From Candidatus Kapaibacterium sp. (lineage in GTDB: Bacteria > Bacteroidota > Ignavibacteria > Kapaibacteriales > UBA2268): DNA of 64,000 bases. The first letter of the stretch is position 1; each line of letters begins with the position of its first letter. Under the pieces are notes generated by a model. That model did no database searches, had not been told where the DNA came from, and worked only from the letters and a program-made list of their open reading frames with translations. Location: contig OY762428.1 in assembly GCA_963665665.1 (NCBI GenBank), positions 544,001 through 608,000 of the forward strand. Direction: 5' to 3'. This document shows positions 1 through 64,000 of this stretch, piece by piece. The translations under genes were made by a program, and so were the position numbers.

Positions 1-71
1 ATGAAGGAATAAACAACATAGCTCTTGGAATGTTCAATGCAATAAAAAATTATTCCGGTAAATATTCAGAA

Positions 72-959
72 CTAATTAACGGCAACTGACGTTGAATCCT
101 TTCCTGCTATCTTATTTTTCTCGGCATTGATCTTAAGATTATCCTTTCTGGTTAGCTGCCCGATTTTAAGATCGATTGGTTTCAGCTGCCTGAAAGGTAT
201 TTGTAACCCATCCCCTACCGGATAACCACCTGGCCTTAGTATTGTATCCTGGTGAAGGAATATCCTGCATTTGTTTTTCAAGAAATGTTCCCCATTATAA
301 AGATTAGTCAGCCGCTGCTCCAGGAGTTTGTGCTGCTGCCTGCTGTCTTTCATCAGGAAAATATCTTTATTGTGCCGGAAATCGCTTTTATCAGCAAAAG
401 CAAATATCCTGGCAGGGATACTGTCATAAACCAATACAGGTGTTCCTCTGCTGACTCTTTGATACAAATCTTCACCATCCTCGCGGGAAATCCTGACACA
501 TCCGTGTGATGTAGGCTTTACTCCAAGATGCCGGTAGTATGAATTTGTTGTCAGCCCGTGGAATCCAATATTCAGATTGAATCCAATCCACCATAGCAGT
601 TTGCAATTGTTAAACTGGCGGGATTCGGCAGCTCTGGCCATCAGCTGTACGGTGTAAATACCCTCGCGTGTATCTACCCCCTTGCTTATTCTTGAAGTGC
701 CTGAAGATATTTTGTAAGTAAATACACTATCGCCCCTGTAATGAAGAACCGCCTTCTGCTCATTAAGCGAAATGGAAATATACTTGTCGCTCAGGATATA
801 AACCGTATCTCTGAGGGGAATAAATTCCAGTATATCCTTCTTATCTTCAAGAAAATCCTTATGAAAGCGCAAATAGTCCGGCCCCGAATAATCCCGGCCG
901 GAAACACACAATCCGGAAATTATTATAACAAATGCCAATATGAAAATCTTCGTTTTCAT
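72..959 (-). CDS. L,D-transpeptidase (YkuD family), exported
   Basis: GFHG...SHGCVRI catalytic motif; signal-peptide-like MKTKIFILAFVIII; start moved to ATG at 959 (ORF track starts at 1073, inside the upstream gene). Confidence 0.85.
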   Translation of the reverse strand: MKTKIFILAFVIIISGLCVSGRDYSGPDYLRFHKDFLEDKKDILEFIPLRDTVYILSDKYISISLNEQKAVLHYRGDSVFTYKISSGTSRISKGVDTREGIYTVQLMARAAESRQFNNCKLLWWIGFNLNIGFHGLTTNSYYRHLGVKPTSHGCVRISREDGEDLYQRVSRGTPVLVYDSIPARIFAFADKSDFRHNKDIFLMKDSRQQHKLLEQRLTNLYNGEHFLKNKCRIFLHQDTILRPGGYPVGDGLQIPFRQLKPIDLKIGQLTRKDNLKINAEKNKIAGKDSTSVAVN

Positions 960-963
960 AATA

Positions 964-1167
964 TCAAATCTTACCCTGGCTAACAAGTTTTGCAAAATGT
1001 TCAAACGAACGGTCGTAAGTTCTTTCAGCATCATTCGGAAAAACACAGGCTGGTAATTGCCTGGATCGGACATGATATTTTATACAGTCGCAGCACATTC
1101 CTTTTCTGCTGCATGGCTCATAAGTACAGTTACAGATTTTCAGGTTCATTTCTTTCTTGCATTCCAT
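964..1167 (-). CDS. Small Cys-rich protein (DUF6485-like)
   Basis: [21 protein letters not shown]...LPAC.F...YDRS pattern; ends 4 nt upstream of the next gene start. Confidence 0.7.
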
Positions 1168-1660
1168 ATTCTTTCCTTGCATATAGTCCCTGTATTACCA
1201 TAAGTAATTTACAAAATTCAGAGAATATAAAGCAATTTATATACCAAAATATAATTCAATAAATACCTGTAGTACCTACAATCGCTATAAGCAATTAAGC
1301 AAAAATTTATGGAGAAACACCGAATCAACACTATGAAGAATTACTATTGTAACCTTTTCTTTAGCAAAGTGTAGTTTATAAAAATGAAAATTTTATCGAT
1401 TCAGGAGATAAATCACGTACTAATTCATTATGGAAATAATATTGTTGCTTTCTGATTGCAGGAATCATACAAGCCCAAAACGGGATTTTTTTTATTAATA
1501 CTTTACAAATACAATTAATGATATAATTTTTCACACAAAAAAAATCACTCAAAATAAGCCCGGGCATTTCTTACCTACAATTTACCCAAAACCAAATACC
1601 CCCTCCCGGGCTTAAATATTTCAATCATTGATTTTGATAATCCCCCCCTCAACGCTTCCC

Positions 1661-1775
1661 CCTCATTACGAACTTGTACTTGGTAATGCAGTTTTCTTTT
1701 GAATCTGAGCTTCTCTATTTCAAAGTAGTACTTTGCAGGAAATATTTCTTCCCAAGCGGGGGCTTGGGAAGGAGG
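1661..1775. repeat. ~115-bp multi-hairpin MITE/REPIN-like repeat, copy A
   Basis: Several short hairpins (CTTCCCAAGC-GGGG-GCTTGGGAAG, CAAAGTAGTACTTTG); its reverse complement aligns along its length with 12851-12964. Confidence 0.8.
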
Positions 1776-1781
1776 GAAAGA

Positions 1782-2090
1782 TTTTCTGCTATTTTGCATG
1801 GATTCTTCGATCGCTTCGCTCCGTCAGAATGACGGATGGGAATGTCCCCCGCTGGCGGGGGTGTCCGAAGGACGGGGGTGGATTTCCGGAAAATTCCCCT
1901 CGTTGAGGGGTGGCGAGCGCAGCGAGTCGGGGTGGATTCTTTTTCCGATTGAAGTTATTATAGTTGGCAGAAGTAGAATGTCATTCTGAGCGCCAGCGAA
2001 GAATCCATTCTTCATACATTATCTGCAAACAAAGATGGATTCTTCGGTCGCAAGCTCCGGAAGCCTGCCCCGACGTGTCGGGGAATGACA
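1782..2090. repeat. Cluster of REP-like GC-rich hairpins (GTCATTCTGA..GAAGAATCC type and CCCCTC..GAGGGG type)
   Basis: GGATTCTTCG..CAGAATGAC (1800-1833), CCCCCGCTGGCGGGGG, CCCCTCGTTGAGGGG, GTCATTCTGAGCGCCAGCGAAGAATCC (1979-2006); homologous modules at 29404-29680 on the opposite strand. Confidence 0.8.
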
Positions 2091-2289
2091 ACATAATACC
2101 TCCTTCTCCCGCCCTATCCCCCCGTTTTTCCACCCCAATTAACCAAGCACCGGACTTAATTCCCCATCCTGTGGTATCAATGAATCGAATAATTTCCTTA
2201 ATTCAATGCTGTTTTTAATCAAACCCCTGATGTTGGGGCTAATCGCTTTGTTGTCGGAGCTTTAAACTGTCTTGGCCGGAGTTATTGAA

Positions 2290-2607
2290 CTACTGTTTGG
2301 CCTTATTGTAGTGAAATTTGGCCTCATTGAACACTTGGTTGATCTTACTGAACACTTGGTTGATCTTACTGAACACTTGGTTGACCTTACTGAACACTTG
2401 GTTGACCTTACTGAACACTTGGTTGACCTTACTGAACACTTGGTTGGCCTTATTGAACACTTGGTTGACCTTATTGAACACTTGGTTGGCTTTACTAAAC
2501 ACTTGGTTGACTTTACTGAACACTTGGTTGGCTTTACTGAACACTTGGTTGATCTTACTGAACACTTGGTTGGCTTTACTGAACACTTGGTTGATCTTAC
2601 TGAACAT
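2290..2607 (-). other. Putative 105-aa heptad-repeat ORF MF(SKINQVF)13NEAKFHYNKAKQ
   Basis: ATG in the central palindrome; same start, C-terminus and stop as 28971-29204; expression unproven. Confidence 0.35.
2329..2601 (-). repeat. Tandem array, 13 x 21 nt (GAACACTTGGTTGA(T/C)CTTACT)
   Basis: Units start every 21 nt from 2329 to 2581; minus frame reads (S/N)K(I/V/A)NQVF heptads. Confidence 0.95.
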
Positions 2608-2989
2608 GTTCTTTGCCTCCGACCAAGAGTTCAATGCCTTCAAACAAGGCAGCAATGACTTCGACCAAGGGGTCAATGACTTCAACCAAGGCATCATTAT
2701 CTTCAACCAAGGCATCAATAACTTCGACCAAGGTATCAATGACTCCGACCAAGGCATCAATGACTTCGAACAAGGCAGCAATGACTCCGACCAAGGCAGC
2801 AATAACTCCGACCAAGGCAGCAATGGCTCCGACCAAGGCAGCAATAACTCCGACCAAGGCAGCAATAACTCCGACCAAGGCAGCAATGACTCCGACCAAG
2901 GCGGCAATAACTCCGACCAAGGCGGCAATGACTCCGACCAAGGCATCAATAGATTCGACCAAGGCGTCAATAGATTCGAACATTGGTGA
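2606..2989 (+). other. Putative 127-aa heptad-repeat ORF MFFASDQEFNAFKQGS(NDxDQGx)n
   Basis: ATG in the central palindrome; first 17 residues identical to 28679-28972 (-); expression unproven. Confidence 0.3.
2612..2989 (+). repeat. Tandem array, 18 x 21 nt (AATRACTYCGACCAAGGCAKC consensus)
   Basis: Contiguous 21-mers counted from 2612; plus frame reads N(D/N)(S/F)DQG(S/I/G) heptads. Confidence 0.95.
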
Positions 2990-3002
2990 AATGCCGCTGC
3001 CC

Positions 3003-3113
3003 CTTCCTACCTCCCCCCGGCCCCCTCCTTCGGAAGGAGGGGGAGTTAATCTTATGATATTTAACTTCTTATCCCCTCCTAATGTAGGAGGGGATTATAG
3101 GGGTGGTTTTCTT
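3003..3113. repeat. GC-rich hairpin doublet (CCCCCTCCTTCGGAAGGAGGGGG / CCCCTCCT..AGGAGGGG)
   Basis: Near-identical reverse complement at 28528-28638; interrupts the 21-nt array, which resumes at ~3118. Confidence 0.85.
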
Positions 3114-3333
3114 GCTTTGACTCCGACCAGGGCAGCAATAACTCCGACCAAAGCAGCATTATTTTTTAAACATTGGGAATATGTCGGGGAATGCGGGATT
3201 GAAGTATATTATAATTCGGACGGAGGAAAAATGATCATAACAATTCCGGGTAAAGGCACAGCCCTGCCTGAATAGTGTAATTATTACATATATTAAACCC
3301 GGAAAATAAAATCTGTTTGAAATTGTTGAGTGA

Positions 3334-4659
3334 TTAATATTCGGGATCACCCCCGAGTTTTTTAATCCACATCCTGACTTTTCCGGATAAAGAATCACGC
3401 TTTTGGTATCTCTTTAAAAATTCATTGAAATCGCGCACAGCATATAAATATTTTTCATCATGTTTGAATGCAATAGCCCGGTTCATATAAGTTCTGGGAT
3501 TATCCGGAAAAAGTTCTATTGCGAGGGTATAATCTTCGGCTGCTTTTTTATAATAGCGCATATTCATGAATATATTTCCGCGCGTTATATATGCCTGTAC
3601 AAATTTCGGATTAATTGTAATAGCCTTTGTAAGGTCATATATAGCTTCCTTATATCTGCTCATTCCTGCCTTTGCGTTTCCCCTGCCAAGAAAGGCAGCC
3701 GCAAGTTCAGGATTCAGTTCCAGTGCCTGGTCGTAATCCATAATTGCTTCAGCATATTTTTTCATAAATGTAAAAGCATTCCCCCTGTTATAGTAAAGAA
3801 CAGGGTTTTTGGGATTAATTGAAATTGCCTTGTCGTAATCAGTAATAGCGTTATCATAATCTTTTACAGTCAGATAGGATAGAGCCCTGTAATTATATAC
3901 CTCTACTGATTTTGGTTTGAGCTGGATTACCATGTTGAAATCCTGTATGGCTTCTTCATGCTTTTTCAACTTGCTAAGCACCATGCCACGGTAATTCAGC
4001 GCCATAACAGATTCCTTGTTCACTTCGATAGCCGAGGAATAATCTTTAACAGCTTCCTTAAGCTTGTCCATGTTGCCATAAGCAATACCTCTTGAAATAA
4101 AGGCTTTTTCGTGCTTTGGGTCCAACTGAATAACATGTGTAAAGTCATCAACAGCAAGCTGGAAATCTTTTTTATCAAAATAACAATTGCCCCGGTTAAG
4201 ATATGAAAGCAGATGCCCCGGGTTCAGATCGATAGAAGTATTAAAATCTTCAATAGCTTCATCAAAATTTCCCATTTCTTTCTTTGCCACTCCTCTTTTG
4301 TAATAGGCAAAGGAAAATTCTGAATTTTGTTCAATAGCAAGGGTCAGATCCTTAATAGCCCTTTGATATTTCCTCATATCAACAAGAACGCTTCCTCTTT
4401 TGAAATAGGCAAAGGAAAAGCTGCCGTTCAGAGTAATAGCATTATTGTAATCTGTAAGGGCTTCATTGAACATATTTAATTCATACAAAGAGTTTCCCCT
4501 TTTAAAATAAGCAAAGGAAGACCTCGGATTACGTTCTATGGCATTTGAATAGAACTCTACAGCTTTCTCAAACTCACCCTGTTCAAATTCCTGATCACCT
4601 TTTTCGACCCATTTTTCCGAAGAGTAATTCTCAACATTCGATTTTTCATCTGATTTCAC
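3334..4659 (-). CDS. TPR-repeat protein (~12 TPRs)
   Basis: Repeated 34-aa AY(F/Y)xRG...A..D(Y/F)..AI..NP motif over the whole length; GTG start. Confidence 0.9.
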   Translation of the reverse strand: MKSDEKSNVENYSSEKWVEKGDQEFEQGEFEKAVEFYSNAIERNPRSSFAYFKRGNSLYELNMFNEALTDYNNAITLNGSFSFAYFKRGSVLVDMRKYQRAIKDLTLAIEQNSEFSFAYYKRGVAKKEMGNFDEAIEDFNTSIDLNPGHLLSYLNRGNCYFDKKDFQLAVDDFTHVIQLDPKHEKAFISRGIAYGNMDKLKEAVKDYSSAIEVNKESVMALNYRGMVLSKLKKHEEAIQDFNMVIQLKPKSVEVYNYRALSYLTVKDYDNAITDYDKAISINPKNPVLYYNRGNAFTFMKKYAEAIMDYDQALELNPELAAAFLGRGNAKAGMSRYKEAIYDLTKAITINPKFVQAYITRGNIFMNMRYYKKAAEDYTLAIELFPDNPRTYMNRAIAFKHDEKYLYAVRDFNEFLKRYQKRDSLSGKVRMWIKKLGGDPEY

Positions 4660-4788
4660 CTGCTCACCATCAAAAAATGATACAGCACTTTACTAATAAT
4701 GCATTAAATTTGTACTTAATAACATTCTTATTAAAATAAAAAAATTTGAATTGTTTTTGAAAGTATTATTCTTATCCGGGAAATTTTT

Positions 4789-5331
4789 ATGAAAGTTTTA
4801 GTTCCAATTGCAAACGGAACAGAGGAAATGGAAGCGGTAATAATCATCGATATGCTTAGAAGAGCAGGCATTGAAGTAGTTGTGGCCGGAACAGAAAATG
4901 AAGTATTATGTTCGCGCGGGGTTGTTTTGAAGCCGGACGTACTGATAGAGACAGTTTTAACCGAAAAATTCGATGCAATAATTATTCCCGGCGGATTGGA
5001 AGGAACGGAAAACCTTATTAATTCCGAACCGATGAAAGAAATTATTGAATATCACAAAAATAATAGTGGAATATTTGCTGCAATATGCGCCGCACCGTTG
5101 ATACTTGATGAAGCAGGATTATTTAGCGACAGTACTGAATTTACATCACACCCATCGGTAAAGGAAAAATTCAGCCATGGTTCATACCAGAATGATAAAG
5201 TTGTTATATCAAATAGCATTATTACATCTGCAGGTGCCGGAACTGCTTTTGATTTTGCTCTTGAAATTATTAAATTACTTACAGGCAGGGATATGGCAGA
5301 TAAAATTTCAAAATCAATTTTATACAGATGA
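4789..5331 (+). CDS. DJ-1/PfpI (ThiJ/YajL) family protein
   Basis: GTEEMEA..LRRAGI, IPGG, AICAAP nucleophile motif, TSAGAG. Confidence 0.92.
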   Translation: MKVLVPIANGTEEMEAVIIIDMLRRAGIEVVVAGTENEVLCSRGVVLKPDVLIETVLTEKFDAIIIPGGLEGTENLINSEPMKEIIEYHKNNSGIFAAICAAPLILDEAGLFSDSTEFTSHPSVKEKFSHGSYQNDKVVISNSIITSAGAGTAFDFALEIIKLLTGRDMADKISKSILYR

Positions 5332-5337
5332 AATAAT

Positions 5338-5613
5338 ATGAAAAAGATCAGAGCAGAATTTATCATCAGCGGACACGTTCAGGGCGTGGGTTTCAGGTAT
5401 TTTGTATATAGAAAAGCAGAACAGATAGGGCTTGAAGGATACGCCAGAAATCTTTATGACGGAACGGTAGAAGTTAAAGCAGAAGGCGGGGAAAATCTGA
5501 TAGCAGCTCTGAAACAGTATTTGGAACAGGGCCCTTCAAGATCAAGGGTTGATTCGTGTAAAGTAATTTTTTCCGATGCAACAGGCGAATTTAATGGATT
5601 TGGTATCAGATAA
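5338..5613 (+). CDS. acyP: Acylphosphatase
   Basis: ISGHVQGVGFR and GYARNLYDGTVEV signatures. Confidence 0.93.
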   Translation: MKKIRAEFIISGHVQGVGFRYFVYRKAEQIGLEGYARNLYDGTVEVKAEGGENLIAALKQYLEQGPSRSRVDSCKVIFSDATGEFNGFGIR

Positions 5614-8335
5614 AAACAACTCATACATAATTACAAGATTTTTGATACTTATATCAGCAATCTTAATAATTTTGATTCCGGCAGAATCGTATTGTACCGG
5701 CATGAATGAAATTGAATTGTCTGTTGATAACACAACTGAATTCGACCAATTGGGATTCCGTCCTAAAATCGCACTTGTTCTTAGCGGAGGCGGCGCACGC
5801 GGCCTGGCTCATATCGGTGCTATCAGAAAACTGGAAGAAGCCGGAATAAAACCTGATTATATTGTTGCAACCAGTATGGGAGCCGTAATTGGCGGCTTAT
5901 ATGCTTCCGGATACAGTATTTCCGAGATTGATTCCACGATGCGCGCAACCGACTGGGACGGGATTCTGTCTGTAAGTGCCGGCAGTAACAGGAACAGGCT
6001 TTTCCTGGACCAGAAAGAAATGCAGGACAGAAGCCTTGTTACTCTGAGGTTCAAAAATTTTGAGTTTATAATTCCTGAGGCTGTTTCATTCGGCAATAAA
6101 TATATCGGGGTTTTGCAAAGAATGCTATGGAACAGTAAATACCACTGTAACGACAGTTTCGATTCTCTCAGGTATATCTTCAGGCCGGTTGTTACCGACC
6201 TTGTAAGTGGTAAATCAATATCGTTAGAAAAAGGGAACATGGTAAGAGCAATCAGGGCAAGTTCAACGTTCCCACTGCGCTTTCCGCCCGTCAGGGAAAA
6301 AGGAATGATACTTGTTGACGGCGGTATTCTTGCAAATCTGCCTGTTGATCACGCAAAAAAATTTAACCCGGATATAATTATTGCTGTGGATGTTAGTTCC
6401 CCCCTGAACAAAGAAACTGCCATTGATAACCCGCTTACAATTGCAGACCAGGTAATTTCACTTTCAATGAAAATCTTTTCTGATTCAGCAGCTAAACATG
6501 CAGATATTCTTATCAAACCGGATATTGGTACAATATCTAATCTGGAATTCAATAAAATCGACAGCCTGATATTGATGGGCGAGATTGCAACACAATCCGA
6601 ATTTTTTGATTTGAAGGAAATTATTAATAAAAAAACAAATTCAAATTTTCAGGATTATGTGTTGGCTACAGGGCTGTCTGAAATGATTGAAAAGGCTGAT
6701 ACTATTGTTTGCAGGGGCCTGAAGGACAAAGATGATAAATATTTTTGCTCTAAATTCAGAAAGTTTTCCGACAACAGGCAGGATGCCGTTAAAAAACTAT
6801 TACTTAATTTTCCACGATATAGAAAAGTCTTATTAAGTTATAACAAATTAAATAATTCAATTCACCTTGAAGCCAGGCAGTTCCACAAAGTTGATTCTAT
6901 CATTGTAAATTTTGAAAACCGCAGTATTACAAAGAAAATCATTGAATTATTCGACAATCAACTAAAGAACAAAGAATTCGATCCATACAGAAAAAAGAAA
7001 CTCGAAGAATCTGTTTTGAATTTGCTACGCGAAAATGATTATTCGTTTGCATCAATAACGGAGTTTTATTCAGACAGTATTGGTGGTAATATACATTTAT
7101 CACTGGATGCCGGCAGACTGAAACACATAATTATAAAAGGAAATGAAGAAACTCCTGAATTCATGGTTTTACGAGAGCTATTATTGAAAGAAGGGGATAT
7201 AATAACTGCCGACCGATTAGTTGAATCATGGTATAACTTAATCAGCACAGGTTTATACAGCGATGTACAATTCAAAGTTGATTGCAGCAACGAAATTACA
7301 GATAAAATTTTAATAATATCGGTTAAGGAAAGAGGGTCTCAGATGATATCCATCGGAGCTTCTACCGATAACGAAAGAAAACTGAAATTCGGGCTGGACC
7401 TTATCCAGGAAAACCTGATGAATCTTGGCAGCAGGCTTTCTATGCGGCTTGTAGCCGGAGACAGAGACCAGAAAGTGAACCTGATGCTGAGCATTCCACG
7501 TATATTCAGTACTCTTTTTACATCCAGGATATCGGGTTATGCCGAAAGAAAAGAATATTATGAATATAAAACAGTAACTGAAATACCGACAAATGACTAT
7601 AGGAAAGAAGAATCAGGTGAATTTTCCGAGGAAAGGTACGGCTTTAAAGCTGCTGCCGGAACAAGAATTCAAAAGAACGGTATATTCGATATCGAACTCA
7701 GGCTTGAAAAGCAAAGATTTTACAATCTGGCCCAGAGGATTGTTCCTGAATTCTATGCACTTTCCACAATAAAAGTAAAAACATTGTTTGATTCCGAAGA
7801 TGACAGTTATTTTCCGAGGGAAGGAAGGCTATTAAAAATCTCTCTTGAATCTACGATTTATCGTGAAAGCAGTTCTTCTGGTTTTTCAAAAGCAGAATAT
7901 TATCATGCCAATAATTACTCTTTTGGTGATAATACAATAAGAAGCAGCATATTCTTTGGTTATGCCGATAAAACACTTCCCGTTCCTGAATTTTTCAGTA
8001 TTGGCGGTATTGATGATTTCTTCGGCTTCAGGGAGGACGAATCAAGAGGAAGGCAAAAGATAAGAGCCTCACTCGAATATCGCCGATTAATGCCGTTTCA
8101 GTTGTTTTTTGATACTTATATGTCCCTTCGGTATGATATTGGCTCTGTTTGGACAAACCCGGAATCAATTCAGATAAATGACCTCAAACACGGAGTCGGT
8201 TTCAAAATAGCTTTTGATACACCGCTCGGACCTGCAAGTTTTGCTACCGGGAAAAGCTTCTTTTTCCTGAAGAACCCTTTTGCAATGGGCTGGGGGGAAA
8301 CAAAAATGTATTTCAGCATTGGCCTGAAAATGTAA
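5594..8335 (+). CDS. Patatin-like phospholipase with POTRA and Omp85-type beta-barrel (PlpD-like)
   Basis: LSGGGARG, ATSMG, DGG patatin motifs; IKGNEET..RE POTRA; C-terminal barrel with TPLGP and YFSIG. Confidence 0.88.
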   Translation: MDLVSDKNNSYIITRFLILISAILIILIPAESYCTGMNEIELSVDNTTEFDQLGFRPKIALVLSGGGARGLAHIGAIRKLEEAGIKPDYIVATSMGAVIGGLYASGYSISEIDSTMRATDWDGILSVSAGSNRNRLFLDQKEMQDRSLVTLRFKNFEFIIPEAVSFGNKYIGVLQRMLWNSKYHCNDSFDSLRYIFRPVVTDLVSGKSISLEKGNMVRAIRASSTFPLRFPPVREKGMILVDGGILANLPVDHAKKFNPDIIIAVDVSSPLNKETAIDNPLTIADQVISLSMKIFSDSAAKHADILIKPDIGTISNLEFNKIDSLILMGEIATQSEFFDLKEIINKKTNSNFQDYVLATGLSEMIEKADTIVCRGLKDKDDKYFCSKFRKFSDNRQDAVKKLLLNFPRYRKVLLSYNKLNNSIHLEARQFHKVDSIIVNFENRSITKKIIELFDNQLKNKEFDPYRKKKLEESVLNLLRENDYSFASITEFYSDSIGGNIHLSLDAGRLKHIIIKGNEETPEFMVLRELLLKEGDIITADRLVESWYNLISTGLYSDVQFKVDCSNEITDKILIISVKERGSQMISIGASTDNERKLKFGLDLIQENLMNLGSRLSMRLVAGDRDQKVNLMLSIPRIFSTLFTSRISGYAERKEYYEYKTVTEIPTNDYRKEESGEFSEERYGFKAAAGTRIQKNGIFDIELRLEKQRFYNLAQRIVPEFYALSTIKVKTLFDSEDDSYFPREGRLLKISLESTIYRESSSSGFSKAEYYHANNYSFGDNTIRSSIFFGYADKTLPVPEFFSIGGIDDFFGFREDESRGRQKIRASLEYRRLMPFQLFFDTYMSLRYDIGSVWTNPESIQINDLKHGVGFKIAFDTPLGPASFATGKSFFFLKNPFAMGWGETKMYFSIGLKM

Positions 8336-8352
8336 CCGCCAAATTTGGTGTA

Positions 8353-8378
8353 TGAAACAATGAAACCTTTTTTTCGTC
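8353..8378 (+). promoter_or_regulatory. Possible ECF-type promoter TGAAAC-N16-CGTC
   Basis: Matches SigW-like AAAC/CGT spacing ~35 nt upstream of the LOG-DnaJ-rhodanese genes. Confidence 0.35.
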
Positions 8379-8412
8379 TCCCGATTAGTAAAATAAATTT
8401 TGGATTATTTTG

Positions 8413-8937
8413 ATGAAAGTAGCAGTCTTCGGCTCCTCTGAACCGAAAGAGGGAGATAAAATATATTCAACAGGCAAACTGCTGGGCAAGAGTCTTGCAG
8501 AAGAAGGGCATTCTATTGTTACCGGAGGGTATTCCGGGCTGATGGAAGCCCCGATAAAAGGCGCTAATAAATATAATGTAAACAGGATTGGAATAATAAC
8601 TGAACATTATTCAAAACAGCCGAATAAATACCTGACCGACATTATCAAAGCAGGCTCCTATGGCGAAAGAATGCAGAGCCTGATAGAGTATGCAGACGCT
8701 TATATTATTATGCCCGGAGGAACGGGAACTTTGCTTGAATTTTCTGCCGTATGGGCTTACAGGCAAAGAGGCATCCATGATAAACCCGTTATTCTATTCG
8801 GCAGCACATGGAGAAAAATTATTGACATACTTTCAAAAGACGATTATTTTATAAAATCTATCGATAATTTAATCATTGCAGACAATATTGATGAAATAAT
8901 TGAATTATTAGAAATGAAAAATAAGTCGGGAATATGA
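8413..8937 (+). CDS. LOG family (Rossmann-fold nucleotide-binding) protein
   Basis: [26 protein letters not shown] motifs. Confidence 0.88.
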
Positions 8938-9335
8938 TGGGACAGATATTTAACAGAATTAAAAGAATAATTAGAACTGAATGGGGACAGGCTTCTTACA
9001 AAGGCAGAAATATTTTCGAAGAAGAGGATGAAGAGTTAAGACGAATTATCGACGAATTGAATAATGACCGAACAGATGAAAAATCCGATTCTGAAACTAA
9101 AAGGGAATATTATTCAAATCCGGATGTAAAATATAATGCAGCCTGCTCTGTTCTCGGGGTTCAATCGGATGCAGATATTAAAGAAATCAAAGCTGCATAT
9201 AAAAATCTGATAAGAAAATATCATCCGGACAGGGCACATAAACTTGATGATGCAGGAAAATCAGAAGCAGAAAGAAAATCTCGTGAAATTAATTCTGCTT
9301 ATGATTATATTCGTAAAGTGAAAGGATTGAAATAA
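8934..9335 (+). CDS. Protein with C-terminal J-domain (DjlA-like)
   Basis: VLGV...[13 protein letters not shown]...INSAY. Confidence 0.88.
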
Positions 9336-9345
9336 AGGTGACGGA

Positions 9346-9849
9346 ATGAAGAAGATCATAATTGAAATAATAATAATTATTGCCATTTCAGGAATTGTGG
9401 CCATTGCCTATAACGCGACTACAGAAAGGCCCCTGGAATTAATTAAAAAAAGCCTGGACGAAAGATATATCAAGGAAGACCTGCTTTTTGACGAATCCTT
9501 CGAAGCTACTCCTGAAAGTTTAGAGAACACGCTTAGCTATCGCCACATGCTGAAAATAGTCAGGCATCCCGACGTGCTTATTATCGATGCAAGAACTCCT
9601 GAAAATTTTGAAAAGAACAAAATTGGCGATGCTATTAATATTTATCCCTACATGGATGAATCTGAATATTTCGAACAAATAATGATGCTTCCGCGAGATA
9701 AAATTATTATACTTTATTGCGACGGCGGAACCTGCGACCTGAGCCATAACGTAGCATCGGATATGCTCAATTTCGGTTTTAAAAGAGTTTTTCTCTATTA
9801 CGGCGGCTGGGAGGAATGGGCCAAAGAAAAAGGTATTGCCGGCTTATAA
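9346..9849 (+). CDS. Membrane-anchored rhodanese-like domain protein
   Basis: N-terminal TM; IIDART, ILYCDG..C..S, YYGGWEEW. Confidence 0.88.
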   Translation: MKKIIIEIIIIIAISGIVAIAYNATTERPLELIKKSLDERYIKEDLLFDESFEATPESLENTLSYRHMLKIVRHPDVLIIDARTPENFEKNKIGDAINIYPYMDESEYFEQIMMLPRDKIIILYCDGGTCDLSHNVASDMLNFGFKRVFLYYGGWEEWAKEKGIAGL

Positions 9850-9883
9850 TTTATTATTATGTTAATTCATCAAATTAGTTAAA

Positions 9884-11089
9884 ATGTCATTTGTTCAAAG
9901 AGACGATTACTCGAACCTGCTGAAATTAAAATACGGTATTATCGGTGATTCGGCTGAAATGACCGAGGCCGTGAATATGCTTCTACAGGCTGCCCCGACA
10001 GACCTGACAATACTTGTTACAGGCGAGACCGGTACCGGCAAGGAATTATTTGCCCAGGCAATACACGGCGAAAGCAAGAGGAATAAAATGCCTTTCGTAA
10101 GCGTTAATTGCGGAGCTATACCGGAAACTCTACTGGAATCTGAACTTTTCGGGCATGAAAAAGGTGCATTTACAGGTGCTACCGACCAGAGAAAAGGCTT
10201 TTTTGAAGTTGCAGACAAGGGGACAATTTTCCTTGATGAAATTGGAGAAATGCCCGTTGGAACACAGGTAAAACTACTCAGGGTATTGGAATCCGGCGAG
10301 TTCTCCAGGCTGGGTTCTTCAAAGGTTCACAGGGTTGATGTAAGAGTTATAGCCGCCACAAACAGACTGCTCGAAGAAGAAGTCAGGGACGGGAACTTCC
10401 GTCAGGATCTGTTTTTCAGGCTGAAATCGGTACATATTATACTTCCACCCCTCCGTAAACATTCTGATGATATAAAGCAGCTTTCAACTTTCTTTGCTGA
10501 GAAAACAGCCAAGAAGATATCAAGAGATTTCGAAGGTATATCTCTGGAAGCACTAAACATTTTAAAATCACTTCACTGGCCCGGGAATGTTCGTGAGCTA
10601 AAAAACATGATGGAAACAATTGTAACTCTTGAAAAAGGGGCATTCATTACTCCTGCGATTCTTTCAAAATATCTTCCCCGCGCCCTGCCGGCACATTCAA
10701 TGGAAAATATTCCTAAAGAATCTTCGATAGTTCCAATTGAACAGGAAGACGCTTTCGGTAAGATGGAACTGGGCCTTATTTTTAAAACACTTCTGGAACT
10801 TAAAAGCGATATTGGCGATATTAAAAACGGCATGAAGGCTTTGAATTGGAAAATTGAGGAATTGCAGGACAAAGAGGAATCTGTTCCGTATAATGTGATA
10901 AAAGAAACCGAGAGTATAGAGGAATACTTAGAAAATACCGATGATTTCCGGCTGGATGATATGGAAGCAAGGCTTATAAGGGCCGCCCTGCACAGGTATG
11001 ACGGAAACCGAAGGCTTGCTGCTCAGTCACTTGGCATAAGCGAAAGAACATTATATCGGAAAATTTCTGATTATGATATTGAAGTGTAG
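9884..11089 (+). CDS. Sigma-54-dependent AAA+ activator with Fis HTH and no receiver domain
   Basis: GETGTGKE, GAFTGA, FLDEIGE, WPGNVREL; C-terminal AAQSLGISERTLYRK. Confidence 0.93.
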   Translation: MSFVQRDDYSNLLKLKYGIIGDSAEMTEAVNMLLQAAPTDLTILVTGETGTGKELFAQAIHGESKRNKMPFVSVNCGAIPETLLESELFGHEKGAFTGATDQRKGFFEVADKGTIFLDEIGEMPVGTQVKLLRVLESGEFSRLGSSKVHRVDVRVIAATNRLLEEEVRDGNFRQDLFFRLKSVHIILPPLRKHSDDIKQLSTFFAEKTAKKISRDFEGISLEALNILKSLHWPGNVRELKNMMETIVTLEKGAFITPAILSKYLPRALPAHSMENIPKESSIVPIEQEDAFGKMELGLIFKTLLELKSDIGDIKNGMKALNWKIEELQDKEESVPYNVIKETESIEEYLENTDDFRLDDMEARLIRAALHRYDGNRRLAAQSLGISERTLYRKISDYDIEV

Positions 11090-11238
11090 TTGAAGGAATG
11101 GACTCGTAAGGTTTTTTATTCAATAATACCCAATGAATTTCCAAAGTTAATTCGCCGCCAATTCTGTCGGGGATTTTTCTTATTTTTGTATTCTGTTTTA
11201 ATAACATTCGTATTTTATTGAAAATAAATAAGCTATAA

Positions 11239-12507
11239 ATGAACAATAATAATAGTAAAATTGAGATAATGTCGCCGGCGGGTTCTTATGAATCTCTCCA
11301 TGCTGCAATACAGGGTGGAGCAGGATCGGTATATTTCGGAGCCGGAAAACTTAATATGCGGTCTCGTTCTTCTAAGAATTTTACCATTGCAGACCTAAAA
11401 AACATTGCATCTATATGCGATGAAAACGTCGTTAGATCATACCTGGCACTGAATACTGTGATTTATGACCATGAAATGGGAGATATGGCAGAAATGATTG
11501 ACGCTGCAAAGGAAAGCGGAATCTCGGCAATAATCGCCACCGACCAGGCAGTAATTAATTATTGCAGGGAAGTAGGGATGGAAGTGCATATTTCCACACA
11601 GCTTAATGTAAGTAATACCGAAGCCGTGAAATTCTACTCTCAATTTGCTGATGTGATGGTTCTTGCCCGAGAACTGAATCTGGACCAATGGCGGGTAATT
11701 GCCGAAAACATCAAAAGTATGAATATTACAGGCCCTTCAGGAAAACCTGTTCAGCTTGAAGTTTTTGTTCATGGTGCTCTTTGCATGTCTATTTCCGGGA
11801 AATGCTACCTGAGCCTGCATGAGAAAAATTATTCGGCGAACCGCGGTGCATGCCTGCAAACATGCCGCCGTTCATACACTGTTCAGGATACTACTTCAGA
11901 CACCGAGCTGGAAATTGATAATGAGTACATTATGTCACCGAAGGATCTCTGCACGATAAGCTTTCTTGACAGGATACTCGATGCAGGAATCACCGTGCTG
12001 AAAATTGAAGGCCGCGGACGCTCTCCCGAATATGTAAAAACCGTAACAGAATGCTACCACGAAGCAGTTGAAGCTTATTTTGATAATTCCTTCAGTGAGG
12101 AAAAAGTTAAAGAATGGGAAGAAAGGCTTGGCACTGTATTCAACCGGGGATTCTGGGACGGCTACTACCTTGGCAGGAGGACGGGCGAATGGACAGACAG
12201 CTACGGCAACCTGGCAACACAGACAAAAGAATATATTGCAAAAACTCTTCATTTCTATAAGAAGATAAGTGTCGGCGTTTTCAGGATACAGACAGGCGAG
12301 CTGAATATTGGCGATAAAATACTGATAACAGGCCCTACAAGCGGCGTGGTGGAAACAGAAATCAAAGAGCTGAGAATTGACGAGCAGGTTGTTGAAAAAG
12401 CCGTGAAAGGCGATGTCGTATCAATTCACCTGCCATCAACGGTGCGCCAATCGGATAAACTATTCAAAATCATCAGCAGGAATATCAATGACCGAAAAAA
12501 TAAATAA
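11239..12507 (+). CDS. Peptidase U32 family protein (TrhP/RlhA-like)
   Basis: SPAG, HGALCMSISGKC, NRGACLQTCR, LKIEGR motifs. Confidence 0.9.
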   Translation: MNNNNSKIEIMSPAGSYESLHAAIQGGAGSVYFGAGKLNMRSRSSKNFTIADLKNIASICDENVVRSYLALNTVIYDHEMGDMAEMIDAAKESGISAIIATDQAVINYCREVGMEVHISTQLNVSNTEAVKFYSQFADVMVLARELNLDQWRVIAENIKSMNITGPSGKPVQLEVFVHGALCMSISGKCYLSLHEKNYSANRGACLQTCRRSYTVQDTTSDTELEIDNEYIMSPKDLCTISFLDRILDAGITVLKIEGRGRSPEYVKTVTECYHEAVEAYFDNSFSEEKVKEWEERLGTVFNRGFWDGYYLGRRTGEWTDSYGNLATQTKEYIAKTLHFYKKISVGVFRIQTGELNIGDKILITGPTSGVVETEIKELRIDEQVVEKAVKGDVVSIHLPSTVRQSDKLFKIISRNINDRKNK

Positions 12508-12742
12508 ACTGAGAGCTGAAATTGATTCCCTCGACAACCGGATAGTTGAGCTTATCGTCCGCAGGCTTGATATTTCCCGCGGGATAATAAAGGAAAAGCA
12601 ATCTCTTGGAATAGACGCACGAGATAAAAAAAGAGAAGCGGATATAATTTCAAAATTATCCGGTGAATCCGGCCTGGATATTGATTTAGTCTGGAAAATA
12701 TTCCAGAGTATATTTGATTATGCCGTTCGTGGTGGTAAGTAG
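12488..12742 (+). CDS. Chorismate mutase (AroQ type)
   Basis: LRAEIDSLD.RIVELI.RR...K...D.KRE; start at ATG 12488 overlapping the U32 gene end. Confidence 0.8.
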   Translation: MTEKINKLRAEIDSLDNRIVELIVRRLDISRGIIKEKQSLGIDARDKKREADIISKLSGESGLDIDLVWKIFQSIFDYAVRGGK

Positions 12743-12850
12743 AGGCTGAAGTTATATTAGTACTCCTTCCCAATCCCTGCTCCTTCTGGTTAGCTAAGAT
12801 TCCTCCCCCGGCCTGGCGGCCACCCCCTCGTTGAGAGGGACAGTTTCGAT

Positions 12851-12964
12851 CCTCCTTCCCAAGTTGCACTTGGTAAGGAACATTTCCTGCAAAGTTATAC
12901 TTTGGAATTCCGAAGCTAAGCTTCACAAGAAATTGAAATTACCAAGTACAACTTGGTAATAAGG
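12851..12964. repeat. ~115-bp multi-hairpin MITE/REPIN-like repeat, copy B (preceded by a CCCCCTC-type hairpin at ~12802-12840)
   Basis: Inverted homologue of 1661-1775; lies between convergent genes. Confidence 0.8.
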
Positions 12965-12987
12965 AAGAAAAGAGAATAATAATATTC

Positions 12988-13464
12988 TCAAATAAGCTTG
13001 TGAATCACGTTGGTTACCACTCCCCATACCTCGAAATTCATCTCTTTTGTGATTCTGATTGGCTGGTATATTTCATTTTCAGGGTAAAGCCAGATTTTCT
13101 CTCCGTCGAGAACAAGGCGTTTTACTGTCAGCTCACCGTCGATAACGCCGATAACGATATTACCGTCCTTAGGTTGAAGTGACCTGTCTACAACAAGTAT
13201 ATCATTACCATGAATTCCTGCATTAAGCATTGAATCACCGGTTACCCTGACAAAAAATGTGGCAGTAGGGTTTTGCACCAAATAATCATTCAGGTCGAGC
13301 CTTTTTTCAAGATAGTCATCCGCAGGAGAAGGGAAACCGGCAGAAACCGACTCCAGGAATAGCGGAAAATCCTTCTTAGGAGCTTGAGGATCGGGACTAA
13401 AAATATCAAGCACTTCCACCCTGTCCTCATTTTTCAGATCGAATATATGGTTTTTCTTTCTCAT
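12988..13464 (-). CDS. umuD: UmuD-like S24 autoprotease (Pol V subunit)
   Basis: VSAGFPSPADDY cleavage site, GDSM catalytic Ser, TVKRL catalytic Lys; no HTH. Confidence 0.88.
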   Translation of the reverse strand: MRKKNHIFDLKNEDRVEVLDIFSPDPQAPKKDFPLFLESVSAGFPSPADDYLEKRLDLNDYLVQNPTATFFVRVTGDSMLNAGIHGNDILVVDRSLQPKDGNIVIGVIDGELTVKRLVLDGEKIWLYPENEIYQPIRITKEMNFEVWGVVTNVIHKLI

Positions 13465-13485
13465 ATTCTATAGCTTATAATTTAT

Positions 13486-13514
13486 CCTTCCGAAGGATTC
13501 AATCCTTCGGAAGG
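13486..13514. repeat. Perfect palindrome CCTTCCGAAGGATT-C-AATCCTTCGGAAGG (REP-like)
   Basis: 14-bp arms with a 1-nt centre; related half-site AAACCTTCGGAAGGTTT at 28445-28461. Confidence 0.75.
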
Positions 13515-13532
13515 TTTAAAAAATCATACCAT

Positions 13533-14438
13533 CTACTTACCGATAAACAGCGGAGGACTGTTCTTACTGTTTCCCATAAGAATTATTTTGGCGTTAGGAG
13601 ATTTGGCAAGTTCCCTTTGAACTTTGATATATTCGAACTGGAGCACCTTGTCGGTAAGCGCCTGAGCCACTATTCTCTGAGCATCGGCATTACCCTTTGC
13701 TTCAACACGTTTACGTTCGGCTTCCTGCTCTTCCTTCTGAAGTACATATTTCATTCTCTGTGCTTCCTGTACTGCAGTTATCTTTCTTTCGATACTCTGC
13801 TTCACAGAATTGGGAAGGTTGATCTTACGAATAAGAAGCTGTTCAAGAATCAGGCCCCTGGTTTCGAAATCTTTTTCAATAGCAGTTCTGATCTTTGATT
13901 CGAATTCTTCTCTTGCATCCGAGTAAAGTGATGTTGCGTCATAATAAACAGCAGTTTCCCTCATTTTTGTCCTGGTTATCGGCCGAATAACCTTTGCTTC
14001 ATAGTCCAGGCCGATGGTTTGATAAATAGAAGGAGCTTTAAGGTCGATGATCCTGTACAGGATTGTAAGATCGATGATCACTTCAAGCCCGTCACGGCTT
14101 AGCACGCGGATGGCATCATCGCCTACCTGTTGTCCTTCATTTGAAGTCGATGACATTGTATAATTCTGAGTTCTTACGCTCATTGTTTCAACATCAACCA
14201 GAGGGTTCACAACATTAAGACCCTCGTAAAGGATTCTGTCTTCAACTTTTCCGAACAGAACCTGTACACCTACCATACCGGGATCGATCTGCCTTACTGC
14301 AGAAGTACCAAACCCAACAATCATTACGATAATACCGCCAATCTTAAGCAAAGTCCTGAAACGATAAACCGGACTGTTTGAGGAAGCACCGAAAATACCG
14401 ACTAACAAAGCAATTAATCCAAGTATTATTAATCCCAT
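13533..14438 (-). CDS. SPFH/prohibitin family membrane protein
   Basis: Two N-terminal TMs; GVQVLFGKV, EGL..VNP, coiled-coil AERKRVEAKG. Confidence 0.92.
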   Translation of the reverse strand: MGLIILGLIALLVGIFGASSNSPVYRFRTLLKIGGIIVMIVGFGTSAVRQIDPGMVGVQVLFGKVEDRILYEGLNVVNPLVDVETMSVRTQNYTMSSTSNEGQQVGDDAIRVLSRDGLEVIIDLTILYRIIDLKAPSIYQTIGLDYEAKVIRPITRTKMRETAVYYDATSLYSDAREEFESKIRTAIEKDFETRGLILEQLLIRKINLPNSVKQSIERKITAVQEAQRMKYVLQKEEQEAERKRVEAKGNADAQRIVAQALTDKVLQFEYIKVQRELAKSPNAKIILMGNSKNSPPLFIGK

Positions 14439-14530
14439 TTTTTTCCCTGATAATAATCAATAAAAATTTCTATCTCACACGAATAGCCAAGTTAATTATT
14501 TAGTTTCAGAAATGAAAACGTATAAAAATA

Positions 14531-14560
14531 AAAAAGGGAGCCTGAAAGCTCCCTTTTTTT
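14531..14560. terminator. Intrinsic terminator (bidirectional)
   Basis: AAAAAGGGAGC-CTGAAA-GCTCCCTTTTTTT downstream of the Pi transporter. Confidence 0.8.
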
Positions 14561-14574
14561 ACAATATGATCAGT

Positions 14575-16830
14575 TTAGTTATTCTTGCCCATGCTGGCAT
14601 ATCCCTTCATCGTAGTCTTATATAAGTCACGGGATGCTTCCATCACAGCCTGAATATCGGTAATATTGTCAAGGAAAAGCCTGCTTCTCTTAATATTAGC
14701 TGTAGAATGCCTTACTCTTTCAAGCTGATTTTTGTAAAATATTTTCGATCTCTTTGTGTAGAGGTCAAAATACTCTGTTATTTTTTCAGTTTTGTCAAAT
14801 TTCAGAGTTTCAATTGATTCAAAGATCGGCATCAAAGTTGTATTAACATCATTACCAACTTCAATCAATTCGTTAATCTGATCTTCCGTCAGAGGCGAAT
14901 GATTGTTGTCCAGATAATTATAATTCTGCTCTGCAAGATGGAACAGGTTTTCGGTAAGTCTCCCGATAGCAGCAAATGTTGCGGCATAATTCGGTGTTGC
15001 TATAAGGTCCCGGTCTGTTTCCAGACGAGCCATTTTAATAAGATCGTTGATAAGATAGCCATTAGCCCTGCGTAATTTTTTAGCTTTTTTTCTGGCTTTC
15101 TTAAGTGTTTTCAAATTCTGATTGAAAAGTCCGGCATGAGAAGAGCGGATGATTTCACCGGAGGTTTTAATCATTTTACCAATATTTGTAATCAGTTCAA
15201 CAGTTTCTTCTTCAGGCGTTTTTGTATCCTTGCTGCTTGCCTGTACTTCTTCTTCTTCTTCTTCCATTGCACGTTTTTTATGAGTTACTTTTGACCTGAT
15301 TACAACGGTTGCTGATATTACGGCCATTCCAAGTAAACCATATACTTCAAGGTAGTAGAGAATAAATGCAATTACAAAAGCTACAGCAGAAGCCATGAGC
15401 GCAGTCAGGAACCATCCGCCAATAACCGTAAGAACACCGGATACCCTGTAAACAGCTGTTTCCCTGCCCCATGCTTTATCCGGAAGGGCAGCTGCCATAG
15501 CCACGATAAATGTAACATAAGTTGTTGAAAGCGGGAGCTTAAGTGAAGTGGCGAAAGAGATTATTGCTGCTGAAACCATAAGAATAACAGAAGCACGAAC
15601 AAGGTCGAATGCCGGTACTTCCCCGTCTTTAGCTTTCACTGGTTTATAATTTTTAAGGTCGAACCTGGCAGAAATCTTTTTACTAATAGGTTCAGGTGTA
15701 ATTTTTTTAATAATATCAAAAAGAACGATAACCATTCTTACAATACCGCGAGCCATAGCATTGGATTCGAAACGTTCCACACCTTCGTTCTGGCTGCCAA
15801 GGCTTATCGTGGTTTTTGTAACCGACCTGGCTTTTTTGGAAATATATAATGTACCAACCATTATAGCTCCGGAAAGAAGCAATAGCCATGTATTTGCCTT
15901 GAAGGGTTCAGATAGAGCCTCCATCGTTGCCGTAAGGGGATCGCCACCGGAAGCATGAGCTATCTGATACGTATTTAAACCGGCAAGAGGTGCGCCAATA
16001 AAATTAACAAGATCATTCGCAGCAAATGCCATAGCCAGCGAGAAAGTACCAATTAGAACGATGACTTTCAGAATATTAATTTTTGTGAACCACATCAATA
16101 ACTGGAGTAATACAACCCAGCCGACGAAACTATAAATCGATACTAATCCAAGATTTGATTTAATCCAGGTTGATACATCAGCAGTCATGAATGATGCACC
16201 TTTAGCGCCTTTCAGAATAATAAAAAATGTAATACAAGTCAGGGCCAGGCCACCCCACAGGGAACCCCAGCGTTTGAATTTTTTCTCGAAATCAAATGTA
16301 AACAGCATTCTGGTCAGGTACTGAATCAAACTGCCAACAATAAATGCTACAACAATGGACAGGAATATCCCGGATACAATTTTAATAACATTGGCTGAAT
16401 TGATATAAGTAAATATCTGGCCAAAATCAGCTCCTGCATCCGTTATCTTAATTACAGACATAGCCAGAGCACTGCCAAAAAGTCCGAATACGATAGAAAC
16501 GGTTGTTGATGTAGGAAGGCCGAAAGTATTGTACAAATCTAAAAGTAATAAATCCTGGAACATAACTGCCGTGAATATTACCAGCAGTTCCGCCATCAGG
16601 AAATACTGAGGATTGAAAATTCCCTTCCTGGCTACCTCCATCAGGCCGCTGGAAAAAGTAACACCGGCCATAACACCCAGAGCTGCTACAACCATTATCA
16701 CCTTGAAGCTTGCTGCTTTCGATCCTATAGCCGAGCTAAGAAAATTAACAGCATCATTTGCCACACCAACGGTTAGATCCATTACTGCAAGCAGCAGTAG
16801 TATCACCACGAAAATCAGATATTGATCCAC
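14575..16830 (-). CDS. Inorganic phosphate transporter (PiT family) with helical PhoU-like C-terminus
   Basis: GVANDAVN, PTSTT, FAANDLVN, PLSTT motifs; multiple TMs; GTG start. Confidence 0.9.
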   Translation of the reverse strand: MDQYLIFVVILLLLAVMDLTVGVANDAVNFLSSAIGSKAASFKVIMVVAALGVMAGVTFSSGLMEVARKGIFNPQYFLMAELLVIFTAVMFQDLLLLDLYNTFGLPTSTTVSIVFGLFGSALAMSVIKITDAGADFGQIFTYINSANVIKIVSGIFLSIVVAFIVGSLIQYLTRMLFTFDFEKKFKRWGSLWGGLALTCITFFIILKGAKGASFMTADVSTWIKSNLGLVSIYSFVGWVVLLQLLMWFTKINILKVIVLIGTFSLAMAFAANDLVNFIGAPLAGLNTYQIAHASGGDPLTATMEALSEPFKANTWLLLLSGAIMVGTLYISKKARSVTKTTISLGSQNEGVERFESNAMARGIVRMVIVLFDIIKKITPEPISKKISARFDLKNYKPVKAKDGEVPAFDLVRASVILMVSAAIISFATSLKLPLSTTYVTFIVAMAAALPDKAWGRETAVYRVSGVLTVIGGWFLTALMASAVAFVIAFILYYLEVYGLLGMAVISATVVIRSKVTHKKRAMEEEEEEVQASSKDTKTPEEETVELITNIGKMIKTSGEIIRSSHAGLFNQNLKTLKKARKKAKKLRRANGYLINDLIKMARLETDRDLIATPNYAATFAAIGRLTENLFHLAEQNYNYLDNNHSPLTEDQINELIEVGNDVNTTLMPIFESIETLKFDKTEKITEYFDLYTKRSKIFYKNQLERVRHSTANIKRSRLFLDNITDIQAVMEASRDLYKTTMKGYASMGKNN

Positions 16831-16956
16831 GCCCTAAACCTTGAATTTATTCATAAAATAAAGATATTTCAAAAAACATTTTCAAATATAAAAATAATTT
16901 CAATAGAGACTGTTAAGATTCCTTAACATTGAAATTTTCTGAAAAAAAAAATAATT

Positions 16957-18120
16957 CTATGAATTTTTATGCTTAACTTTCAAGTCATTTAGAATTTTTA
17001 CCGTAATATTGTCGCAAAATGCAAATCCCTGTGCCGTAAGTTTCACCATGCAGTTCGAAGATACTAATAAATCATCAAAATATCCACTATTAAAATATTT
17101 TAATAGCCTGCTAACGGATGAACCGGTCAATTTTGATAAATCATTCAGATTGATTCCTTCAGCTCTTAATCCAAGGTAAATAATCTCGAAAAAGATGTCT
17201 TCCTTCGACAGCTGTTCATATTTTTCTACCGGCAATTGTTCCGTATTGATCTCCCGGATATATTTATGAATATCAGGAAAATTTGAATACCTTTGGCCAT
17301 TAATAAATCCATGAGCAGCCGGGCCGAATCCGTAATACTCTTTGCGCCGCCAATAATTCAGGTTATGCCTGCATTCATATCCCGGCAGCGAATAATTTGA
17401 AATTTCATACTGATTCAGATTATTAGCAGACAGAAATTCGCCAGTGAAAAGATACATTTCAGAATCCGTATCATCGCTGACCGGGGTGATCTTTCCCTGC
17501 TGAAAAGATGAATACAGCGGTGTTCCCTTCTCGTAAATAAGACTATATGCAGAAATATGATCAGGAGCCAAAGCAACGGCTTTTTCAAGATTATTCTTCC
17601 ACGATACCATCTCCTGGCCGGGGAGTGAAGAAATCAGATCAATACTAATGTTTGCAAACCCCGCCTTTCTTGCTTTTTCGAATGACTTAACAGCAGTTCT
17701 GGAATCATGAATTCTTTGCAGAAATTTCAATTCTTTATCATCGAAGGACTGTACTCCCATACTAATACGATTTATTCCGCAAGCCAGCATTTTATTCAAC
17801 TTTTCAGCATCTAAAGTTCCGGGGTTAGCTTCTATCGTTATCTCGGCATCCGGAGCAATATCGAATTTATTCCATAATGCGAATAATATGGATTCAATTG
17901 CCTTATCCGATAATAACGAAGGTGTTCCCCCACCTATAAAAATTGTGCTGATAATTTCCTGCCGGGGCCTTTTGCCGGAATAGTACGCAATTTCTTTCAG
18001 TAACGAATTCAAATAGCTATCTGAATATGAAGTATCAGTTATAGAATAAAAATCGCAGTAAAAGCATTTGCTTCTGCAAAAAGGTACATGGATATATATT
18101 GACCGCTCTATTTTATCCAT
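16957..18120 (-). CDS. hemW: Radical SAM heme chaperone HemW
   Basis: YIHVPFCRSKCFYCDF, GGGTPS, YEISN, HNLNYW. Confidence 0.9.
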   Translation of the reverse strand: MDKIERSIYIHVPFCRSKCFYCDFYSITDTSYSDSYLNSLLKEIAYYSGKRPRQEIISTIFIGGGTPSLLSDKAIESILFALWNKFDIAPDAEITIEANPGTLDAEKLNKMLACGINRISMGVQSFDDKELKFLQRIHDSRTAVKSFEKARKAGFANISIDLISSLPGQEMVSWKNNLEKAVALAPDHISAYSLIYEKGTPLYSSFQQGKITPVSDDTDSEMYLFTGEFLSANNLNQYEISNYSLPGYECRHNLNYWRRKEYYGFGPAAHGFINGQRYSNFPDIHKYIREINTEQLPVEKYEQLSKEDIFFEIIYLGLRAEGINLNDLSKLTGSSVSRLLKYFNSGYFDDLLVSSNCMVKLTAQGFAFCDNITVKILNDLKVKHKNS

Positions 18121-18788
18121 TGGAAAATCCTGCCCGTTTTATGTGACCAATACACGAATAGCGGCTTGCCTATTATCATATCAGCGCTTATCAAACCGAA
18201 GTACCTTGAATCCCTGCTGTTATTAATATTATCACCAACAACGAAGTAACAATCTTCTTCAATAAGCATTTCATTACTTGCCAATCCATTGATAAAAACA
18301 ATACCATTTTTTATGTTAATTTTTTTTTGCTTCATTGAGATAATATTTCTAAAAAATGGTAAAACAGCTTCGTTCAAATCAATTTTATCTCCTTTTCCAG
18401 GTATGACAAGCAATAATGTATCCTTGCAGGTGATATCAGTAATATTCAATGGTATTGATCTGCCATTAATATTAACAATGCCTGAAAAACATTTCAAAGT
18501 GTCACGGGGTTTCCCCAATACCCTTTTAACCAGTGTATTTTTGCCTTCAGGATTATTAAAAACAATAACATCATTGCTGTCAGAATTTATTAACCCCGGG
18601 ATATAGTTTTTAATTATCAGCAGATTGTCCCCCTTATGTAACGCAGGGAACATTGATAAAGACATTACCCGGTAGAATCCAAAAACAAAAAATTTCAGGA
18701 ATAGAACTGCAAACAGCAGGAATAATAAAAGCCGGAAGGGCTTTATCAATTTTGAATCTATCCGCATCCGGCTCTTAAAAAATTTCAT
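18108..18788 (-). CDS. lepB: Signal peptidase I (second copy)
   Basis: SLSMFPAL..GD, LVKRV, GDN..NSRDSRYFG. Confidence 0.85.
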   Translation of the reverse strand: MKFFKSRMRIDSKLIKPFRLLLFLLFAVLFLKFFVFGFYRVMSLSMFPALHKGDNLLIIKNYIPGLINSDSNDVIVFNNPEGKNTLVKRVLGKPRDTLKCFSGIVNINGRSIPLNITDITCKDTLLLVIPGKGDKIDLNEAVLPFFRNIISMKQKKINIKNGIVFINGLASNEMLIEEDCYFVVGDNINNSRDSRYFGLISADMIIGKPLFVYWSHKTGRIFQWIK

Positions 18789-18794
18789 TTCATT

Positions 18795-19688
18795 TTAATC
18801 AATAAATGTAGCGATCCTGTTCCAGCGAATGGATTTGAATTTATCCACAAGATTACTGATCGGGCTGTTTGTATCCCATGACCAGTATACAACAATTGGC
18901 GAACCTACAATATCCTGAACCGGTATAAAGCCCCAGAATCGGCTGTCCAGGCTGTGATCTCGATTATCTCCCATTCCAAACACATAATCCCGCTCGACGG
19001 TATATTCATTCCTGACTTCTCCGTCAATCAGAATATTTACACCATCGGTTGTAACAGAGTGTCCTTCACGTGCAATAAATATCTTCCATTCAGGCAGAGT
19101 TTGCTTTGTCAGCTGTATTTTATCACCTTCTTTAGGAATTACTATAGGGCCGTAATTCTTTCTTGTCCAACCTTTGCCATACGGAAATGTATCAAATTTT
19201 TCTCTTGGAAGGTCCGGGTAATAATCGTCGTAGGTACCGTGTTCGGGCAATTTCGATTCTTTTCCGTTCACGTAAAGTTTATTGTTAATAATCTGAAGGG
19301 TATCTCCGGCCGTGGCAACACAGCGCTTTAGATAATACTGGAACTCATCAGCTTCTGCCTGATCTCTCATACCCGGAAAAACAAAAACTATCACATCACC
19401 TTTTTCCGGATCCATGATTGGTGGAAGTTTATAATAAGGCAGGGGAATATTGAAGAAAGGAATAACCTGGGGAGTTGAAGGCCCGTAAACAAATTTATTT
19501 ACAAAAAGAAAGTCGCCTGTCATCACAGTATTTTCCATCGACCCAGTAGGAACAACAAATGAAGCAATGGCAATACCATTAATTATCATAACAATAACAA
19601 TGGCACCGGCAATAGTTTTTATCCACGAGATCAGCCACTGGCCAAAACTCTGATTTTCCTTTTTTGATTTTGCTTTTTTCTTTGACAT
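18795..19688 (-). CDS. lepB: Signal peptidase I
   Basis: VPTGSMENT, YLKRC, GDNRDHSLDSRFWG; start set at MSKKK (19688). Confidence 0.93.
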   Translation of the reverse strand: MSKKKAKSKKENQSFGQWLISWIKTIAGAIVIVMIINGIAIASFVVPTGSMENTVMTGDFLFVNKFVYGPSTPQVIPFFNIPLPYYKLPPIMDPEKGDVIVFVFPGMRDQAEADEFQYYLKRCVATAGDTLQIINNKLYVNGKESKLPEHGTYDDYYPDLPREKFDTFPYGKGWTRKNYGPIVIPKEGDKIQLTKQTLPEWKIFIAREGHSVTTDGVNILIDGEVRNEYTVERDYVFGMGDNRDHSLDSRFWGFIPVQDIVGSPIVVYWSWDTNSPISNLVDKFKSIRWNRIATFID

Positions 19689-19722
19689 AATAATTTCTAC
19701 CTGAATATTTATCTTTTTTGAA

Positions 19723-21525
19723 TTAATCGTCAATACTTAAAACTGCAAGGAATGCTTCCTGAGGAATTTCAACACTCCCTACCTGTTTCATACGTTTCTT
19801 GCCTTCTTTTTGTTTCTCAAGAAGTTTCCTTTTTCTTGAAATATCACCACCGTAACATTTTGCGGTAACGTCTTTCCTGAGCGGCTTCACATTTGTTCTT
19901 GCAATAGCTTTTGAACCAATAGCAGCCTGGATAACAACTTCGTACATTTGCCTCGGTATCAGCTCCTTCAGTTTCGAGCACAGTTTCCTGCCCCAATTGT
20001 AGGCTTTTGTGCGGTGTACAATTGCTGACAAAGCATCCAGCGGATCACCGTTTATTAAAATATCAAGTTTTTGCAGGTCCGATTTTTTATAGTCATCCAT
20101 TTCATAATCAAGAGAAGCGTAACCCCTGGAAATTGATTTCAATTTATCATAAAAATCAAAAACGATCTCTGCCAGGGGAAGTTCCCACTGCAGGTCAACT
20201 CTTTCCTGCGAAAGATAAGTTGTATTTGTTTGTGTTCCCCTGCGTTCCATGCAAAGTTTCATAACCGCGCCGATATATTCAGAAGGAAGAATTATCTGGG
20301 CTTTGATATAAGGTTCGTGCAGTTCGGCAATTTCACCCTGTTTAGGCAGTTGGGCAGGATTTTCAATAAATAATTCCTCTCCGTTGGTTTTCAGCACTTT
20401 GTATCTTACGTTCGGAACGGTTGTTACAATATCCTGATTAAATTCCCTGTCCAGCCTTTCCTGAACTATTTCCATGTGAAGCAGTCCAAGGAAGCCGCAA
20501 CGAAAACCAAAACCAAGAGCACTGGAGGACTCGGGTTCATAAGTTATCGCGGAATCATTCAATACAAGTTTGGCAAGAGACTCGCGCAATGTTTCAAAGT
20601 CCTCGGGATTAGTCGGGTAAATACCGCTGAATACCATTGGCTTAACTTCCTTGAAACCTGCAATTGCCTTCTCGCAGCCACCCTTGAAATGTGTAATGGT
20701 ATCGCCAACCTTGGTGTCATGCAAATCTCTGATCGCTGCTGTAAAATATCCAACATTACCTGCAGAAATCATCCTTGTTCTATGCCGTTGCATATACATT
20801 ATTCCAACTTCTTCGATTTCATAGAGATTGTCGGTAGCCATGAATTTCACTTTATCCTTTTCCTTCAAAGTGCCGTCAAACACTCTTACATTAACCACCA
20901 CCCCTTTATAAGAATCGTAAAGGGAATCATATATCAAAGCTCTTAAAGGTTTATCGGGGTCGCCTTTCGGTGGATCAATCCTTTCAACAATTGCTTCAAG
21001 AATATCTTCCACTCCTGTACCTGCTTTGGCTGAAGCATAAAGAATTTCTTCCTCGTCACAACCAATAAGGTCAATTATCTGTTGCTTTACCGAATCTATG
21101 GTTGTAGATGCACTCGGCAGGTCAATTTTGTTGATAACCGGAATTATTTCCAGGTCATTATCTATTGCAAGATAAAGGTTTGATATTGTCTGTGCCTCAA
21201 CTCCCTGGGTAGCGTCAACCACAAGTATAGCTCCTTCGCAGGCTGCAAGAGACCGCGACACCTCGTAAGTAAAATCCACGTGGCCGGGAGTGTCGATAAG
21301 ATTTAATATGTAAGTTTGTCCGTCCCGGGCTTTGTAATCCATCTGAATGGCATGGAGTTTTATTGTAATACCGCGCTCCTGTTCCAAAGGATTATCATCA
21401 AGTATCTGGTTCATCACCATCTCTCTTTTCGTCACTCTGCCTGTTGCTTCAAGCATCCGGTCGGCAAGAGTTGACTTGCCGTGATCTATGTGAGCTATTA
21501 TCGAGAAATTCCGAAATTGTTTCAT
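19723..21525 (-). CDS. lepA: Elongation factor 4 (LepA)
   Basis: [52 protein letters not shown]. Confidence 0.98.
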
Positions 21526-21717
21526 ATACCCAACTGAAAGTTCGTACTATTTCCAAACTTCAAAATTAAGCATGATATTTGAATAAACAATATTAAATTT
21601 ATCAGATTTTTTATGCTATTCATACTTTTTTATCCGCCTGTGCAACAATAGTTGCTTTAATGTGTTTATTTAATAATAGGGATACTTGGGAAATTATGTG
21701 AAGAAGAGATAATTATA

Positions 21718-22329
21718 TTGTTCAGAAACTTTGAAAAATATAGAGACGACGTTTTGGTTGATATTATGAAAGGCAGGGATAAGCAGAAAGCTTCCCTTGC
21801 ATTCAATGAATTATATAGAAGATATTCTCCTACTGTTAATGCCTATTGCACCAAAGTCATGCACAACAAACAATTGGCCGAAGATCTTTTTCAGGAATGC
21901 TTCACAAGGTTTTATAAATATATTCATGCCAATAATCCGAAAACAAATCTTTCGGCATACCTTATTACTATCGCCAGAAACCTTGCTCTTAACCACAAAA
22001 GAGACAGCAAACCAACTGTATCGATAGAGGAAATTGATTTCGACTATTTTCAGAATCCGAATTACGAGAAAAAGGAATTACTGGATTTGATTGATATGGC
22101 ATTGGAATTGCTTGATCACGAATACCGTGAGGCTTTTGTTCTCAGGGAATATAATAATTTATCCTACAGGGAAATTGCCGGTATCATGAATATTTCCGAG
22201 GTCAACGCCCGTTCAAGGGCTTTCAGGGCCAAGCAAAAGATAAAACAGATATTGGCCCCCTATCTGGAAGAATATAATGAAAAAAAAAATAAAGAAGAGT
22301 TATTAGAGAAAAAACATGGACATAAATAG
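21718..22329 (+). CDS. ECF RNA polymerase sigma factor
   Basis: AFNELY.RY, AEDLFQE.F, IARN, LSY.EIA.IM..S...RSR.FRAK. Confidence 0.92.
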   Translation: MFRNFEKYRDDVLVDIMKGRDKQKASLAFNELYRRYSPTVNAYCTKVMHNKQLAEDLFQECFTRFYKYIHANNPKTNLSAYLITIARNLALNHKRDSKPTVSIEEIDFDYFQNPNYEKKELLDLIDMALELLDHEYREAFVLREYNNLSYREIAGIMNISEVNARSRAFRAKQKIKQILAPYLEEYNEKKNKEELLEKKHGHK

Positions 22330-23467
22330 ACTAATTCACGACTTTGCTGACGGTACGCTACCTCCGGAGTATGAAGAAAAATTATTTATTACTCTTAGTT
22401 CCTCACCCGAATTAAGAAATGAGCTAAAGAGTTCCATGGCTCTGACCAATGCTGTTAAATCAGACACGAAGGCATTCACGCCATCTGCCTCTTCGAAATC
22501 AGCTATTTTTTCAAATGTCGGCCTTGATGTTCCACAAGCTGTTACTCCAATTTCATACGCAATGAATAAATTTATTTACGGAACTGCCGGTGTTGGTATC
22601 GGAGCGATAACTGTATTTTTACTAATGTATTCCAGTGTGTTCGATAGCACGGAAAATTTCGATCAGGCAATGATGAGCACAGGACTTGCCAGCCGGGATT
22701 ATCCTGACAAACCGGAATTGGTTATGGAATGTTCTGCGCCGCTTATCACTGATACAGTTACCAAATACGTTTATTTATATCCTGAAGCATTTCAACATGC
22801 AGATTATGCATCTTCAGAAATTATTGATCAAACAAAGCCGCTTGTTTCGCCTTATTATAACCTGACGATCCCTTCCCGTTTCGAAAGTTATACTCCAAAT
22901 CCGCAAATAAGTTATATTAGCGATAATAGCGGATTCAATAGTTCATTCATATATGATGTAATTCAACCGGAAAAACCAATAGGAATAACTCTTGAATTTG
23001 CATCCAATCAGGCCTGGGATTTCCCGGCAGCTACAATTACCCCGGAATCTTTCCAGCCATTTAATAAATTAAGCATGACTGTATTCGGATGGGAGCCTAT
23101 TAAAGGACTGAACTTCGGAGTTGATTTCAGAAGAGAGAACTTCTACCAGGAATTCGACGGTATACGCCAGGACAGCCTGGAATTTGCTTACGCCCAGCAA
23201 CCTAACTTCACATCCTACGGTGTTGTTGCAAGGTATTTCCCTGAATTTCTGAAGACTGAAAAAATTAAACCTTTTGTCCAGATTGGCGCTGCAATGAATA
23301 AGGCCGGGGCAATAGCAAGGGGTATGGGTGGTATATGGTACAAAATTGACGACCATATATCATTTTCTCTCGGGCTTGAAGGCAATATTCTGTATTTCAG
23401 GCATCAGGATAAAAATTTCCACTCAAAGAAAATGAATCTGAACTATGGTATATCTTATGAATTTTAA
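22316..23467 (+). CDS. Putative anti-sigma factor with TM helix and C-terminal outer-membrane beta-barrel
   Basis: Overlaps the ECF sigma gene; N-terminal anti-sigma-like helix (DFADGTL..E.E..L), hydrophobic segment ~aa 87-105, beta-strand-rich C-terminus ending YGISYEF. Confidence 0.7.
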   Translation: MDINRLIHDFADGTLPPEYEEKLFITLSSSPELRNELKSSMALTNAVKSDTKAFTPSASSKSAIFSNVGLDVPQAVTPISYAMNKFIYGTAGVGIGAITVFLLMYSSVFDSTENFDQAMMSTGLASRDYPDKPELVMECSAPLITDTVTKYVYLYPEAFQHADYASSEIIDQTKPLVSPYYNLTIPSRFESYTPNPQISYISDNSGFNSSFIYDVIQPEKPIGITLEFASNQAWDFPAATITPESFQPFNKLSMTVFGWEPIKGLNFGVDFRRENFYQEFDGIRQDSLEFAYAQQPNFTSYGVVARYFPEFLKTEKIKPFVQIGAAMNKAGAIARGMGGIWYKIDDHISFSLGLEGNILYFRHQDKNFHSKKMNLNYGISYEF

Positions 23468-24155
23468 AACAACAATAATATTGATTTTTTCCATTCTGAT
23501 GCTTTTGATCTTATCGTCATCATGTGAGGATTCGCTCGGGCTTGAAGACAATTACAGGGAATGGCAAATTAACGTGGAACCCGAAGTGATAGATACCACC
23601 ATGCCAATGGAAATAATATCATTCGAGAGCAGCTTCACGGAATATTACCCGTCGAATATTGACGATACATCATTTATAGAATATCCCTGGGGTATCAATA
23701 TCAGCAGCAGGTCATTTATCTGGGTATCTGCCGATTCGCTGCATGGTGAATATTATGTATCGTTATTCATGAACGTTACCGATAATACATCCAACGATTA
23801 TCATAGAGACCGTATTGACAGGATTACCAATCTTTCAATATCTGTTGATTCAATTCATGCAATAAAAACAGACAAACCTGATACTTTGAAATATAAATCA
23901 ATGTGGTCCGGGATTTATGACGGCAGATACAGCAGTGTTACTGTTGAAAGCATTCAGGAACCTAAAACTATCCAGTATTATTCTTATATGACAAAAAGAA
24001 CTTCCGTAAAAGCTTATCGTATTAAGCGCGATATTGAAATTGACGGGAAAATTGAGAACAGGGAAGTAATTGAATTTAAAATATTCGTCTATTTCTACAG
24101 TACTGATCCTGTAACAACCAAGATGCTTATCGGCACAATAACTGTTCTTGTTTGA
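23457..24155 (+). CDS. Putative lipoprotein
   Basis: Hydrophobic signal ending LSSSC; overlaps upstream stop. Confidence 0.7.
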   Translation: MNFKTTIILIFSILMLLILSSSCEDSLGLEDNYREWQINVEPEVIDTTMPMEIISFESSFTEYYPSNIDDTSFIEYPWGINISSRSFIWVSADSLHGEYYVSLFMNVTDNTSNDYHRDRIDRITNLSISVDSIHAIKTDKPDTLKYKSMWSGIYDGRYSSVTVESIQEPKTIQYYSYMTKRTSVKAYRIKRDIEIDGKIENREVIEFKIFVYFYSTDPVTTKMLIGTITVLV

Positions 24156-24197
24156 TATCAAAATAATAATTTATGCAGAGTAAAAAAACTCTGCAGA

Positions 24198-27100
24198 TCA
24201 ATCCTGCTTATCCAGAACTCTTTTTATTTCGTTCAGAAACTGAGGCAGAACAAGCGGCTTGTCGATCCTGCCAACAAAACCATATTTCTCATAATTTGCA
24301 ACAATTGGTTTGTTTGAATGCCCGCTGAATACAAGTGCCTTTATTTCCGGATTAATTTTCTTCAAATCACATAGTACGTCCGAACCATCCACAGAATATC
24401 CCCTTAATGTCAGATCCAGAATTACTAGGTTGAAATCATCCGGATTTTCGGAATATATCTTTCTTACTTTTTCGGGTGTATTTGCACATACAAGGTCAAT
24501 ATCAAATTCATCAGACAGCTCTTTCATATTTTCCAGAATTTCCTCGTTATCGTCAAGGATAAGAATTTTCGTTGATATATGATCGCCATTATTGCCGGAA
24601 CTTACAGCAGATTTTCCGCTAATTGATTTATTGTATGGCAGAAGGATAGTGAAAGTTGTACCTATTCCAACTTTGGAGTCAACTTTAATCGTTCCTTTAT
24701 GCTTTTCAATTATCGACAAAGCAGAAGCAAGCCCAAGGCCATGCCCGTTCTCTTTTGTTGTAAAGAAGGGATTGAATATTTTGTCAATAATTGATTTTGG
24801 TATACCCATTCCTTCATCAATTATATCAATACTAATATATTGGTCATTACTTTTATCTTTAGCAAATAAATTATCAGAAACCATCTGTTTCGTTGTAATT
24901 GTAATTTTTCCGCCTTTGCTCATAGAATGCTTGGCATTAAGAATAAGATTTGTAATTACCTCGTGTATCTGTTTGTCATCAATTAAAATATCCGACAAAT
25001 CCGGGTCCAGGTCATATTCGATAACAATACTCGAGCCTGTAATGGCCATTTCAGAAGAATCTCTGATAATTTTATTTATATCCGATGACCTCATTATGGG
25101 GGCATCACTTTTGGTAAAAGTCTGGAATTTTGTTGCCAGCGCTGTAGCCTGCTCTATTGTTTTTGATATTTTATCAAGATGGTGGGCAACTCTGTGGGGT
25201 TTCATTTTTGCAAGTTCAACACTCAGGGACATAGCAGTCATCAGATTTTTGAAATTATGGGCAATTCCCCCTGCTACAATACCAAGGGATTCGATCTTTG
25301 CTAATTTTTCAAGTTCGGCTTCTGTTTGTTTCTTTTCTGTAACATCATAATAATTAACAACTATTCCCTGAAGTTCAGGCATGTGCAAAAGATTTTTACC
25401 CGTACCTTCCAGGTATCTGTATTCACCGCTTTTGTTCAAATATCTGAACAAAAGATTTTCGATACCGCCAGGCCTGTTCAGTAGACCATTGAACTGAGCC
25501 AGCAATCCCTTCTGGTCGTCAGGATGAACGTAATCAAAAGCATTTTTTCCCATTAATTCCCCTGTATCATATCCAAGAACAGATTGATGCGAAGGGCTCT
25601 CATAAATAATATTTCCTTCGGCATCAAGCATGGATATCACATCGGTGGAATTTTCAATCAGAGTCCTGTAATAAATCTCGCTCTCTTCAATTCTTTTATA
25701 AGCTTCGCTGAGTTTTGAATTTCTTTCTTCAAGCTGTTTCCTGTATTCAATTATATCCGTTACATCATCAAATATTGCAACGATTTCGCCTGTGGGCAAT
25801 TTATATATATAATTTTCGCGCCAGCCTTCTCTTATGGCATCCTTATAGAAAAATGGTTCAAGTTTTTTATCCCTGCCGCTTTCGTAAACTTCCTGCAAAG
25901 CTTTGAAAAGCGGAGCTTCACCCATATTCGGGAACAATTCAAGTAAAGTTTTACCAATTACATCTTCATACCTGGAATTGGTTATTTCCTCTGCTTTTTT
26001 ATTGAAACCGGTAAATTTAAAATCTTTGGTGTTATTGACGGGTTTATATACAGCCACACCGCTTTTCATATTTTCAATTATCTTTTTGTAGCGGTGGCGG
26101 CTTCTCGCCAGCCTATCCCTGTTCCGAACAAAGGTTAACGACATAGCAGCCAAATCGCCAAAAGCTCCTGCTATTTCTGCATCCCTTTCAGTAAAATCTC
26201 CGTCCTTGTTTGCCATGCCGAGCAAGCCTACTGATTTATCATCAATAACGAGCGGGGCAAACATTACATTTCTAAGATATACATGCCCCTCCGGCATATA
26301 TTTTTCCCACTTGCTGTTAGCAAAGTCATTTTCATAAGCAACGGAATTTGTTCTGTATGCAGTTTCCCTTAAGCCGCGTATGGGCATGGGAAGTTCCGGG
26401 TTGACAGTACATGGCAGGCCTCCGGCTTCGAGGAAAAGTACTTCGTTTTCAGCGCCGTCATCCGAAAGCATTGCCACATAGCCTGATTTCGCACCTATCA
26501 GCTCACAGCAAATATCGAAGAGTGTTTTTGCAGCTTCTTCAAAGCTCTTTGCAACTGGAATTGCCTTTGAGGCCTTCAGCAGCAGGCTTATTTCTTTTTG
26601 TTTTTCTTTGGCTTTCTTCAGGGCAGCTGTCACTTTCTTTTCGGACAACTTACGGTCAGTTATGTCCTTTGAAATTATCTGCGCCCCTATCACTTTGTTA
26701 TTAAATCCCCTGACGGAACAAATACTTGAAAGATAATAATAATCTTTTCCGTCAACAGTTATTTTGTCTTCATAATCCTTTATCCCATCGTTTTCAACAG
26801 CAATTCGGATTCTTTTTTCATATTTCTTTCCTTCTTCCTCACCGAATACTTCACGAAGAGTTTTGCCGGTAAAATCACCGGGGCTGCCGTTAAGATTGGC
26901 AGCTGCAATTTTGTTAAATGCAATGATCTTTGCATCCTTAGTATAATAGCCTATACCAAGGCCGGCGTTTTCGAAAAGTAATCTGTGCTTTTCCTCGCTT
27001 CTTTTTAACTCTTCTTTGTCCTTAATGCTGTCATCAATGTTTATTGAAATCCCGGTCCATATTGTTCTGCCGTCGGGCATTCTTTCCGGAATAGAGCGGG

Positions 27101-28247
27101 TAAGCATCCAGATATAATTTCCGTTTTTTGTTTTCTTCTGGTGCTCGCAGACAAATGGAGTTAAATTCTTTTCTGATTCAAGCATACCTTCTTTTACTAT
27201 CCCGGAATGTCCGGGGCTGTTTACTTTGCTAATCAGTGACGAATCCTGATAAACATCCTCGGGGCCGAAACCGAAATAATCCTTTACAGAATCGCTGATA
27301 TAGGTATATCTGCTATTCCCGTCTTTATCTTTTTCAATCTGAAATACAATTCCCGGCACATTGTCGCTCAATATCTTGAACTTATTATTTGCCAGCATTT
27401 GCTTTTGTTCTGCTTTCAGTCTGCTTGTAATATCCCTGACAGTACCAATTATTCTTATTCCGGCCGGAGTTTCATACAATGAAATATTTATCTCTACCGG
27501 AACTTTACTCCCGTCCTGCCTGATATGCTCGGATATTAAAATCGTTTTCCTGATTGACTTCAGATTCTCGATAAAGTCTGCCATTTGCTTCGGGGTTCGG
27601 TGAATACTGTCAATATCAAAAACATTCATCCCTATAAGCTGTTCTTCACTGAACCCTGTCATCTCGCAGGCTTTTTTATTTACCCTTGTTATCCTGGCAT
27701 TTTCGTCACATTCATAAATTGCATCGGGTGAATTTTCGGCAATGGCCCTGAAGTTTTCCTCGCTTTGCATCAAAGCTTCTTCGTATAGCATCCTGGCACT
27801 AATATCTCTGTTTATGCTTTGCCTTCCAAGGTATTGTCTGTCGGAATCAAACACGGGCTTGCAGGTATGCCCAATCCATTTTACTTCATTGTTCTTTGTC
27901 AGTATCCTGAAAACAAATTCCGGATTTTCATATTCTCCCCGGAAAGAATGTTCCCTGTGATTGCTCCATTTTTCTTTGTCTTCAGCGATTACTATATCAT
28001 GGATTAATTCCGGATTTTTATAGAAATCAATATCAGAATAACCAGTGATCATCATGCATGATTTTGAAACAAATTCCAGGGTTTTATCCGGACGCAGCCA
28101 ATAGGACCAGTCATAACTATTATTGGCAATTGATTTGAATTTATTATTGTCTTTGGACAGAAGTGTATTCTTTTTTTCCAACTCTTCGCATTTCTTCTTA
28201 TAAAATGCTACTTGATCATGATAATCAGAATCAGCCGACATTTTCAC
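24198..28247 (-). CDS. Multi-PAS/GAF hybrid histidine kinase with C-terminal receiver
   Basis: About six PAS/PAC repeats, a GAF domain, AGGIAHNFKN H-box, NLILNA, DEGMGI, FFTTK..GHGLGL, receiver LILDD..VILDL. Confidence 0.92.
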   Translation of the reverse strand: MKMSADSDYHDQVAFYKKKCEELEKKNTLLSKDNNKFKSIANNSYDWSYWLRPDKTLEFVSKSCMMITGYSDIDFYKNPELIHDIVIAEDKEKWSNHREHSFRGEYENPEFVFRILTKNNEVKWIGHTCKPVFDSDRQYLGRQSINRDISARMLYEEALMQSEENFRAIAENSPDAIYECDENARITRVNKKACEMTGFSEEQLIGMNVFDIDSIHRTPKQMADFIENLKSIRKTILISEHIRQDGSKVPVEINISLYETPAGIRIIGTVRDITSRLKAEQKQMLANNKFKILSDNVPGIVFQIEKDKDGNSRYTYISDSVKDYFGFGPEDVYQDSSLISKVNSPGHSGIVKEGMLESEKNLTPFVCEHQKKTKNGNYIWMLTRSIPERMPDGRTIWTGISINIDDSIKDKEELKRSEEKHRLLFENAGLGIGYYTKDAKIIAFNKIAAANLNGSPGDFTGKTLREVFGEEEGKKYEKRIRIAVENDGIKDYEDKITVDGKDYYYLSSICSVRGFNNKVIGAQIISKDITDRKLSEKKVTAALKKAKEKQKEISLLLKASKAIPVAKSFEEAAKTLFDICCELIGAKSGYVAMLSDDGAENEVLFLEAGGLPCTVNPELPMPIRGLRETAYRTNSVAYENDFANSKWEKYMPEGHVYLRNVMFAPLVIDDKSVGLLGMANKDGDFTERDAEIAGAFGDLAAMSLTFVRNRDRLARSRHRYKKIIENMKSGVAVYKPVNNTKDFKFTGFNKKAEEITNSRYEDVIGKTLLELFPNMGEAPLFKALQEVYESGRDKKLEPFFYKDAIREGWRENYIYKLPTGEIVAIFDDVTDIIEYRKQLEERNSKLSEAYKRIEESEIYYRTLIENSTDVISMLDAEGNIIYESPSHQSVLGYDTGELMGKNAFDYVHPDDQKGLLAQFNGLLNRPGGIENLLFRYLNKSGEYRYLEGTGKNLLHMPELQGIVVNYYDVTEKKQTEAELEKLAKIESLGIVAGGIAHNFKNLMTAMSLSVELAKMKPHRVAHHLDKISKTIEQATALATKFQTFTKSDAPIMRSSDINKIIRDSSEMAITGSSIVIEYDLDPDLSDILIDDKQIHEVITNLILNAKHSMSKGGKITITTKQMVSDNLFAKDKSNDQYISIDIIDEGMGIPKSIIDKIFNPFFTTKENGHGLGLASALSIIEKHKGTIKVDSKVGIGTTFTILLPYNKSISGKSAVSSGNNGDHISTKILILDDNEEILENMKELSDEFDIDLVCANTPEKVRKIYSENPDDFNLVILDLTLRGYSVDGSDVLCDLKKINPEIKALVFSGHSNKPIVANYEKYGFVGRIDKPLVLPQFLNEIKRVLDKQD

Positions 28248-28970
28248 CCCGATAGTTACAACCCGATAAATAGTAGTTTAAAAGAATTTAATTTTCTTTT
28301 GAGTAATATAGTAAAAATATCAATAAATTAAAAAGGGTTCGAAAAATAAATAACAACCCCCGATAGAAATGTTCTCCCGGATAATCCGGGGCAGCAAAAA
28401 GTGAAAAAACTGCCTGTCCGCAACGTTTTCTTCTTCAATCCTGCAAACCTTCGGAAGGTTTGTATTCAAATTCAATATCCACGTGCTCTATCTCGTGGAT
28501 AAGGGAGGCAAAGCCCCGAAGCAAAGAAAGAAAACCACCCCTGTATTCCCCTCCTCCCCGAGGAGGGGATAAGAAGTTAAATATCATAGAATTAACTCCC
28601 CCTCCTTTCGAAGGAGGGGGCCGGAGTGAGGTAGGAAGAGGCGGAAGCAAAGCACCAAAGTTTTAACCTATTGCCGCCTTATTCTTCTTCAAAGCCCGCC
28701 CCTTCGGGGAGGGTTTGGGAGGGGTCGATGCCATTGCAGTAATGTTTTGCTTTATTGACGCCTTGGTTGAAGTCATTGATGCCTTGTTCGGAGTCATTGC
28801 CGCCTTGTTTGAAGATAATGAACTCTTGTTTGAAGCTATTGCACCGATGTTTGAAGCTATTGCACCGATGTTTGAAGATAATGAACTCTTGGTCGACACT
28901 ATTGCAGCAATGTTTTGCTTTATTGCTGCCTTGTTTGAAGGCATTGAACTCTTGGTCGGAGGCAAAGAAC

Positions 28971-29204
28971 ATGTTCAATAAGGCCAAACAAGCGTGGGAT
29001 AATGTCAAACAAGCGTGGGATGAAGTCAAACAAGCGTGGGATGAAGTCAAACAAGCGTGGGATGAAACCAAACAAGCGTGGGATGAAACCAAACAAGCGT
29101 GGGATGAAGTCAAACAAGCGTGGGATGAAGTCAAACAAGCGTGGGATGAAGTCAAACAAGCGTGGGATGAAGCCAAATTTCACTACAATAAGGCCAAACA
29201 GTAG
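28971..29204 (+). other. Putative 77-aa heptad-repeat ORF MFNKAKQAW(DEVKQAW)nDEAKFHYNKAKQ
   Basis: Homologous position and frame to 2290-2607; expression unproven. Confidence 0.35.
28977..29165 (+). repeat. Tandem array, 9 x 21 nt (GATGAAGTCAAACAAGCGTGG)
   Basis: Direct reading; plus frame reads DE(V/T)KQAW heptads. Confidence 0.95.
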
Positions 29205-29403
29205 TTCAATACCTCCGGCCAAGGCAGTTTAAAGCCCTGCTAACAAAGCAATTAGCCCAAACATCAGTATTCTGATTCAAAACAGCATTGAATTAAGGAA
29301 ATTATCCGGTTCATTGAAACCACCGGATGGGGAATTAAGGCCGGCGGCCTGTTCATTTGGGTGGAAGAACGGATAAACTGAGCAAAAGAATGAGGTGTTA
29401 TGT

Positions 29404-29680
29404 TGTCATTCTGACGGAGCGAAGCGACGGAAGAATCCATGCAAAATAGCAGAAAATTTATGAAGAATGGATCCTTCGCTTCGCTCAGGATGACATCCCG
29501 GCTCTGCCCTCGTCATATTCAATAGCCACGTGCTTTAGCTCGTGGATAAGGGAGGCTAAAAAAAGAAACCACCCCAGCCTGTCCCGACGTGTCGGGAACT
29601 CGCTGCGCTCGCCACCCCTCAACGAGGGGAATTTTCCGGAAATCCACCCCCGCCCTTTCCCGACTCGTCGGCACCAGCGG
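29404..29680. repeat. Cluster of REP-like hairpins
   Basis: GTCATTCTGACGGAGCGAAGCGACGGAAGAATCC...GGATCCTTCGCTTCGCTCAGGATGAC, CCACGTGCTTTAGCTCGTGG, CCCCTCAACGAGGGG; same modules as 1782-2090 in a different order. Confidence 0.8.
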
Positions 29681-29715
29681 AAGTTGGAATTTGATCAATA
29701 AGGCAGGTAGAAAAC

Positions 29716-29744
29716 GAAAATCCCCCGAATCAATCGAGGGATTT
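29716..29744 (-). terminator. Probable intrinsic terminator after nuoC
   Basis: Minus strand AAATCCCTCGATTGATTCGGGGGATTTTCGTTTT hairpin with T-rich tail. Confidence 0.6.
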
Positions 29745-29760
29745 AGTTTGTAAAATTTCT

Positions 29761-30291
29761 TTACTCCAATTCGCCGTATTTTTCCGGATAAGGCGGAAGA
29801 GGAAGCGAGCCGGGAATTCCCATAAGCGGAAAATCTTTCCTTAGCGGGTGTAATTGCTCGCCGGTTTCCGGATCGGTAAAATCCTCCGGCATGTAGAAAC
29901 GCCTTAATCCCGGGTGGCCGGTAAATTTCACCCCATACATATCAAATGTTTCTCTTTCGTACCAATTGGCACTTTCCCAAATTTCAGTTAATGTGGGGCA
30001 TTCAGGATTATCTCCTTCAAGCGGAGTTTTAATTCTCAGCTTGCCCTTCTTAGTTGTAGAATAAAGAAAATAAACAGTCTCGAACCTGACACCGGGTTTT
30101 GCCCAATCGATAGCCGTAACATCTTTCAGCATATCAAAATCAGTATCCGGATTTTCTTTTAATGCTTTTGCTGTTTCAAACAGCTTCTCCGGGGTTACGA
30201 TAATCGAAAGCTGCCCGTGATGCTCGTAAGTTTCAACATCAGGATTTACTTCTTTTACAACATTCAGGATTGTTTCTTTGTCAATAGCCAT
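29761..30291 (-). CDS. nuoC: NADH-quinone oxidoreductase subunit C
   Basis: FDML.DVTAID, WESANWYERETFDMYGVKFTGHP.LRR, HPLRKDFPL. Confidence 0.93.
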   Translation of the reverse strand: MAIDKETILNVVKEVNPDVETYEHHGQLSIIVTPEKLFETAKALKENPDTDFDMLKDVTAIDWAKPGVRFETVYFLYSTTKKGKLRIKTPLEGDNPECPTLTEIWESANWYERETFDMYGVKFTGHPGLRRFYMPEDFTDPETGEQLHPLRKDFPLMGIPGSLPLPPYPEKYGELE

Positions 30292-30383
30292 AATTCACTC
30301 GGAAAGTTAAATCATTTATCATTTTTCTCAAGATATTACAAAAATTTTATTATGACAAATAATTTTTTCATTTATGTAACCAG

Positions 30384-30830
30384 TTAGCAATTTTTTATTT
30401 CCTTCCTGCGAAATATATTCCTCATTTTCAAATCAAGGATAATGAAAAGAGCAAGCAAAAACACACCACCAAAAATTACTGCCACCGGTGCTGTAATTAT
30501 TTCCACAGGTATTGAAAGTGGCAGGTAATTAACAGCCTTGCTGACGGACCCGGATAGCGAATTCATGGCTGTGTTGTCATGCGTATCCGAAGGTGGTGCC
30601 AGGAGAACAAGCAAAATCAAAGACGACAGGACTATACCGATAAGCATCCAGACTTTTTTTGAAATTACAGGTTTATATTCAATTATCTTTGATTTGCTTA
30701 AATCAATTTGAGACATTATCAAATCTGTCAGATTTTCAGGGGCTTTTTCAGTTCCGGCTTCCCTGATAAGCTTTCCTGCAAGTAAATCTTCTTCTATATG
30801 ATTATCGTAATATGAATTCTCTTGTTTCAT
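30384..30830 (-). CDS. Putative membrane anti-sigma factor
   Basis: Overlaps the ECF sigma gene; AP.NLTD.IM..I motif; two TM helices. Confidence 0.7.
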   Translation of the reverse strand: MKQENSYYDNHIEEDLLAGKLIREAGTEKAPENLTDLIMSQIDLSKSKIIEYKPVISKKVWMLIGIVLSSLILLVLLAPPSDTHDNTAMNSLSGSVSKAVNYLPLSIPVEIITAPVAVIFGGVFLLALFIILDLKMRNIFRRKEIKNC

Positions 30831-31377
30831 TTTTCAGTATCCTTCTCAGAACTTCAAACATTTTCTTTCGTGCGCGGAATATCCTGACTTTCACCGCCGA
30901 CCTGCCAAGCCCCGTAATTTTTGAAATTTCTTCTGTATTCATTTCATTCAGGTAAAATAGTGTCAGGATAAAGGCATCAGTTTCATTGAGTTTATCCATT
31001 GCTTCCCTGATTATTTTTTTTCTTTCCTCTGATTCCAGGTTTTCAATTCCGATATTTATATCAGTCAGGCCGTAATTCTCATTATCGTCAATACTGACCT
31101 TGCTGATATTGTATTCGGCTTTTCTGTATTTCGACACATAAGTAGTATAAATAATTCTATAAAGATATGTCGAAAATTTAGAATCTCCCCGGAAATTATC
31201 AATATTATTTATTGCTTTCAGGAATGCATCCTGTACAATTTCCTCGGCATCCTCCCTGGTGCGTGCCAGCCTGAGGGCCAGGTTAAAAGCAAAATCCCGA
31301 TGCCCGTCTATCAGCTCCCTGATAGCAGCAGAATCTTTGTTCTTAATTTTTTTTATATCGTACTTTTTTCTTTCCAT
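30802..31377 (-). CDS. ECF RNA polymerase sigma factor
   Basis: DAEEIVQDAFLKA, FRGDSKFSTYLYRI, EEIS.ITG....VKVRIFRARK. Confidence 0.92.
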   Translation of the reverse strand: MERKKYDIKKIKNKDSAAIRELIDGHRDFAFNLALRLARTREDAEEIVQDAFLKAINNIDNFRGDSKFSTYLYRIIYTTYVSKYRKAEYNISKVSIDDNENYGLTDINIGIENLESEERKKIIREAMDKLNETDAFILTLFYLNEMNTEEISKITGLGRSAVKVRIFRARKKMFEVLRRILKNETREFILR

Positions 31378-31405
31378 TTAAACCTGTTTTGCTGTCATAG
31401 TATTT

Positions 31406-31432
31406 GACGCGCCGTACCGATAATCGGTTACA
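31406..31432 (-). promoter_or_regulatory. Possible ECF autoregulatory promoter TGTAAC-N17-CGTC
   Basis: AAC/CGT boxes ~30 nt upstream of the sigma gene start. Confidence 0.4.
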
Positions 31433-31553
31433 TAAATGCAGTAATTTAAAAAAAATCAGGTAAATTGGAAATTGCAACGAAAAAACATTGTTGTAAATCC
31501 TGATTATAACTTTACGACAGATTTACAACAAAAAGGTAAATAATTATTTTGAA

Positions 31554-32291
31554 TCATCTCAGAGAAAATCTTACCGGTATTTCTATCCACGAATCCTCAG
31601 GTTCATCATCAATTATACTTGGTTTGAAATATTTGAATGTTTTGGCAGATAATTTTAAAGCACAATTCAAAGCAGCTTCAATAAACTCGGCGGAATTATC
31701 TTTTTGATATTTGATAATTGCAATTTTTCCTTCTTTAGTAAGCAAAATGCGAAAAGATACAATTTCTTCACGATTCAGCGTCAGCATATTCTCAGGATAA
31801 ACTAAGCAGTTCTGTAAGGATTCAATGTCAACAGAAGGATTAACCTGATAATCCGTATGAAATGCTTCATTCCCGAGGCTGTCAAAGCAAGTTCCGGAAA
31901 CAAACACCCTGTCGTTGAATATATCATCTCTTTTCAACTGCCCGTTTTGGTAATAGGTTTTCACACTCGAGTATAAATTCTTATTCTGATAATATTCAAC
32001 TTTTTTCAGTTTTCCGTTTGAATGATAATATTTTGATTCTCCGATAAAATTCCTGTCTTTTTCATTATCAAAAGATTCAATCGATTGTAGTACGCTGTCC
32101 TGCGATAATGATCTGACAATCGTGTATCCCGTGGCGCTATCCTTTGAGATAATTTCAATTGGTTTTGGCTTATTATAATAACTTGAATCAAGCACAATCA
32201 GGCCGTCAAACTTTTTTGATTTATATCTGATTGTACTGCAGGAAGCAAGAGCTAAAATAAATAAAATTGTAATCATAAAAATTTTTCTCAT
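31554..32291 (-). CDS. Lipoprotein with MORN-variant repeats and TonB C-terminal-like domain
   Basis: LASC lipobox; YHSNGKLK/YYQNGQLK; YPE...EG.I...IPVRF. Confidence 0.75.
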   Translation of the reverse strand: MRKIFMITILFILALASCSTIRYKSKKFDGLIVLDSSYYNKPKPIEIISKDSATGYTIVRSLSQDSVLQSIESFDNEKDRNFIGESKYYHSNGKLKKVEYYQNKNLYSSVKTYYQNGQLKRDDIFNDRVFVSGTCFDSLGNEAFHTDYQVNPSVDIESLQNCLVYPENMLTLNREEIVSFRILLTKEGKIAIIKYQKDNSAEFIEAALNCALKLSAKTFKYFKPSIIDDEPEDSWIEIPVRFSLR

Positions 32292-32425
32292 CAGGCATCC
32301 TTTTTATATAATTCCCTCATAATTCTCTCAAAAATAATAATTTCTTTAATATGAGCGTAACGAAATTATAATAATTATGTTAATCATATAAGTAATATTT
32401 AGTTGAAAATCTAAGCGGAGGGTTT

Positions 32426-33037
32426 GTGAAGAAGATTTTTCAATTGTTAATTCTTGGATTTATTATCGAATTCCTTGCATCATGCTGTGAATGCGAGGAT
32501 CCGGAATTTTACAATTTCACGCACGATAGTATTGAAATCAATGTGATTGACAATAGCGGCCCGACAGCTACTGTTGTTTTCGACGGACAGGTACCGGCAA
32601 AAGCATACGGAATCAGGATGGAAGTATTAGCCGATATTGATTTTGAAGGAATTTCCTGCAGGTTTTCATTTTCCCGGAAGTTAATGGCCTTTGACTGCGA
32701 CTGCCCTCCGGAAATAGATTTAGAGGCCCTGGATAGCATTACATCCATTCAGGTATTCACCACCAATCCATTCGATGACGAGCATGGCGCAGGCTCGGAT
32801 GTTTCTGAATTCTTCAGGTTCACAGACGGATACGGCTTTCAGAAGCTTGATGAAGAATTCCCTACATATCCGGAAATATATTCCGACCATGTTCCGGAAA
32901 AAATTCCATGCCTGTCAGGCGATCTTCTGCTGATGTTTGAACCGGATTTTCCTGGTATTCACCAATTCACTGTACAGGTCAATTTAAGTGACGGACGTAA
33001 ACTTGAGATGACAACAATAGAACTGGAGCTAATATGA
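32426..33037 (+). CDS. Putative lipoprotein (DUF5034-like)
   Basis: LASCC lipobox; FDD.H.AG.DVSE.F; GTG start with GGAGG RBS. Confidence 0.65.
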   Translation: MKKIFQLLILGFIIEFLASCCECEDPEFYNFTHDSIEINVIDNSGPTATVVFDGQVPAKAYGIRMEVLADIDFEGISCRFSFSRKLMAFDCDCPPEIDLEALDSITSIQVFTTNPFDDEHGAGSDVSEFFRFTDGYGFQKLDEEFPTYPEIYSDHVPEKIPCLSGDLLLMFEPDFPGIHQFTVQVNLSDGRKLEMTTIELELI

Positions 33038-33804
33038 ATTTAATAGTTAAATCAATACTTCTATTATTTATAGTCTCCTTTTTTGTGCGGCCTGCTTTTA
33101 CAAATGAAAAAAAATTACCACAGAAGTACATTTCGGTAGGTTACGGATACTCTTTTACAAATAAAAAGCTGACTACAGGACAATCCACAGACCACCTGAT
33201 AAACTATAACGGGGAATCAGGGAACTTAAGATTTCCTGATCTGAGCTATTTTTTTGACGACCACTGGGGAGTATATTTTAAATTCAATATCAATTTCCCG
33301 TCCGGAAAAGAGGACGAGGCAAAGAAATTCGATCAGATTATAAACAATGCATATTCTCCGTATTTTTATGTTACTGCGGACAATATTATTGAAGATATCG
33401 ATTATCATTATTACAACGGAAATTTAGGAGCTATTTACAGAATTGAAACAGATTACATGCTGATAATGCCTTTTATCGGGATTGATATCCTTTCTATCGA
33501 CTCCCGCTACACATATTATACATTGAAAGAGAAAGACGGTAACAGGACAAGCGGGCTGCAGTTCAGAACGGATGATGATTTCAAAGATATTTATACTATT
33601 GCGCTTGGAACGACAATCGCTGTTAAAATTACAAAAAACGTATCGCTTTTTACTTCATTTGAATATACTCCAAGAGATATTGATTTGGAATACGAAAAAA
33701 ATGTAACCGATTTTATGACGGGAAACAGGATAACCACATACTATAAGTATTCTCAACTGATGCACTGCTTCAATATTAATACCGGCTTGATGATAGGATT
33801 TTGA
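33034..33804 (+). CDS. Outer-membrane beta-barrel protein
   Basis: Signal peptide; alternating aromatic strands; terminal Phe. Confidence 0.65.
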   Translation: MNLIVKSILLLFIVSFFVRPAFTNEKKLPQKYISVGYGYSFTNKKLTTGQSTDHLINYNGESGNLRFPDLSYFFDDHWGVYFKFNINFPSGKEDEAKKFDQIINNAYSPYFYVTADNIIEDIDYHYYNGNLGAIYRIETDYMLIMPFIGIDILSIDSRYTYYTLKEKDGNRTSGLQFRTDDDFKDIYTIALGTTIAVKITKNVSLFTSFEYTPRDIDLEYEKNVTDFMTGNRITTYYKYSQLMHCFNINTGLMIGF

Positions 33805-33887
33805 AAATCGTTTCCTTCTATTTTGCTATCTGCCATGAATTATTTAAATTTACGGGTAAAATGATTGAAAATCAGGACAAAGTGGAA

Positions 33888-34850
33888 ATGAAATATATAA
33901 TTCGCATTCTTTTATTAATAATTCCGGTACTTGTTTTTGCAGGCGGGCCAAAGAAGATATCTCCGGCTGAACTAAAATCAATATCAGCAGAATTTGAAAA
34001 TGATATTATAACTATTGATTGGAAGACTGCTTCCGAAGTAAATACTGATAAATTTTTTGTTTTCAGGGCAGTTGAAACTGAACGCAGTAGAACCGAGTTT
34101 GAAAAGATTGGTGAAGTTGAAGCAGCAGGCAGCAGCATCAGCGAGAAACACTATTCTTTTGAGGACAACGGATTTACCGGAGGAAAAATCAATTTTTATA
34201 AAATCCGGATTATTGACAAAGACGGCAGTTACGCTGAAAGTAGTGAAATTGCATATCAAATCGATAATATTATCTTTGATCCGGGATATAAGTTCACTCC
34301 TGTTCTTGAAGGTAACAGGGTTAATATATCATGGGCAACAGAATACGAAACAGCTATTGACAGTTTCCTTGTAACACGGAAAATTGAGAATTATTCAGAA
34401 GAAAAAATAATTGCAAAAGTAAAGGCCAAAGGAAATTCCGCTGAATCTGAATTTTACGGAAACTATGTTGATGAGCACCTGGCAGCGAATAAGATACATG
34501 ATTACAGGCTGTATGCAATAATGGATAAGGGGCAGGTAAGACTTCTTGAAATTGAATCGATAAACTATATTACTTCCGTTTCAGATTTTGATTATGATCT
34601 GAGTTCTTATGTTTATCCAAACCCTTTTACTTCTAATGCCATTATCAAACTTCCGTCAGGGCTTGCTAATGATATAACATTTCAAATGTTCGACATTTCC
34701 GGTAACCTTGTAAAAAAAGTCAATTTTTCCGATGCTGAAAGCAGAACAGAAATCGGCATTGATTCTTACGGGCTGGGTTCCGGAATTTACTATTATCTTA
34801 TCAGTTCCGGTTCTGTTTCGTCAAAAGGAATTATTACTATTCTGAAATAA
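33888..34850 (+). CDS. Secreted protein with T9SS type A C-terminal sorting domain
   Basis: W.TASE.N...F Ig-like repeats; VYPNPF...FDISG..V...GIYY C-terminus. Confidence 0.85.
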   Translation: MKYIIRILLLIIPVLVFAGGPKKISPAELKSISAEFENDIITIDWKTASEVNTDKFFVFRAVETERSRTEFEKIGEVEAAGSSISEKHYSFEDNGFTGGKINFYKIRIIDKDGSYAESSEIAYQIDNIIFDPGYKFTPVLEGNRVNISWATEYETAIDSFLVTRKIENYSEEKIIAKVKAKGNSAESEFYGNYVDEHLAANKIHDYRLYAIMDKGQVRLLEIESINYITSVSDFDYDLSSYVYPNPFTSNAIIKLPSGLANDITFQMFDISGNLVKKVNFSDAESRTEIGIDSYGLGSGIYYYLISSGSVSSKGIITILK

Positions 34851-34874
34851 TAGCAGCAATTATTTAAGATCAAT

Positions 34875-34905
34875 GGCTGTTCCATTCCCGGGAACAGCTT
34901 TTTTT
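34875..34905 (+). terminator. Intrinsic terminator
   Basis: GGCTGTTCC-loop-GGAACAGCTTTTTTT. Confidence 0.75.
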
Positions 34906-35022
34906 CACAGATATCCTATTGTGATTATCAAATCTTCTTTCCCTTAAAATGCTTGCCTCTTCGTCTTTAATATCGTTTTTAGGATTATATAATAATAATA
35001 TTTGATATGATGAAAGTATGAT

Positions 35023-36396
35023 ATGGTATTAATAGATATTACTGGGGAAATAATTGAACTTTACATTGAAATGGCATCCTACATACTAATAGGGCTTCTC
35101 TTTGTTGGACTGCTGCATATTACTATTACTAAAGATATGGTGTTGAAGCATATAGGAAATAAGAACATCTGGTCTGTTATAAAAGCTTCTTTACTCGGAG
35201 TGCCGCTGCCTCTTTGCTCTTGCGGAGTTATACCAACATCTGTTTACATGTCCAACAACGGTGCTTCTAAAGGTTCTGTAGTTTCATTTCTTATTTCAAC
35301 ACCCCAGACAGGAATTGACAGCATAATAGCAACTTATGGTATGATGGGATGGGTATTTGCTATTTTCAGGCCAATTGCCGCATTTATAATGGGGATTGCA
35401 GGCGGAACGGTAGTAAATTTCATGGACAGAAGTGAATCGGCTCACAAGAAAACCGGACAGAAGACATCACCGGATAATACTGTTGTTCCGGGTGGCCTGC
35501 AGATATATCGGCCTGCCACAGGAAACAGTACACCAGCCAGGCAGGATACAGAATCATCTGAAAGCTGTGATGACGGCGGCGGCTGTGGAAGTGAAGATAA
35601 ACCTGATCAGGGCAAACTAAGGAAGATGTTCAATTATTCATTCGTTGAATTTTTGGATGATATTTCAGTACATTTTCTTGTAGGTCTGATAATTTCCGGG
35701 CTGATAGCATATTTTGTCCCGGCAGGATTTTTTGATAATTCTACTTTCAGCAACGGTATAGTCGGAATGCTTCTAATGATTGCTATCGGAATTCCTATGT
35801 ACGTGTGCGCCACAGCTTCGATACCAATTGCAGTTACTTTGATACTTAAGGGTTTCTCACCAGGCCTGGCGTTCGTATTCCTGGCAGTTGGGCCGGCAAC
35901 AAATGCAGCGAGTTTCACTATAATTACCAAAGCTCTCGGCAAGAAATTAGCATTTGTATATCTTGGCGTTATCTCAATTCTTGCAATAGTTTTCGGATAT
36001 GTTCTGGACTGGTTATTTTCGATTATAAATATTGATTTACAAAGTATGATGGTAAAGTCCCAGGAACACAGCCTTATCTCTGAAGAGATAAAAATCGGGT
36101 TATCATTATTATTCCTCGTATTTTTACTATTGTCGTTATACAGGAAACTTTTAAGGAACAGATTCTCGGGAAACAATAAGGAAGAGACAAAAATGGAAGA
36201 CACAAAAACATATATTATTGAAGGTATGAGTTGCAATCATTGTGCAATGACTGTTCAAAACGCTATTGAAAAAGTGAAAGGCGTATTGGAAGTTAAAGTT
36301 GATGCCGGAAGCAAAAAAGCCGAGATAAAAGGCAACTTCAGCACAAAAGAAATTGCGTCTGCAGTTAAATCAGCCGGATATACCCTGGTATTGTAA
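35023..36396 (+). CDS. Permease (ArsP/SO_0444-like metal efflux) with C-terminal HMA domain
   Basis: PLPLCSCGVIP, YVCATASIP, GPATN; GMSCNHC HMA motif. Confidence 0.9.
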   Translation: MVLIDITGEIIELYIEMASYILIGLLFVGLLHITITKDMVLKHIGNKNIWSVIKASLLGVPLPLCSCGVIPTSVYMSNNGASKGSVVSFLISTPQTGIDSIIATYGMMGWVFAIFRPIAAFIMGIAGGTVVNFMDRSESAHKKTGQKTSPDNTVVPGGLQIYRPATGNSTPARQDTESSESCDDGGGCGSEDKPDQGKLRKMFNYSFVEFLDDISVHFLVGLIISGLIAYFVPAGFFDNSTFSNGIVGMLLMIAIGIPMYVCATASIPIAVTLILKGFSPGLAFVFLAVGPATNAASFTIITKALGKKLAFVYLGVISILAIVFGYVLDWLFSIINIDLQSMMVKSQEHSLISEEIKIGLSLLFLVFLLLSLYRKLLRNRFSGNNKEETKMEDTKTYIIEGMSCNHCAMTVQNAIEKVKGVLEVKVDAGSKKAEIKGNFSTKEIASAVKSAGYTLVL

Positions 36397-36597
36397 TAGA
36401 TAATAACAGGTTTTCCGGAAACTTATTAAATATTCTGCTTTTGTTGTTGTCCGGGAAAGTAGTTTCTTGAATAAACAAACGGTAATTTTGGGTCTGCAAG
36501 TCTGAATTATCGGAATTGGATAAATTCATATTGCTTATCCCCCGGAAATTTGAGACTCACAAATAAAATTCTTAAATTGAATTTTATTAATTTTCGT

Positions 36598-37137
36598 ATG
36601 GAAAAAATGAAATCAATCTGGACAGTATCAAATTTAATTAGCGTATTCAGGGCTGTTCTTGCTATTCCCTTTGCCTACGTTTTGTGGTATGATCACAAAA
36701 CTGCCGCCGTAATTCTGGCCTTCCTGGCATATTTTTCCGATCTTGCCGACGGCTATATAGCAAGAAAAATGAACCAGGTATCCGAATGGGGCAAAATTTT
36801 CGATCCCATAGCAGATAAAATCTTCGTGGGTGTTGGTACTTTGCTGTTCTTTCTGAAAGGAATTATTCCGCCCTGGTTTGCTGCGACCATTCTCGCGCGT
36901 GACCTGATAATCATGGCCGGGGGAATATATACCAGCAAAAAGCTGAACTTCGTACTTCCTTCCAACTATACCGGAAAAGTAACTGTCGGCCTGATAGGGC
37001 TGGTAATGGTGGCTGTATACCTGGGGTGTACATTCATGGAAAAATACGGTTTTATTGCAGTAACTGTGGCAATGGTTATTTCGCTGCTCCATTATACCGT
37101 CAGAGCCATAAAAGAGTTAAAAAAAGCCGGCAAATGA
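36598..37137 (+). CDS. CDP-alcohol phosphatidyltransferase (PgsA-like)
   Basis: SNLIS..R; D.ADG.IAR......G...DP.ADK motif. Confidence 0.9.
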   Translation: MEKMKSIWTVSNLISVFRAVLAIPFAYVLWYDHKTAAVILAFLAYFSDLADGYIARKMNQVSEWGKIFDPIADKIFVGVGTLLFFLKGIIPPWFAATILARDLIIMAGGIYTSKKLNFVLPSNYTGKVTVGLIGLVMVAVYLGCTFMEKYGFIAVTVAMVISLLHYTVRAIKELKKAGK

Positions 37138-37242
37138 TAATTATCATAAAATGCTGTTTTTAAACGCGTTTTTTAGCTATTTTTGTAAGCTGAAAAAATT
37201 AGCAGCTTAAATGTATATAATATAAATATTAAGTGATTAGAT

Positions 37243-38262
37243 ATGGGATTTTTTAAGAAGTTAAAAGAAAAAGTTTCCGAGGTTGTTCAGCAAACCGGCG
37301 ATGCCCTGAAATTTGATAAACTGAAAGAAGGCCTGAAGAAAACCAGGGAAAGTTTTGTTGATAATATCAAAGCTGTTCTCGGAGCCGGCCGTAAAATTGA
37401 CGAGGACCTGCTGAACGAGATTGAAGAGGTACTGATTACTTCTGATATCGGCGTTAATACCACAGACCTGCTGATGGATAAAATCCGAACGAGGGTAAAA
37501 AAAGAAGGTTATGAAAAAGGCGAGGAAGTATTCGACCTGCTAAAAGACGAAATTCATAATCTCCTGCTGAAATCTCCGTCAGCCGAAAATGATGCTGCCT
37601 ACTCTGTTGACGATAGCAATAAACCACACGTGATTCTTGTTATCGGCGTGAACGGCGTTGGCAAAACCACAACAATCGGTAAACTTGCCCACAACTATAA
37701 AAATGCCGGCAAGGACGTAATAATCGGGGCAGCAGATACGTTCCGTGCCGCCGCGAACGAGCAGCTTGACGTATGGGCTGAACGGGCAGGTGTTGATATT
37801 GTCCATCAGAATCCCGGGGCGGACCCTTCATCGGTGGTTTACGTAACTATTGAATCGGCTATTAAGAAAAATAAAGATGTTGTGATTATTGATACTGCCG
37901 GCAGGCTGCATAATAAATTTAACCTGATGAAGGAATTGGAAAAGATGGCAAGAGTGATGAAAAAGCTCAAAGCCGAAGCTCCCGACGAAGTTTTCCTGGT
38001 ACTTGACGCTACCACGGGACAAAATGCCATTCAGCAGGCTAAGGAATTTATGAAAACAGCGCCTATCACCGGTATCGTTCTTACCAAGCTTGACGGAACT
38101 GCCAAAGGCGGTGTGGTAATTCCGATAGCAGCCGAGCTGAAAATACCTGTACGCTATATTGGCGTGGGCGAGAAAATTGACAACCTGCAGGTATTCGATC
38201 CGGAAAAATTTGTAGTTGCTTTGTTCGATAGTGGCAACGGCGATGAAGAAACTGCTGAGTAA
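37243..38262 (+). CDS. ftsY: SRP receptor FtsY
   Basis: GVNGVGKTTTIGKLA, DTFRAAA, DTAGR, TKLDGTAKGG. Confidence 0.97.
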   Translation: MGFFKKLKEKVSEVVQQTGDALKFDKLKEGLKKTRESFVDNIKAVLGAGRKIDEDLLNEIEEVLITSDIGVNTTDLLMDKIRTRVKKEGYEKGEEVFDLLKDEIHNLLLKSPSAENDAAYSVDDSNKPHVILVIGVNGVGKTTTIGKLAHNYKNAGKDVIIGAADTFRAAANEQLDVWAERAGVDIVHQNPGADPSSVVYVTIESAIKKNKDVVIIDTAGRLHNKFNLMKELEKMARVMKKLKAEAPDEVFLVLDATTGQNAIQQAKEFMKTAPITGIVLTKLDGTAKGGVVIPIAAELKIPVRYIGVGEKIDNLQVFDPEKFVVALFDSGNGDEETAE

Positions 38263-38284
38263 ATGGCTTTATAAAAATAATTAA

Positions 38285-38323
38285 ACTCGTCCTGATAAAT
38301 AAAACTTCGGGACGAGTTTTTTT
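38285..38323 (+). terminator. Intrinsic terminator after ftsY
   Basis: ACTCGTCCTGA...TCGGGACGAGTTTTTT. Confidence 0.7.
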
Positions 38324-38447
38324 GTTAAAAAATGTAAACTTTTAATATAATATTCTCAGGTGACTTTTGTCGCAATTTTACAATTTTATAAATTGGTCAA
38401 ATCATATTTTTGCATTGTAATATTTTTTTCAACAACAGGATAATACA

Positions 38448-38807
38448 ATGACAAAACTTATCGCATGGGTTGATATCCCAACAGAAAATTTTGAAAGGGC
38501 TGTTGAATTTTACAGTAGAATTCTCAAAATTGAATTGAAAGGTATTGATTACGGACATGAGAAAATGGCCTGCTTTCCTGGAGGTGAAGGAGCAATTTCT
38601 TATTCACCTGACTATAAACCAGGAAAAGACGGCGTTTTAGTAAGTTTTAATACTGGAAATGATCTTGATGGGGTGATAGAAAGAGTTGAGGCAAATAATG
38701 GAACGATATTTCAGCCAAAAACAAGGATTGATGCAGACGAACTCGGCTATTTTGCTGTTTTCATTGACCCGGAAGGGAACAAAGTAGGTTTATACGGTGA
38801 TAATTAG
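38448..38807 (+). CDS. VOC/glyoxalase family protein
   Basis: W.DIP..NFERA.EFY; GYFA.F.DPEGN.VGL. Confidence 0.88.
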   Translation: MTKLIAWVDIPTENFERAVEFYSRILKIELKGIDYGHEKMACFPGGEGAISYSPDYKPGKDGVLVSFNTGNDLDGVIERVEANNGTIFQPKTRIDADELGYFAVFIDPEGNKVGLYGDN

Positions 38808-38888
38808 TAAATTGATTTATCGTTATGGTTTAGCCCTGCTAAACCATAACTGAGTTATTAAAATTTTGTAAATAGATATTCAGTAAAT

Positions 38889-39698
38889 ATGAAATATTTT
38901 ACAGCCAGACCAACGGGAATATTATCAAATTTTATCAAGCAATACTGGTCAATCGAGAATTGTAATCCGGGTATTGAAGGACATATTAACAGAATTATTC
39001 CCAACGGCCTATTTGAACTGATATTCTATCTTGGTGATAAACCCGTTTCGCTTGATGAAAACCGCAGTATTGTAACAAATTCTGTTATTACCGGACAGCT
39101 GGCCGGATACTATGATATCAAAGTATCCGGAAAATTATCGATCTTTTCAATTCAGTTTAAGCCGCACGGTTTATCAATGTTTCTGGATATTCCTTTGAAT
39201 GAGTTCATCAATCAAAATATCCCATTAAATTTTATTTTTAAATACGAGGCAAATAAACTTGAAAACAGATTGTTCGAAGCAGAATCATTTGAAAAAAGAG
39301 TAATAATTATTGAAAGCTTTTTTCTTTCATTTATTCGAAAAAAGCACCTGAAACAGAATTTTGACAGGATTAACGAGTGTATAAAGTTAATTACACTATC
39401 GAAGGGTACATTGGATATTACTACACTGGCATCCGAAACCTGTTTCAGCCGCAAGCAATTCGAAAGAACTTTTTCCGATTTCATTGGTACTTCTCCAAAG
39501 CAATTTCTGAAAATTGTTCGTTTTCAAAATGCCATAAACGAGAAATCAAAAGATAAAAACCTGAAAATGACCAGCCTCACATATAAATGCGGTTATTATG
39601 ACCAGTCCCACATGATAAATGAGTTTAAAAAATTTACAGGAATGTCTCCCAAAAAATTCTTTGGTGATTGTGATACATCATCAGATTATTTCCTTTGA
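38889..39698 (+). CDS. AraC family transcriptional regulator
   Basis: SRKQFER.F...IG.SPK; GYYDQSHMI.EFK.FTG.SP. Confidence 0.9.
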   Translation: MKYFTARPTGILSNFIKQYWSIENCNPGIEGHINRIIPNGLFELIFYLGDKPVSLDENRSIVTNSVITGQLAGYYDIKVSGKLSIFSIQFKPHGLSMFLDIPLNEFINQNIPLNFIFKYEANKLENRLFEAESFEKRVIIIESFFLSFIRKKHLKQNFDRINECIKLITLSKGTLDITTLASETCFSRKQFERTFSDFIGTSPKQFLKIVRFQNAINEKSKDKNLKMTSLTYKCGYYDQSHMINEFKKFTGMSPKKFFGDCDTSSDYFL

Positions 39699-39808
39699 TC
39701 TTAATTTTAGTTATCCAGGCTACATCCTCTTGTTTTCAATTTTAATTAACATTTTCAGCCACAAAACAAAAGAGGAAGTATTCTTGATATTTTCTCTTTT
39801 GTTTTATA

Positions 39809-40387
39809 TTAATTGTCAATTAACTTCTTTTCAATACTTCCATCATCGTACAAATATATCGCCGGTATCGATTTAGTATCAAGTGGTAATTCCCTGCCAT
39901 ACATATCAAAGACCTTTATCAACATTCTGTTTTCGTTGCTGAATTTTTCTCCAACAGACGTAATCGATCTTGAAAGAATTAATTTTTGGGCATCAGGATT
40001 TGGTTCAGGATCATTCCAAAAATTGTAATGTAATTCAAACATATCACCTGTAAAATCAACAATATCGTAGTAAAAATGCTGATATGATCTTCTTCCGGCA
40101 TATACTACACTCAAATACTGAAAATGCAATCGATTATTCTCGTAATCAATATCCCATGTTTGAGTATTTGGATAGATTGAAGGCATCAGTCTTCCTGACG
40201 TTTCTTCATATGTCCCGTCAGGATATAGTGTTATTTCAATATCCTCACGGTAATACTGCCACTCACTCTCAATTGTACCGTACCACTTTCCGGTGAAGTC
40301 CTCCGGGCTGAAATTCTGTGCTAAAAGATCATATTTAGCTATCAAAAAAAACGTTATCACAAAAAATATGTTAAATGCTTTTTTCAT
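39809..40387 (-). CDS. Secreted hypothetical protein with T9SS-like short C-terminal tail
   Basis: Signal peptide; C-terminal LIKVFDMYGRE...IYLYDDGSIEKK. Confidence 0.7.
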   Translation of the reverse strand: MKKAFNIFFVITFFLIAKYDLLAQNFSPEDFTGKWYGTIESEWQYYREDIEITLYPDGTYEETSGRLMPSIYPNTQTWDIDYENNRLHFQYLSVVYAGRRSYQHFYYDIVDFTGDMFELHYNFWNDPEPNPDAQKLILSRSITSVGEKFSNENRMLIKVFDMYGRELPLDTKSIPAIYLYDDGSIEKKLIDN

Positions 40388-40513
40388 TTCTTAGATATTC
40401 CTAATTATTATATTTGTTATTACTAATAATAAAAACGTATCGTAATAACTTCTATTGCCAAATTAATATTTCAACAATAGTAAACAATTAGTTTTGATGA
40501 TTTGTTTTAATAA

Positions 40514-42694
40514 TCAGATATAGGCTTCTTTAATTTTTTCATTTTCCTCACGAACAATATTCCTTAGGTTTTCTATGCGGGTCTTCAGCTCATTAACTTT
40601 AGATTCAGCAGAATCATGCTCTGACTTTAACGTTCGCATTTTTTCGAGCATATCATTCATATCAATATTTAACTCTGTTATATTTGATTGGGTTTTATCA
40701 AGATTTTTCAATTCTTTATTAAAATCCATTCTTCTTTTAATAAACCTCCCGCTGTTTAGAGCTAACAAACCAGTAATTATCAGCAATATAATTCCAACCG
40801 CACTGCCTGAAAATCCATCAGCAAAATAAGTAATAAGGAAAACAATAAGAGTCGCTGAAATATTTATTAAAATAGGTTTTAAAGCGGTATTTTCAAGAGT
40901 TTCGTTCTTACGATTCCTAAGTGCAATTAGAACCTCTTCATTTTCAAGATACTGTTTCCTGATATTTTCATAGTCCTCCGCTTTTGTTTTCAGTGAGGCT
41001 TCAAGTTCTCTTTTGGTTTTTATTTGTCCGGTAAGTTCTTCTTCACTTAATTTTATCTTTTCCCTAATCTCATTCCGCCTTCTTTTCCAAAATTCCTCTA
41101 CACTGCTTCTAAGGTCATTAAAATAATCACTGTTATAAAGTTTAAAATATTCCCTGACAGATTCTCTGAATCTGTCTGCAAGAGCAATCGTAAATTTATT
41201 TCGTTGGAATAAGTCCGGTTTTTTGGTAACCAGATCATTAATTATATCAATTTTCTCCGGGACAATATACTTAATAGCAGAATTAACATCGAATGACCTG
41301 AAAATTGATATAACAAATAATGCTTCAATCTCTTTAGCTGTATATGAAGCAAGAAGTTGCGCTCCGGAATGAATTATTGCAGCCATTTTATCAAGCTGAC
41401 GGTAAGCAGCAGAAGCTTCAAAACGGAGAGCCTCCCTGATAAAATGCGATATTTCGGGAATTATCTGTACTCTTCCGTCGCTGCCTTCAATTATTTCGGC
41501 ATATTCAGGTGCATTCAGGAAAAAATTATACGCTTCAGCATAAAATTCCTTCAGAAGAGGCATACATTTCAGATCCTGAAGGTCGAAATCACCAAGGAAG
41601 GAAGCAGACATAAGCCAGTCCCGCTGATATTCCGGCAGATATTTCATAATCATGTCGGCAGCCTGCTGAAAGACTGATTTATCACCGTTGGTATTCTCAT
41701 GCCCGCCAACCCTCTGGATATCAATCCACAATTCAACCAGATAAGGAATACCTCTGGTAAGCCTGTAAATCATTTCCAGATCAAAATCTTTTCCCGGGAG
41801 CATTTCTTCAATAATCTCTTTCAGGTCATGCTTTTTGAAAGGGGCAAAATCAATTGAATACCTTCTTTTAAAAATATCAATATTTTTTACCGATAAAATT
41901 TCTTCAAGAGTTCTTTCTCTGGATGAAACGATAAACCTGAAATCAAACAGATCAACTACCCTCAGCCCAGCCGGGGCTGATGACATATCATAGAAATTAA
42001 AATCGCGGAGCTTCGCAGAATAATAATATCCTGCAAAAATTTCGGTAAGCCATTCGGATAAAGAACCGGTAATCTCATCAGAATTATCGATAATAAACAA
42101 TATCTTCAATGGTTTTTCCGGTTTCTCGAAATCATCCGGGTCAGCGATAGAAGGATAAAACCCCGTTATCAGGTCAATAATAAATGATTCAGCGCAAATT
42201 TTCCCATTCTGAAGCAATAGGGGCAACCGTTTATCATTAGGGAAATTTTCTTTAGCTAAATTTTCATAATGATTTTTATCAGGTTCAAAAAGCCTTAACT
42301 CGGGAGTAGATTTTAAATACAGATTATCAAGAATTAATTCATGAAATTCAAAGTTTTTTACTTTTGATTCAGGAATTATTTTATCAATATTCTCTTTGTT
42401 CGATATAGTCTCGGCAAAAATTAAATTTTTATTTTTATCAGGAACAATTTTCTGGTCAGCTATCTTGCAGAGCATATCGGGAAGGAACCTGATATCGTGA
42501 GCTGCATTTAATGGCAGAATTAAATCAAAATCACTATTCCTTACTACTGTATCTGCAATTCTGCGAACAAATGAAGTCTTGCCGGTACCAAATATTCCAC
42601 TTATCAAAAAGAACAAATTGGCAGCACCATCACCAGAAGGCATTGCCAAATTTTCACTAACTACCCTGACAAGGTCATTCTGACCGTTATCCAT
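40514..42694 (-). CDS. P-loop NTPase (STAND-like) with C-terminal coiled coils and two TM helices
   Basis: GIFGTGKT Walker A, ILFIIDN Walker B, FIVSSR, LTRGIP; coiled coil-2TM-coiled coil tail. Confidence 0.65.
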   Translation of the reverse strand: MDNGQNDLVRVVSENLAMPSGDGAANLFFLISGIFGTGKTSFVRRIADTVVRNSDFDLILPLNAAHDIRFLPDMLCKIADQKIVPDKNKNLIFAETISNKENIDKIIPESKVKNFEFHELILDNLYLKSTPELRLFEPDKNHYENLAKENFPNDKRLPLLLQNGKICAESFIIDLITGFYPSIADPDDFEKPEKPLKILFIIDNSDEITGSLSEWLTEIFAGYYYSAKLRDFNFYDMSSAPAGLRVVDLFDFRFIVSSRERTLEEILSVKNIDIFKRRYSIDFAPFKKHDLKEIIEEMLPGKDFDLEMIYRLTRGIPYLVELWIDIQRVGGHENTNGDKSVFQQAADMIMKYLPEYQRDWLMSASFLGDFDLQDLKCMPLLKEFYAEAYNFFLNAPEYAEIIEGSDGRVQIIPEISHFIREALRFEASAAYRQLDKMAAIIHSGAQLLASYTAKEIEALFVISIFRSFDVNSAIKYIVPEKIDIINDLVTKKPDLFQRNKFTIALADRFRESVREYFKLYNSDYFNDLRSSVEEFWKRRRNEIREKIKLSEEELTGQIKTKRELEASLKTKAEDYENIRKQYLENEEVLIALRNRKNETLENTALKPILINISATLIVFLITYFADGFSGSAVGIILLIITGLLALNSGRFIKRRMDFNKELKNLDKTQSNITELNIDMNDMLEKMRTLKSEHDSAESKVNELKTRIENLRNIVREENEKIKEAYI

Positions 42695-42709
42695 TAAACC
42701 CCCATAAAA

Positions 42710-43129
42710 TTAACTCAACAGGAATACCATTCTGAGCGTGGTACCCTCAGGCCCTGATTGGTAATTAACTTCGTCCATCAGTGTTTTAATCAAAAAAACC
42801 CCTCGCCCGCTGGCTTTCATAAGGTTTTCAGGCTGCCTTGGGTCAGCAACTTCCTCATGGTTGAATCCGCTGCCTTCATCCTGTATAGTAATTTGAATCT
42901 CACTGCCGGTAGCCTTAATATGGAAGTAAACTTTTTTATCGGGATTCTGATCATTCCCGTGGCAAATAGCATTATTCAAGGCTTCAGTAACAGCAATAAG
43001 CAAGTTATAAAATTTCTCGTCCGGAATATCTACTTTTTTCCGGATATCATAAAAAAGCGGTTCTACAATCTGTACAGATTTTTTATCGCTTTCGAGTTGT
43101 TTTTCTATTTCAAACAGAATTTTTTCCAT
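42710..43129 (-). CDS. RsbW-type anti-sigma/serine kinase (HATPase_c_2)
   Basis: EALNNAICHGN, DEGSGF, SGRGVFLI..LMD. Confidence 0.9.
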   Translation of the reverse strand: MEKILFEIEKQLESDKKSVQIVEPLFYDIRKKVDIPDEKFYNLLIAVTEALNNAICHGNDQNPDKKVYFHIKATGSEIQITIQDEGSGFNHEEVADPRQPENLMKASGRGVFLIKTLMDEVNYQSGPEGTTLRMVFLLS

Positions 43130-43192
43130 GTTATAAAAATAGTAAAAATTAATAATACTATCACCATATTATAAGGATTTTTTTATCAACAT

Positions 43193-44665
43193 TTACAGTA
43201 ATGTTCCCTGCCCGAGAATCCCTTCGGGATCAAATACTTTTTTAATCTCTTTCATACAGTGTATTTTGTCTTCATCGTACAAAATTCCAAAATATTTTTT
43301 CTTTAATTTTCCTATCCCGTGTTCCGCCGAAATTGTTCCGCCTCTTTTCACACTCCAATCAAGTACATTCCTGTATATTTCCTCTGCCTGTTTCTTTTCC
43401 TGATCATTTTTTGGAAACAGGTTCGCATGAAGGTGACAATTACCAATATGCCCGAAAATGCATGATGTCAGGCCTGAATCATTAAATGATTTGTCCAGAT
43501 AATTGAAAAACTCTCTGAAATCATCAAGTTGAACAGCAGTATCAGTTGCCGTTTTAAGAAGCGCACCCCGGCTAATTATATCCTGGATCTTCAGGGGCAG
43601 CGAATGCCTGAACTCTGATAATTTTTCTTCTGTATGCGGATCGATTGCAAACCAGGTATCATCGGCATAGGCAGTATATTTATTTATCAAATCGTAATAC
43701 TGTTCAATAAGTTCATCTTCGCGAGCAAGCACACATTCCTGCTCGAACCAAACAGCACCGGTCGTATTAGCAGGTATTTCCGGGAAATCCTGACGTAAAA
43801 GGTCAAGAGCTTTGTAGTCAAAAAATTCAATTAGCCTTGGCGAAATAGCAGTTAATTCAGCAAACTCCTTATCCCTGTTTTCAGCACCATTGTATCGCAA
43901 TTCATCAATAAAATCAAGCATATTGTTTCTTTTATCGAAGAATACTATTCCACCGAATACTTTTTCCGGAGCATCAATAAATCGGAGAGTTATTGATTTG
44001 ATCAACGCGAGTGTACCTTCGGACCCAATAAAAAGATCAATAGCATCCATAGCCGGTCGTAAATAGTATCCGGCAGAATGTTTGGTTGTGGGCATATCAA
44101 TATCTTTAAAAGGCACATCATAGAAATTACCGTCGGATTTTTTAATTCTAATGGACCCCATACGTTCAAAGGTTTGTCCTCTTTTTATCTCAATTTCTTC
44201 TCCGTCTGCCATTACAAGCTCTAACGACTCCACAAATTCCCTTGTTGGCCCGTATCGAAAGGTCCGGGCCCCGGAAGCATTGGTGGCAGTATTTCCACCT
44301 ATTGAACTATTGTATTCAGTTGGATTCGGAGGGTAAAACCACCCCTTAGTGGATAAAAAGTCGTTAAGTTCCTTAAGTGTTACTCCCGGATCAACTTTAA
44401 TGGTTTTATTTTCCTCATCCGGCAGATATATTGTTTTAAGCTTTTCCATTGAAATCAATGCCCCGCCAAGAGGAACACCACTGCCTGTAAGCCCCGTTCT
44501 GGAACCGGAAACAGTTAGCGGAATATTTCGGCTCCGGCAATTTTTTACAGCCATAGATATTTCATCGGGGGTTTCCGGAATAAAAATAATTTCGGCACTA
44601 CCATGAAAATTTGACGCATCTTTAAGAAAATCATGCATTTCATCCGATTGTTCTTTTATTACCAT
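43193..44665 (-). CDS. FAD-binding oxidoreductase (GlcD/D-lactate dehydrogenase family)
   Basis: GSRTGL.G, IGG..ATNASG, IGSEGTL, GHIGN.HLH, AEHGIG, FDP.GIL. Confidence 0.9.
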   Translation of the reverse strand: MVIKEQSDEMHDFLKDASNFHGSAEIIFIPETPDEISMAVKNCRSRNIPLTVSGSRTGLTGSGVPLGGALISMEKLKTIYLPDEENKTIKVDPGVTLKELNDFLSTKGWFYPPNPTEYNSSIGGNTATNASGARTFRYGPTREFVESLELVMADGEEIEIKRGQTFERMGSIRIKKSDGNFYDVPFKDIDMPTTKHSAGYYLRPAMDAIDLFIGSEGTLALIKSITLRFIDAPEKVFGGIVFFDKRNNMLDFIDELRYNGAENRDKEFAELTAISPRLIEFFDYKALDLLRQDFPEIPANTTGAVWFEQECVLAREDELIEQYYDLINKYTAYADDTWFAIDPHTEEKLSEFRHSLPLKIQDIISRGALLKTATDTAVQLDDFREFFNYLDKSFNDSGLTSCIFGHIGNCHLHANLFPKNDQEKKQAEEIYRNVLDWSVKRGGTISAEHGIGKLKKKYFGILYDEDKIHCMKEIKKVFDPEGILGQGTLL

Positions 44666-44767
44666 TATTGATTTCCGAATTTTGAAAAATTTTTGTGCTT
44701 AACATAACAATTTTTTGTTATCTTTAACAGATGTTGTGCAAAAAAAATCCCGGAATTGATCTTTAAC

Positions 44768-46750
44768 ATGAAAAAATTCATCATACTGCTGATAGTCTCG
44801 TATTTTTTGTCGTATATTCATGCGGCAGCTGCCGAAAAGACACTGAATAATGAAAGAATAGCCATTCACCCTAAGATTGGTTACCTGTTTAATTTTCATA
44901 CTGCTGATTTTTATCGGTTCAAGGGCGCAATCGATTGTGGATTATTCAAATCCGGTTCTGGTAGCGGCCTGACAGCATCACTGTCTGTTGAATATCCGTT
45001 AAGTGACAATTTGAAAATTTCACTTGGCGCCGGATGGTTTGACAGAAGCGGCCTGCTAAAAGTTTCGAATTCTTTTCTTTCCCGGGATTCTGTACTGATG
45101 GAACCGGTTGAAGTTCAAACAGATAACAAAATGGATGCAACACTGCCATTTATCGAAATTATGCCGGGAATAAGGTATACCTTAACGGATAAATTCATTT
45201 CCGGGCCACTCAGGTTAAATGCCGATCTCAGGTTCGGTTTTTCTTCGGGCGCTACATTCAGGCAAAGCGAAGAGATAGTTTCTCCGAACAACGTGGTTTT
45301 CATTTATGATGGCAAAAATTTAAGGGAAAGAGAAATTGCATCAGGAGATATTGCACCAATAGCTTCTCCCGTTACAGGTATCAGTTTCGGGCTTGAAAAT
45401 CTGCTGAAAGTTGGTAAAAGCAGCCATTTTTCACAAAGTATTGTGTTTGATTATAACTTAACTAATTTTGTTAAAGATGTAACCTGGAAATCAGCAGCGC
45501 TCAGGCTTGAGCTGGGGCTGCGTCTCGGAATAAAACGAAAAGAAGCTCCTATTACGGAGCCTCCTGCCGAAGAACCTGTAAAAGATATTGAAAAACCTGT
45601 TATAGCAAAAGAAGATAAAAAAGAAATAGAAAAAGAAAAAAAGATCATACCGCCACCTCCGCCACCACCGGACCCTGTATTGGATGTGGAGATTACTGAT
45701 TATAAATTTGAAATTCTTACCGGCAATGAATTAACTGCTACGGTGCCACTGGTAAATGCAGTATTTTTTGACAGGAATTCAGATAAAATTCCTGACGAAT
45801 ACATTATCAAAAGCGGAAATGATTTTGAAAATATTGATGATGCAATAGATATCCATTATTATTTATTCCAGAGAATTGCTGATATTGTAAAACGAAATCC
45901 CGAAGCTGAGATAACTCTGGAAGGCGCTACGTCCGGCAAGGACAATGAACCGGCAGGAACAAGCCTGGCAAAGGCAAGGGCAGAATCAGCCAAAGATGCA
46001 CTGATCAAATGTGGTGTTCCTGGAAATATTATCACAATAAGGTATCGGATTTACCCCAGAATATTATCTAATCAGGATTTTGAGGAGGGAGCTATCGAAA
46101 ATCAGAGAGTAGATATAATATTGAAAAATGCTCCTACTCAGGAATATGTAAATATTCAGAATTATGCTGAATTGCAGGGTGATTATCAGGTAAAACCGAG
46201 ATATGCCAATATTCCGGAAGGCAGGAAGCCAAGCCTGAAAGGATTTAGGAATTTTATTAAAGAAGTGGAACACGACTCTCCTGTTAAAATACCTGTTCTA
46301 AAACGCCTTGCAAATGATGAAGAAGTATTAAACCTTAAAGCTGTTCTGAATTTTGAAACTAAGACAGCTGAAGCTGATAAAGATATTGATATTTCGGATA
46401 TTGAAAGCCGCCAGGTTGAACTTAATTTGGATAATTTTGAAGCTATTCTGCGCTTTGATTATAATTCTTCAGAATTAAGTTCTGAAAACAAAGAGCTTCT
46501 AAGGCAGCTTACAGAAAAATTACCCGAAGGAAGCAGCATAATAATATACGGATCGGCAGACGCACTTGGAACCGAACAACGTAATGTTCAGCTTGAAACA
46601 GAAAGAGCAGGAAAAACAAGAAAGTTTATCGAATCCGTTGCTCCCGGCAAATTTACTATTACTGCAAGCAGGGGTAGTGAAAAATATAATGAAGCAACTC
46701 CTCAGGGTCGTTTCCTTAACAGATCCATACGTCTGAGAGTTAAAGATTGA
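44768..46750 (+). CDS. OmpA-family protein: beta-barrel, Pro-rich linker, two OmpA-like domains
   Basis: Signal peptide; PPPPPPPDP linker; VFFDRNS..LAKARAE..NQRV and FDYNSSEL..N..L..ERA..NRSI. Confidence 0.8.
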   Translation: MKKFIILLIVSYFLSYIHAAAAEKTLNNERIAIHPKIGYLFNFHTADFYRFKGAIDCGLFKSGSGSGLTASLSVEYPLSDNLKISLGAGWFDRSGLLKVSNSFLSRDSVLMEPVEVQTDNKMDATLPFIEIMPGIRYTLTDKFISGPLRLNADLRFGFSSGATFRQSEEIVSPNNVVFIYDGKNLREREIASGDIAPIASPVTGISFGLENLLKVGKSSHFSQSIVFDYNLTNFVKDVTWKSAALRLELGLRLGIKRKEAPITEPPAEEPVKDIEKPVIAKEDKKEIEKEKKIIPPPPPPPDPVLDVEITDYKFEILTGNELTATVPLVNAVFFDRNSDKIPDEYIIKSGNDFENIDDAIDIHYYLFQRIADIVKRNPEAEITLEGATSGKDNEPAGTSLAKARAESAKDALIKCGVPGNIITIRYRIYPRILSNQDFEEGAIENQRVDIILKNAPTQEYVNIQNYAELQGDYQVKPRYANIPEGRKPSLKGFRNFIKEVEHDSPVKIPVLKRLANDEEVLNLKAVLNFETKTAEADKDIDISDIESRQVELNLDNFEAILRFDYNSSELSSENKELLRQLTEKLPEGSSIIIYGSADALGTEQRNVQLETERAGKTRKFIESVAPGKFTITASRGSEKYNEATPQGRFLNRSIRLRVKD

Positions 46751-46867
46751 TTTTTTAAAATTTATCCTGAAAACAGATAAAAAGTTGATTTATTTCCGGG
46801 AATTTGTATCATATTGCGGAAAAGAATAAGCGGAAATATTTATTTATCCCGATAGTAATTTTATAAC

Positions 46868-46892
46868 GCAACTTTATTTTCAAACCGCCGTA
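46868..46892 (+). promoter_or_regulatory. Possible ECF (SigW-like) promoter GCAAC-N16-CGTA
   Basis: ~45 nt upstream of the pspC-domain envelope-stress genes. Confidence 0.45.
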
Positions 46893-46935
46893 CTTATTAC
46901 TAAAGGGTTATGATAAGTATCGAAGGAAAAAGAAA

Positions 46936-47409
46936 ATGGAAAAATTGAAACGAAGCAGCAAACAGAAAATTTTTGCCGGAGTATGCGGCGGTATCGGAGA
47001 ATATTTTGATGTTGACCCGGTAGTTGTAAGAGCAATTTTCATTCTAACAGCTCTTTTCGGTTTCGGAACAAGTATCCTGGTATATTTTGTACTTTGGATA
47101 ATCGTTCCTAAGCAGTACGATTATGTAACTGTGAACACAGGGCCGGAAAACGATGAATATATTGTTGACGAAAATTATGTTCCGGGAAGTGAAGACTCTT
47201 TTGAAAATGAATATAACGAACAAAATGAAACAAAAAAACAGAAAAGAAACCTATTTGGTGGCATACTTCTGATCTTTATCGGTTTGCTATTTCTGCTGAA
47301 CCAGTTAGCGCCATGGGTTGAGTTTTCGATGTTCTGGCCGCTTGCACTAATAGCGTTCGGTTCATACATAATGTTTAAAAATATAAATAAGACTGCTGAG
47401 GTGAAGTAA
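46936..47409 (+). CDS. PspC-domain membrane protein
   Basis: KL.RS...IFAGVCGGIGEYFDVDP..VR; C-terminal G.LLI..G.LFLL...WPL.LI. Confidence 0.88.
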   Translation: MEKLKRSSKQKIFAGVCGGIGEYFDVDPVVVRAIFILTALFGFGTSILVYFVLWIIVPKQYDYVTVNTGPENDEYIVDENYVPGSEDSFENEYNEQNETKKQKRNLFGGILLIFIGLLFLLNQLAPWVEFSMFWPLALIAFGSYIMFKNINKTAEVK

Positions 47410-47410
47410 T

Positions 47411-48367
47411 ATGAAACCGAGTGCAATATTTTGGGGAGCTTTGCTCGTATTCCTTGGGCTATTTTTTCTTCTGAATAATTTCGGAATAACCAATATAGTA
47501 TTTGCTGATATTATCGACTACTGGCCACTTATTCTAATCTTTTGGGGAGTTTCTCTTCTGAAAGTACCAGTATATGTTAAAGGAATTCTTGCCGGATTGA
47601 GCGCATTATTGATTTCTCTGATAATAATTGGCTCGATTACCACACCATACAGGTTTATATCCGATAATATTGACGATATTGAAGCGCTGGCTGAAGCTGC
47701 AGAGTTTGATGAATTTGATTGTGACGACATAGCTTCCTCAAGCTTTTCAATCAATTACGAAGAGAATGTAAAAACTGCCGAACTTGATTTTACGGGAGCT
47801 GCCGGTGAAATATATTTCGATACACTCTCGGACAACACCCGTCTTGTTGTTGTTAATACAAGAGGATTTACCAATGGTGGTAAGATTTCTTCTGAAATAG
47901 ATAATGATGTTGCTGAGGTTAAATTTCGTTTATCACAGGGCGGGCATTTCATAAAACACGCTCATCATGATAACGAAGCGATCGTAAAATTAAACCCTGA
48001 TCCTGACTGGCACATGAAAATGAAAGTTGGTGCAGCTAATGCAGTTTGCGATCTTACTCCGTTTAAACTCCACAGCTTGAAACTAAATGCCAAAGCAGCA
48101 GATATCAATCTAAAAATTGGCGACAAACAGGAATTTAGCGAAATTCAGATAGATGCCGGTGTCTCAAATATTGAAATTGAAGTTCCTGAAGAAGCCGGAT
48201 GTGAAATAACATACAAAACCGGGCTGTCGAGCAGAGATTTTTACGGATTCAAATCTGTAGGAAACAACAGGTATATATCTGAGAATTATGATGATAGCAA
48301 GAAAAAGATTAGCATAAGGATAAAAGGCGGAGTATCAAATTTCGAGGTAAGCAGGTATTCGAAATAA
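47411..48367 (+). CDS. LiaF/DUF5668-like envelope-stress membrane protein
   Basis: FWG..L...G..FLL.N...WPLILI..G N-terminus; beta-repeat C-terminus; follows the pspC-domain gene. Confidence 0.75.
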   Translation: MKPSAIFWGALLVFLGLFFLLNNFGITNIVFADIIDYWPLILIFWGVSLLKVPVYVKGILAGLSALLISLIIIGSITTPYRFISDNIDDIEALAEAAEFDEFDCDDIASSSFSINYEENVKTAELDFTGAAGEIYFDTLSDNTRLVVVNTRGFTNGGKISSEIDNDVAEVKFRLSQGGHFIKHAHHDNEAIVKLNPDPDWHMKMKVGAANAVCDLTPFKLHSLKLNAKAADINLKIGDKQEFSEIQIDAGVSNIEIEVPEEAGCEITYKTGLSSRDFYGFKSVGNNRYISENYDDSKKKISIRIKGGVSNFEVSRYSK

Positions 48368-48378
48368 TTTAACAAATT

Positions 48379-48993
48379 TCAACGATACAATCCTTTCTTA
48401 TAAATATATTTCTCAACTCCTTCCGGGACTAACCCATTTATAGTTCCGGATTTTTTTATAATGTCCCTGATTTCTGACGAAGAAATATTAATCATTGGGG
48501 AATTCAGAAATATCGGAGCTGTATTTTCTGTTGACAGGTCATTAATTATGGCATTTTTTTCTTCAGCATTAACATACCCTGGACGATCGATAATACATAT
48601 ATTTACATTACTTAGAATATACTGCCATTTTCTCCACTTCCTGAATAATCCTGGATGGTCGCCACCGATAAGAAGGAAAAGTTGTGCTCCGGGATATTTT
48701 CCCCTGAGATATTCAACCGTATCAGCAGTATAAGATATTCCGCCTTTGTCAATTTCATAGCTTTCAATTTCAGGCTTATTATCAGTAAATTCATTAACAA
48801 ATATATCTAACATTTCAAGCCTGCTGATATTATCTGCAATATCATTTCTTAAATCTTTCTTGAAAGGAGAAACTGCAGCGGGTATAAGCAGCAACCTATC
48901 CAGATTCATTTCTTTAATGAAAGATTTCGCTATTTCAAAATGCCCGATATGCACGGGATTGAAACTGCCACCGAATATTCCGATTTTATTCAT
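48379..48993 (-). CDS. nadD: Nicotinate-nucleotide adenylyltransferase
   Basis: GIFGGSFNPVHIGH, SPFK, SYT..T, ISSSEIR. Confidence 0.95.
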   Translation of the reverse strand: MNKIGIFGGSFNPVHIGHFEIAKSFIKEMNLDRLLLIPAAVSPFKKDLRNDIADNISRLEMLDIFVNEFTDNKPEIESYEIDKGGISYTADTVEYLRGKYPGAQLFLLIGGDHPGLFRKWRKWQYILSNVNICIIDRPGYVNAEEKNAIINDLSTENTAPIFLNSPMINISSSEIRDIIKKSGTINGLVPEGVEKYIYKKGLYR

Positions 48994-49027
48994 GGATGTA
49001 ATAATAATAATTTTTCTGATTTAACAC

Positions 49028-49061
49028 AAAAAAAAAGGCCTAAGTTTGTTACTTGGCCTTT
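49028..49061 (-). terminator. Intrinsic terminator
   Basis: Minus strand AAGGCCAAGT..ACTTAGGCCTTTTTTTTT. Confidence 0.65.
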
Positions 49062-49243
49062 ATAAGCTGCTTTTGTACAGGGGGACTTAGTCAGGTTTTA
49101 CCATTTTGTACATTTTATTCATATATCAAATCCAAGACAGCTCTTCCCTTACGTAATCGGATTATCATCTTCATCCCAATCTCTTTCAGCCTTGCTTTTT
49201 ATATTTTCCTGACTAAACAGCAGCAAATTTTTACAACTTCTGT

Positions 49244-49351
49244 TTATACGAGAATTCCGAATAAAAGAATCGAAAGTATTGCCAGTATAAATACTACTGA
49301 CGAGGAAATATCGCGTACTTTCCTTGATACCGGTGTTGTGTATTCAGTCAT
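49244..49351 (-). CDS. Putative 35-aa single-TM small protein MTEYTTPVSRKVRDISSSVVFILAILSILLFGILV
   Basis: Hand-translated; AGGAAAGGG RBS-like sequence upstream; hydrophobic C-terminal 17 aa; terminator downstream. Confidence 0.5.
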   Translation of the reverse strand: MTEYTTPVSRKVRDISSSVVFILAILSILLFGILV

Positions 49352-49548
49352 TTTATTGCCCTTTCCTGTATGTCTTCAATCATTACCAAAGCTCTGGTTG
49401 AAATATACTCAGTAACAGTTATTAATTCAATAGCTGAAACAATGATTTTATTGTAGTATATAGGATGTGGCTATTGTAGTAATACTACTACAAACATCAG
49501 GCAGGCAAACAATCTTTATTCCTCAACATGAATTCTATTTGACACACT

Positions 49549-49582
49549 AAAAAAAGAGGCTGCCCCATTTGAAACAGCCCCT
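49549..49582 (-). terminator. Intrinsic terminator after the S9 peptidase
   Basis: Minus strand AGGGGCTGT..GCAGCCTCTTTTTTT. Confidence 0.65.
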
Positions 49583-49606
49583 TAAATATTCATCAATTTT
49601 TCAAAA

Positions 49607-51661
49607 TTATTTTTTGCAGTATTTATCCAGCCACTTGAAAAATTCTGTATTCCAGATAATAAATTCCTGAGGATGAGCAATGAAATGGGTTTCATTCGGG
49701 AAAATAATTATCTTTGAATCTATTCCCTGTGCCTGTGCAGCAGTAAAAGCCTCGAGGCTCTGCGTGTATGGAACACGAAAATCATACTCACCTGTTGTTA
49801 TCAATATTGGAGTATTCCAATTCTGAACGTATTTATGAGGTGAGAATTTCTCGTACTGCTCGCGATTTTCTTTTTCCCAATAGGGGCCGCCATATTCCCA
49901 GTTGGGAAACCACAATTCCTCGGTTGAACCATACATACTTTCAAAGTTAAATACCCCACAATGAGCAATAAATGCTTTAAATCTGTTATCATGGTGGCCG
50001 GCAAGCCAGAATGCAGCATAACCTCCGGCACTTGCTCCAACGGCACAAAGCCCGTCTTTGTCAACATAAGGTTCTTTTGCCATGGCATCGGTTGCGGCAA
50101 GAATATCAGTCATTGGCATTCCACCCCAGTCTTTGCTGATAGCATCATTCCAATCCTGTCCAAAGCCGGGAAGCCCCCTGCGGTTAGGAGCCATAACAAT
50201 ATACCCCTGAGAAGCCATCATGTAGTGATTCCAACGAAAATGGAAACGTGGAGTTATTGTTGACTGCGGCCCACCCTGAAGATAAGTTATCATTGGATAT
50301 TTTTTGTTTGGATCAAAGTTCGGAGGATATAATACCCAGCAGTGAACTTTCTTACCATCCGTAGATTCTACCCATTTCTCTTCAACTTTAATTTTTTCGT
50401 ATTTTATAGTTCTTGAAAAGTTTTCTTTTGTAAGCTGTACCAGTTCGCCACCATTAATTTTCAGCCTGAAATATTCTATGGGGTGCTGAAAATCCTGGCG
50501 TCCAACAACAAGGTAATTTCCGTCAGGAGTAATTTGCATACCACCACCATAATTATAAAACCCCTTGGTCAGCATTTCGTATTTTCCGGAAAGATCAATC
50601 TTATAAACCTGGATGGTAGCATTATCTCCGGCAGTAAAATAAATATTTTTACTATCAGGCGACCAAATATAATCATAAACCCATTGATCCAGATTTTTCG
50701 TAAGATATTCAATTTTCCCCGACTGACGATTATAAAGCATAAGGCGAATTTTGTCTGATTCAAACCCTGCTCTTTCCTGGCTGGTGAATGCTATCCATTT
50801 TCCATCAGGAGAATATTGAGGGAACTTATCAAAACCAGGCATATCTTTGGTAATATTTCTGGTTTTACCGGTATTGATATCAACAAGAAAAATATCTGTA
50901 TTTGTATTCATCTCGTAGTCAGGGGTTTTCTTGCTCGTGTAGGCAATCTGGTTTGATTCAGGCGACCAGGCAATCTCCTCGGCTCCTCCGAATGGTTTTA
51001 CCGGGGTTTCATATATTTCACCGTTCATCAGATCCTTTGCCTTACCACCACCAACAGGCTGAACAAATAAATGAGAATAATACTCATCATTCCAAACACT
51101 CCAGTGCCTTATAGGAAGATCATCGTATATTCTGATCTTTGCCTGGCTATAATCCGGGTATTGCTCTGCAACAGTTTTCTTCATTTGAACATCCGATGTG
51201 TAACAAACATATTTTCCATCCGGAGATATGTGATATGTTTCAACACCATTCGGGGCGTTAGTGATCATTTTTGCGCTGCCATTGGGATATTCGCCCGTAT
51301 AAACCTGGTTGCTTCCACTGCCACTGTTCAAATAAGCAATTTTCTTTCCGTCTTTCATCCAGCTGATACTGCTTTTCCCGTTATTATCTGCCGGGATATT
51401 TTTTCTGTCCTCGCCGTCAATACCAATTGAATACACTTTCGATTTGAATTTATTTGATTTTATATCAGGTATCCTGACGCTGTAAATTAATGTTTTTCCA
51501 TCAGGAGAAAGAACTGGCGACCCGAGTCTGCTTAACGACATCAGATCCTCGGCAGTAAAAATTTTACCTTCATGCTTAGTTGTTTTGGGTATTATATCCT
51601 GTGCATTAAGTGTAATATTCAAAACAAACAGGCCCAAAAATATTATGAAAAGATTTCTCAT
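49607..51661 (-). CDS. S9 family peptidase (prolyl oligopeptidase/acylaminoacyl peptidase-like), exported
   Basis: Beta-propeller WSPD repeats; GGPQ, GASAGG nucleophile, DFRVP, ETH. Confidence 0.93.
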   Translation of the reverse strand: MRNLFIIFLGLFVLNITLNAQDIIPKTTKHEGKIFTAEDLMSLSRLGSPVLSPDGKTLIYSVRIPDIKSNKFKSKVYSIGIDGEDRKNIPADNNGKSSISWMKDGKKIAYLNSGSGSNQVYTGEYPNGSAKMITNAPNGVETYHISPDGKYVCYTSDVQMKKTVAEQYPDYSQAKIRIYDDLPIRHWSVWNDEYYSHLFVQPVGGGKAKDLMNGEIYETPVKPFGGAEEIAWSPESNQIAYTSKKTPDYEMNTNTDIFLVDINTGKTRNITKDMPGFDKFPQYSPDGKWIAFTSQERAGFESDKIRLMLYNRQSGKIEYLTKNLDQWVYDYIWSPDSKNIYFTAGDNATIQVYKIDLSGKYEMLTKGFYNYGGGMQITPDGNYLVVGRQDFQHPIEYFRLKINGGELVQLTKENFSRTIKYEKIKVEEKWVESTDGKKVHCWVLYPPNFDPNKKYPMITYLQGGPQSTITPRFHFRWNHYMMASQGYIVMAPNRRGLPGFGQDWNDAISKDWGGMPMTDILAATDAMAKEPYVDKDGLCAVGASAGGYAAFWLAGHHDNRFKAFIAHCGVFNFESMYGSTEELWFPNWEYGGPYWEKENREQYEKFSPHKYVQNWNTPILITTGEYDFRVPYTQSLEAFTAAQAQGIDSKIIIFPNETHFIAHPQEFIIWNTEFFKWLDKYCKK

Positions 51662-51844
51662 TCTTTTATCCAAAGATTTATAAAACAAATAATTACAAGT
51701 TTATGCAAAATAATCAAAATGGTTGAAAAATTTAGGAATTTTTGGATTTTACAGAAGTAAATGTAAAATCCAAAAGATTCTCCAAGCTATTATCAATTAT
51801 CGATTTTTTTCATCCAGTAAATTTTTTAATCAGCTTTTTATCAA

Positions 51845-51877
51845 ATTTATCCGATGACTTAAAGTCATCGGATAAAT
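51845..51877. repeat. Perfect 33-bp palindrome ATTTATCCGATGACTT-A-AAGTCATCGGATAAAT
   Basis: 16-bp arms; 11 nt downstream of the NRPS stop; REP-like or terminator. Confidence 0.75.
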
Positions 51878-51888
51878 AACAACATAGA

Positions 51889-54800
51889 TTAAATCTCTAC
51901 TATCATCTTCTTCAGCTTGTCAGTCTGATCATGAAGGTAATGGGAGAGACGCAAAGCAAGGTCCGGATGTTTGGTAAGCAGCGTCTTCAGTTTGTCTTTC
52001 GGCAGCTTCATTATTCTCGCGGAACTTATTACCGGCTGGGCTGTAACAGAGGATTTGTCATCCCACACAGCACCTTCACCGAAAATCTCTCCTGTACCAA
52101 TTACATTGATAGTACCGAGCCATCCCATTACCGAGTGCCTCATCTGCTCGACAGCGCCCTCACGAATAAGGTAAACATCCCTGTTCATATCATTTTCCCA
52201 AACAACTTCCTCATCGGGATCGTAATATCTTTCCATGGCAATGCCGGCTAATGATGAAATAGCCTCGTCATCCATTTCTTTGAAGAGATCAAGTGAATTC
52301 AGGAATTCTATTCTCTGCTGCAATGAATTAACCACCATATTTCTCATTTTATTTTCATCAGGTTTCTTCCATTCAAACCCGCTGAGTTCAAGAGCTTTGG
52401 CTGTTTTATCAGAAAGGATATCCATCTTTGTGGCGTTGATTTTATCGAAGTCCTCGCTCAGCCAACCCTTGTGAAGCATTATTGCCTCGATAAACGGCCT
52501 GAATCCATCTCTTTCGAAATTTGAATAAAGGAAGTGAATGAATTCTTTCAGGTCGAATGTTTCCACGTTAAGGTTCAACTTACTGCCGGATAATATGTCT
52601 GAAATATCAACCTTCATCGGATTTTCGATGTGGTAAGTACTGTTCAACAGGTTTTCCCTTCCGGAAAGAGTAAGCACGGCATTACTGACGTAATCAACAA
52701 AAGAAAAGTCGTAATAATCACCCTTTAGAACAGCACCAATATTTATAAATGCACGGAAAATGTTATAAAATGCATTGTCATCAATATTCTGCTGGTGAAC
52801 TCCTGTCTCCGAATTATAAACTATATTTCCTATACGATAAATATTGGTTTTTATCCCTTTTTCACGGGCTGCGATAACCCTTGTTTCGGCTTCGAGTTTT
52901 GTTTTAACATAATAGTTATCTACTTCCTGGCCAATATCACATTTATCCTCGGAAAATAGAACAACATCATTGCCGGGAACATGTCCGAGAGCAACTGAAA
53001 TTGTCGAAATATGGTGAAAATCTTTTTTACGTCCGTCACCGGCAAAGGCAAGAATATTATCGGTTGCTTTCACATTAGCCCGATAGAAATCTTCGTAAGC
53101 GCCGTAGTGCTTAACAATCGCAGCTGAGTGCCATACACAGTCGCATTCTTCACAAAGCCGCGAATAATTTTCATTATCCAAACCCAAACTGTCTTCGGCA
53201 ATATCTCCGCATATTACCTCCACACCTGATTCCTGAATATCAATATAATCATTGGGGAAATAGAATTTCAGTTTATTTTCCAGCCTTTGCATTGCTTTAT
53301 CATTACTGTCGCCTCGCACAATGGCAGTAATTTTAACACCTTCTTTGCGGCTTAAATCCCTTAGCAGATAAATACCGAGATAACCTGTAGCCCCTGTTAA
53401 CAGTATATGCTTATAGCCATTGTGTACAGTCAGGTCAAGGCAGGCAAGCTGGCTGACTTCTTTCTGATATTCCTCTTCCTCGGTTTTCAATTCCGGTACT
53501 GTTCTGTAATCAACATCATTGAACTTAAATTCTCTCAGTTTTTCAAGCCTGATTTTCAGGTTATCCTCAGATTCATTGATATTTTCTGCAAGTTCTTCGA
53601 TTGTCGGATATTCAAAAATGTCATTTACCCGGACGTCGAAGTCCTTCTGGAGTTTAGCCGTCAGCGCCACGGCTTTCAGGCTGTGTCCGCCAAGTGAGAA
53701 GAAATCGTCTTTGATACTTATCTTATCAAGCCCGAGAATTTCCATCCATGCGTTAGCGATCTTTTCTTCCTTTTTATTTCGGGGAGCAACAAATTCTGCC
53801 CCTGAGGAAATTTTATCACCCGGTTCGGGAAGCTGGCGACGGTCAACCTTGCCGTTTGAGGTAAGCGGAAATTCATCCATGTGGATAAAGTATGACGGAA
53901 CCATGTAGTCCGGCAGATCCTTATGGAGAAATTCCCTGAGTTCATTAACAGTGATCTCATTTTCAGATACATAATAGGCACAGAGATATTTCTCGCCGTG
54001 TGTTTCTTCTTTAGCCAGAACAACTACTTTATTTATTTCATTATGTTTCAGCAGTTTATCTTCAATTTCTCCCAGTTCAATCCTGAATCCGCGTATCTTC
54101 ACCTGGAAGTCTATCCTTCCAAGATATTCCATTTCGCCGGACGGCAGCCTTCGGGCAAGGTCGCCGCTTCGGTACATTCTTTCTTTAGGGCGGTATGGGT
54201 TGGGAATAAATCTCTCCCCGGTTAGTTCTTCACGATTCATATAGCCACGTGCAACGCCTTCACCTCCAACACAAAGCTCTCCTGCAACTCCGTAGGGGAC
54301 GATATGCTGTTCAGTATCCATTATATAGCAGGTCAGTGTTGGTATAGGAAGCCCGATATTACTGATATTATTATCAATTTCATACTGACCTATTTCTTTA
54401 TAAGTCACATGTACGGTTGTTTCAGTGATACCATACATATTAATAAGTTTTGTTTCCGGGTAGCGTTTGTGGAAATTGTTCAGCAATATCGGCTTCAGAG
54501 CCTCACCGCCAAATATTACAAAGCGAAGGCCAAGTAATTTCTCTGTAAAATGTTCCTCGGTTTCTATCAGGTTATAGAATGCCCCGGGAGTCTGATTCAG
54601 TACTGTCACTTTTTTATCTGAAAGCAATTTGATAAAATCTTCCGGGTTTTGTGCTTCTTCCTTCGGAACAACCACAAGCTTACCACCGAACAGCAGCGGC
54701 CCGTACATTTCCCAAACCGAGAAATCAAATGAGAATGAATGGAATAAAGTCCAGACATCATGCTCGTCAAAATCAAACTGAAAGCGGCTGTTTTTCAGAA

Positions 54801-57800
54801 GGCGGACAAGATTGTGATGTTCAAGCATAACTCCCTTGGGTTTGCCTGTTGATCCTGAAGTATATATGATATAAATCATATCATCCGGACAGGATATTGG
54901 TTCAAGATTTTCACATTTTTCAGAGTAAAGTGCCTGATCATAAACATCAATGATTTCACCCTCAAAATCCAGCCTTTTTCCAAGTTCACTGCTTGATAGA
55001 AGAATCTTCGTACCACTGTCCGACAACATGAAATCAATTCTTTCCGGTGGATATTCGGGAATAACCGGCAGGTAAGCCCCGCCAGCTTTGATAATAGCCA
55101 GGGCACTGAGAACCATTTCCATTGAACGTTCCAGAAAAATGGCTACAATTGTATCAGCTTTAACGCCTTTACTTCTTAGTATTTTCGCAAGGCTGTTTGC
55201 TCTGTCGTTAAGTTCGCTGTATGTCCATGATTTGTCACCCAGCTCGATTGCTGTTCTTTCAGGAAAGCGTCTTACTGTTTCCTCGAATATCTCGTGGGCA
55301 GTTTTATTCTCCGGCCATTCTGCTTCCGTGTGGTTAAATTCATATAAAAGCGCTTTAAGTTCGTGGGAATCAATCATCTTCATGCTGCCAATTCTCATTT
55401 CCGGAGCCAGGCACATTTCGTTCATTATATTTTCCAGGTGGCGACACATTCTTGCAGCTGTTTCTTCTTTAAACAGGCTCGTTCTGTAGTACAGTTTTAG
55501 GTTGAGCATTTCATTCTGCTCTGTAAAGGTAAATGAAAGATCAAACTTAGCGCTGTGATTATTGAATTCCTTAATAACTGAATTTATTCCTTCAGATTGG
55601 AATTCGTAGCCTCCCATATTCTGCAGAACAAGTATTACATCAAATAATGGATTACGCCCCGATTCCCGGTTAACATTTATCTTATCATAAATATTCTCGA
55701 TCGGATAGTTCTGGTTTTCATACACGTCAAACAGTGTTGCTTTAACTTCATTAATCAGCTGAATAAAAGTCTTGTCTTTTTCGGGGAGGGCCCTGACTGG
55801 CAAAGTATTTACGAACATTCCGATCATATCCTCGGCCTCCTCTTTCAACCTGCCGCCCGTGGGCGAACCAATAACAATATCATTCTGATTTGTATATTTT
55901 GCCATAAGAACATACAGAGCAGACATAAGTACAACGTTCAGCGTAGTGTCCTGAGCTTTGGCTATCATATTGATTTTATTTGTAAGTTCAGGCATTATAT
56001 CAATTTCAAAAATATCGCCTTCATAATCGACCGATGCCTTTCTCGGCATATCTGTAGGAAGATCGAGTGTTGGTACATCAGCAAAGGTTTTTAGCCAGAA
56101 TTCCTCCTGTTTATGTATTTCATCGGACTGAATAATTTTATCTTCCCAACTAACATAATCCTTAAAGTGCAGTTTAAGAGCTTCGGGAGTTTCAGCGTTG
56201 TAAAATGCTGAAAGGTCCTTCATAAGAATAGTTAGTGAAATCCCGTCGAAAATAATATGGTGGAAATCCATCAGCAGGCATACTTTTTCTTTGGATATTC
56301 TTAGAAGTTTGAACCTTGCAAGGGGAGCCTTCTGCAGGTTGAACGGCCTGATAAATTCCAGCATTTTATCATTTATTTCATTATCCGAACAGTCGGCGAT
56401 CAAACGTTTTATCTTTGCCTTGGGATGAACTACCTGAACCGGAGTTCCATTTTTAACCTCAAATGATGTCCTTAATGCTTCGTGCCTTTCAACTAGTTTT
56501 TCAATAGCCTCGCTCAGGCGGGAAAGGTCAACATTTCCTTCAAGAGTTAAAATGCAGGGCACATTATATGTAGTACCGATATTTTTCATTTGCTCCAGTA
56601 CGAACAGCTGCCTTTGAGCGGATGATGCAGGGTAGAAGTTCGCAGGTTCTGCCGGAGTAAGTTCAATTATTTCATGCTTATCAGTCTGGTCAATATATTC
56701 TGCGAGCTTGGCAACTGTAGTCAGGTCAAAAAGGTTTTTAAGGCTAATTCTCAGGCTGAATTTTTTTTCTATCCTTGCCTGTAGAACAACCGCTTTAAGG
56801 GAGTGTCCGCCAAGATCAAAGAAATCATCATTTTTGCCGATCTTATCAATGCCAAGAATTTTTCCGAAAATTGAAGCAATGATTTTTTCTGTTTCGGTTT
56901 CAGGCTCTATATACTCTGTTTTTGATTCTTCAATAACTTTTGGTTCCGGCAGGGCCTTCCTGTCCACTTTGCCAACCGGAGTAAGCGGAATGGAATCAAT
57001 CCTCATCAGGTACTGCGGTATCATGTAATCCGGCAGAACCTCCCTTGCAGCAGCCTTAATTTTACCGGCATCCATTTCTTGATCTGCTATATAATAAGCG
57101 CAAAGATAAACACCCCGGGTATCCTGAATATCAACAACCACGGCATCTTTGATACCTTCAATATTTTTAATGGCTGTCTCAATCTCGCCAAGTTCAATCC
57201 TGTACCCCCTAACTTTAACCTGGCGATCAATCCTGCCAAGGTATTCAATCGTTCCGTCCGGCAGCCAGCGGCAAAGATCTCCGGTCCGATACATTCTTTC
57301 GCCGGTAACAGGGTTAGTAACAAAAACGGCATCTGTTTTTTCCGGCAGGTTCAGATAGCCTCTGGCAAGCTGTGCCCCTCCGACACATAGTTCACCCGGA
57401 ACTCCAATAGGCTGTAAATTGCTGAATTTATCAAAAATATAGCAAGGCGAATTCTTCACCGGATAGCCGATTGGAATATTCTTTTTAATTTCATTAACAT
57501 AGTAATATGTTGATATAACCGTATTCTCTGTCGGGCCGTAGCCATTAATCAGATCGAAACCGGTTTTTTTATATGACCTTAATTTCTCTCCGCCTGTAAT
57601 CAGCCAACGCATACTTTTATTCTTGGTAATCTCCATAAATTGTTCGCCAAACTGGGTTATCATCACAGCGGTTGTAATCTTATTCCGGACTATATAATCC
57701 TCAGTCTCAACAATAGACTTCCTTATCTCTTCAGATAAAATATGAAGTTCAGCACCGGCAAGCAACTGAGGGAAGATTTCAATTACGGAAGCGTCGAAAC

Positions 57801-59745
57801 TAAATGCCAAAGTTTTAAGGCAGCGGTCATTTTCATCCAGTTTGCCTTCTTCAATCAGCCACTGGCACATGTTAACAAGGGAATGATTCTCAATCATTAC
57901 TCCTTTGGGTTTGCCTGTGGAGCCTGATGTATAAATAATATAAGCAAGGCTATCAGGGCCGGACTCGGATGGTATTTTTTCCACCAAAAGGTAGTTGTTT
58001 CTGTCATCCAGATCAATTACAGCTCCGTTAAAATCAATTTCTTCGTATAAATGTCTTTGTGATATTAATATAGGAGCGGCGCTGTCGTCCAGCATATATT
58101 TTTTTCTGTCCGCAGGATATGAGGGATCTATCGGAACGAAACAGCTGCCTGATTTCAGTACTGCAATAAAAGCAACAATTATTTCTACTGACCGCTCAGC
58201 AAGAATTACAACAGGAACATCCGGACCGCCTCCATGTTCAATTATCCTTGATGCCAGGGCATCGGCCTTTTTATTTAGTTCAGCGTATGTAAGCTTATCA
58301 TCTTTGAATACTACAGCAGTTCTGTCAGAGAACATCCGGGCTGTCTTAGCAAACAGATCCTGGTAGGTAAAATCATGTTCAGGCAGTTCAACCGGCTTAT
58401 TGAAATGGTTCAGTATAATTGATTTTTCATAAACAGGCAGAATATCAATATCTGACAGTGCTATTTCCGAATTTTCAATCACCTGGAAAACGATTCGGTT
58501 AAGTGTATCGATAATTTCAACGGCTTTTTTATCGTTTATCAGATCAAGGTTGTAATTGATATTGAATTCAATAGGATTAAGTTCAGGATTATTATAATCA
58601 TAGGAAATAAACGCACATAATTCGCCCGGCCCTACATAAGAATTCACACTCGTAGATGTTGTTTCATTATCCAGAGTTTCAAAATTCTGTGCCAGGCTGA
58701 TAGTTACCATTTCATCAAACTTACCATGAATATTTTCCAGGGCATCAATTATTAGGTCGTAGGACAAATTTCCATGATCCACATATTTCTTAATTTTATT
58801 ATTAACAAATTTTATCAAATCAGAAAATGGGCCGTTAATATCTGATGTGATTCTGAAAGGCAGGTAGTTAACAAACATGCCAAAAGTATCTTTGAACTCC
58901 TCGGGCCGGTTTGCTATTGGAATGCCAATTGCAATATCGTTTTTGCCGCTTATCCTTGTCAGGTAAACATACATAGCAGCAAGGTAAAGTTTAAAAGCGG
59001 ATGTATGATGCTCACGTGTAAATTCAAATATTTTTTCACTTTCCTCTTTAGAAAGGAAAATAGTTTTAAGGCCGTTGGCCTTGCTTTCCATTTTATCAAA
59101 AGGATTAACCGCAACTGGTTCGGGAAGCGTTGAAAATTCTTCAAGCCAATAATTTTTATCCTCTTCGGCCCTGTTGCTTTTCAGGTAATTACTTTCATGG
59201 CCGGCAAAATCAGTATATGATTTTGTAATATTGGGTTCAGGTGTAACTCCTGCTTCAAATATTTGAGCTAATTCTGATATACGGTCTATCATCAGTTTCA
59301 TACACCAACCATCAACAATGGTGTGGTGAATATTCAGGTAATAGCCGTTTTTTCCGTCAGGAAGCTTTAAAAGCACAAATGAAAAAAGGTCAGAATCGAA
59401 TAGTTGAATTGGCTTACGGGAAATTGATTTTACCCATTCATTCATTTTAGTATTGTTTGTTTTTTCCCGTTCTTCAGATCCGGAAAAATCGATTATTTCA
59501 AATTCTCTTTCTTCATATTCAGCAATATATTGAAATATTTTATCTTCAACTTTAGTATATCTTATTCTTATACCTACGGTTTCATAAATGAAAAAATTGA
59601 TTGCTTTGGAGATTATTTCCGGAGAATAATCTTTTTTGAACCTTACTATCCTTGGAATATTCCACAAGGCGTTTTCCGGTTCCAGCAGGTCTATAAATAG
59701 CAGCCTCATTTGCGGGTGCGAAATCGGAATCAATTCTTTTTCCAT
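51889..59745 (-). CDS. Two-module NRPS C-A-T-C-A-T-R with C-terminal cNMP-binding-like domain
   Basis: HHTIVDG and HHIIFDG (C); YTSGSTGKPKG x2 (A); LGGHSL x2 (T); TGATGYLG and YVKTK (reductase); LDLF..M...I..LA...VYLI.EG.V...GEIFGE (CAP/Crp fold). Confidence 0.93.
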   Translation of the reverse strand: MEKELIPISHPQMRLLFIDLLEPENALWNIPRIVRFKKDYSPEIISKAINFFIYETVGIRIRYTKVEDKIFQYIAEYEEREFEIIDFSGSEEREKTNNTKMNEWVKSISRKPIQLFDSDLFSFVLLKLPDGKNGYYLNIHHTIVDGWCMKLMIDRISELAQIFEAGVTPEPNITKSYTDFAGHESNYLKSNRAEEDKNYWLEEFSTLPEPVAVNPFDKMESKANGLKTIFLSKEESEKIFEFTREHHTSAFKLYLAAMYVYLTRISGKNDIAIGIPIANRPEEFKDTFGMFVNYLPFRITSDINGPFSDLIKFVNNKIKKYVDHGNLSYDLIIDALENIHGKFDEMVTISLAQNFETLDNETTSTSVNSYVGPGELCAFISYDYNNPELNPIEFNINYNLDLINDKKAVEIIDTLNRIVFQVIENSEIALSDIDILPVYEKSIILNHFNKPVELPEHDFTYQDLFAKTARMFSDRTAVVFKDDKLTYAELNKKADALASRIIEHGGGPDVPVVILAERSVEIIVAFIAVLKSGSCFVPIDPSYPADRKKYMLDDSAAPILISQRHLYEEIDFNGAVIDLDDRNNYLLVEKIPSESGPDSLAYIIYTSGSTGKPKGVMIENHSLVNMCQWLIEEGKLDENDRCLKTLAFSFDASVIEIFPQLLAGAELHILSEEIRKSIVETEDYIVRNKITTAVMITQFGEQFMEITKNKSMRWLITGGEKLRSYKKTGFDLINGYGPTENTVISTYYYVNEIKKNIPIGYPVKNSPCYIFDKFSNLQPIGVPGELCVGGAQLARGYLNLPEKTDAVFVTNPVTGERMYRTGDLCRWLPDGTIEYLGRIDRQVKVRGYRIELGEIETAIKNIEGIKDAVVVDIQDTRGVYLCAYYIADQEMDAGKIKAAAREVLPDYMIPQYLMRIDSIPLTPVGKVDRKALPEPKVIEESKTEYIEPETETEKIIASIFGKILGIDKIGKNDDFFDLGGHSLKAVVLQARIEKKFSLRISLKNLFDLTTVAKLAEYIDQTDKHEIIELTPAEPANFYPASSAQRQLFVLEQMKNIGTTYNVPCILTLEGNVDLSRLSEAIEKLVERHEALRTSFEVKNGTPVQVVHPKAKIKRLIADCSDNEINDKMLEFIRPFNLQKAPLARFKLLRISKEKVCLLMDFHHIIFDGISLTILMKDLSAFYNAETPEALKLHFKDYVSWEDKIIQSDEIHKQEEFWLKTFADVPTLDLPTDMPRKASVDYEGDIFEIDIMPELTNKINMIAKAQDTTLNVVLMSALYVLMAKYTNQNDIVIGSPTGGRLKEEAEDMIGMFVNTLPVRALPEKDKTFIQLINEVKATLFDVYENQNYPIENIYDKINVNRESGRNPLFDVILVLQNMGGYEFQSEGINSVIKEFNNHSAKFDLSFTFTEQNEMLNLKLYYRTSLFKEETAARMCRHLENIMNEMCLAPEMRIGSMKMIDSHELKALLYEFNHTEAEWPENKTAHEIFEETVRRFPERTAIELGDKSWTYSELNDRANSLAKILRSKGVKADTIVAIFLERSMEMVLSALAIIKAGGAYLPVIPEYPPERIDFMLSDSGTKILLSSSELGKRLDFEGEIIDVYDQALYSEKCENLEPISCPDDMIYIIYTSGSTGKPKGVMLEHHNLVRLLKNSRFQFDFDEHDVWTLFHSFSFDFSVWEMYGPLLFGGKLVVVPKEEAQNPEDFIKLLSDKKVTVLNQTPGAFYNLIETEEHFTEKLLGLRFVIFGGEALKPILLNNFHKRYPETKLINMYGITETTVHVTYKEIGQYEIDNNISNIGLPIPTLTCYIMDTEQHIVPYGVAGELCVGGEGVARGYMNREELTGERFIPNPYRPKERMYRSGDLARRLPSGEMEYLGRIDFQVKIRGFRIELGEIEDKLLKHNEINKVVVLAKEETHGEKYLCAYYVSENEITVNELREFLHKDLPDYMVPSYFIHMDEFPLTSNGKVDRRQLPEPGDKISSGAEFVAPRNKKEEKIANAWMEILGLDKISIKDDFFSLGGHSLKAVALTAKLQKDFDVRVNDIFEYPTIEELAENINESEDNLKIRLEKLREFKFNDVDYRTVPELKTEEEEYQKEVSQLACLDLTVHNGYKHILLTGATGYLGIYLLRDLSRKEGVKITAIVRGDSNDKAMQRLENKLKFYFPNDYIDIQESGVEVICGDIAEDSLGLDNENYSRLCEECDCVWHSAAIVKHYGAYEDFYRANVKATDNILAFAGDGRKKDFHHISTISVALGHVPGNDVVLFSEDKCDIGQEVDNYYVKTKLEAETRVIAAREKGIKTNIYRIGNIVYNSETGVHQQNIDDNAFYNIFRAFINIGAVLKGDYYDFSFVDYVSNAVLTLSGRENLLNSTYHIENPMKVDISDILSGSKLNLNVETFDLKEFIHFLYSNFERDGFRPFIEAIMLHKGWLSEDFDKINATKMDILSDKTAKALELSGFEWKKPDENKMRNMVVNSLQQRIEFLNSLDLFKEMDDEAISSLAGIAMERYYDPDEEVVWENDMNRDVYLIREGAVEQMRHSVMGWLGTINVIGTGEIFGEGAVWDDKSSVTAQPVISSARIMKLPKDKLKTLLTKHPDLALRLSHYLHDQTDKLKKMIVEI

Positions 59746-59779
59746 TTTACTACCTTTGATTTTTCAATAAATGTTTTAA

Positions 59780-60436
59780 CTATATAAAATTAATTTTTTT
59801 GCCTGGTTCACAATCATAAATACAGCTTGTCAGTTTATAATTCTCATCAAAAAAGTGCTGTCCGAATTTAAACTTTTTCCATTCTTTATTTTCAGAAATA
59901 ATTTTAAATTTTTCAAGGTCAAAATCCAGGCCCAGAACATCAATCTTAAAGCCCTTACCTAAAGCCTTAATGAAACTTTCTTTAATCGTCCATAATGTAT
60001 AAAACCTGTTAAATCTTTCTGCGTAAGTACTTGAATTTATGAAATCAATCTGTCGCCTGTTAAACACAGTTGGCGCTATCTCATCAATATCAATATCAAT
60101 AATCTCCTCAATATCAATACCACAGGGCTGATCTGAAATTATGCAGGCAATATAATCACCTGAGTGAGATATGTTAAAGTAAAAATCCGAAGGCATTGCC
60201 GGATATGGCTTCAAATCCTTATCTGTTCTTATTATAATATCTTCGAAATTAATACCGGATTTTCTTCTGATCACTTCCCGAATAAGCCAGTCACCTTTAA
60301 GTGATCTGAGACGGTCGCTATCTAACTTCTTTTTTTGAATATACTTTTTTCTCTCGAATGGCAAATAATTCAAAAGGAAGGAATAATCTTCCGATTTCTC
60401 TGATTTTTCGATATAACTTAGGTAAATCTCGTTCAA
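59780..60436 (-). CDS. Sfp-type 4'-phosphopantetheinyl transferase
   Basis: FNISHSG, GIDIE, WTIKESFIKALG.G; directly upstream of the NRPS. Confidence 0.92.
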   Translation of the reverse strand: MNEIYLSYIEKSEKSEDYSFLLNYLPFERKKYIQKKKLDSDRLRSLKGDWLIREVIRRKSGINFEDIIIRTDKDLKPYPAMPSDFYFNISHSGDYIACIISDQPCGIDIEEIIDIDIDEIAPTVFNRRQIDFINSSTYAERFNRFYTLWTIKESFIKALGKGFKIDVLGLDFDLEKFKIISENKEWKKFKFGQHFFDENYKLTSCIYDCEPGKKINFI

Positions 60437-60686
60437 TCCCCGCCCTGTTTATACAATATTAAAGTTTAAAAGTAAGAAAATTTAGCAATAATTCATACAA
60501 ATTTATTAGTGATTCCACATTTCTTTATAAAATGAAAAGAAAATTTATTAAGAACAACTCAATTTATTGATTAATGATTTTATTTCAATATTTTTGGGAC
60601 AAAGAAATGATGTCTGCGAAGTTTATAATTGTTACAAATGATAAAATTCAGACATTCAAAGAATAAAATTTGAAAGCAAAATATTT

Positions 60687-61973
60687 TTGAAAAAGAAAAG
60701 ATCATTATTTAAAATTATCGGCCCCGGCTTGTTAATAGCAGCTACCGGCGTTGGTGCGGGAGATTTGGCCGGCGGAGCATTTGCCGGATCGAAACTTGGG
60801 CTTGCAGTCCTGTGGGCTGTACTATTAGGGGCAGCTTTTAAATATGTAATTACCGAGGGCCTTGCCCGTTGGCAACTCGTTTCCGGCGAGACATTACTCG
60901 AGGGTGCCTTGCTGAGGTTCGGAAAATTCGTTCAGATTTTCTTTTTATTCTATCTTGTTCTTTGGTCATACACTGTAGGTTCAGCTTTGATAAATGCATG
61001 TGGTGTTGCAGGCCATGCTCTTTTTCCCATATTTGATGATCATACAACAGGGAAAATATTCTGGGGTATAGTTCATAGCCTTGCCGGCTTTTTGCTTATC
61101 CGTTTCGGCCGCTTCTCTGTATTCGAAAAAGTAATGTCAGTCCTCATCCTTTTCATGTTCATCACTACATTACTAACTGCAATACTTTCAGGCCCGGAAA
61201 TTATTGAATTAATTAAGGGCAGCTTTATACCTTCGATACCTGAATATTTAGATTCAAACAATATAAACCAGGGGCCATCCTGGACCCTGGCCCTGATCGG
61301 GGGCGTTGGCGGCACACTAACCATTCTCTGCTATGGCTACTGGATTAGAGAAAACAATCGGGAAGGCAAAGAACAGATATCATTAACCAGGATAGACTTA
61401 TTAACTGCATACTTCATTACAGCGCTTTTTGGAATATCTATGGTGATTATTGCTTCCGGTTCAAATATTGACAAACAAAGCAGTTCTCTTCTTATTGTTA
61501 ATCTTGCCTCAATTCTGGAATCAACCCTTGGCAAAACCGGTTCAATAATATTTTTGATCGGCGCATGGAGCGCAATTTTCAGCAGCCTGCTCGGAGTCTG
61601 GCAATCTGTTCCATACCTTTTTGCTGATTTCATTATGATTTTTCAGTTCAAAGGAAAAATTGGAAATTATAAATCAAAAGTTATTGATACCAGAGCCTTA
61701 CCATACAGGCTATATTTATTTTTACTCGCAAGTATACCCTTAACAGGTTTGTTTTGGAAATTTGTTACTGTACAGAAAATATATGCAATTTTCGGGGCTT
61801 TCATTGTCCCGCTTACTGCAATTGCATTGCTGATTTTAAATAACAAGAAAATAATGACTTCAGAATATAAAAATTCTCTCCTGAACAATTTAATATTGAT
61901 CATTATAGTAATGTTTTTTATTTTACTTGGATTTCCTGAAATTATGAAACTTTTTCAGGGATTTATCAGATAG
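60687..61973 (+). CDS. Nramp-like divalent metal/solute transporter
   Basis: GPGLLIAATGVGAGD N-terminus; ~11 TMs. Confidence 0.8.
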   Translation: MKKKRSLFKIIGPGLLIAATGVGAGDLAGGAFAGSKLGLAVLWAVLLGAAFKYVITEGLARWQLVSGETLLEGALLRFGKFVQIFFLFYLVLWSYTVGSALINACGVAGHALFPIFDDHTTGKIFWGIVHSLAGFLLIRFGRFSVFEKVMSVLILFMFITTLLTAILSGPEIIELIKGSFIPSIPEYLDSNNINQGPSWTLALIGGVGGTLTILCYGYWIRENNREGKEQISLTRIDLLTAYFITALFGISMVIIASGSNIDKQSSSLLIVNLASILESTLGKTGSIIFLIGAWSAIFSSLLGVWQSVPYLFADFIMIFQFKGKIGNYKSKVIDTRALPYRLYLFLLASIPLTGLFWKFVTVQKIYAIFGAFIVPLTAIALLILNNKKIMTSEYKNSLLNNLILIIIVMFFILLGFPEIMKLFQGFIR

Positions 61974-62019
61974 TTTTAATATTTTTATCGGATTGTTAAA
62001 TAACGTTTTTGCTGAAATT

Positions 62020-63096
62020 ATGCGGGTTGTTCCATTTTTGCTGTTGTTCGTGATATTTTTCCTGTCCTGCCGGGATGAAAAGACCTGCGTGGAACCAACA
62101 GATGAAGAAACAAAATGGAAGATGCATTATTCTTTCAGGGATTATGAATCCTATATTCCCTGGGCAGAATCAAACGATAATTCTCTCCTGCTGAATATTA
62201 CAAAGGGAATTGGTATAATATTCGACGACGGCAGGGTTCTTAGGCAATCGAGAATGTTTAACCTGAAGTATATGTATTTTAAAAAACCCTTTAGCAATGA
62301 TTTTGGCGTGGGGTTCAATGTTGACTATTGGAATAAATATTTATACTTTGTTCCTGTCAATTCCAATTACCCGAGCAGTGAAACCGTGGAAATGCTTGAT
62401 CTGGACAGTTCTTTCTTAGACTTTAACCTGCCATTCCGCCATGTTCCAGTATTCGGATGCACCAATGATAACCAATATCTGATTCCTGCCAAAACTGAAC
62501 AATCTGCCGCTGTTTTCTACCTTCTGAAACTGGAAATTGAAGACAACAACGGAATAGATCAAAGCCATGCTGCTCTTTTGAAACGTTTCGATCTGGGAAT
62601 TCCTGATACAAGTGATTTCGAGATTTCTTACATTTATTCTGCCAATGATTATTTTATCATTAGTTCAAGGAACGAAGTATATAAATTGAATTCCAACGGC
62701 GATTTTGATTTGGTATTGGGGCAAATGCTGACAAATATTTTCAGGGTCTCAAATGTTCTTTATGCTGTCACCCCGGATACAAAAGAACTACTTATGTCCA
62801 GTGACGAAGGAAACAGCTGGCAATCCATTCTTTCCGACCTCCCCCCTATTATGACTAATTTCGGTACTCATTTCCTTTCTATTGATGCCAATATTATATT
62901 TCACAATAGTTCAAATATCTGGCGTTATGACATGACAAAGCTCGATATGGTGGAAATTGACAATACCGGACTGGAAAACAAAGAGATAACCTCTCTTTGT
63001 AAGTTCAACGGACTGGTTTATGCATCTACTCTTTCAGGTTTGTTTTCCTGCCCCGACAGCACTTACCTGAGCGCAAAAGCTGAAGTCGCTAATTAA
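62020..63096 (+). CDS. Putative lipoprotein (beta-propeller/BNR-like)
   Basis: FLSC lipobox; S.DEG.SW Asp-box. Confidence 0.65.
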   Translation: MRVVPFLLLFVIFFLSCRDEKTCVEPTDEETKWKMHYSFRDYESYIPWAESNDNSLLLNITKGIGIIFDDGRVLRQSRMFNLKYMYFKKPFSNDFGVGFNVDYWNKYLYFVPVNSNYPSSETVEMLDLDSSFLDFNLPFRHVPVFGCTNDNQYLIPAKTEQSAAVFYLLKLEIEDNNGIDQSHAALLKRFDLGIPDTSDFEISYIYSANDYFIISSRNEVYKLNSNGDFDLVLGQMLTNIFRVSNVLYAVTPDTKELLMSSDEGNSWQSILSDLPPIMTNFGTHFLSIDANIIFHNSSNIWRYDMTKLDMVEIDNTGLENKEITSLCKFNGLVYASTLSGLFSCPDSTYLSAKAEVAN

Positions 63097-63127
63097 AAAA
63101 TTTTTAACAAAGAGAGAAACATAATTG

Positions 63128-63559
63128 ATGGATTATAAATACAAAGAAATTAACGGCAAAACATTCGCCAGGGTTATCAGGGAGAAAGATGTATTTGAAA
63201 AAAAAGGTGTAAAAATCCAGTTCCCCGATGATATTGATATGCAGGTAGCTATTATTCGTATTGAAGGTGAATTGTTTGCCCTGAGGAACATCTGCCCCCA
63301 CCGCCATGCAGACCAGATATACAACGGCATTATTAAGGAAGGCAACCTGATGTGCCCTCTTCACGGCTGGACGTATAATATCAAAACCGGCCAGAATGTG
63401 AACAGTCACCAGGGAGTAAAAAGCCTGAAGACATACGAAATATTTTCAGATGAAGGCTGGGTATGGGTTGAAAAACCAAAACTTGAAATTCCCAAATGGC
63501 GGCAGGAAGGCGTGTCTCTGGGATTTGCCGGTTCCGGAGAAAACGAAAGCAATGCCTGA
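63128..63559 (+). CDS. Rieske [2Fe-2S] ferredoxin-like protein
   Basis: CPHR...CPLHGW.Y..KTG. Confidence 0.9.
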   Translation: MDYKYKEINGKTFARVIREKDVFEKKGVKIQFPDDIDMQVAIIRIEGELFALRNICPHRHADQIYNGIIKEGNLMCPLHGWTYNIKTGQNVNSHQGVKSLKTYEIFSDEGWVWVEKPKLEIPKWRQEGVSLGFAGSGENESNA

Positions 63560-64000
63560 TATTGCTCAAAATATCAAAGAAATAATTATTTCGAAATCAT
63601 ACGAACTTGGTTTTGACGATTTAAAAATTGCCCGGGCAGAACCACTTGGAGATACTTTTCAGCTTTACAAACAATGGATCGGTAATGGATATCATGCTGA
63701 TATGAAATGGATGGAAAACAACTTCGACAGGCGGGAAAACTCTGATAACATCCTTCCGGGAGTAAAATCCATTTTAGTTACGGCCTCAAATTATTATTCT
63801 TCAGCCAAACACACAGAAAACAATTTTAAAATCTCGCGTTATGCCTGGGGAACTGATTATCATGATACTATTTATCCACGGCTAAAAAAGCTGGGAAAGT
63901 ATATTTCAGAATTGTCCCCAGGCGCTGAATTCAGGCCTTATGTTGATACCGGGCCTGTTCTTGAAAAAATATGGGCAGCGAAAGCAGGCCTTGGATGGAT
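63552..64000 (+). CDS. queG: Epoxyqueuosine reductase QueG (partial, runs off the window end)
   Basis: Hand-translated: LGFD, GYHADMKWM, ISRYAWGTDYH, VDTGPVLEK.WA.KAGLGW. Confidence 0.88.
   Translation, partial: MPDIAQNIKEIIISKSYELGFDDLKIARAEPLGDTFQLYKQWIGNGYHADMKWMENNFDRRENSDNILPGVKSILVTASNYYSSAKHTENNFKISRYAWGTDYHDTIYPRLKKLGKYISELSPGAEFRPYVDTGPVLEKIWAAKAGLGW

Follow-up and report, generated by a model that had tools for sequence, protein, structure and literature searches.

A dispersed non-coding element on a strict 21-nt register in Candidatus Kapaibacterium, probably derived from the upstream region of a multicopy gene family

The locus described here raises the question of what kind of element is formed by two mirror-image arrays of 21-nt units placed around a short palindrome. 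It lies in a 64,000-nt stretch of a Candidatus Kapaibacterium sp. genome (contig OY762428.1, positions 544,001 to 608,000; hereafter the window). An earlier note on this DNA had placed 13 units at 2329-2601 and 18 units at 2612-2989 on either side of the palindrome GAACATGTTC (2602-2611), and these coordinates hold. Its match of an outer left unit (2267-2286) to a right-arm unit at 18 of 20 positions was confirmed, as was a second copy of the architecture, with its palindrome at 28967. The element was further found to extend past the arrays, with the 21-nt register running through all of it, which the note had not described. Its layout in window coordinates is as follows:

1660..2089, no strand: mosaic of REP-like palindromic modules on the left, adjoining the element, off the 21-nt register and varying between copies
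2090..2328, plus strand: left flank made of 11 degenerate units of 21 nt (2098-2328), a mosaic without gaps across copies
2329..2601, plus strand: left array of 13 x 21 nt, in the position of the distal array of gene-linked leaders
2602..2611, no strand: palindromic deletion junction, read as the scar of a 27 x 21 = 567 nt loss (AT-rich core)
2612..2989, plus strand: right array of 18 x 21 nt, related to the left array in inverted orientation
2990..3115, plus strand: double-hairpin block of 126 nt (6 x 21), in register
3116..3180, plus strand: two more right-type units and the end of the repeat
28526..29404, minus strand: second short copy, with flank 29404-29166, 9 left units and palindrome 28976-28967, and on its right side ~15 right units with a 63-nt hairpin block and a 126-nt block

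An assembly artefact was rejected on two observations: the element exceeds its flanks tens of times in summed contig depth, and flank contigs of a second strain, from another study, enter the element at the same locus. The mosaic at 1660..2089 has matches in up to ~140 genome bins, with module lengths that vary freely, and the hairpins of the 126-nt block also flank DUF559 nuclease genes elsewhere in the genome. The units are contiguous with no spacers, and we agree with the earlier note that the architecture is not that of a CRISPR, a REP or an IS, though REP-like hairpins flank the element and an IS targets its hairpins. Elsewhere in the window, a weak 21-nt periodicity (z 3.1) over the start of a DJ-1/PfpI gene (4725-5145) is probably due to chance, and the region 51889-59745 encodes a two-module NRPS that carries a reductase domain and, unusually, a cyclic-nucleotide-binding domain at its C-terminus.

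A search with the left flank recovered 53 copies of the element in the 5.46-Mb genome, a copy number missed by the earlier note. Two further loci carry the core without a flank match, and the family occupies ~73 kb of the genome. The copies comprise 39 short ones, like that in the window, and 14 long ones in which a 560-nt core lies between the arrays; this core is 84% AT, has stops in every one of the six frames and peaks in autocorrelation at 21, 42 and 63. All are laid out on a fixed 21-nt grid, with a short copy equal to a long copy minus 27 units (27 x 21 nt), and it is from this comparison that the junction was read as a scar. Three junction types occur in the 39 short copies (26, 9 and 4), two of them perfect 10-bp palindromes. 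Flank, arrays and core share a single register with the hairpin blocks. In 53/53 copies the first right unit is in phase, with a few copies losing phase further out, and phase is kept across the right-arm hairpin blocks of 63 and 126 nt. Arm lengths and unit numbers vary independently between copies, with 200 left and 412 right unit variants being counted. At G000:C1:1775192-1777676 an exact tandem duplication (1396-bp period) of the element and its REP mosaic was observed.

The strictness of this register was most apparent outside the arrays. No gaps were found in the best alignments of 39 full-length flanks or 16 cores, even though the flanks carry on average 20 substitutions from consensus and the cores 43 substitutions; by comparison, most copies of a control dispersed repeat, at 80-86% identity, have 1-7 gap openings. 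These results bear on the reading of the element as a functionless, minisatellite-bearing repeat similar to BOX or a BrickBuilt-like MITE, in which the H-FN3 link described below would be ancestry without present function and the register would be kept merely by whole-unit slippage and gene conversion between tandem units. We regard this reading as unlikely. The freely varying unit numbers fit it; however, flank and core are too diverged to slip as tandem repeats and are gapless all the same, and the three junction types and both hairpin blocks keep phase.

Such a repeat would also suit the narrow distribution of the element. Close DNA homologues were absent from 40 relatives (1/41 genomes, own included) and a three-unit pattern search of 400 class members did not find the element (1/401, own included). 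Scans of a wider collection gave 36, at least 120 and 11 loci; coding heptads and unrelated arrays made up most of them. Among the 167 matches listed, a good likeness to the right array was seen only in L052, which is from a Candidatus Kapaibacterium record, and a match to the flank in none, and clustering of the proteins beside collection matches revealed no recurrent array-linked family. In a Lewinellaceae record (L056:3790-4100) a 21-nt array precedes the gene of another helical protein, no more than a lead, which has no clear match in this genome. T9SS domains were also noted in the relatives. Within the genome itself, the tandem repeats are dominated by period 21 and its multiples, in several sequence families.

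The element is non-coding. The 21-nt period equals seven codons, and it was considered whether the arrays encode small heptad-repeat proteins, since open frames of 100-230 codons cross the window copy and some frames have fewer stops than expected from independent columns. This is highly improbable, as no frame of the right array is open in more than 22/39 short or 4/14 long copies, the core has stops in all frames, the open frame and its strand vary among 41 homologue arrays, and nothing over the Pfam cut-off was found over the arrays.

The mirror symmetry was assessed on the arms of the window copy, which match in register at 156/273 positions (10-14/21 unit by unit). This value was reached by 22 of 5000 column-permuted left arms, each taken at the best of 21 registers. 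Consensus units of the window copy alone agree only weakly, at 11/21 (p=0.13, not significant), and the long-type left consensus agrees with the window right consensus at 15/21 (p=0.002). The inversion proposed in the earlier note is thus real in register, the 14/21 quoted there being a best case. Folding as RNA was much stronger than for dinucleotide shuffles (z -10.4). Against tandem-preserving controls the values were -216 vs -166+/-22 kcal/mol, with the best of 25 controls at -227.5, and -218 vs -184+/-25 for the other strand.

A structured RNA or ssDNA rod or cruciform, with arms paired in register and the short form arising by excision of the loop, would draw on the inverted relation in excess of controls, on the z of -10.4 and on the two different perfect 10-bp palindromes at the junction. 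It is nevertheless very unlikely, and the earlier proposal that the long rod is the purpose of the element is not borne out. The fold goes only modestly beyond tandem-preserving controls, the arms are unequal and vary independently, and a 560-nt loop separates them in the long copies. Window positions 1500-3500 gave no Rfam match at gathering score (eight weak matches lie far under the cut-off). Of the 27 array pairs found in comparable multi-array elements elsewhere, in other genomes, none is significantly inverted, and neither is a second element family of this genome (family 2, below). The fold-back is therefore particular to the window element family and is best read as a lineage-specific by-product, although transient fold-back may have produced the palindromic junctions.

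Two further likenesses named in the earlier note were compared with the element. Foldback elements of Drosophila have inverted arms of tandem units around an optional central segment; unlike in these, the arms here are internal and only 57% complementary, no transposase is associated, no target-site duplication (TSD) was seen, and the inversion is not shared by related elements. No terminal inverted repeats (TIRs) or target duplications were seen, which speaks against a fold-back transposon. Repeats about two helical turns apart also occur in plasmid iterons, which lie next to an AT-rich unwinding region, and in centromere arrays such as parC/tubC, and the element resembles them in this spacing next to an AT-rich tract. 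It differs from them in that no Rep or partition gene is linked, the 53 copies are chromosomal and the unit sequence is not conserved between loci.

The origin of the element is indicated by a gene family of the same genome, here named H-FN3, an uncharacterised family with a ~210-residue helical bundle and 0-2 FN3 domains. The genome has eight members, six of which are 304-aa copies that are 95-98% identical (G000:C1 163859, 860839, 3453482, 4629095, 4924662 and 4943212). One of these six has an in-frame internal deletion, one a damaged start and one an IS in its leader. The 840 nt upstream of the 304-aa members are 21-periodic up to the ATG. In a genome-wide scan with a 63-nt core window, the 16 long copies ranked at the top (56-62/63), followed by eight diverged gene-less loci (46-56) and all six 304-aa leaders (44-46/63), with unrelated sites at 39 or less. 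This is the single clearly significant window between core and leader (z 5.8). Over 500 nt, the ungapped alignment of core and leader has 50% identity vs 37+/-3% off register, and ties between two registers one unit apart. As a member of the H-FN3 upstream lattice, the element thus has leader homology (50% ungapped, one strong window) and has no H-FN3 coding sequence directly downstream.

At the equivalent of the ATG, where several loci show ATT or ATA and some an SD-like remnant, the AT-rich tract comes to an end, and in long copies the right array begins just after this position. The eight diverged gene-less leaders, AT-rich, 21-periodic and colinear with the core, were observed at G000:C1 1194072, 1732920, 2032535, 2358439, 2399595, 2666422, 3765302 and 5074622, and one diverged long copy (81%) at G000:C1 4991374. 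No H-FN3 coding stub was detectable in the 53 copies (best 5.7 bits) and the left flank has no significant match to the gene leaders. One copy lies 426 bp upstream of the 416-aa H-FN3 gene, across a REP mosaic, a position that may be due to chance.

A second and clearer case of a leader without its gene was found in family 2, which has 32 periodic regions (e.g., G000:C1 235366-236450, 4357400-4358300 and 5005100-5005600) made up of one or two 21-nt arrays, a 189-nt leader, an ATG and a ~20-codon stub. The stub is that of the 425-aa H-FN3 gene at 2118628. The 21 copies examined align gap-free to -189..+63 of this gene, the ATG being present in 19/21, and identity drops to background after +63 (~20 codons). 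The leader is therefore 9 x 21 nt long and the family ends three units past the ATG. In all, three leader lineages have spread gene-less in this genome. Long arrays of 98- and 231-nt modules surround small genes directly downstream of the 425-aa gene (G000:C1:2119930-2124130).

On this comparison the element probably descends from an H-FN3 gene leader. It would be a gene-less copy of the upstream region, in which the coding sequence was replaced by an inverted relative of the left array and by hairpin blocks, and an in-register deletion of the 567-nt AT core would then have given the head-to-head form of the window copy. Against this model count the modest identity of core and leader, its tie between two registers and the lack of a detectable stub, and also a further feature: read on the minus strand, the end of the left flank has an SD-like word (2109-2098) and an ATG (2094-2092) that run into the REP module. 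This outward-facing pair occurs at the left end in 44/53 copies and is not accounted for by a leader.

The pairing of H-FN3 genes with a 21-nt period was also observed in other genomes. H-FN3 protein matches occur in 33/201 genomes of the order (some to FN3 only) and the helical domain in 25/301 genomes of the phylum, own genome included in both counts and often in several copies. From 70 loci, 61 distinct ORFs were obtained, of which 59 had enough upstream sequence. A 21-nt period within 600 nt upstream was found for 38/59 homologues and downstream for 1/57, with control rates of 5.5% (109 other ORFs) and 8% (626 intergenic gaps) in this genome; assembly Ns in some of the upstream windows and near-identity between some loci mean that these counts are not independent. 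Among 22 more distant loci the period was found upstream in 11/21 and downstream in 3/20. About a third to a half of homologues thus have no detectable upstream period, and in two distant homologues (L282 and L283) the period lies downstream instead of upstream. The arrays differ in sequence at each locus, stop a median 125 nt short of the ATG and have no open frame in common, both frame and strand differing among 41 of them. In one genome (G484) gene-less multi-array elements were found, with no H-FN3 match within the fetched loci in 4/7 loci. A TAnnTTTG motif is present in 14/57 homologue leaders.

The protein was modelled by AlphaFold as two helix-helix-long-helix repeats and an FN3 domain (pLDDT 96). 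A fold search confirmed the FN3 domain (Z ~12) and found only generic coiled coils for the helical domain (best Z 9.2, rmsd 4.5, 137 aligned); comparison with a viral library added no information. No match to DUF6261 (PF19775) was found in the genome or among 54 aligned H-FN3 members, the only lead being an Atlas neighbour (0.84, 32% DUF6261); a profile search of representatives was swamped by FN3 repeats. H-FN3 is acidic (pI <6 in 51/61) and has no invariant residue, which makes it a poor candidate for a DNA-binder or enzyme. No conserved regulator or recombinase was found upstream of H-FN3 in the 46/52 upstream ORFs scanned, the neighbours being unrelated, and a sigma-54 -24/-12 motif (GG-N10-GC, own pattern) was absent from all 61 homologue leaders and from one long copy. 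The acidic protein, the lack of a conserved adjacent regulator and the lack of a sigma-54 motif suggest that any binder is probably a host protein.

The copies of the element are mosaics of one another. When two columns are separated by more than one unit, ~70% of the pairs violate the four-gamete test. In 38 flanks r2 has dropped from 0.42 to 0.05 at a distance of 17-21 nt, which would correspond to shuffling by exchange tracts of about one unit. Linkage decays more slowly in 15 cores and slowly in family 2, and a signal of exchange at unit boundaries, viewed without a significance test, is present in the flank and absent in the core.

This pattern, together with the arrays, admits the reading that the register is made rather than selected. 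A copying process tied to H-FN3 loci, e.g., template jumping on a protein scaffold, would duplicate, delete and swap 21-nt steps, make new arrays continually and disperse leaders. The arrays are young, different at each locus and always 21-periodic, linkage ends at about one unit, family 2 has a leader of 9 x 21 nt and stops three units past the ATG, and a weak period persists over the last 130 nt and on into the coding sequence, which fits such a process. However, no enzyme is linked and the upstream neighbours of 46 homologues are unrelated, the core has no unit-boundary signal, family 2 linkage decays slowly, and periodicity in the coding sequence is expected from heptad helices. We therefore consider it quite unlikely.

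As regards placement, 22/53 copies lie between convergent genes vs 169/910 gaps of >=300 nt, counts which rest on our own ORF calls. The neighbouring genes are unrelated and there is no replichore bias (22/53). Placement between convergent genes is parasite-like, and the element has the MITE features of being non-coding, intergenic and multicopy. The functionless-repeat reading gains from this, as it does from the unrelated neighbours, from clustering with other palindromic repeats and from the use of the element as a target by an IS. Against it, the homologues conserve the upstream period but not the sequence and no TIR or TSD was seen. At the ends of repeat-masked blocks of the 53 copies no shared inverted word was found, although a short TIR within the mosaic could be missed because the ends are blurred by REP mosaics. 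Direct repeats at the ends are short and inconsistent, with no empty allele for comparison; mobility is inferred, as no empty site was seen.

Two multicopy transposase families are present in the genome and one inserts into the element. Five of seven copies of this IS, which has a 370-aa transposase and which we take to be IS4-like, lie in right-arm hairpins of the element (G000:C1 137822, 997129, 2158379, 2211153 and 2484469), which suggests a target preference for these hairpins. HUH/Y1, GIY-YIG and DUF559 genes were also identified. A stand-alone Y1 HUH transposase gene (G000:C1:1821400-1822350), a candidate mobiliser, lies between hairpin modules of a type that also occurs to the left of the 304-aa H-FN3 leaders. 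Three identical DUF559 genes lie in tandem inside hairpin modules that also end the element (G000:C1:1353959-1356790), and two GIY-YIG genes alternate with tRNA-like fragments, followed by 4.4 perfect 84-bp repeats (G000:C1:1891300-1892480). The element joins a REP-like module at a fixed junction that is visible in most of the 53 copies. Given this fixed point and the presence of the nuclease genes, the copies may have spread as passengers of the REP-like hairpin mosaics, with recombination started at hairpins by enzymes of the HUH/Y1, GIY-YIG or DUF559 types, a route to which we give a little less than even weight.

What would hold the register is suggested by its length. As 21 bp corresponds to two turns of B-DNA, such a register would place short words, and AT tracts as well, along the same face of the helix and only whole-unit changes would be tolerated. 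For the same reason the most likely user of the lattice is a DNA-binding protein that is cooperative and sequence-tolerant, which would be a host protein controlling the H-FN3 gene. Of the roles proposed in the earlier note, phased sites at two helical turns is the best reading, the register being kept everywhere it was tested, with the binding itself a prediction. We put the lattice as a DNA platform for a binding protein at about an even chance. The fuller account, in which gene-less leader copies form a phased protein-binding platform that is spread with palindromic repeats and shuffled in short tracts, is the one we favour, if only slightly. It gives no reason for the gap-free upkeep of copies without a gene, which counts against it.

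Comparison with known repeats places the element near several without identity to any. Tandem repeats of constant 20-21-nt length in bacteria are described as non-coding, free in sequence and present as several families per genome (PMC8161180, PMC6749651), and a protein polymerising on DNA, or small RNAs, were suggested for them by Subirana and Messeguer in 2021 (PMC8161180). The element is like these satellites in being non-coding, in keeping a 21-nt period and in belonging to a genome with several sequence families. As described in the accessible parts of that work (PMC8161180), however, the satellites have no linked gene family, leader, AT core or inverted pair, and no register through non-repetitive flanks. 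The BrickBuilt MITE of Porphyromonas gingivalis, which consists of a leader, a tandem minisatellite of 23-nt units in a single array and a tail, with IS5-like terminal inverted repeats (Klein et al., 2015, PMC4596501), is likewise a multicopy, species-specific intergenic element of Bacteroidota; unlike it, the element has two arrays, a 21-nt register, no TIR seen and a probable ancestry in the upstream region of a gene. BOX of Streptococcus pneumoniae (Croucher et al., 2011, PMC3049150) is similarly a modular dispersed repeat with variable tandem modules, enriched at convergent genes and clustered with other repeats. It differs in its TIRs, likened to those of ISSpn2, and in that no helical-phase constraint is reported in the portion of that study available. 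No description of the element, or of a pairing of arrays with H-FN3, was found in the literature as far as its text was accessible, and an earlier satellite survey of 1241 genomes may bear on novelty.

A wider reading is that the 21-bp lattice and the H-FN3 gene form an undescribed, phylum-wide mobile or regulatory module that is defined by helical period and not by sequence. In it, a protein scaffold would read or rewrite DNA in 21-nt steps, renew arrays, shuffle units from locus to locus and disperse leaders without their gene, and so account for part of the 20-21-nt bacterial satellites. This is doubtful at present. That such repeats keep a constant length with free sequence is stated as an open puzzle in the accessible text of PMC8161180. 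The present case ties repeats of this kind to the upstream region of one unstudied gene family, with a period that holds through hundreds of non-repetitive bases, through deletions and through hairpin inserts, and the puzzle thereby becomes testable. It illustrates a route by which a gene control region becomes a dispersed repeat without IS-type ends, and an origin from leaders may explain a known, so far unexplained kind of bacterial repeat DNA.

Follow-up and report, generated by a model that had tools for sequence, protein, structure and literature searches.

Dispersed 21-nt-phased repeat elements in a Kapaibacterium genome and a candidate partner gene family

A 64,000-nt stretch of the Candidatus Kapaibacterium sp. 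chromosome (hereafter the window) contains two copies of a repeat that keep the same conserved frame and carry different tandem arrays of 21-nt units. How can one frame hold different arrays at different loci? The initial annotation of the window read the pattern as locus-specific amplification of units drawn from a shared library, possibly by a programmed system of repeat writing or shuffling.

The two window copies and their family in the genome

The similarities on which that reading was based are present in the sequence. The central 56 nt of copy 1 (2601-2656, reverse complement) match 28922-28977 at 56/56 positions, and the 40-nt outer boundary (2283-2322, reverse complement) matches 29172-29211 at 40/40. 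The ~240-nt flank can be aligned between the copies, its first 195 nt being 87% identical. TRF reports 13.3 × 21 nt at 2328-2606 (92% matches) and 9.2 × 21 nt at 28985-29177 (95%), in agreement with the 13 and 9 units originally counted. The two units quoted for these arrays have the same base at 13/21 positions when counted on the sequence, and the heptads quoted for the other arm are found in the ORF translations. The description of each array as internally homogeneous holds approximately: copy 1 has 9 distinct units among 13 (the commonest occurs three times) and copy 2 has 3 among 9 (the commonest occurs six times). The copies lie in opposite orientation and consist of the following parts.

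Copy 2:
28521..28646, + strand, double-hairpin module of 126 nt (6 × 21), in phase with the grid and recurring in other copies
28647..28730, + strand, outer left-arm units, one with a 42-nt hairpin insert that keeps the phase
28731..28961, + strand, left array of 11 mosaic 21-mers, 10 of them distinct, in inverse orientation to the right array
28962..28982, + strand, junction unit J1; long copies have a 567-nt AT-rich interior at the same place
28983..29171, + strand, right array of nine class-C units
29172..29402, + strand, conserved flank of 11 degenerate 21-mers, the first 195 nt indel-free among 51 copies
29403..29660, + strand, cluster of hairpins beyond the grid, which we take to be REP-like; their order varies between copies and indels occur

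Copy 1:
2092..2322, - strand, conserved flank on a degenerate 21-mer grid
2323..2595, - strand, right array of 13 class-A units
2596..2616, - strand, junction unit J1
2617..2994, - strand, left array of 18 mosaic 21-mers (16 distinct)
2995..3162, - strand, hairpin module of 126 nt in phase with the grid, plus two outer units of left type

Both copies are intergenic, with no helical-family gene (see below) beside either. The neighbours of copy 1 are a TPR gene and a small upstream gene pair; those of copy 2 are a gene for a PAS histidine kinase (1349 aa) and nuoC. Unrelated palindromic hairpin families are stacked at both element ends in variable order (window 1575-2090 and 29403-29700). A search of the window against Rfam gave no match. 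Elsewhere, at 51889-59745, the window encodes a 2618-aa non-ribosomal peptide synthetase that has two adenylation domains and ends in a reductase-like region.

The genome carrying the window (G000) is closed, 5.46 Mb long, and has 38.6% GC. The element's flank has 54 BLAST matches in it, and short-read contigs over the element reach tens of times single-copy depth (the best runs possibly come from the same sample as the window); the repeat is therefore far beyond chance and no assembly artefact. Leaving out one diverged match that lacks arrays (c35), there are 53 full copies, so the window pair does not stand alone, as the initial annotation had allowed it might. These copies take up ~53 kb, or ~1% of the genome, and a search with the interior profile adds two more long copies, which brings the total to ~55. 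Two copies with a truncated flank (c16 and c30) were excluded from flank statistics. Eleven copies contain the exact 40-mer anchor and four the exact 56-mer; thus, the anchors are not special to the window pair.

In the orientation of copy 2, an element runs from hairpin modules through the left array, the interior, and the right array, which is inverted, to the degenerate flank and a hairpin cluster. The two arrays are diverged reverse complements of each other, agreeing at 11.8/21 positions at the best rotation and at ≤7.4 at others. The 567-nt interior (~16% GC) is present in 14 long copies; in the other 39, the short ones, its place is taken by one of three junctions, J1 in 26/39. We also considered whether the short forms have evolved to avoid fold-back pairing and rejected this, because the short copies are slightly more complementary (12.2-12.7 vs 11.5 of 21).

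Shared termini or terminal inverted repeats were not found: the commonest left end is common to 4/53 copies and the commonest right end to 3/53, crude figures, as many right ends lie beyond the 600-nt window used. The ends merge into the hairpin clusters, and the duplicated pairs c48/c52 and c10/c21 include flanking DNA. None of the read contigs spans an array. No strand bias against replichores was found among the copies. Between convergent genes lie 22/53 copies, a count made with an ORF filter that dropped long proteins and missed the 1349-aa kinase beside copy 2. Outside G000, the 40 relatives' genomes contain weak partial matches in 2/40, a plasmid collection has no match to the flank or boundary, and metagenome and viral contigs have no exact boundary match.

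The genome also contains IS-like families, a Y1 transposase, and DUF559 and GIY-YIG genes; the latter two are, presumably, candidate movers of the hairpin modules. Three identical tandem DUF559 genes lie beside copy c15 (G000:C1:1354482-1356566), and two small GIY-YIG genes are in tandem at 1891413-1891992. A 370-aa transposase-like gene adjoins the left arm in c10, c21, c22, and c24, within ~90 nt in three of them, and its recurrence suggests a preferred target.

Unit classes and the 21-nt grid

Right arrays of the short copies are built from four unit classes, and the class with which an array starts is set by the junction: J1 leads into A (18 copies) or C (8), J2 into B (9), and J3 into D (4). 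Average identity between units is 0.888 inside a single array, 0.879 across loci that share a class, and 0.694 across classes, which differ by multi-base block changes; A and C units are alike at 13-14/21 positions. With classes A and C starting this many arrays, homogeneity is a property of the class and not of the locus, and the notion of locus-specific amplification is not supported. What separates the arrays of copies 1 and 2 is their membership of two genome-wide classes, A and C respectively, and not amplification of a private unit at each locus. The other half of that reading, units from a shared library inside a conserved frame, is borne out by exact twins at other loci (for 553/703 right-arm and 566/802 left-arm unit occurrences) and by evident exchange between loci.

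Nine of the 39 short-copy right arrays are mixed. Six contain a single class switch (from A to B in two arrays, from A to D in one, from D to B in one, and from D to A in two); of the other three, one has just a lone odd unit and two are patchy. In the flank, r2 is 0.24 for sites 1-5 nt apart, 0.077 at 6-20 nt, and ~0.04 beyond 20 nt (permutation p = 0.0002), and four gametes are present in ~70% of distant site pairs. Four gametes are also seen in 6/10 pairs of multi-base alleles, for which recurrence by mutation is unlikely. Among short copies, flank haplotype is unlinked to array class (p 0.43-0.50). In recent duplicates, unit number is the fastest change: c48 and c52 have ~1.45 kb in common, a stretch that takes in a host gene's end and a run of 14 identical left units, but contain 16 vs 12 right units; between c19 and c20 the difference is one right unit.

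Slipped-strand mispairing and ectopic recombination are established mechanisms. Given the class switches, the decay of linkage, the four gametes, and the change of unit number in duplicates, slippage combined with ectopic in-register recombination very probably explains the array differences. All changes seen fit these two processes, and the hallmarks of a programmed writer, as the initial annotation had proposed, did not emerge: there is no RVT_1 match, no adenine-biased change, and no fixed termini. The 99.5% complete genome gave 0 matches to PF00078 (RVT_1) in a search whose control was positive in 3/14 genomes and which a highly diverged reverse transcriptase could escape. Adenine-specific variation was not found in the interior, where changes per consensus base are 0.33 for A, 0.31 for T, 0.63 for G, and 1.0 for C. 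A CRISPR array was also considered and rejected, as the units stand head to tail and are reused across loci, in place of a constant repeat with unique spacers, and Rfam has no match in the window.

The grid itself extends across the whole element. A scan of every offset puts the left and right arrays a multiple of 21 nt apart in 53/53 copies. Phase is kept by the nearest left units of every copy (c5, c34, and c45 break phase further out), and the 42- and 126-nt hairpin modules sit in phase as well. Within the interior, identity at lag 21 is 0.51 vs 0.374 ± 0.02 in shuffled sequence; each of the six frames contains 13-26 stops. The fourteen interiors, 84-95% identical, align without gaps. Interior and flank together have accumulated 413 substitutions and 0 indels, compared to 66 substitutions and 5 indels in the neighbouring hairpin (0/413 vs 5/71 events, p = 6e-5). 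The grid is thus likely to be constrained at the DNA or RNA level. Conversion between copies may purge some of the indels; selection on grid length is what we infer.

No coding signal was found in the element. One frame of the right array is stop-free in 37/39 short copies, but three further frames are just as open, having stops in 0, 0, and 1 of 39 copies. The distinct changes comprise 11 synonymous, 27 non-synonymous, and 2 stop-creating ones vs 47, 193, and 12 expected, so stops are not avoided. A frame under purifying selection, as in heptad-repeat coding genes, was not found in the right arrays.

Genes behind 21-periodic leaders

Clustering of ORFs in the genome revealed a family of six near-identical 304-aa genes and two longer relatives. 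The predicted structure of a 429-aa family protein consists of long helices followed by two fn3 domains (full-length pLDDT 87), and the helical part alone, modelled from a single sequence, reaches only pLDDT 44.5. Two fold searches with the predicted structure found no catalytic fold; both were filled by fn3 matches and barely probed the helical part. A PDB sequence search with a helical-family protein gave nothing under E 0.1, and no Rep or ParB-type domain was found in it.

The six 304-aa genes are part of cassettes of ~2 kb with AT-rich 21-periodic leaders and a common 3′ end just past the stop. Two are IS-split at the gene start, and one has a deletion.

G000:C1:4924663-4925577, 304-aa cassette
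G000:C1:4943213-4944127 (L015), 304-aa cassette
G000:C1:3453483-3454397, 304-aa cassette
G000:C1:4629096-4630010, 304-aa cassette
G000:C1:163860-164747, 304-aa cassette
G000:C1:860840-861379, 304-aa cassette

A 20-nt motif lies 402 nt before the 304-aa gene start and 430 nt before the end of the element's long-form interior, so that the start of the left array roughly corresponds to that of the gene. At 30/30 AT-rich loci with this motif, among them element interiors and gene leaders, lag 21 scores above lag 20. The colinear score between interior and leader is 177, vs 121 ± 13.5 for in-phase block shuffles (maximum 170 of 150 shuffles) and 143 on the opposite strand, and the matches concentrate at invariant columns (83/124 vs 27/65, motif included). 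Outside the motif, identity is weak, at 53-54% vs 43-51% on other phased diagonals, and an HMM search with the interior did not recover the gene leaders at E ≤ 1e-3. The motif also has 2 matches in metagenome contigs; both lie inside unrelated genes without 21-periodicity and were dismissed as chance.

Upstream arrays precede 6/8 family genes in G000 vs 9/400 in the background, one of the six positives being an adjacent family element. Two of the eight genes touch an element: c15 lies ~420 nt upstream of a 416-aa family gene (G000:C1:1351435-1353343, L013), and the 3′ end of a 304-aa gene borders directly on c46.

A second 21-nt array family in the genome comprises 38 arrays of two related unit types, which are sometimes adjacent; besides L014, it occupies ~30 other loci, for example:

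G000:C1:2118199-2119905 (L014), second array family
G000:C1:235702-236291, second array family
G000:C1:461520-461811, second array family

Here an array and leader stand before the 429-aa gene, and ~21 further leader copies have no family gene behind them, which provides a direct precedent for gene-less copies. There are also orphan AT-rich 21-periodic tracts that contain the 20-nt motif and neither family arrays nor a gene; the one at 2032-2034 kb is IS-split and has a different 42-nt array.

G000:C1:1194085, orphan motif tract
G000:C1:1732907, orphan motif tract
G000:C1:2032548, orphan motif tract
G000:C1:2358452, orphan motif tract
G000:C1:2399608, orphan motif tract
G000:C1:2666435, orphan motif tract
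G000:C1:3765289, orphan motif tract
G000:C1:5074635, orphan motif tract

Profile matches to the gene family are numerous in relatives: 47 in genome G018, 28 in G009, and 21 in G033, some being second pieces of one gene. We sampled the 40 top-scoring copies, 15 control stretches, and further loci; one duplicate protein and loci with little flank were left out. A 21-periodic tract was present ≤900 nt upstream of 49/65 family copies (36/65 loci come from three genomes and were chosen by best score, and kin are not independent) vs downstream of 1/63. The positives bear 15/24 genome labels, which may overlap. Among controls, the tract was found at 3/155 ORFs, or 3/37 of those with long gaps. Upstream arrays were detected for 4/12 copies of subfamily S1, 40/46 of S2, and 5/7 of S3. 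S1 is closest to the G000 genes, and its 4/12 outside copies with an array give p = 0.05 against long intergenic controls. The subfamilies were connected by hhalign (S1-S2 94.8%, E 5.5e-8; S2-S3 99.6%).

Diverged paralogs occur by the dozen in these genomes (G018 L059-L078, G009 L079-L088, G033 L089-L094), with a median identity of 39% among 13 in G018. Nearly every one of them has its own array of five to 16 21-nt units of unrelated sequence, mostly 20-260 nt from the start codon. The units of the 13 G018 paralogs are no more alike than shuffles (9.65 vs 9.44 of 21). A truly locus-specific case of the same frame with different arrays thus exists in relatives, upstream of the gene family, and the same period with unrelated units recurs upstream of this one family in several families of the phylum.

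An assignment of the genes to DUF6261 was not obtained. PF19775 is absent from G000 and from 48 family members, and hhalign of the family against a thin, three-sequence DUF6261 profile gave a probability under 1%. An Atlas similarity of 0.81 to DUF6261 is a lead only, and a remote kinship is conceivable; the upstream periodicity scores of three true DUF6261 loci are 0.18, 0.08, and 0.05. In the literature, we found no description of 21-nt arrays before helical(+fn3) genes, in a search that covered mostly open-access papers.

Competing explanations and known systems

Overall, we consider it reasonably probable that the ~55 dispersed non-coding elements share one 21-bp grid, with right arrays that differ by genome-wide class and have likely been resized by slippage and mixed by recombination. 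The balance tips slightly toward their descent from, or kinship with, a cassette composed of an array, an AT-rich leader, and a helical(+fn3) gene. The element itself probably derives from that cassette by loss of the gene, a reading with moderate support. Once all copies are seen, the apparent cassette replacement in the window is ordinary. What is new is a multicopy helical(+fn3) family with upstream 21-periodic arrays whose units are unrelated from locus to locus in one genome.

The history of the element may be reconstructed as follows. The gene of a cassette of array, leader, and gene would have been lost and a second array added in inverted orientation, and the element would have spread into the spaces between genes, some copies moving together with flanking DNA. 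The long form would have come first, and in-phase loss of the interior would have given rise to the short forms. Each unit class could have expanded once, then spread and undergone repeated exchange. Slippage would resize the arrays, and in-register recombination or conversion between copies would mix them. The grid, at two DNA turns, is probably kept by in-phase binding of a protein, its putative function. A tentative extension, possible but speculative, is that an elongated helical(+fn3) protein polymerises on a 21-bp lattice and reads its period, not its sequence. Lattice and gene together would form an undescribed class of elements in the Bacteroidota lineage, and the ~55 elements would then be its non-autonomous, gene-less derivatives, nucleated at the conserved 20-nt motif.

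It is rather unlikely that the element is a purely selfish repeat of the MITE or BOX kind with an internal minisatellite, its period a by-product of slippage and its leader likeness convergent or due to a hitchhiking fragment. The restriction to one lineage, the embedding in hairpin clusters, the lack of strand bias, and the existence of published modular leader-array-tail repeats, as far as the available portions of PMC4596501 and PMC3049150 describe them, agree with such a repeat. Yet shared termini were not found, and zero indels in a non-repetitive AT-rich grid would be hard to obtain from slippage alone, though conversion could purge some. Also against it stands the recurrence of this period, in units that are unrelated, before members of one gene family in several of the phylum's families.

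Enzyme-driven repeat writing or cassette exchange, possibly carried out by the helical family or an unrecognised enzyme with a 21-nt step, is improbable. Three junction types and the 42- and 126-nt hairpin modules all keep phase, conversion tracts look very short, and the 13 G018 paralogs have units no more alike than shuffles; these points speak for it. Against it stand the missing RVT_1 match and adenine bias in G000, classes common to many loci, and mixed arrays that resemble crossovers; the predicted protein, long helices plus fn3, likewise offers no catalytic fold in searches that barely probed the helical part. That the arrays encode small heptad-repeat peptides diversified by unit swapping is more doubtful still: classes A-D do read as amphipathic heptads in the largely stop-free frame, with an in-frame ATG or TTG at each junction, but other frames are as open, stops are not avoided, the same grid crosses the stop-rich interior, array units of relatives have no common peptide character, and NCBIfam matches are sub-threshold only.

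The derivation from a gene-bearing cassette, which we favour, can be set against systems already known. Plasmid iteron arrays and the centromeres sopC and parC are helically phased direct repeats located beside an AT-rich tract and a binder gene. They serve as a working analogy; the element, in contrast, is chromosomal and multicopy, its unit sequence is not conserved, and no Rep or ParB-type domain was found in the protein of the linked family.

The element is multicopy, non-coding, and intergenic, as MITEs are. BOX of Streptococcus resembles it in having conserved end modules around a variable tandem module and in clustering with other repeats, and alternative internal modules occur in S. 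suis; the accessible part of that work (PMC3049150) presents one module orientation and proposed IS-like termini and describes no element-wide 21-nt phase. BrickBuilt of Porphyromonas gingivalis is closer: also from Bacteroidota, intergenic, and multicopy, it has a leader, a variable-number minisatellite, and a tail. According to the portion of the report available (PMC4596501), it is made of one 23-nt unit with IS5-like terminal inverted repeats, whereas our element has two opposed arrays, several classes, three junctions, a length constraint along the whole grid, and no shared termini that we could find.

The element belongs among the non-coding 20-21-nt satellites of bacteria. It consists of tandem 21-nt units in at least four copies and is non-coding, and the two array families of this genome share a period and not a sequence. 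In the sections of PMC8161180 that could be consulted, such satellites likewise combine a constant 21-nt period with variable sequence, are species-specific and mostly non-coding, and occur as several families per genome (two here). The same sections note the length of two helical turns and suggest protein binding, only as a guess, and call these constant-length satellites enigmatic. In the element, the period spans a composite of 0.5-2 kb whose arms are inverted, whose AT-rich interior is free of indels, and whose hairpins sit in phase. The described part of that work names no linked gene family, and here a candidate is named, which makes the question of satellite binding directly testable. 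The genome, moreover, offers a natural series of gene-bearing, long gene-less, and short gene-less forms in which the origin and spread of a satellite can be traced. If the lattice proposal were true, a helical protein that reads the period would explain satellites of constant length and free sequence and give their binder a name.

What the first reader, a model, noticed from the sequence alone, without database searches (positions are those of the whole stretch)
51889..52330. NRPS terminal reductase fused to a cNMP-binding-like (CAP/Crp) domain
Seen: after the reductase domain, ~140 aa match the CAP effector fold (LF..M....I..LA, VYLI.EG.V, G.GEIFGE, C-helix HPDLAL.L). The phosphate-binding cassette GEGAVWDDKSSVTA lacks the usual Arg. 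Established: reductase-terminated NRPSs normally end at the R domain. Inference: product release could be gated by a second messenger or other ligand, or the domain may mediate dimerisation, linking signalling directly to an assembly line. I do not recall a characterised example.
Basis: partly seen in the sequence, partly recalled or inferred. Interest (0 to 1): 0.75.

Follow-up and report, generated by a model that had tools for sequence, protein, structure and literature searches.

The report
Peptide synthetase with CAP-fold tail
A bacterial peptide-building enzyme ends in an extra domain shaped like a cyclic-AMP sensor that has lost its key cyclic-AMP residue; the same tail is conserved in many unrelated bacteria and probably pairs two enzymes together, with a possible role in controlling product release.

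Summary
Confirmed and not an artefact. The 2,618-aa NRPS (C-A-T-C-A-T-R) ends in a ~140-aa CAP/cNMP-fold domain (Pfam PF00027, 43.7 bits, cut-off 27.5). The fusion defines a family: 54 of 119 listed non-self homologues and 30 of 80 GTDB loci from at least seven phyla. It fits one gain and about three losses on the reductase tree and is under purifying selection. The phosphate-binding Arg is absent in 113 of 113 family domains (65 of 95 control domains have it), so canonical cAMP/cGMP gating is unlikely. The family instead has a private GWxG hairpin (108 of 113) and a full heptad C-helix. A homodimer model passed (0.63, best control 0.00), but like CAP dimers are solved. Best reading: a cNMP-blind dimerisation module fixed on the reductase. 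Gating by a non-cyclic ligand or by partner-switch proteins (10 of 30 fused loci, 1 of 49 unfused) remains open. No description was found in the paper searches. Nothing here is shown by experiment.

The parts
51889..59745 (-). Dimodular NRPS gene, C-A-T-C-A-T-R-CNB-like, 2,618 aa. Catalytic motifs intact: HHxxxDG at aa 140 and 1162, carrier Ser 982 and 2022, reductase GxxGxxG at 2117 and YxxxK at 2279
51892..52302 (-). CAP/cNMP-fold domain without DNA-binding part, aa 2482-2618, at the very C-terminus
52111..52134 (-). Family-specific beta4-beta5 hairpin S-x-x-G-W-x-G-T, aa 2538-2545; GWxG in 108 of 113 family domains, GW in 1 of 95 controls
52045..52080 (-). Degenerate phosphate-binding cassette, aa 2556-2567: G and E kept, Arg replaced by Ser
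51892..51966 (-). C-helix, aa 2594-2618, with heptad hydrophobic stripe (2601, 2604, 2608, 2611, 2615, 2618); predicted dimer coiled coil
52303..52356 (-). Linking helix between R and the CAP-fold domain, aa 2464-2481; A-L-x-x-R conserved only in fused proteins (L2475 0.91 vs 0.04, R2478 0.94 vs 0.02)
52357..53415 (-). Thioester reductase (R) domain, aa 2111-2463
53848..55287 (-). Second adenylation domain, aa 1487-1966; pocket residues read as a Thr-type code (assignment recalled)
59780..60436 (-). Sfp-type phosphopantetheinyl transferase, 34 bp upstream on the same strand; likely co-transcribed activator of the NRPS

Best explanation
The tail is a CAP-fold domain that no longer reads cyclic nucleotides. 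It sits in a fixed position on the reductase and pairs with the same domain of a second NRPS through its C-helix, so the enzyme works as a tail-to-tail homodimer. Shown by sequence: fold, loss of the Arg, conservation, fixed spacing. Predicted by models: fixed R-domain packing and CAP-type dimer. Inferred: the dimer stabilises or positions the reductase and its carrier-docking helix-turn-helix, and so affects release of the dipeptide aldehyde or alcohol. Product (inferred): probably an N-acylated aliphatic-residue-Thr aldehyde or alcohol.
For: Arg in 0 of 113 family domains against 65 of 95 controls; the cassette Ala column holds V 37, I 25, N 17, F 12 of 113 against A 66 of 95; other pocket columns are variable. 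PMC11224242 section 8 names G, E and R as the conserved ribose and phosphate contacts. Heptad positions are hydrophobic in 80-100% of the family. Homodimer model of aa 2355-2618: score 0.63, best of 3 controls 0.00; the mark was reached by 20 of 30 solved pairs and 1 of 23 single chains; runs agree in at least 94% of contacts; partner pLDDT at least 59; contacts are 2601, 2604, 2608, 2611, 2615 with their mates, and no reductase residue is listed in the interface. T-R-CNB model pTM 0.87 over 603 aa, above the ~0.77 ceiling expected if the 140-aa tail were free (ceiling is my arithmetic). R-end to C-terminus is 155-160 aa in 32 of 32 intact fused genes. dN/dS 0.07-0.23 in the 7 of 9 pairs where dS could be computed.
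Against: CAP/Crp dimers are solved, so the complex model may pass from memory; pLDDT in it was only about 60. About 28 reductases inside the fused branch lack the tail, so it is dispensable in some lineages. A plain dimeriser does not explain the near-invariant Trp hairpin, which is not among the listed dimer contacts and is kept in three proteins without a reductase (P0186, P0206, P0219). No coordinates were available to see the R interface, and covariation was noise.
Confidence: 0.5

Rival explanations
1. The domain is a sensor for a non-cyclic small molecule (nucleoside, amino-acid-like metabolite or the enzyme's own product). Binding closes the partner's C-helix over the pocket and switches reductive release. 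Compatible with dimerisation.
For: G (106 of 113) and E (74 of 113) of the cassette are kept and an acidic residue follows in 80 of 113; the base-reading position holds Glu in 62 of 113. In the dimer model that position (2612) lies over the other subunit's pocket. Precedent: trypanosomatid PKA subunits lost the Arg, gained a Glu and bind nucleosides (PMC10959531 passages). The same domain subtype ends MFS-HEAT transporter proteins.
Against: The new acidic residue is one position earlier than the trypanosome Glu. Pocket columns vary, and the window's own copy departs from the family at three of them (G2558, Q2607, K2612). No ligand was tested.
Confidence: 0.25
2. The domain is a docking surface for a partner-switch protein (STAS or RsbW-like kinase) or a transporter, so that a phosphatase/kinase circuit controls the NRPS directly.
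For: SpoIIE, RsbW-like or STAS genes lie in 10 of 30 fused loci and 1 of 49 unfused, in about four or five separate branches of the tree. MFS exporters: 12 of 30 against 3 of 49. STAS proteins acting directly on enzymes are reported (PMC8457831, PMC13555669; search listing and start of abstract only).
Against: The window has no STAS or SpoIIE gene; an RsbW-like gene lies 9 kb away. 20 of 30 fused loci show none. The profiles were built from fused loci, the loci are related, and the unfused set is mostly Bacillota. The same gene context is reported for Methanobrevibacter mru0068 (PMC2812497 passages), where no such tail is mentioned; I could not check that sequence.
Confidence: 0.12
3. It is a true cAMP/cGMP receptor that gates release, with another residue replacing the Arg.
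For: Fold and Pfam match; G-E kept; Glu at the base-reading position is the residue reported for a cGMP binder (PMC11224242 passage).
Against: Arg 0 of 113, no conserved basic residue nearby, acidic residue in the cassette.
Confidence: 0.07
4. Chance fusion, assembly artefact or vestigial remnant.
For: One of 33 fused genes is frameshifted within the domain (L015); the domain is less conserved than R (mean identity 0.30 against 0.45); P0221 looks chimeric.
Against: Dozens of independent assemblies carry the same junction and spacing; purifying selection; clustered on the R tree, 4 changes against 62 shuffled.
Confidence: 0.02

Closest known systems
Reductase-terminated dimodular NRPSs (aureusimine AusA, Methanobrevibacter Mru_0068/Mru_0351, myxalamid MxaA R)
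   Same: [quoted passage not shown]
   Different: The solved chains end at R (6VTJ is 491 aa and its match stops where the tail begins). AusA and MxcG family cut-offs are not reached (1659 of 2500 and 1006 of 2300 bits).
CAP/Crp effector domain (CRP, GlxR, Clr) and PycTIR CNBD
   Same: Fold (Z 18.4-18.6), G-E of the cassette, long C-helix ending at the hinge, predicted C-helix dimer.
   Different: No DNA-binding or TIR domain; Arg absent; private GWxG hairpin; separated from 32 generic domains by a branch with support 96.
Trypanosomatid PKA regulatory subunit (nucleoside-binding CNB)
   Same: Arg lost and an acidic residue gained in the cassette.
   Different: Acidic residue is one position earlier here; eukaryotic kinase context; resemblance only, no ligand tested.
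MFS-HEAT-cNMP transporter proteins and stand-alone copies (P0206, P0210, P0215, P0186, P0219)
   Same: Same domain subtype, nested among the NRPS copies in the tree.
   Different: No reductase; uncharacterised as far as I checked; two of five have lost the Trp; their taxonomy and neighbours stayed unchecked.

Membership tests
CAP/cNMP-binding fold (PF00027) | Profile score above the curated cut-off | tested here: met
   43.7 bits against 27.5
CAP/cNMP-binding fold (PF00027) | Beta-barrel with N-terminal helices, cassette helix, B and C helices | tested here: met
   Model pLDDT 95.9; Z 18.6, rmsd 2.0 A, 134 aligned to 4ev0
Cyclic-nucleotide receptors (CRP, PKA/PKG, PycTIR) | Cassette Gly-Glu for the ribose 2'-OH | tested here: met
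   G2556, E2557; G 106 and E 74 of 113 in the family
Cyclic-nucleotide receptors (CRP, PKA/PKG, PycTIR) | Cassette Arg for the cyclic phosphate | tested here: not met
   S2565; Arg in 0 of 113, controls 65 of 95
Cyclic-nucleotide receptors (CRP, PKA/PKG, PycTIR) | Measured cNMP binding | not testable with these tools
   needs ITC or thermal shift
Crp/Fnr transcription factors | C-terminal helix-turn-helix DNA-binding domain | tested here: not met
   Protein ends at the C-helix; no HTH family hit
Crp/Fnr transcription factors | Homodimer through the C-helix | tested here: inconclusive
   Model passes (0.63, best control 0.00) but like complexes are solved
Reductase-terminated NRPS | C, A, T modules with catalytic motifs | tested here: met
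Reductase-terminated NRPS | SDR-type R domain with GxxGxxG, YxxxK and carrier-docking helix-turn-helix | tested here: met
   NAD_binding_4 E 3.9e-49; Y2279 and K2283 invariant in 55 of 55; aligned to the 6VTJ helix-turn-helix. TIGR01746 falls just under its cut-off (203.9 of 213.35)
Reductase-terminated NRPS | R is the last domain | tested here: not met
   155 further residues
Nucleoside-binding CNB (trypanosomatid PKAR type) | Glu at the third position after the cassette Gly-Glu-x, replacing Ala | tested here: not met
   That column holds A 29, N 25, S 23 of 113; the acidic residue is one earlier

The most novel reading that the evidence does not exclude
A widespread class of dipeptide-aldehyde NRPSs carries its own sensor: a repurposed CAP-fold dimer that binds a non-cyclic ligand, perhaps the product, or a phosphorylation-controlled STAS partner, and switches reductive release. 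In loci with Cache-HAMP-SpoIIE sensors and exporters (L061, L070, L009) this would form a sigma-factor-free signalling circuit acting directly on the assembly line.
Probability: 0.25. Interest if true: 0.85.

Novelty: new variant of a known kind. Interest (0 to 1): 0.6.

Why it matters
NRPS output is usually controlled at transcription, and reductase domains normally end the protein. A conserved accessory domain after R in dozens of lineages points to an undescribed structural or allosteric layer at the release step. It also defines a CAP-fold subfamily with an unknown input, shared with MFS-HEAT transporters. It is directly testable with a 500-residue R-CNB construct, and a named strain carries the fusion in a compact operon (Vibrio profundum JAMM1780, locus L061).

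Tried and rejected
Assembly artefact: rejected. Idea that unfused relatives have a separate gene for the domain next door: 0 of 49 unfused loci have a GWxG-type neighbour; 2 have only generic cNMP proteins. Stand-alone search at near length found 1 generic hit among 21 candidates, and the longer-length profile search found none among 7,999 scored; both are weak negatives. Covariation on 99 sequences was noise and gave no R-tail contact map. A charge pair 2558/2602 did not covary; 2557/2607 did (68 both, 20 neither of 113) and 2536/2612 weakly; sequences are related, so the p-values are not valid. Plasmids: 0 of 390 matching records cover 80% of R plus tail. No terminator-like site and no promoter excess downstream. 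The IQ-TREE reductase tree did not finish, so the FastTree tree was used. The profile was swamped by NRPS columns. The ESM Atlas and cluster-member look-ups gave no answer, so names and taxa of P0186, P0206, P0210, P0215 and P0219 are unchecked. Metagenome and viral contig collections were not searched. Paper searches for the fusion: searches gave 0 papers; one search gave 3, of which one was opened (geosmin clusters, unrelated); two searches listed nothing relevant by title and abstract start; one search was uninformative because the term matched inside ordinary words.

Full report
Observation. The finding lies at the 3' end of one uninterrupted minus-strand ORF, 59745->51889, 2,618 aa. Pfam finds two C, two A and two T domains, a reductase (NAD_binding_4, aa 2116-2357) and cNMP_binding at aa 2506-2593; the last 146 aa alone score 43.7 bits against a cut-off of 27.5. 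All catalytic motifs checked are intact. An Sfp-type PPTase lies 34 bp upstream on the same strand. The other neighbours look like housekeeping genes, and a T9SS sorting domain suggests an FCB-group host (host assignment is inference). The domain's model (pLDDT 95.9) matches CAP, PKG, PycTIR and Clr domains, tied at Z 18.3-18.6; Foldseek agrees.

It is a family. A search with aa 2080-2618 listed 120 proteins; 55 including the query carry the same C-terminal domain, ending within 18 residues of the C-terminus. Of the 80 loci, 30 carry the fusion (27 genomes by record title; 32 intact genes plus one frameshifted in L015), 49 do not, and one is cut by a contig end. Record titles and tree labels cover Vulcanimicrobiota, Synergistota, Bacillota, Bacteroidota, Acidobacteriota, Thermodesulfobacteriota and Pseudomonadota; nearly all are MAGs, Vibrio profundum JAMM1780 being the named strain. 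The distance from R to the C-terminus is 155-160 aa in 32 of 32 intact genes. On a FastTree tree of 187 reductases (of 212; protein rows over 80% identical to a kept row were dropped), all 87 fused ones lie in one 115-row branch (support 93) with 28 unfused; 4 changes against 62 shuffled. That fits one gain and about three losses; no one-clade test was run. R and tail identities correlate (Spearman 0.67 over 1,431 non-independent pairs), and dN/dS of the tail is 0.07-0.23 in 7 of 9 pairs, two being saturated. Adenylation pockets vary widely across the family, so the tail follows the reductase, not one product.

The pocket. I aligned 113 distinct family domains (five from non-NRPS proteins, some fragments, only exact duplicates removed) and 95 generic cNMP domains to one profile. 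The cassette Gly (106) and Glu (74) are kept. The Arg is absent in 113 of 113 (Ser 74, Ala 33) against 65 of 95 controls. The residue after Gly-Glu is acidic in 80 of 113 and mostly hydrophobic in controls. The cassette Ala is mostly Val or Ile. PMC11224242 (section 8 read whole; further passages) names G, E and R as the conserved ribose and phosphate contacts of such domains. PMC10959531 (passages) shows that loss of the Arg with gain of a Glu turned trypanosomatid PKA into a nucleoside sensor, though its Glu sits one position later than the acidic residue here. Canonical cNMP binding is therefore unlikely, and another ligand is possible. Against a single shared ligand: pocket columns vary, and the window's copy has Gly2558, Gln2607 and Lys2612 where the family prefers Glu, Lys/Arg and Glu.

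What is conserved instead. A hairpin S-x-x-G-W-x-G-T (GWxG 108 of 113; GW 1 of 95 controls) and a complete C-helix whose heptad positions are 80-100% hydrophobic. The subfamily is split from 32 generic domains by a branch with support 96 on a short alignment. It includes three MFS-HEAT proteins or fragments and two stand-alone proteins, three of which keep the Trp without any reductase.

Models. T-R-tail folds with pLDDT 90.5 and pTM 0.87. A free 140-aa tail would cap pTM near 0.77 (my arithmetic), so the tail is placed confidently against R; I had no coordinates to see how. Residues conserved only in fused proteins cluster in the linking helix (A2474, L2475, R2478) and include F2415 in the helix-turn-helix that docks the carrier domain in the archaeal structure (PMC8024701 abstract and passages); some of these may be clade marks rather than contacts. 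Two copies of aa 2355-2618 gave a score of 0.63 with best control 0.00; the mark was reached by 20 of 30 solved pairs and 1 of 23 single chains; runs agree in at least 94% of contacts; partner pLDDT at least 59. The interface is the C-helix coiled coil, with the partner's helix tip crossing the pocket mouth. CAP dimers are solved, so this shows likeness, not binding. Trp2542 is not among the listed contacts.

Neighbours. MFS exporters lie in 12 of 30 fused and 3 of 49 unfused loci. SpoIIE, RsbW-like or STAS genes lie in 10 of 30 against 1 of 49; L061 reads STAS, NRPS, MFS, RsbW-like, Cache-HAMP-SpoIIE, and L070 reads NRPS, MATE-kinase, CoA-ligase-like, binding protein, Cache-HAMP-SpoIIE. The profiles came from fused loci, the loci are related and the sets differ in taxonomy. 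PMC2812497 (passages) already reports phosphatase, anti-sigma antagonist and MatE genes around the C-A-T-C-A-T-R enzyme mru0068, so this context is known and may not depend on the tail. The window has none of these nearby, apart from an RsbW-like gene 9 kb away.

Mechanism. Most likely (0.5) a cNMP-blind dimerisation module fixed on the reductase, affecting release structurally. Rivals, partly compatible with it: sensor of a non-cyclic ligand (0.25), docking site for partner-switch proteins or a transporter (0.12), true cNMP receptor (0.07), artefact or remnant (0.02). The product is inferred as an N-acyl aliphatic-Thr aldehyde or alcohol, from an N-terminal C domain with an intact active site and pocket residues; the substrate codes are recalled.

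Novelty. Searches for the fusion found no description; the library lacks most subscription papers and I saw no supplements. Automatic Pfam annotation of these proteins already shows both domains. Both parts are known folds; their conserved union, the family-wide loss of the Arg and the GWxG subfamily appear undescribed. I rate it a new variant of a known kind, interest 0.6, with 0.85 if ligand or partner gating is shown.

Noticed in passing
protein P0071 (Spirochaetales NRPS-R, 2,356 aa), around aa 1600-1790: Two PilZ matches (best aa 1703-1786) inserted in the C-terminal part of the adenylation domain: another second-messenger fold inside a related NRPS that lacks the CAP-fold tail.
   Followed up: no
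proteins P0206, P0210, P0215, P0186, P0219: MFS-HEAT proteins and stand-alone proteins carry the same CAP-fold subtype, nested among NRPS copies in the tree.
   Followed up: partly
L061:3155-15390 (Vibrio profundum): Compact same-strand run STAS, NRPS-R-CNB, MFS, RsbW-like, Cache-HAMP-SpoIIE, with no sigma factor seen among the genes checked; candidate signalling circuit.
   Followed up: partly
L052:11543-14733, L070:8290-14344, L075:1545-3299: MATE exporter fused to an RsbW-like kinase domain directly downstream of the NRPS in Desulfobacterota loci, followed in two by a CoA-ligase-like gene.
   Followed up: partly
window 49607-51688 (-): S9 oligopeptidase 200 bp downstream on the same strand; peptide aldehydes often inhibit proteases (recalled), but no homologue recurred beside other fused loci.
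   Followed up: partly
window 53848-55287 (-): Second adenylation domain has a Thr-type pocket unlike those read in the family, suggesting a domain swap.
   Followed up: no
L015:5450-13295: Second of two tandem NRPS copies is frameshifted inside the CAP-fold domain; assembly error or recent loss.
   Followed up: partly
L006, L019, L015, L014/L017: Tandem or near-tandem NRPS paralogues each with the tail, which would allow heterodimers if the tail dimerises.
   Followed up: no
proteins P0183 and P0221: Odd forms: C-R-tail without A or T domains (P0183), and an ATP-grasp domain joined to a partial R plus tail (P0221, possibly chimeric).
   Followed up: no
L011 (record titled Patescibacteria group): Its reductase is 74% identical to a Negativicutes copy with the same operon, so the contig may be misbinned.
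   Followed up: no
window 40514-42694 (-) and 42710-43129 (-): A 726-aa protein with only a weak NACHT-like match sits beside a stand-alone RsbW-like kinase gene.
   Followed up: no
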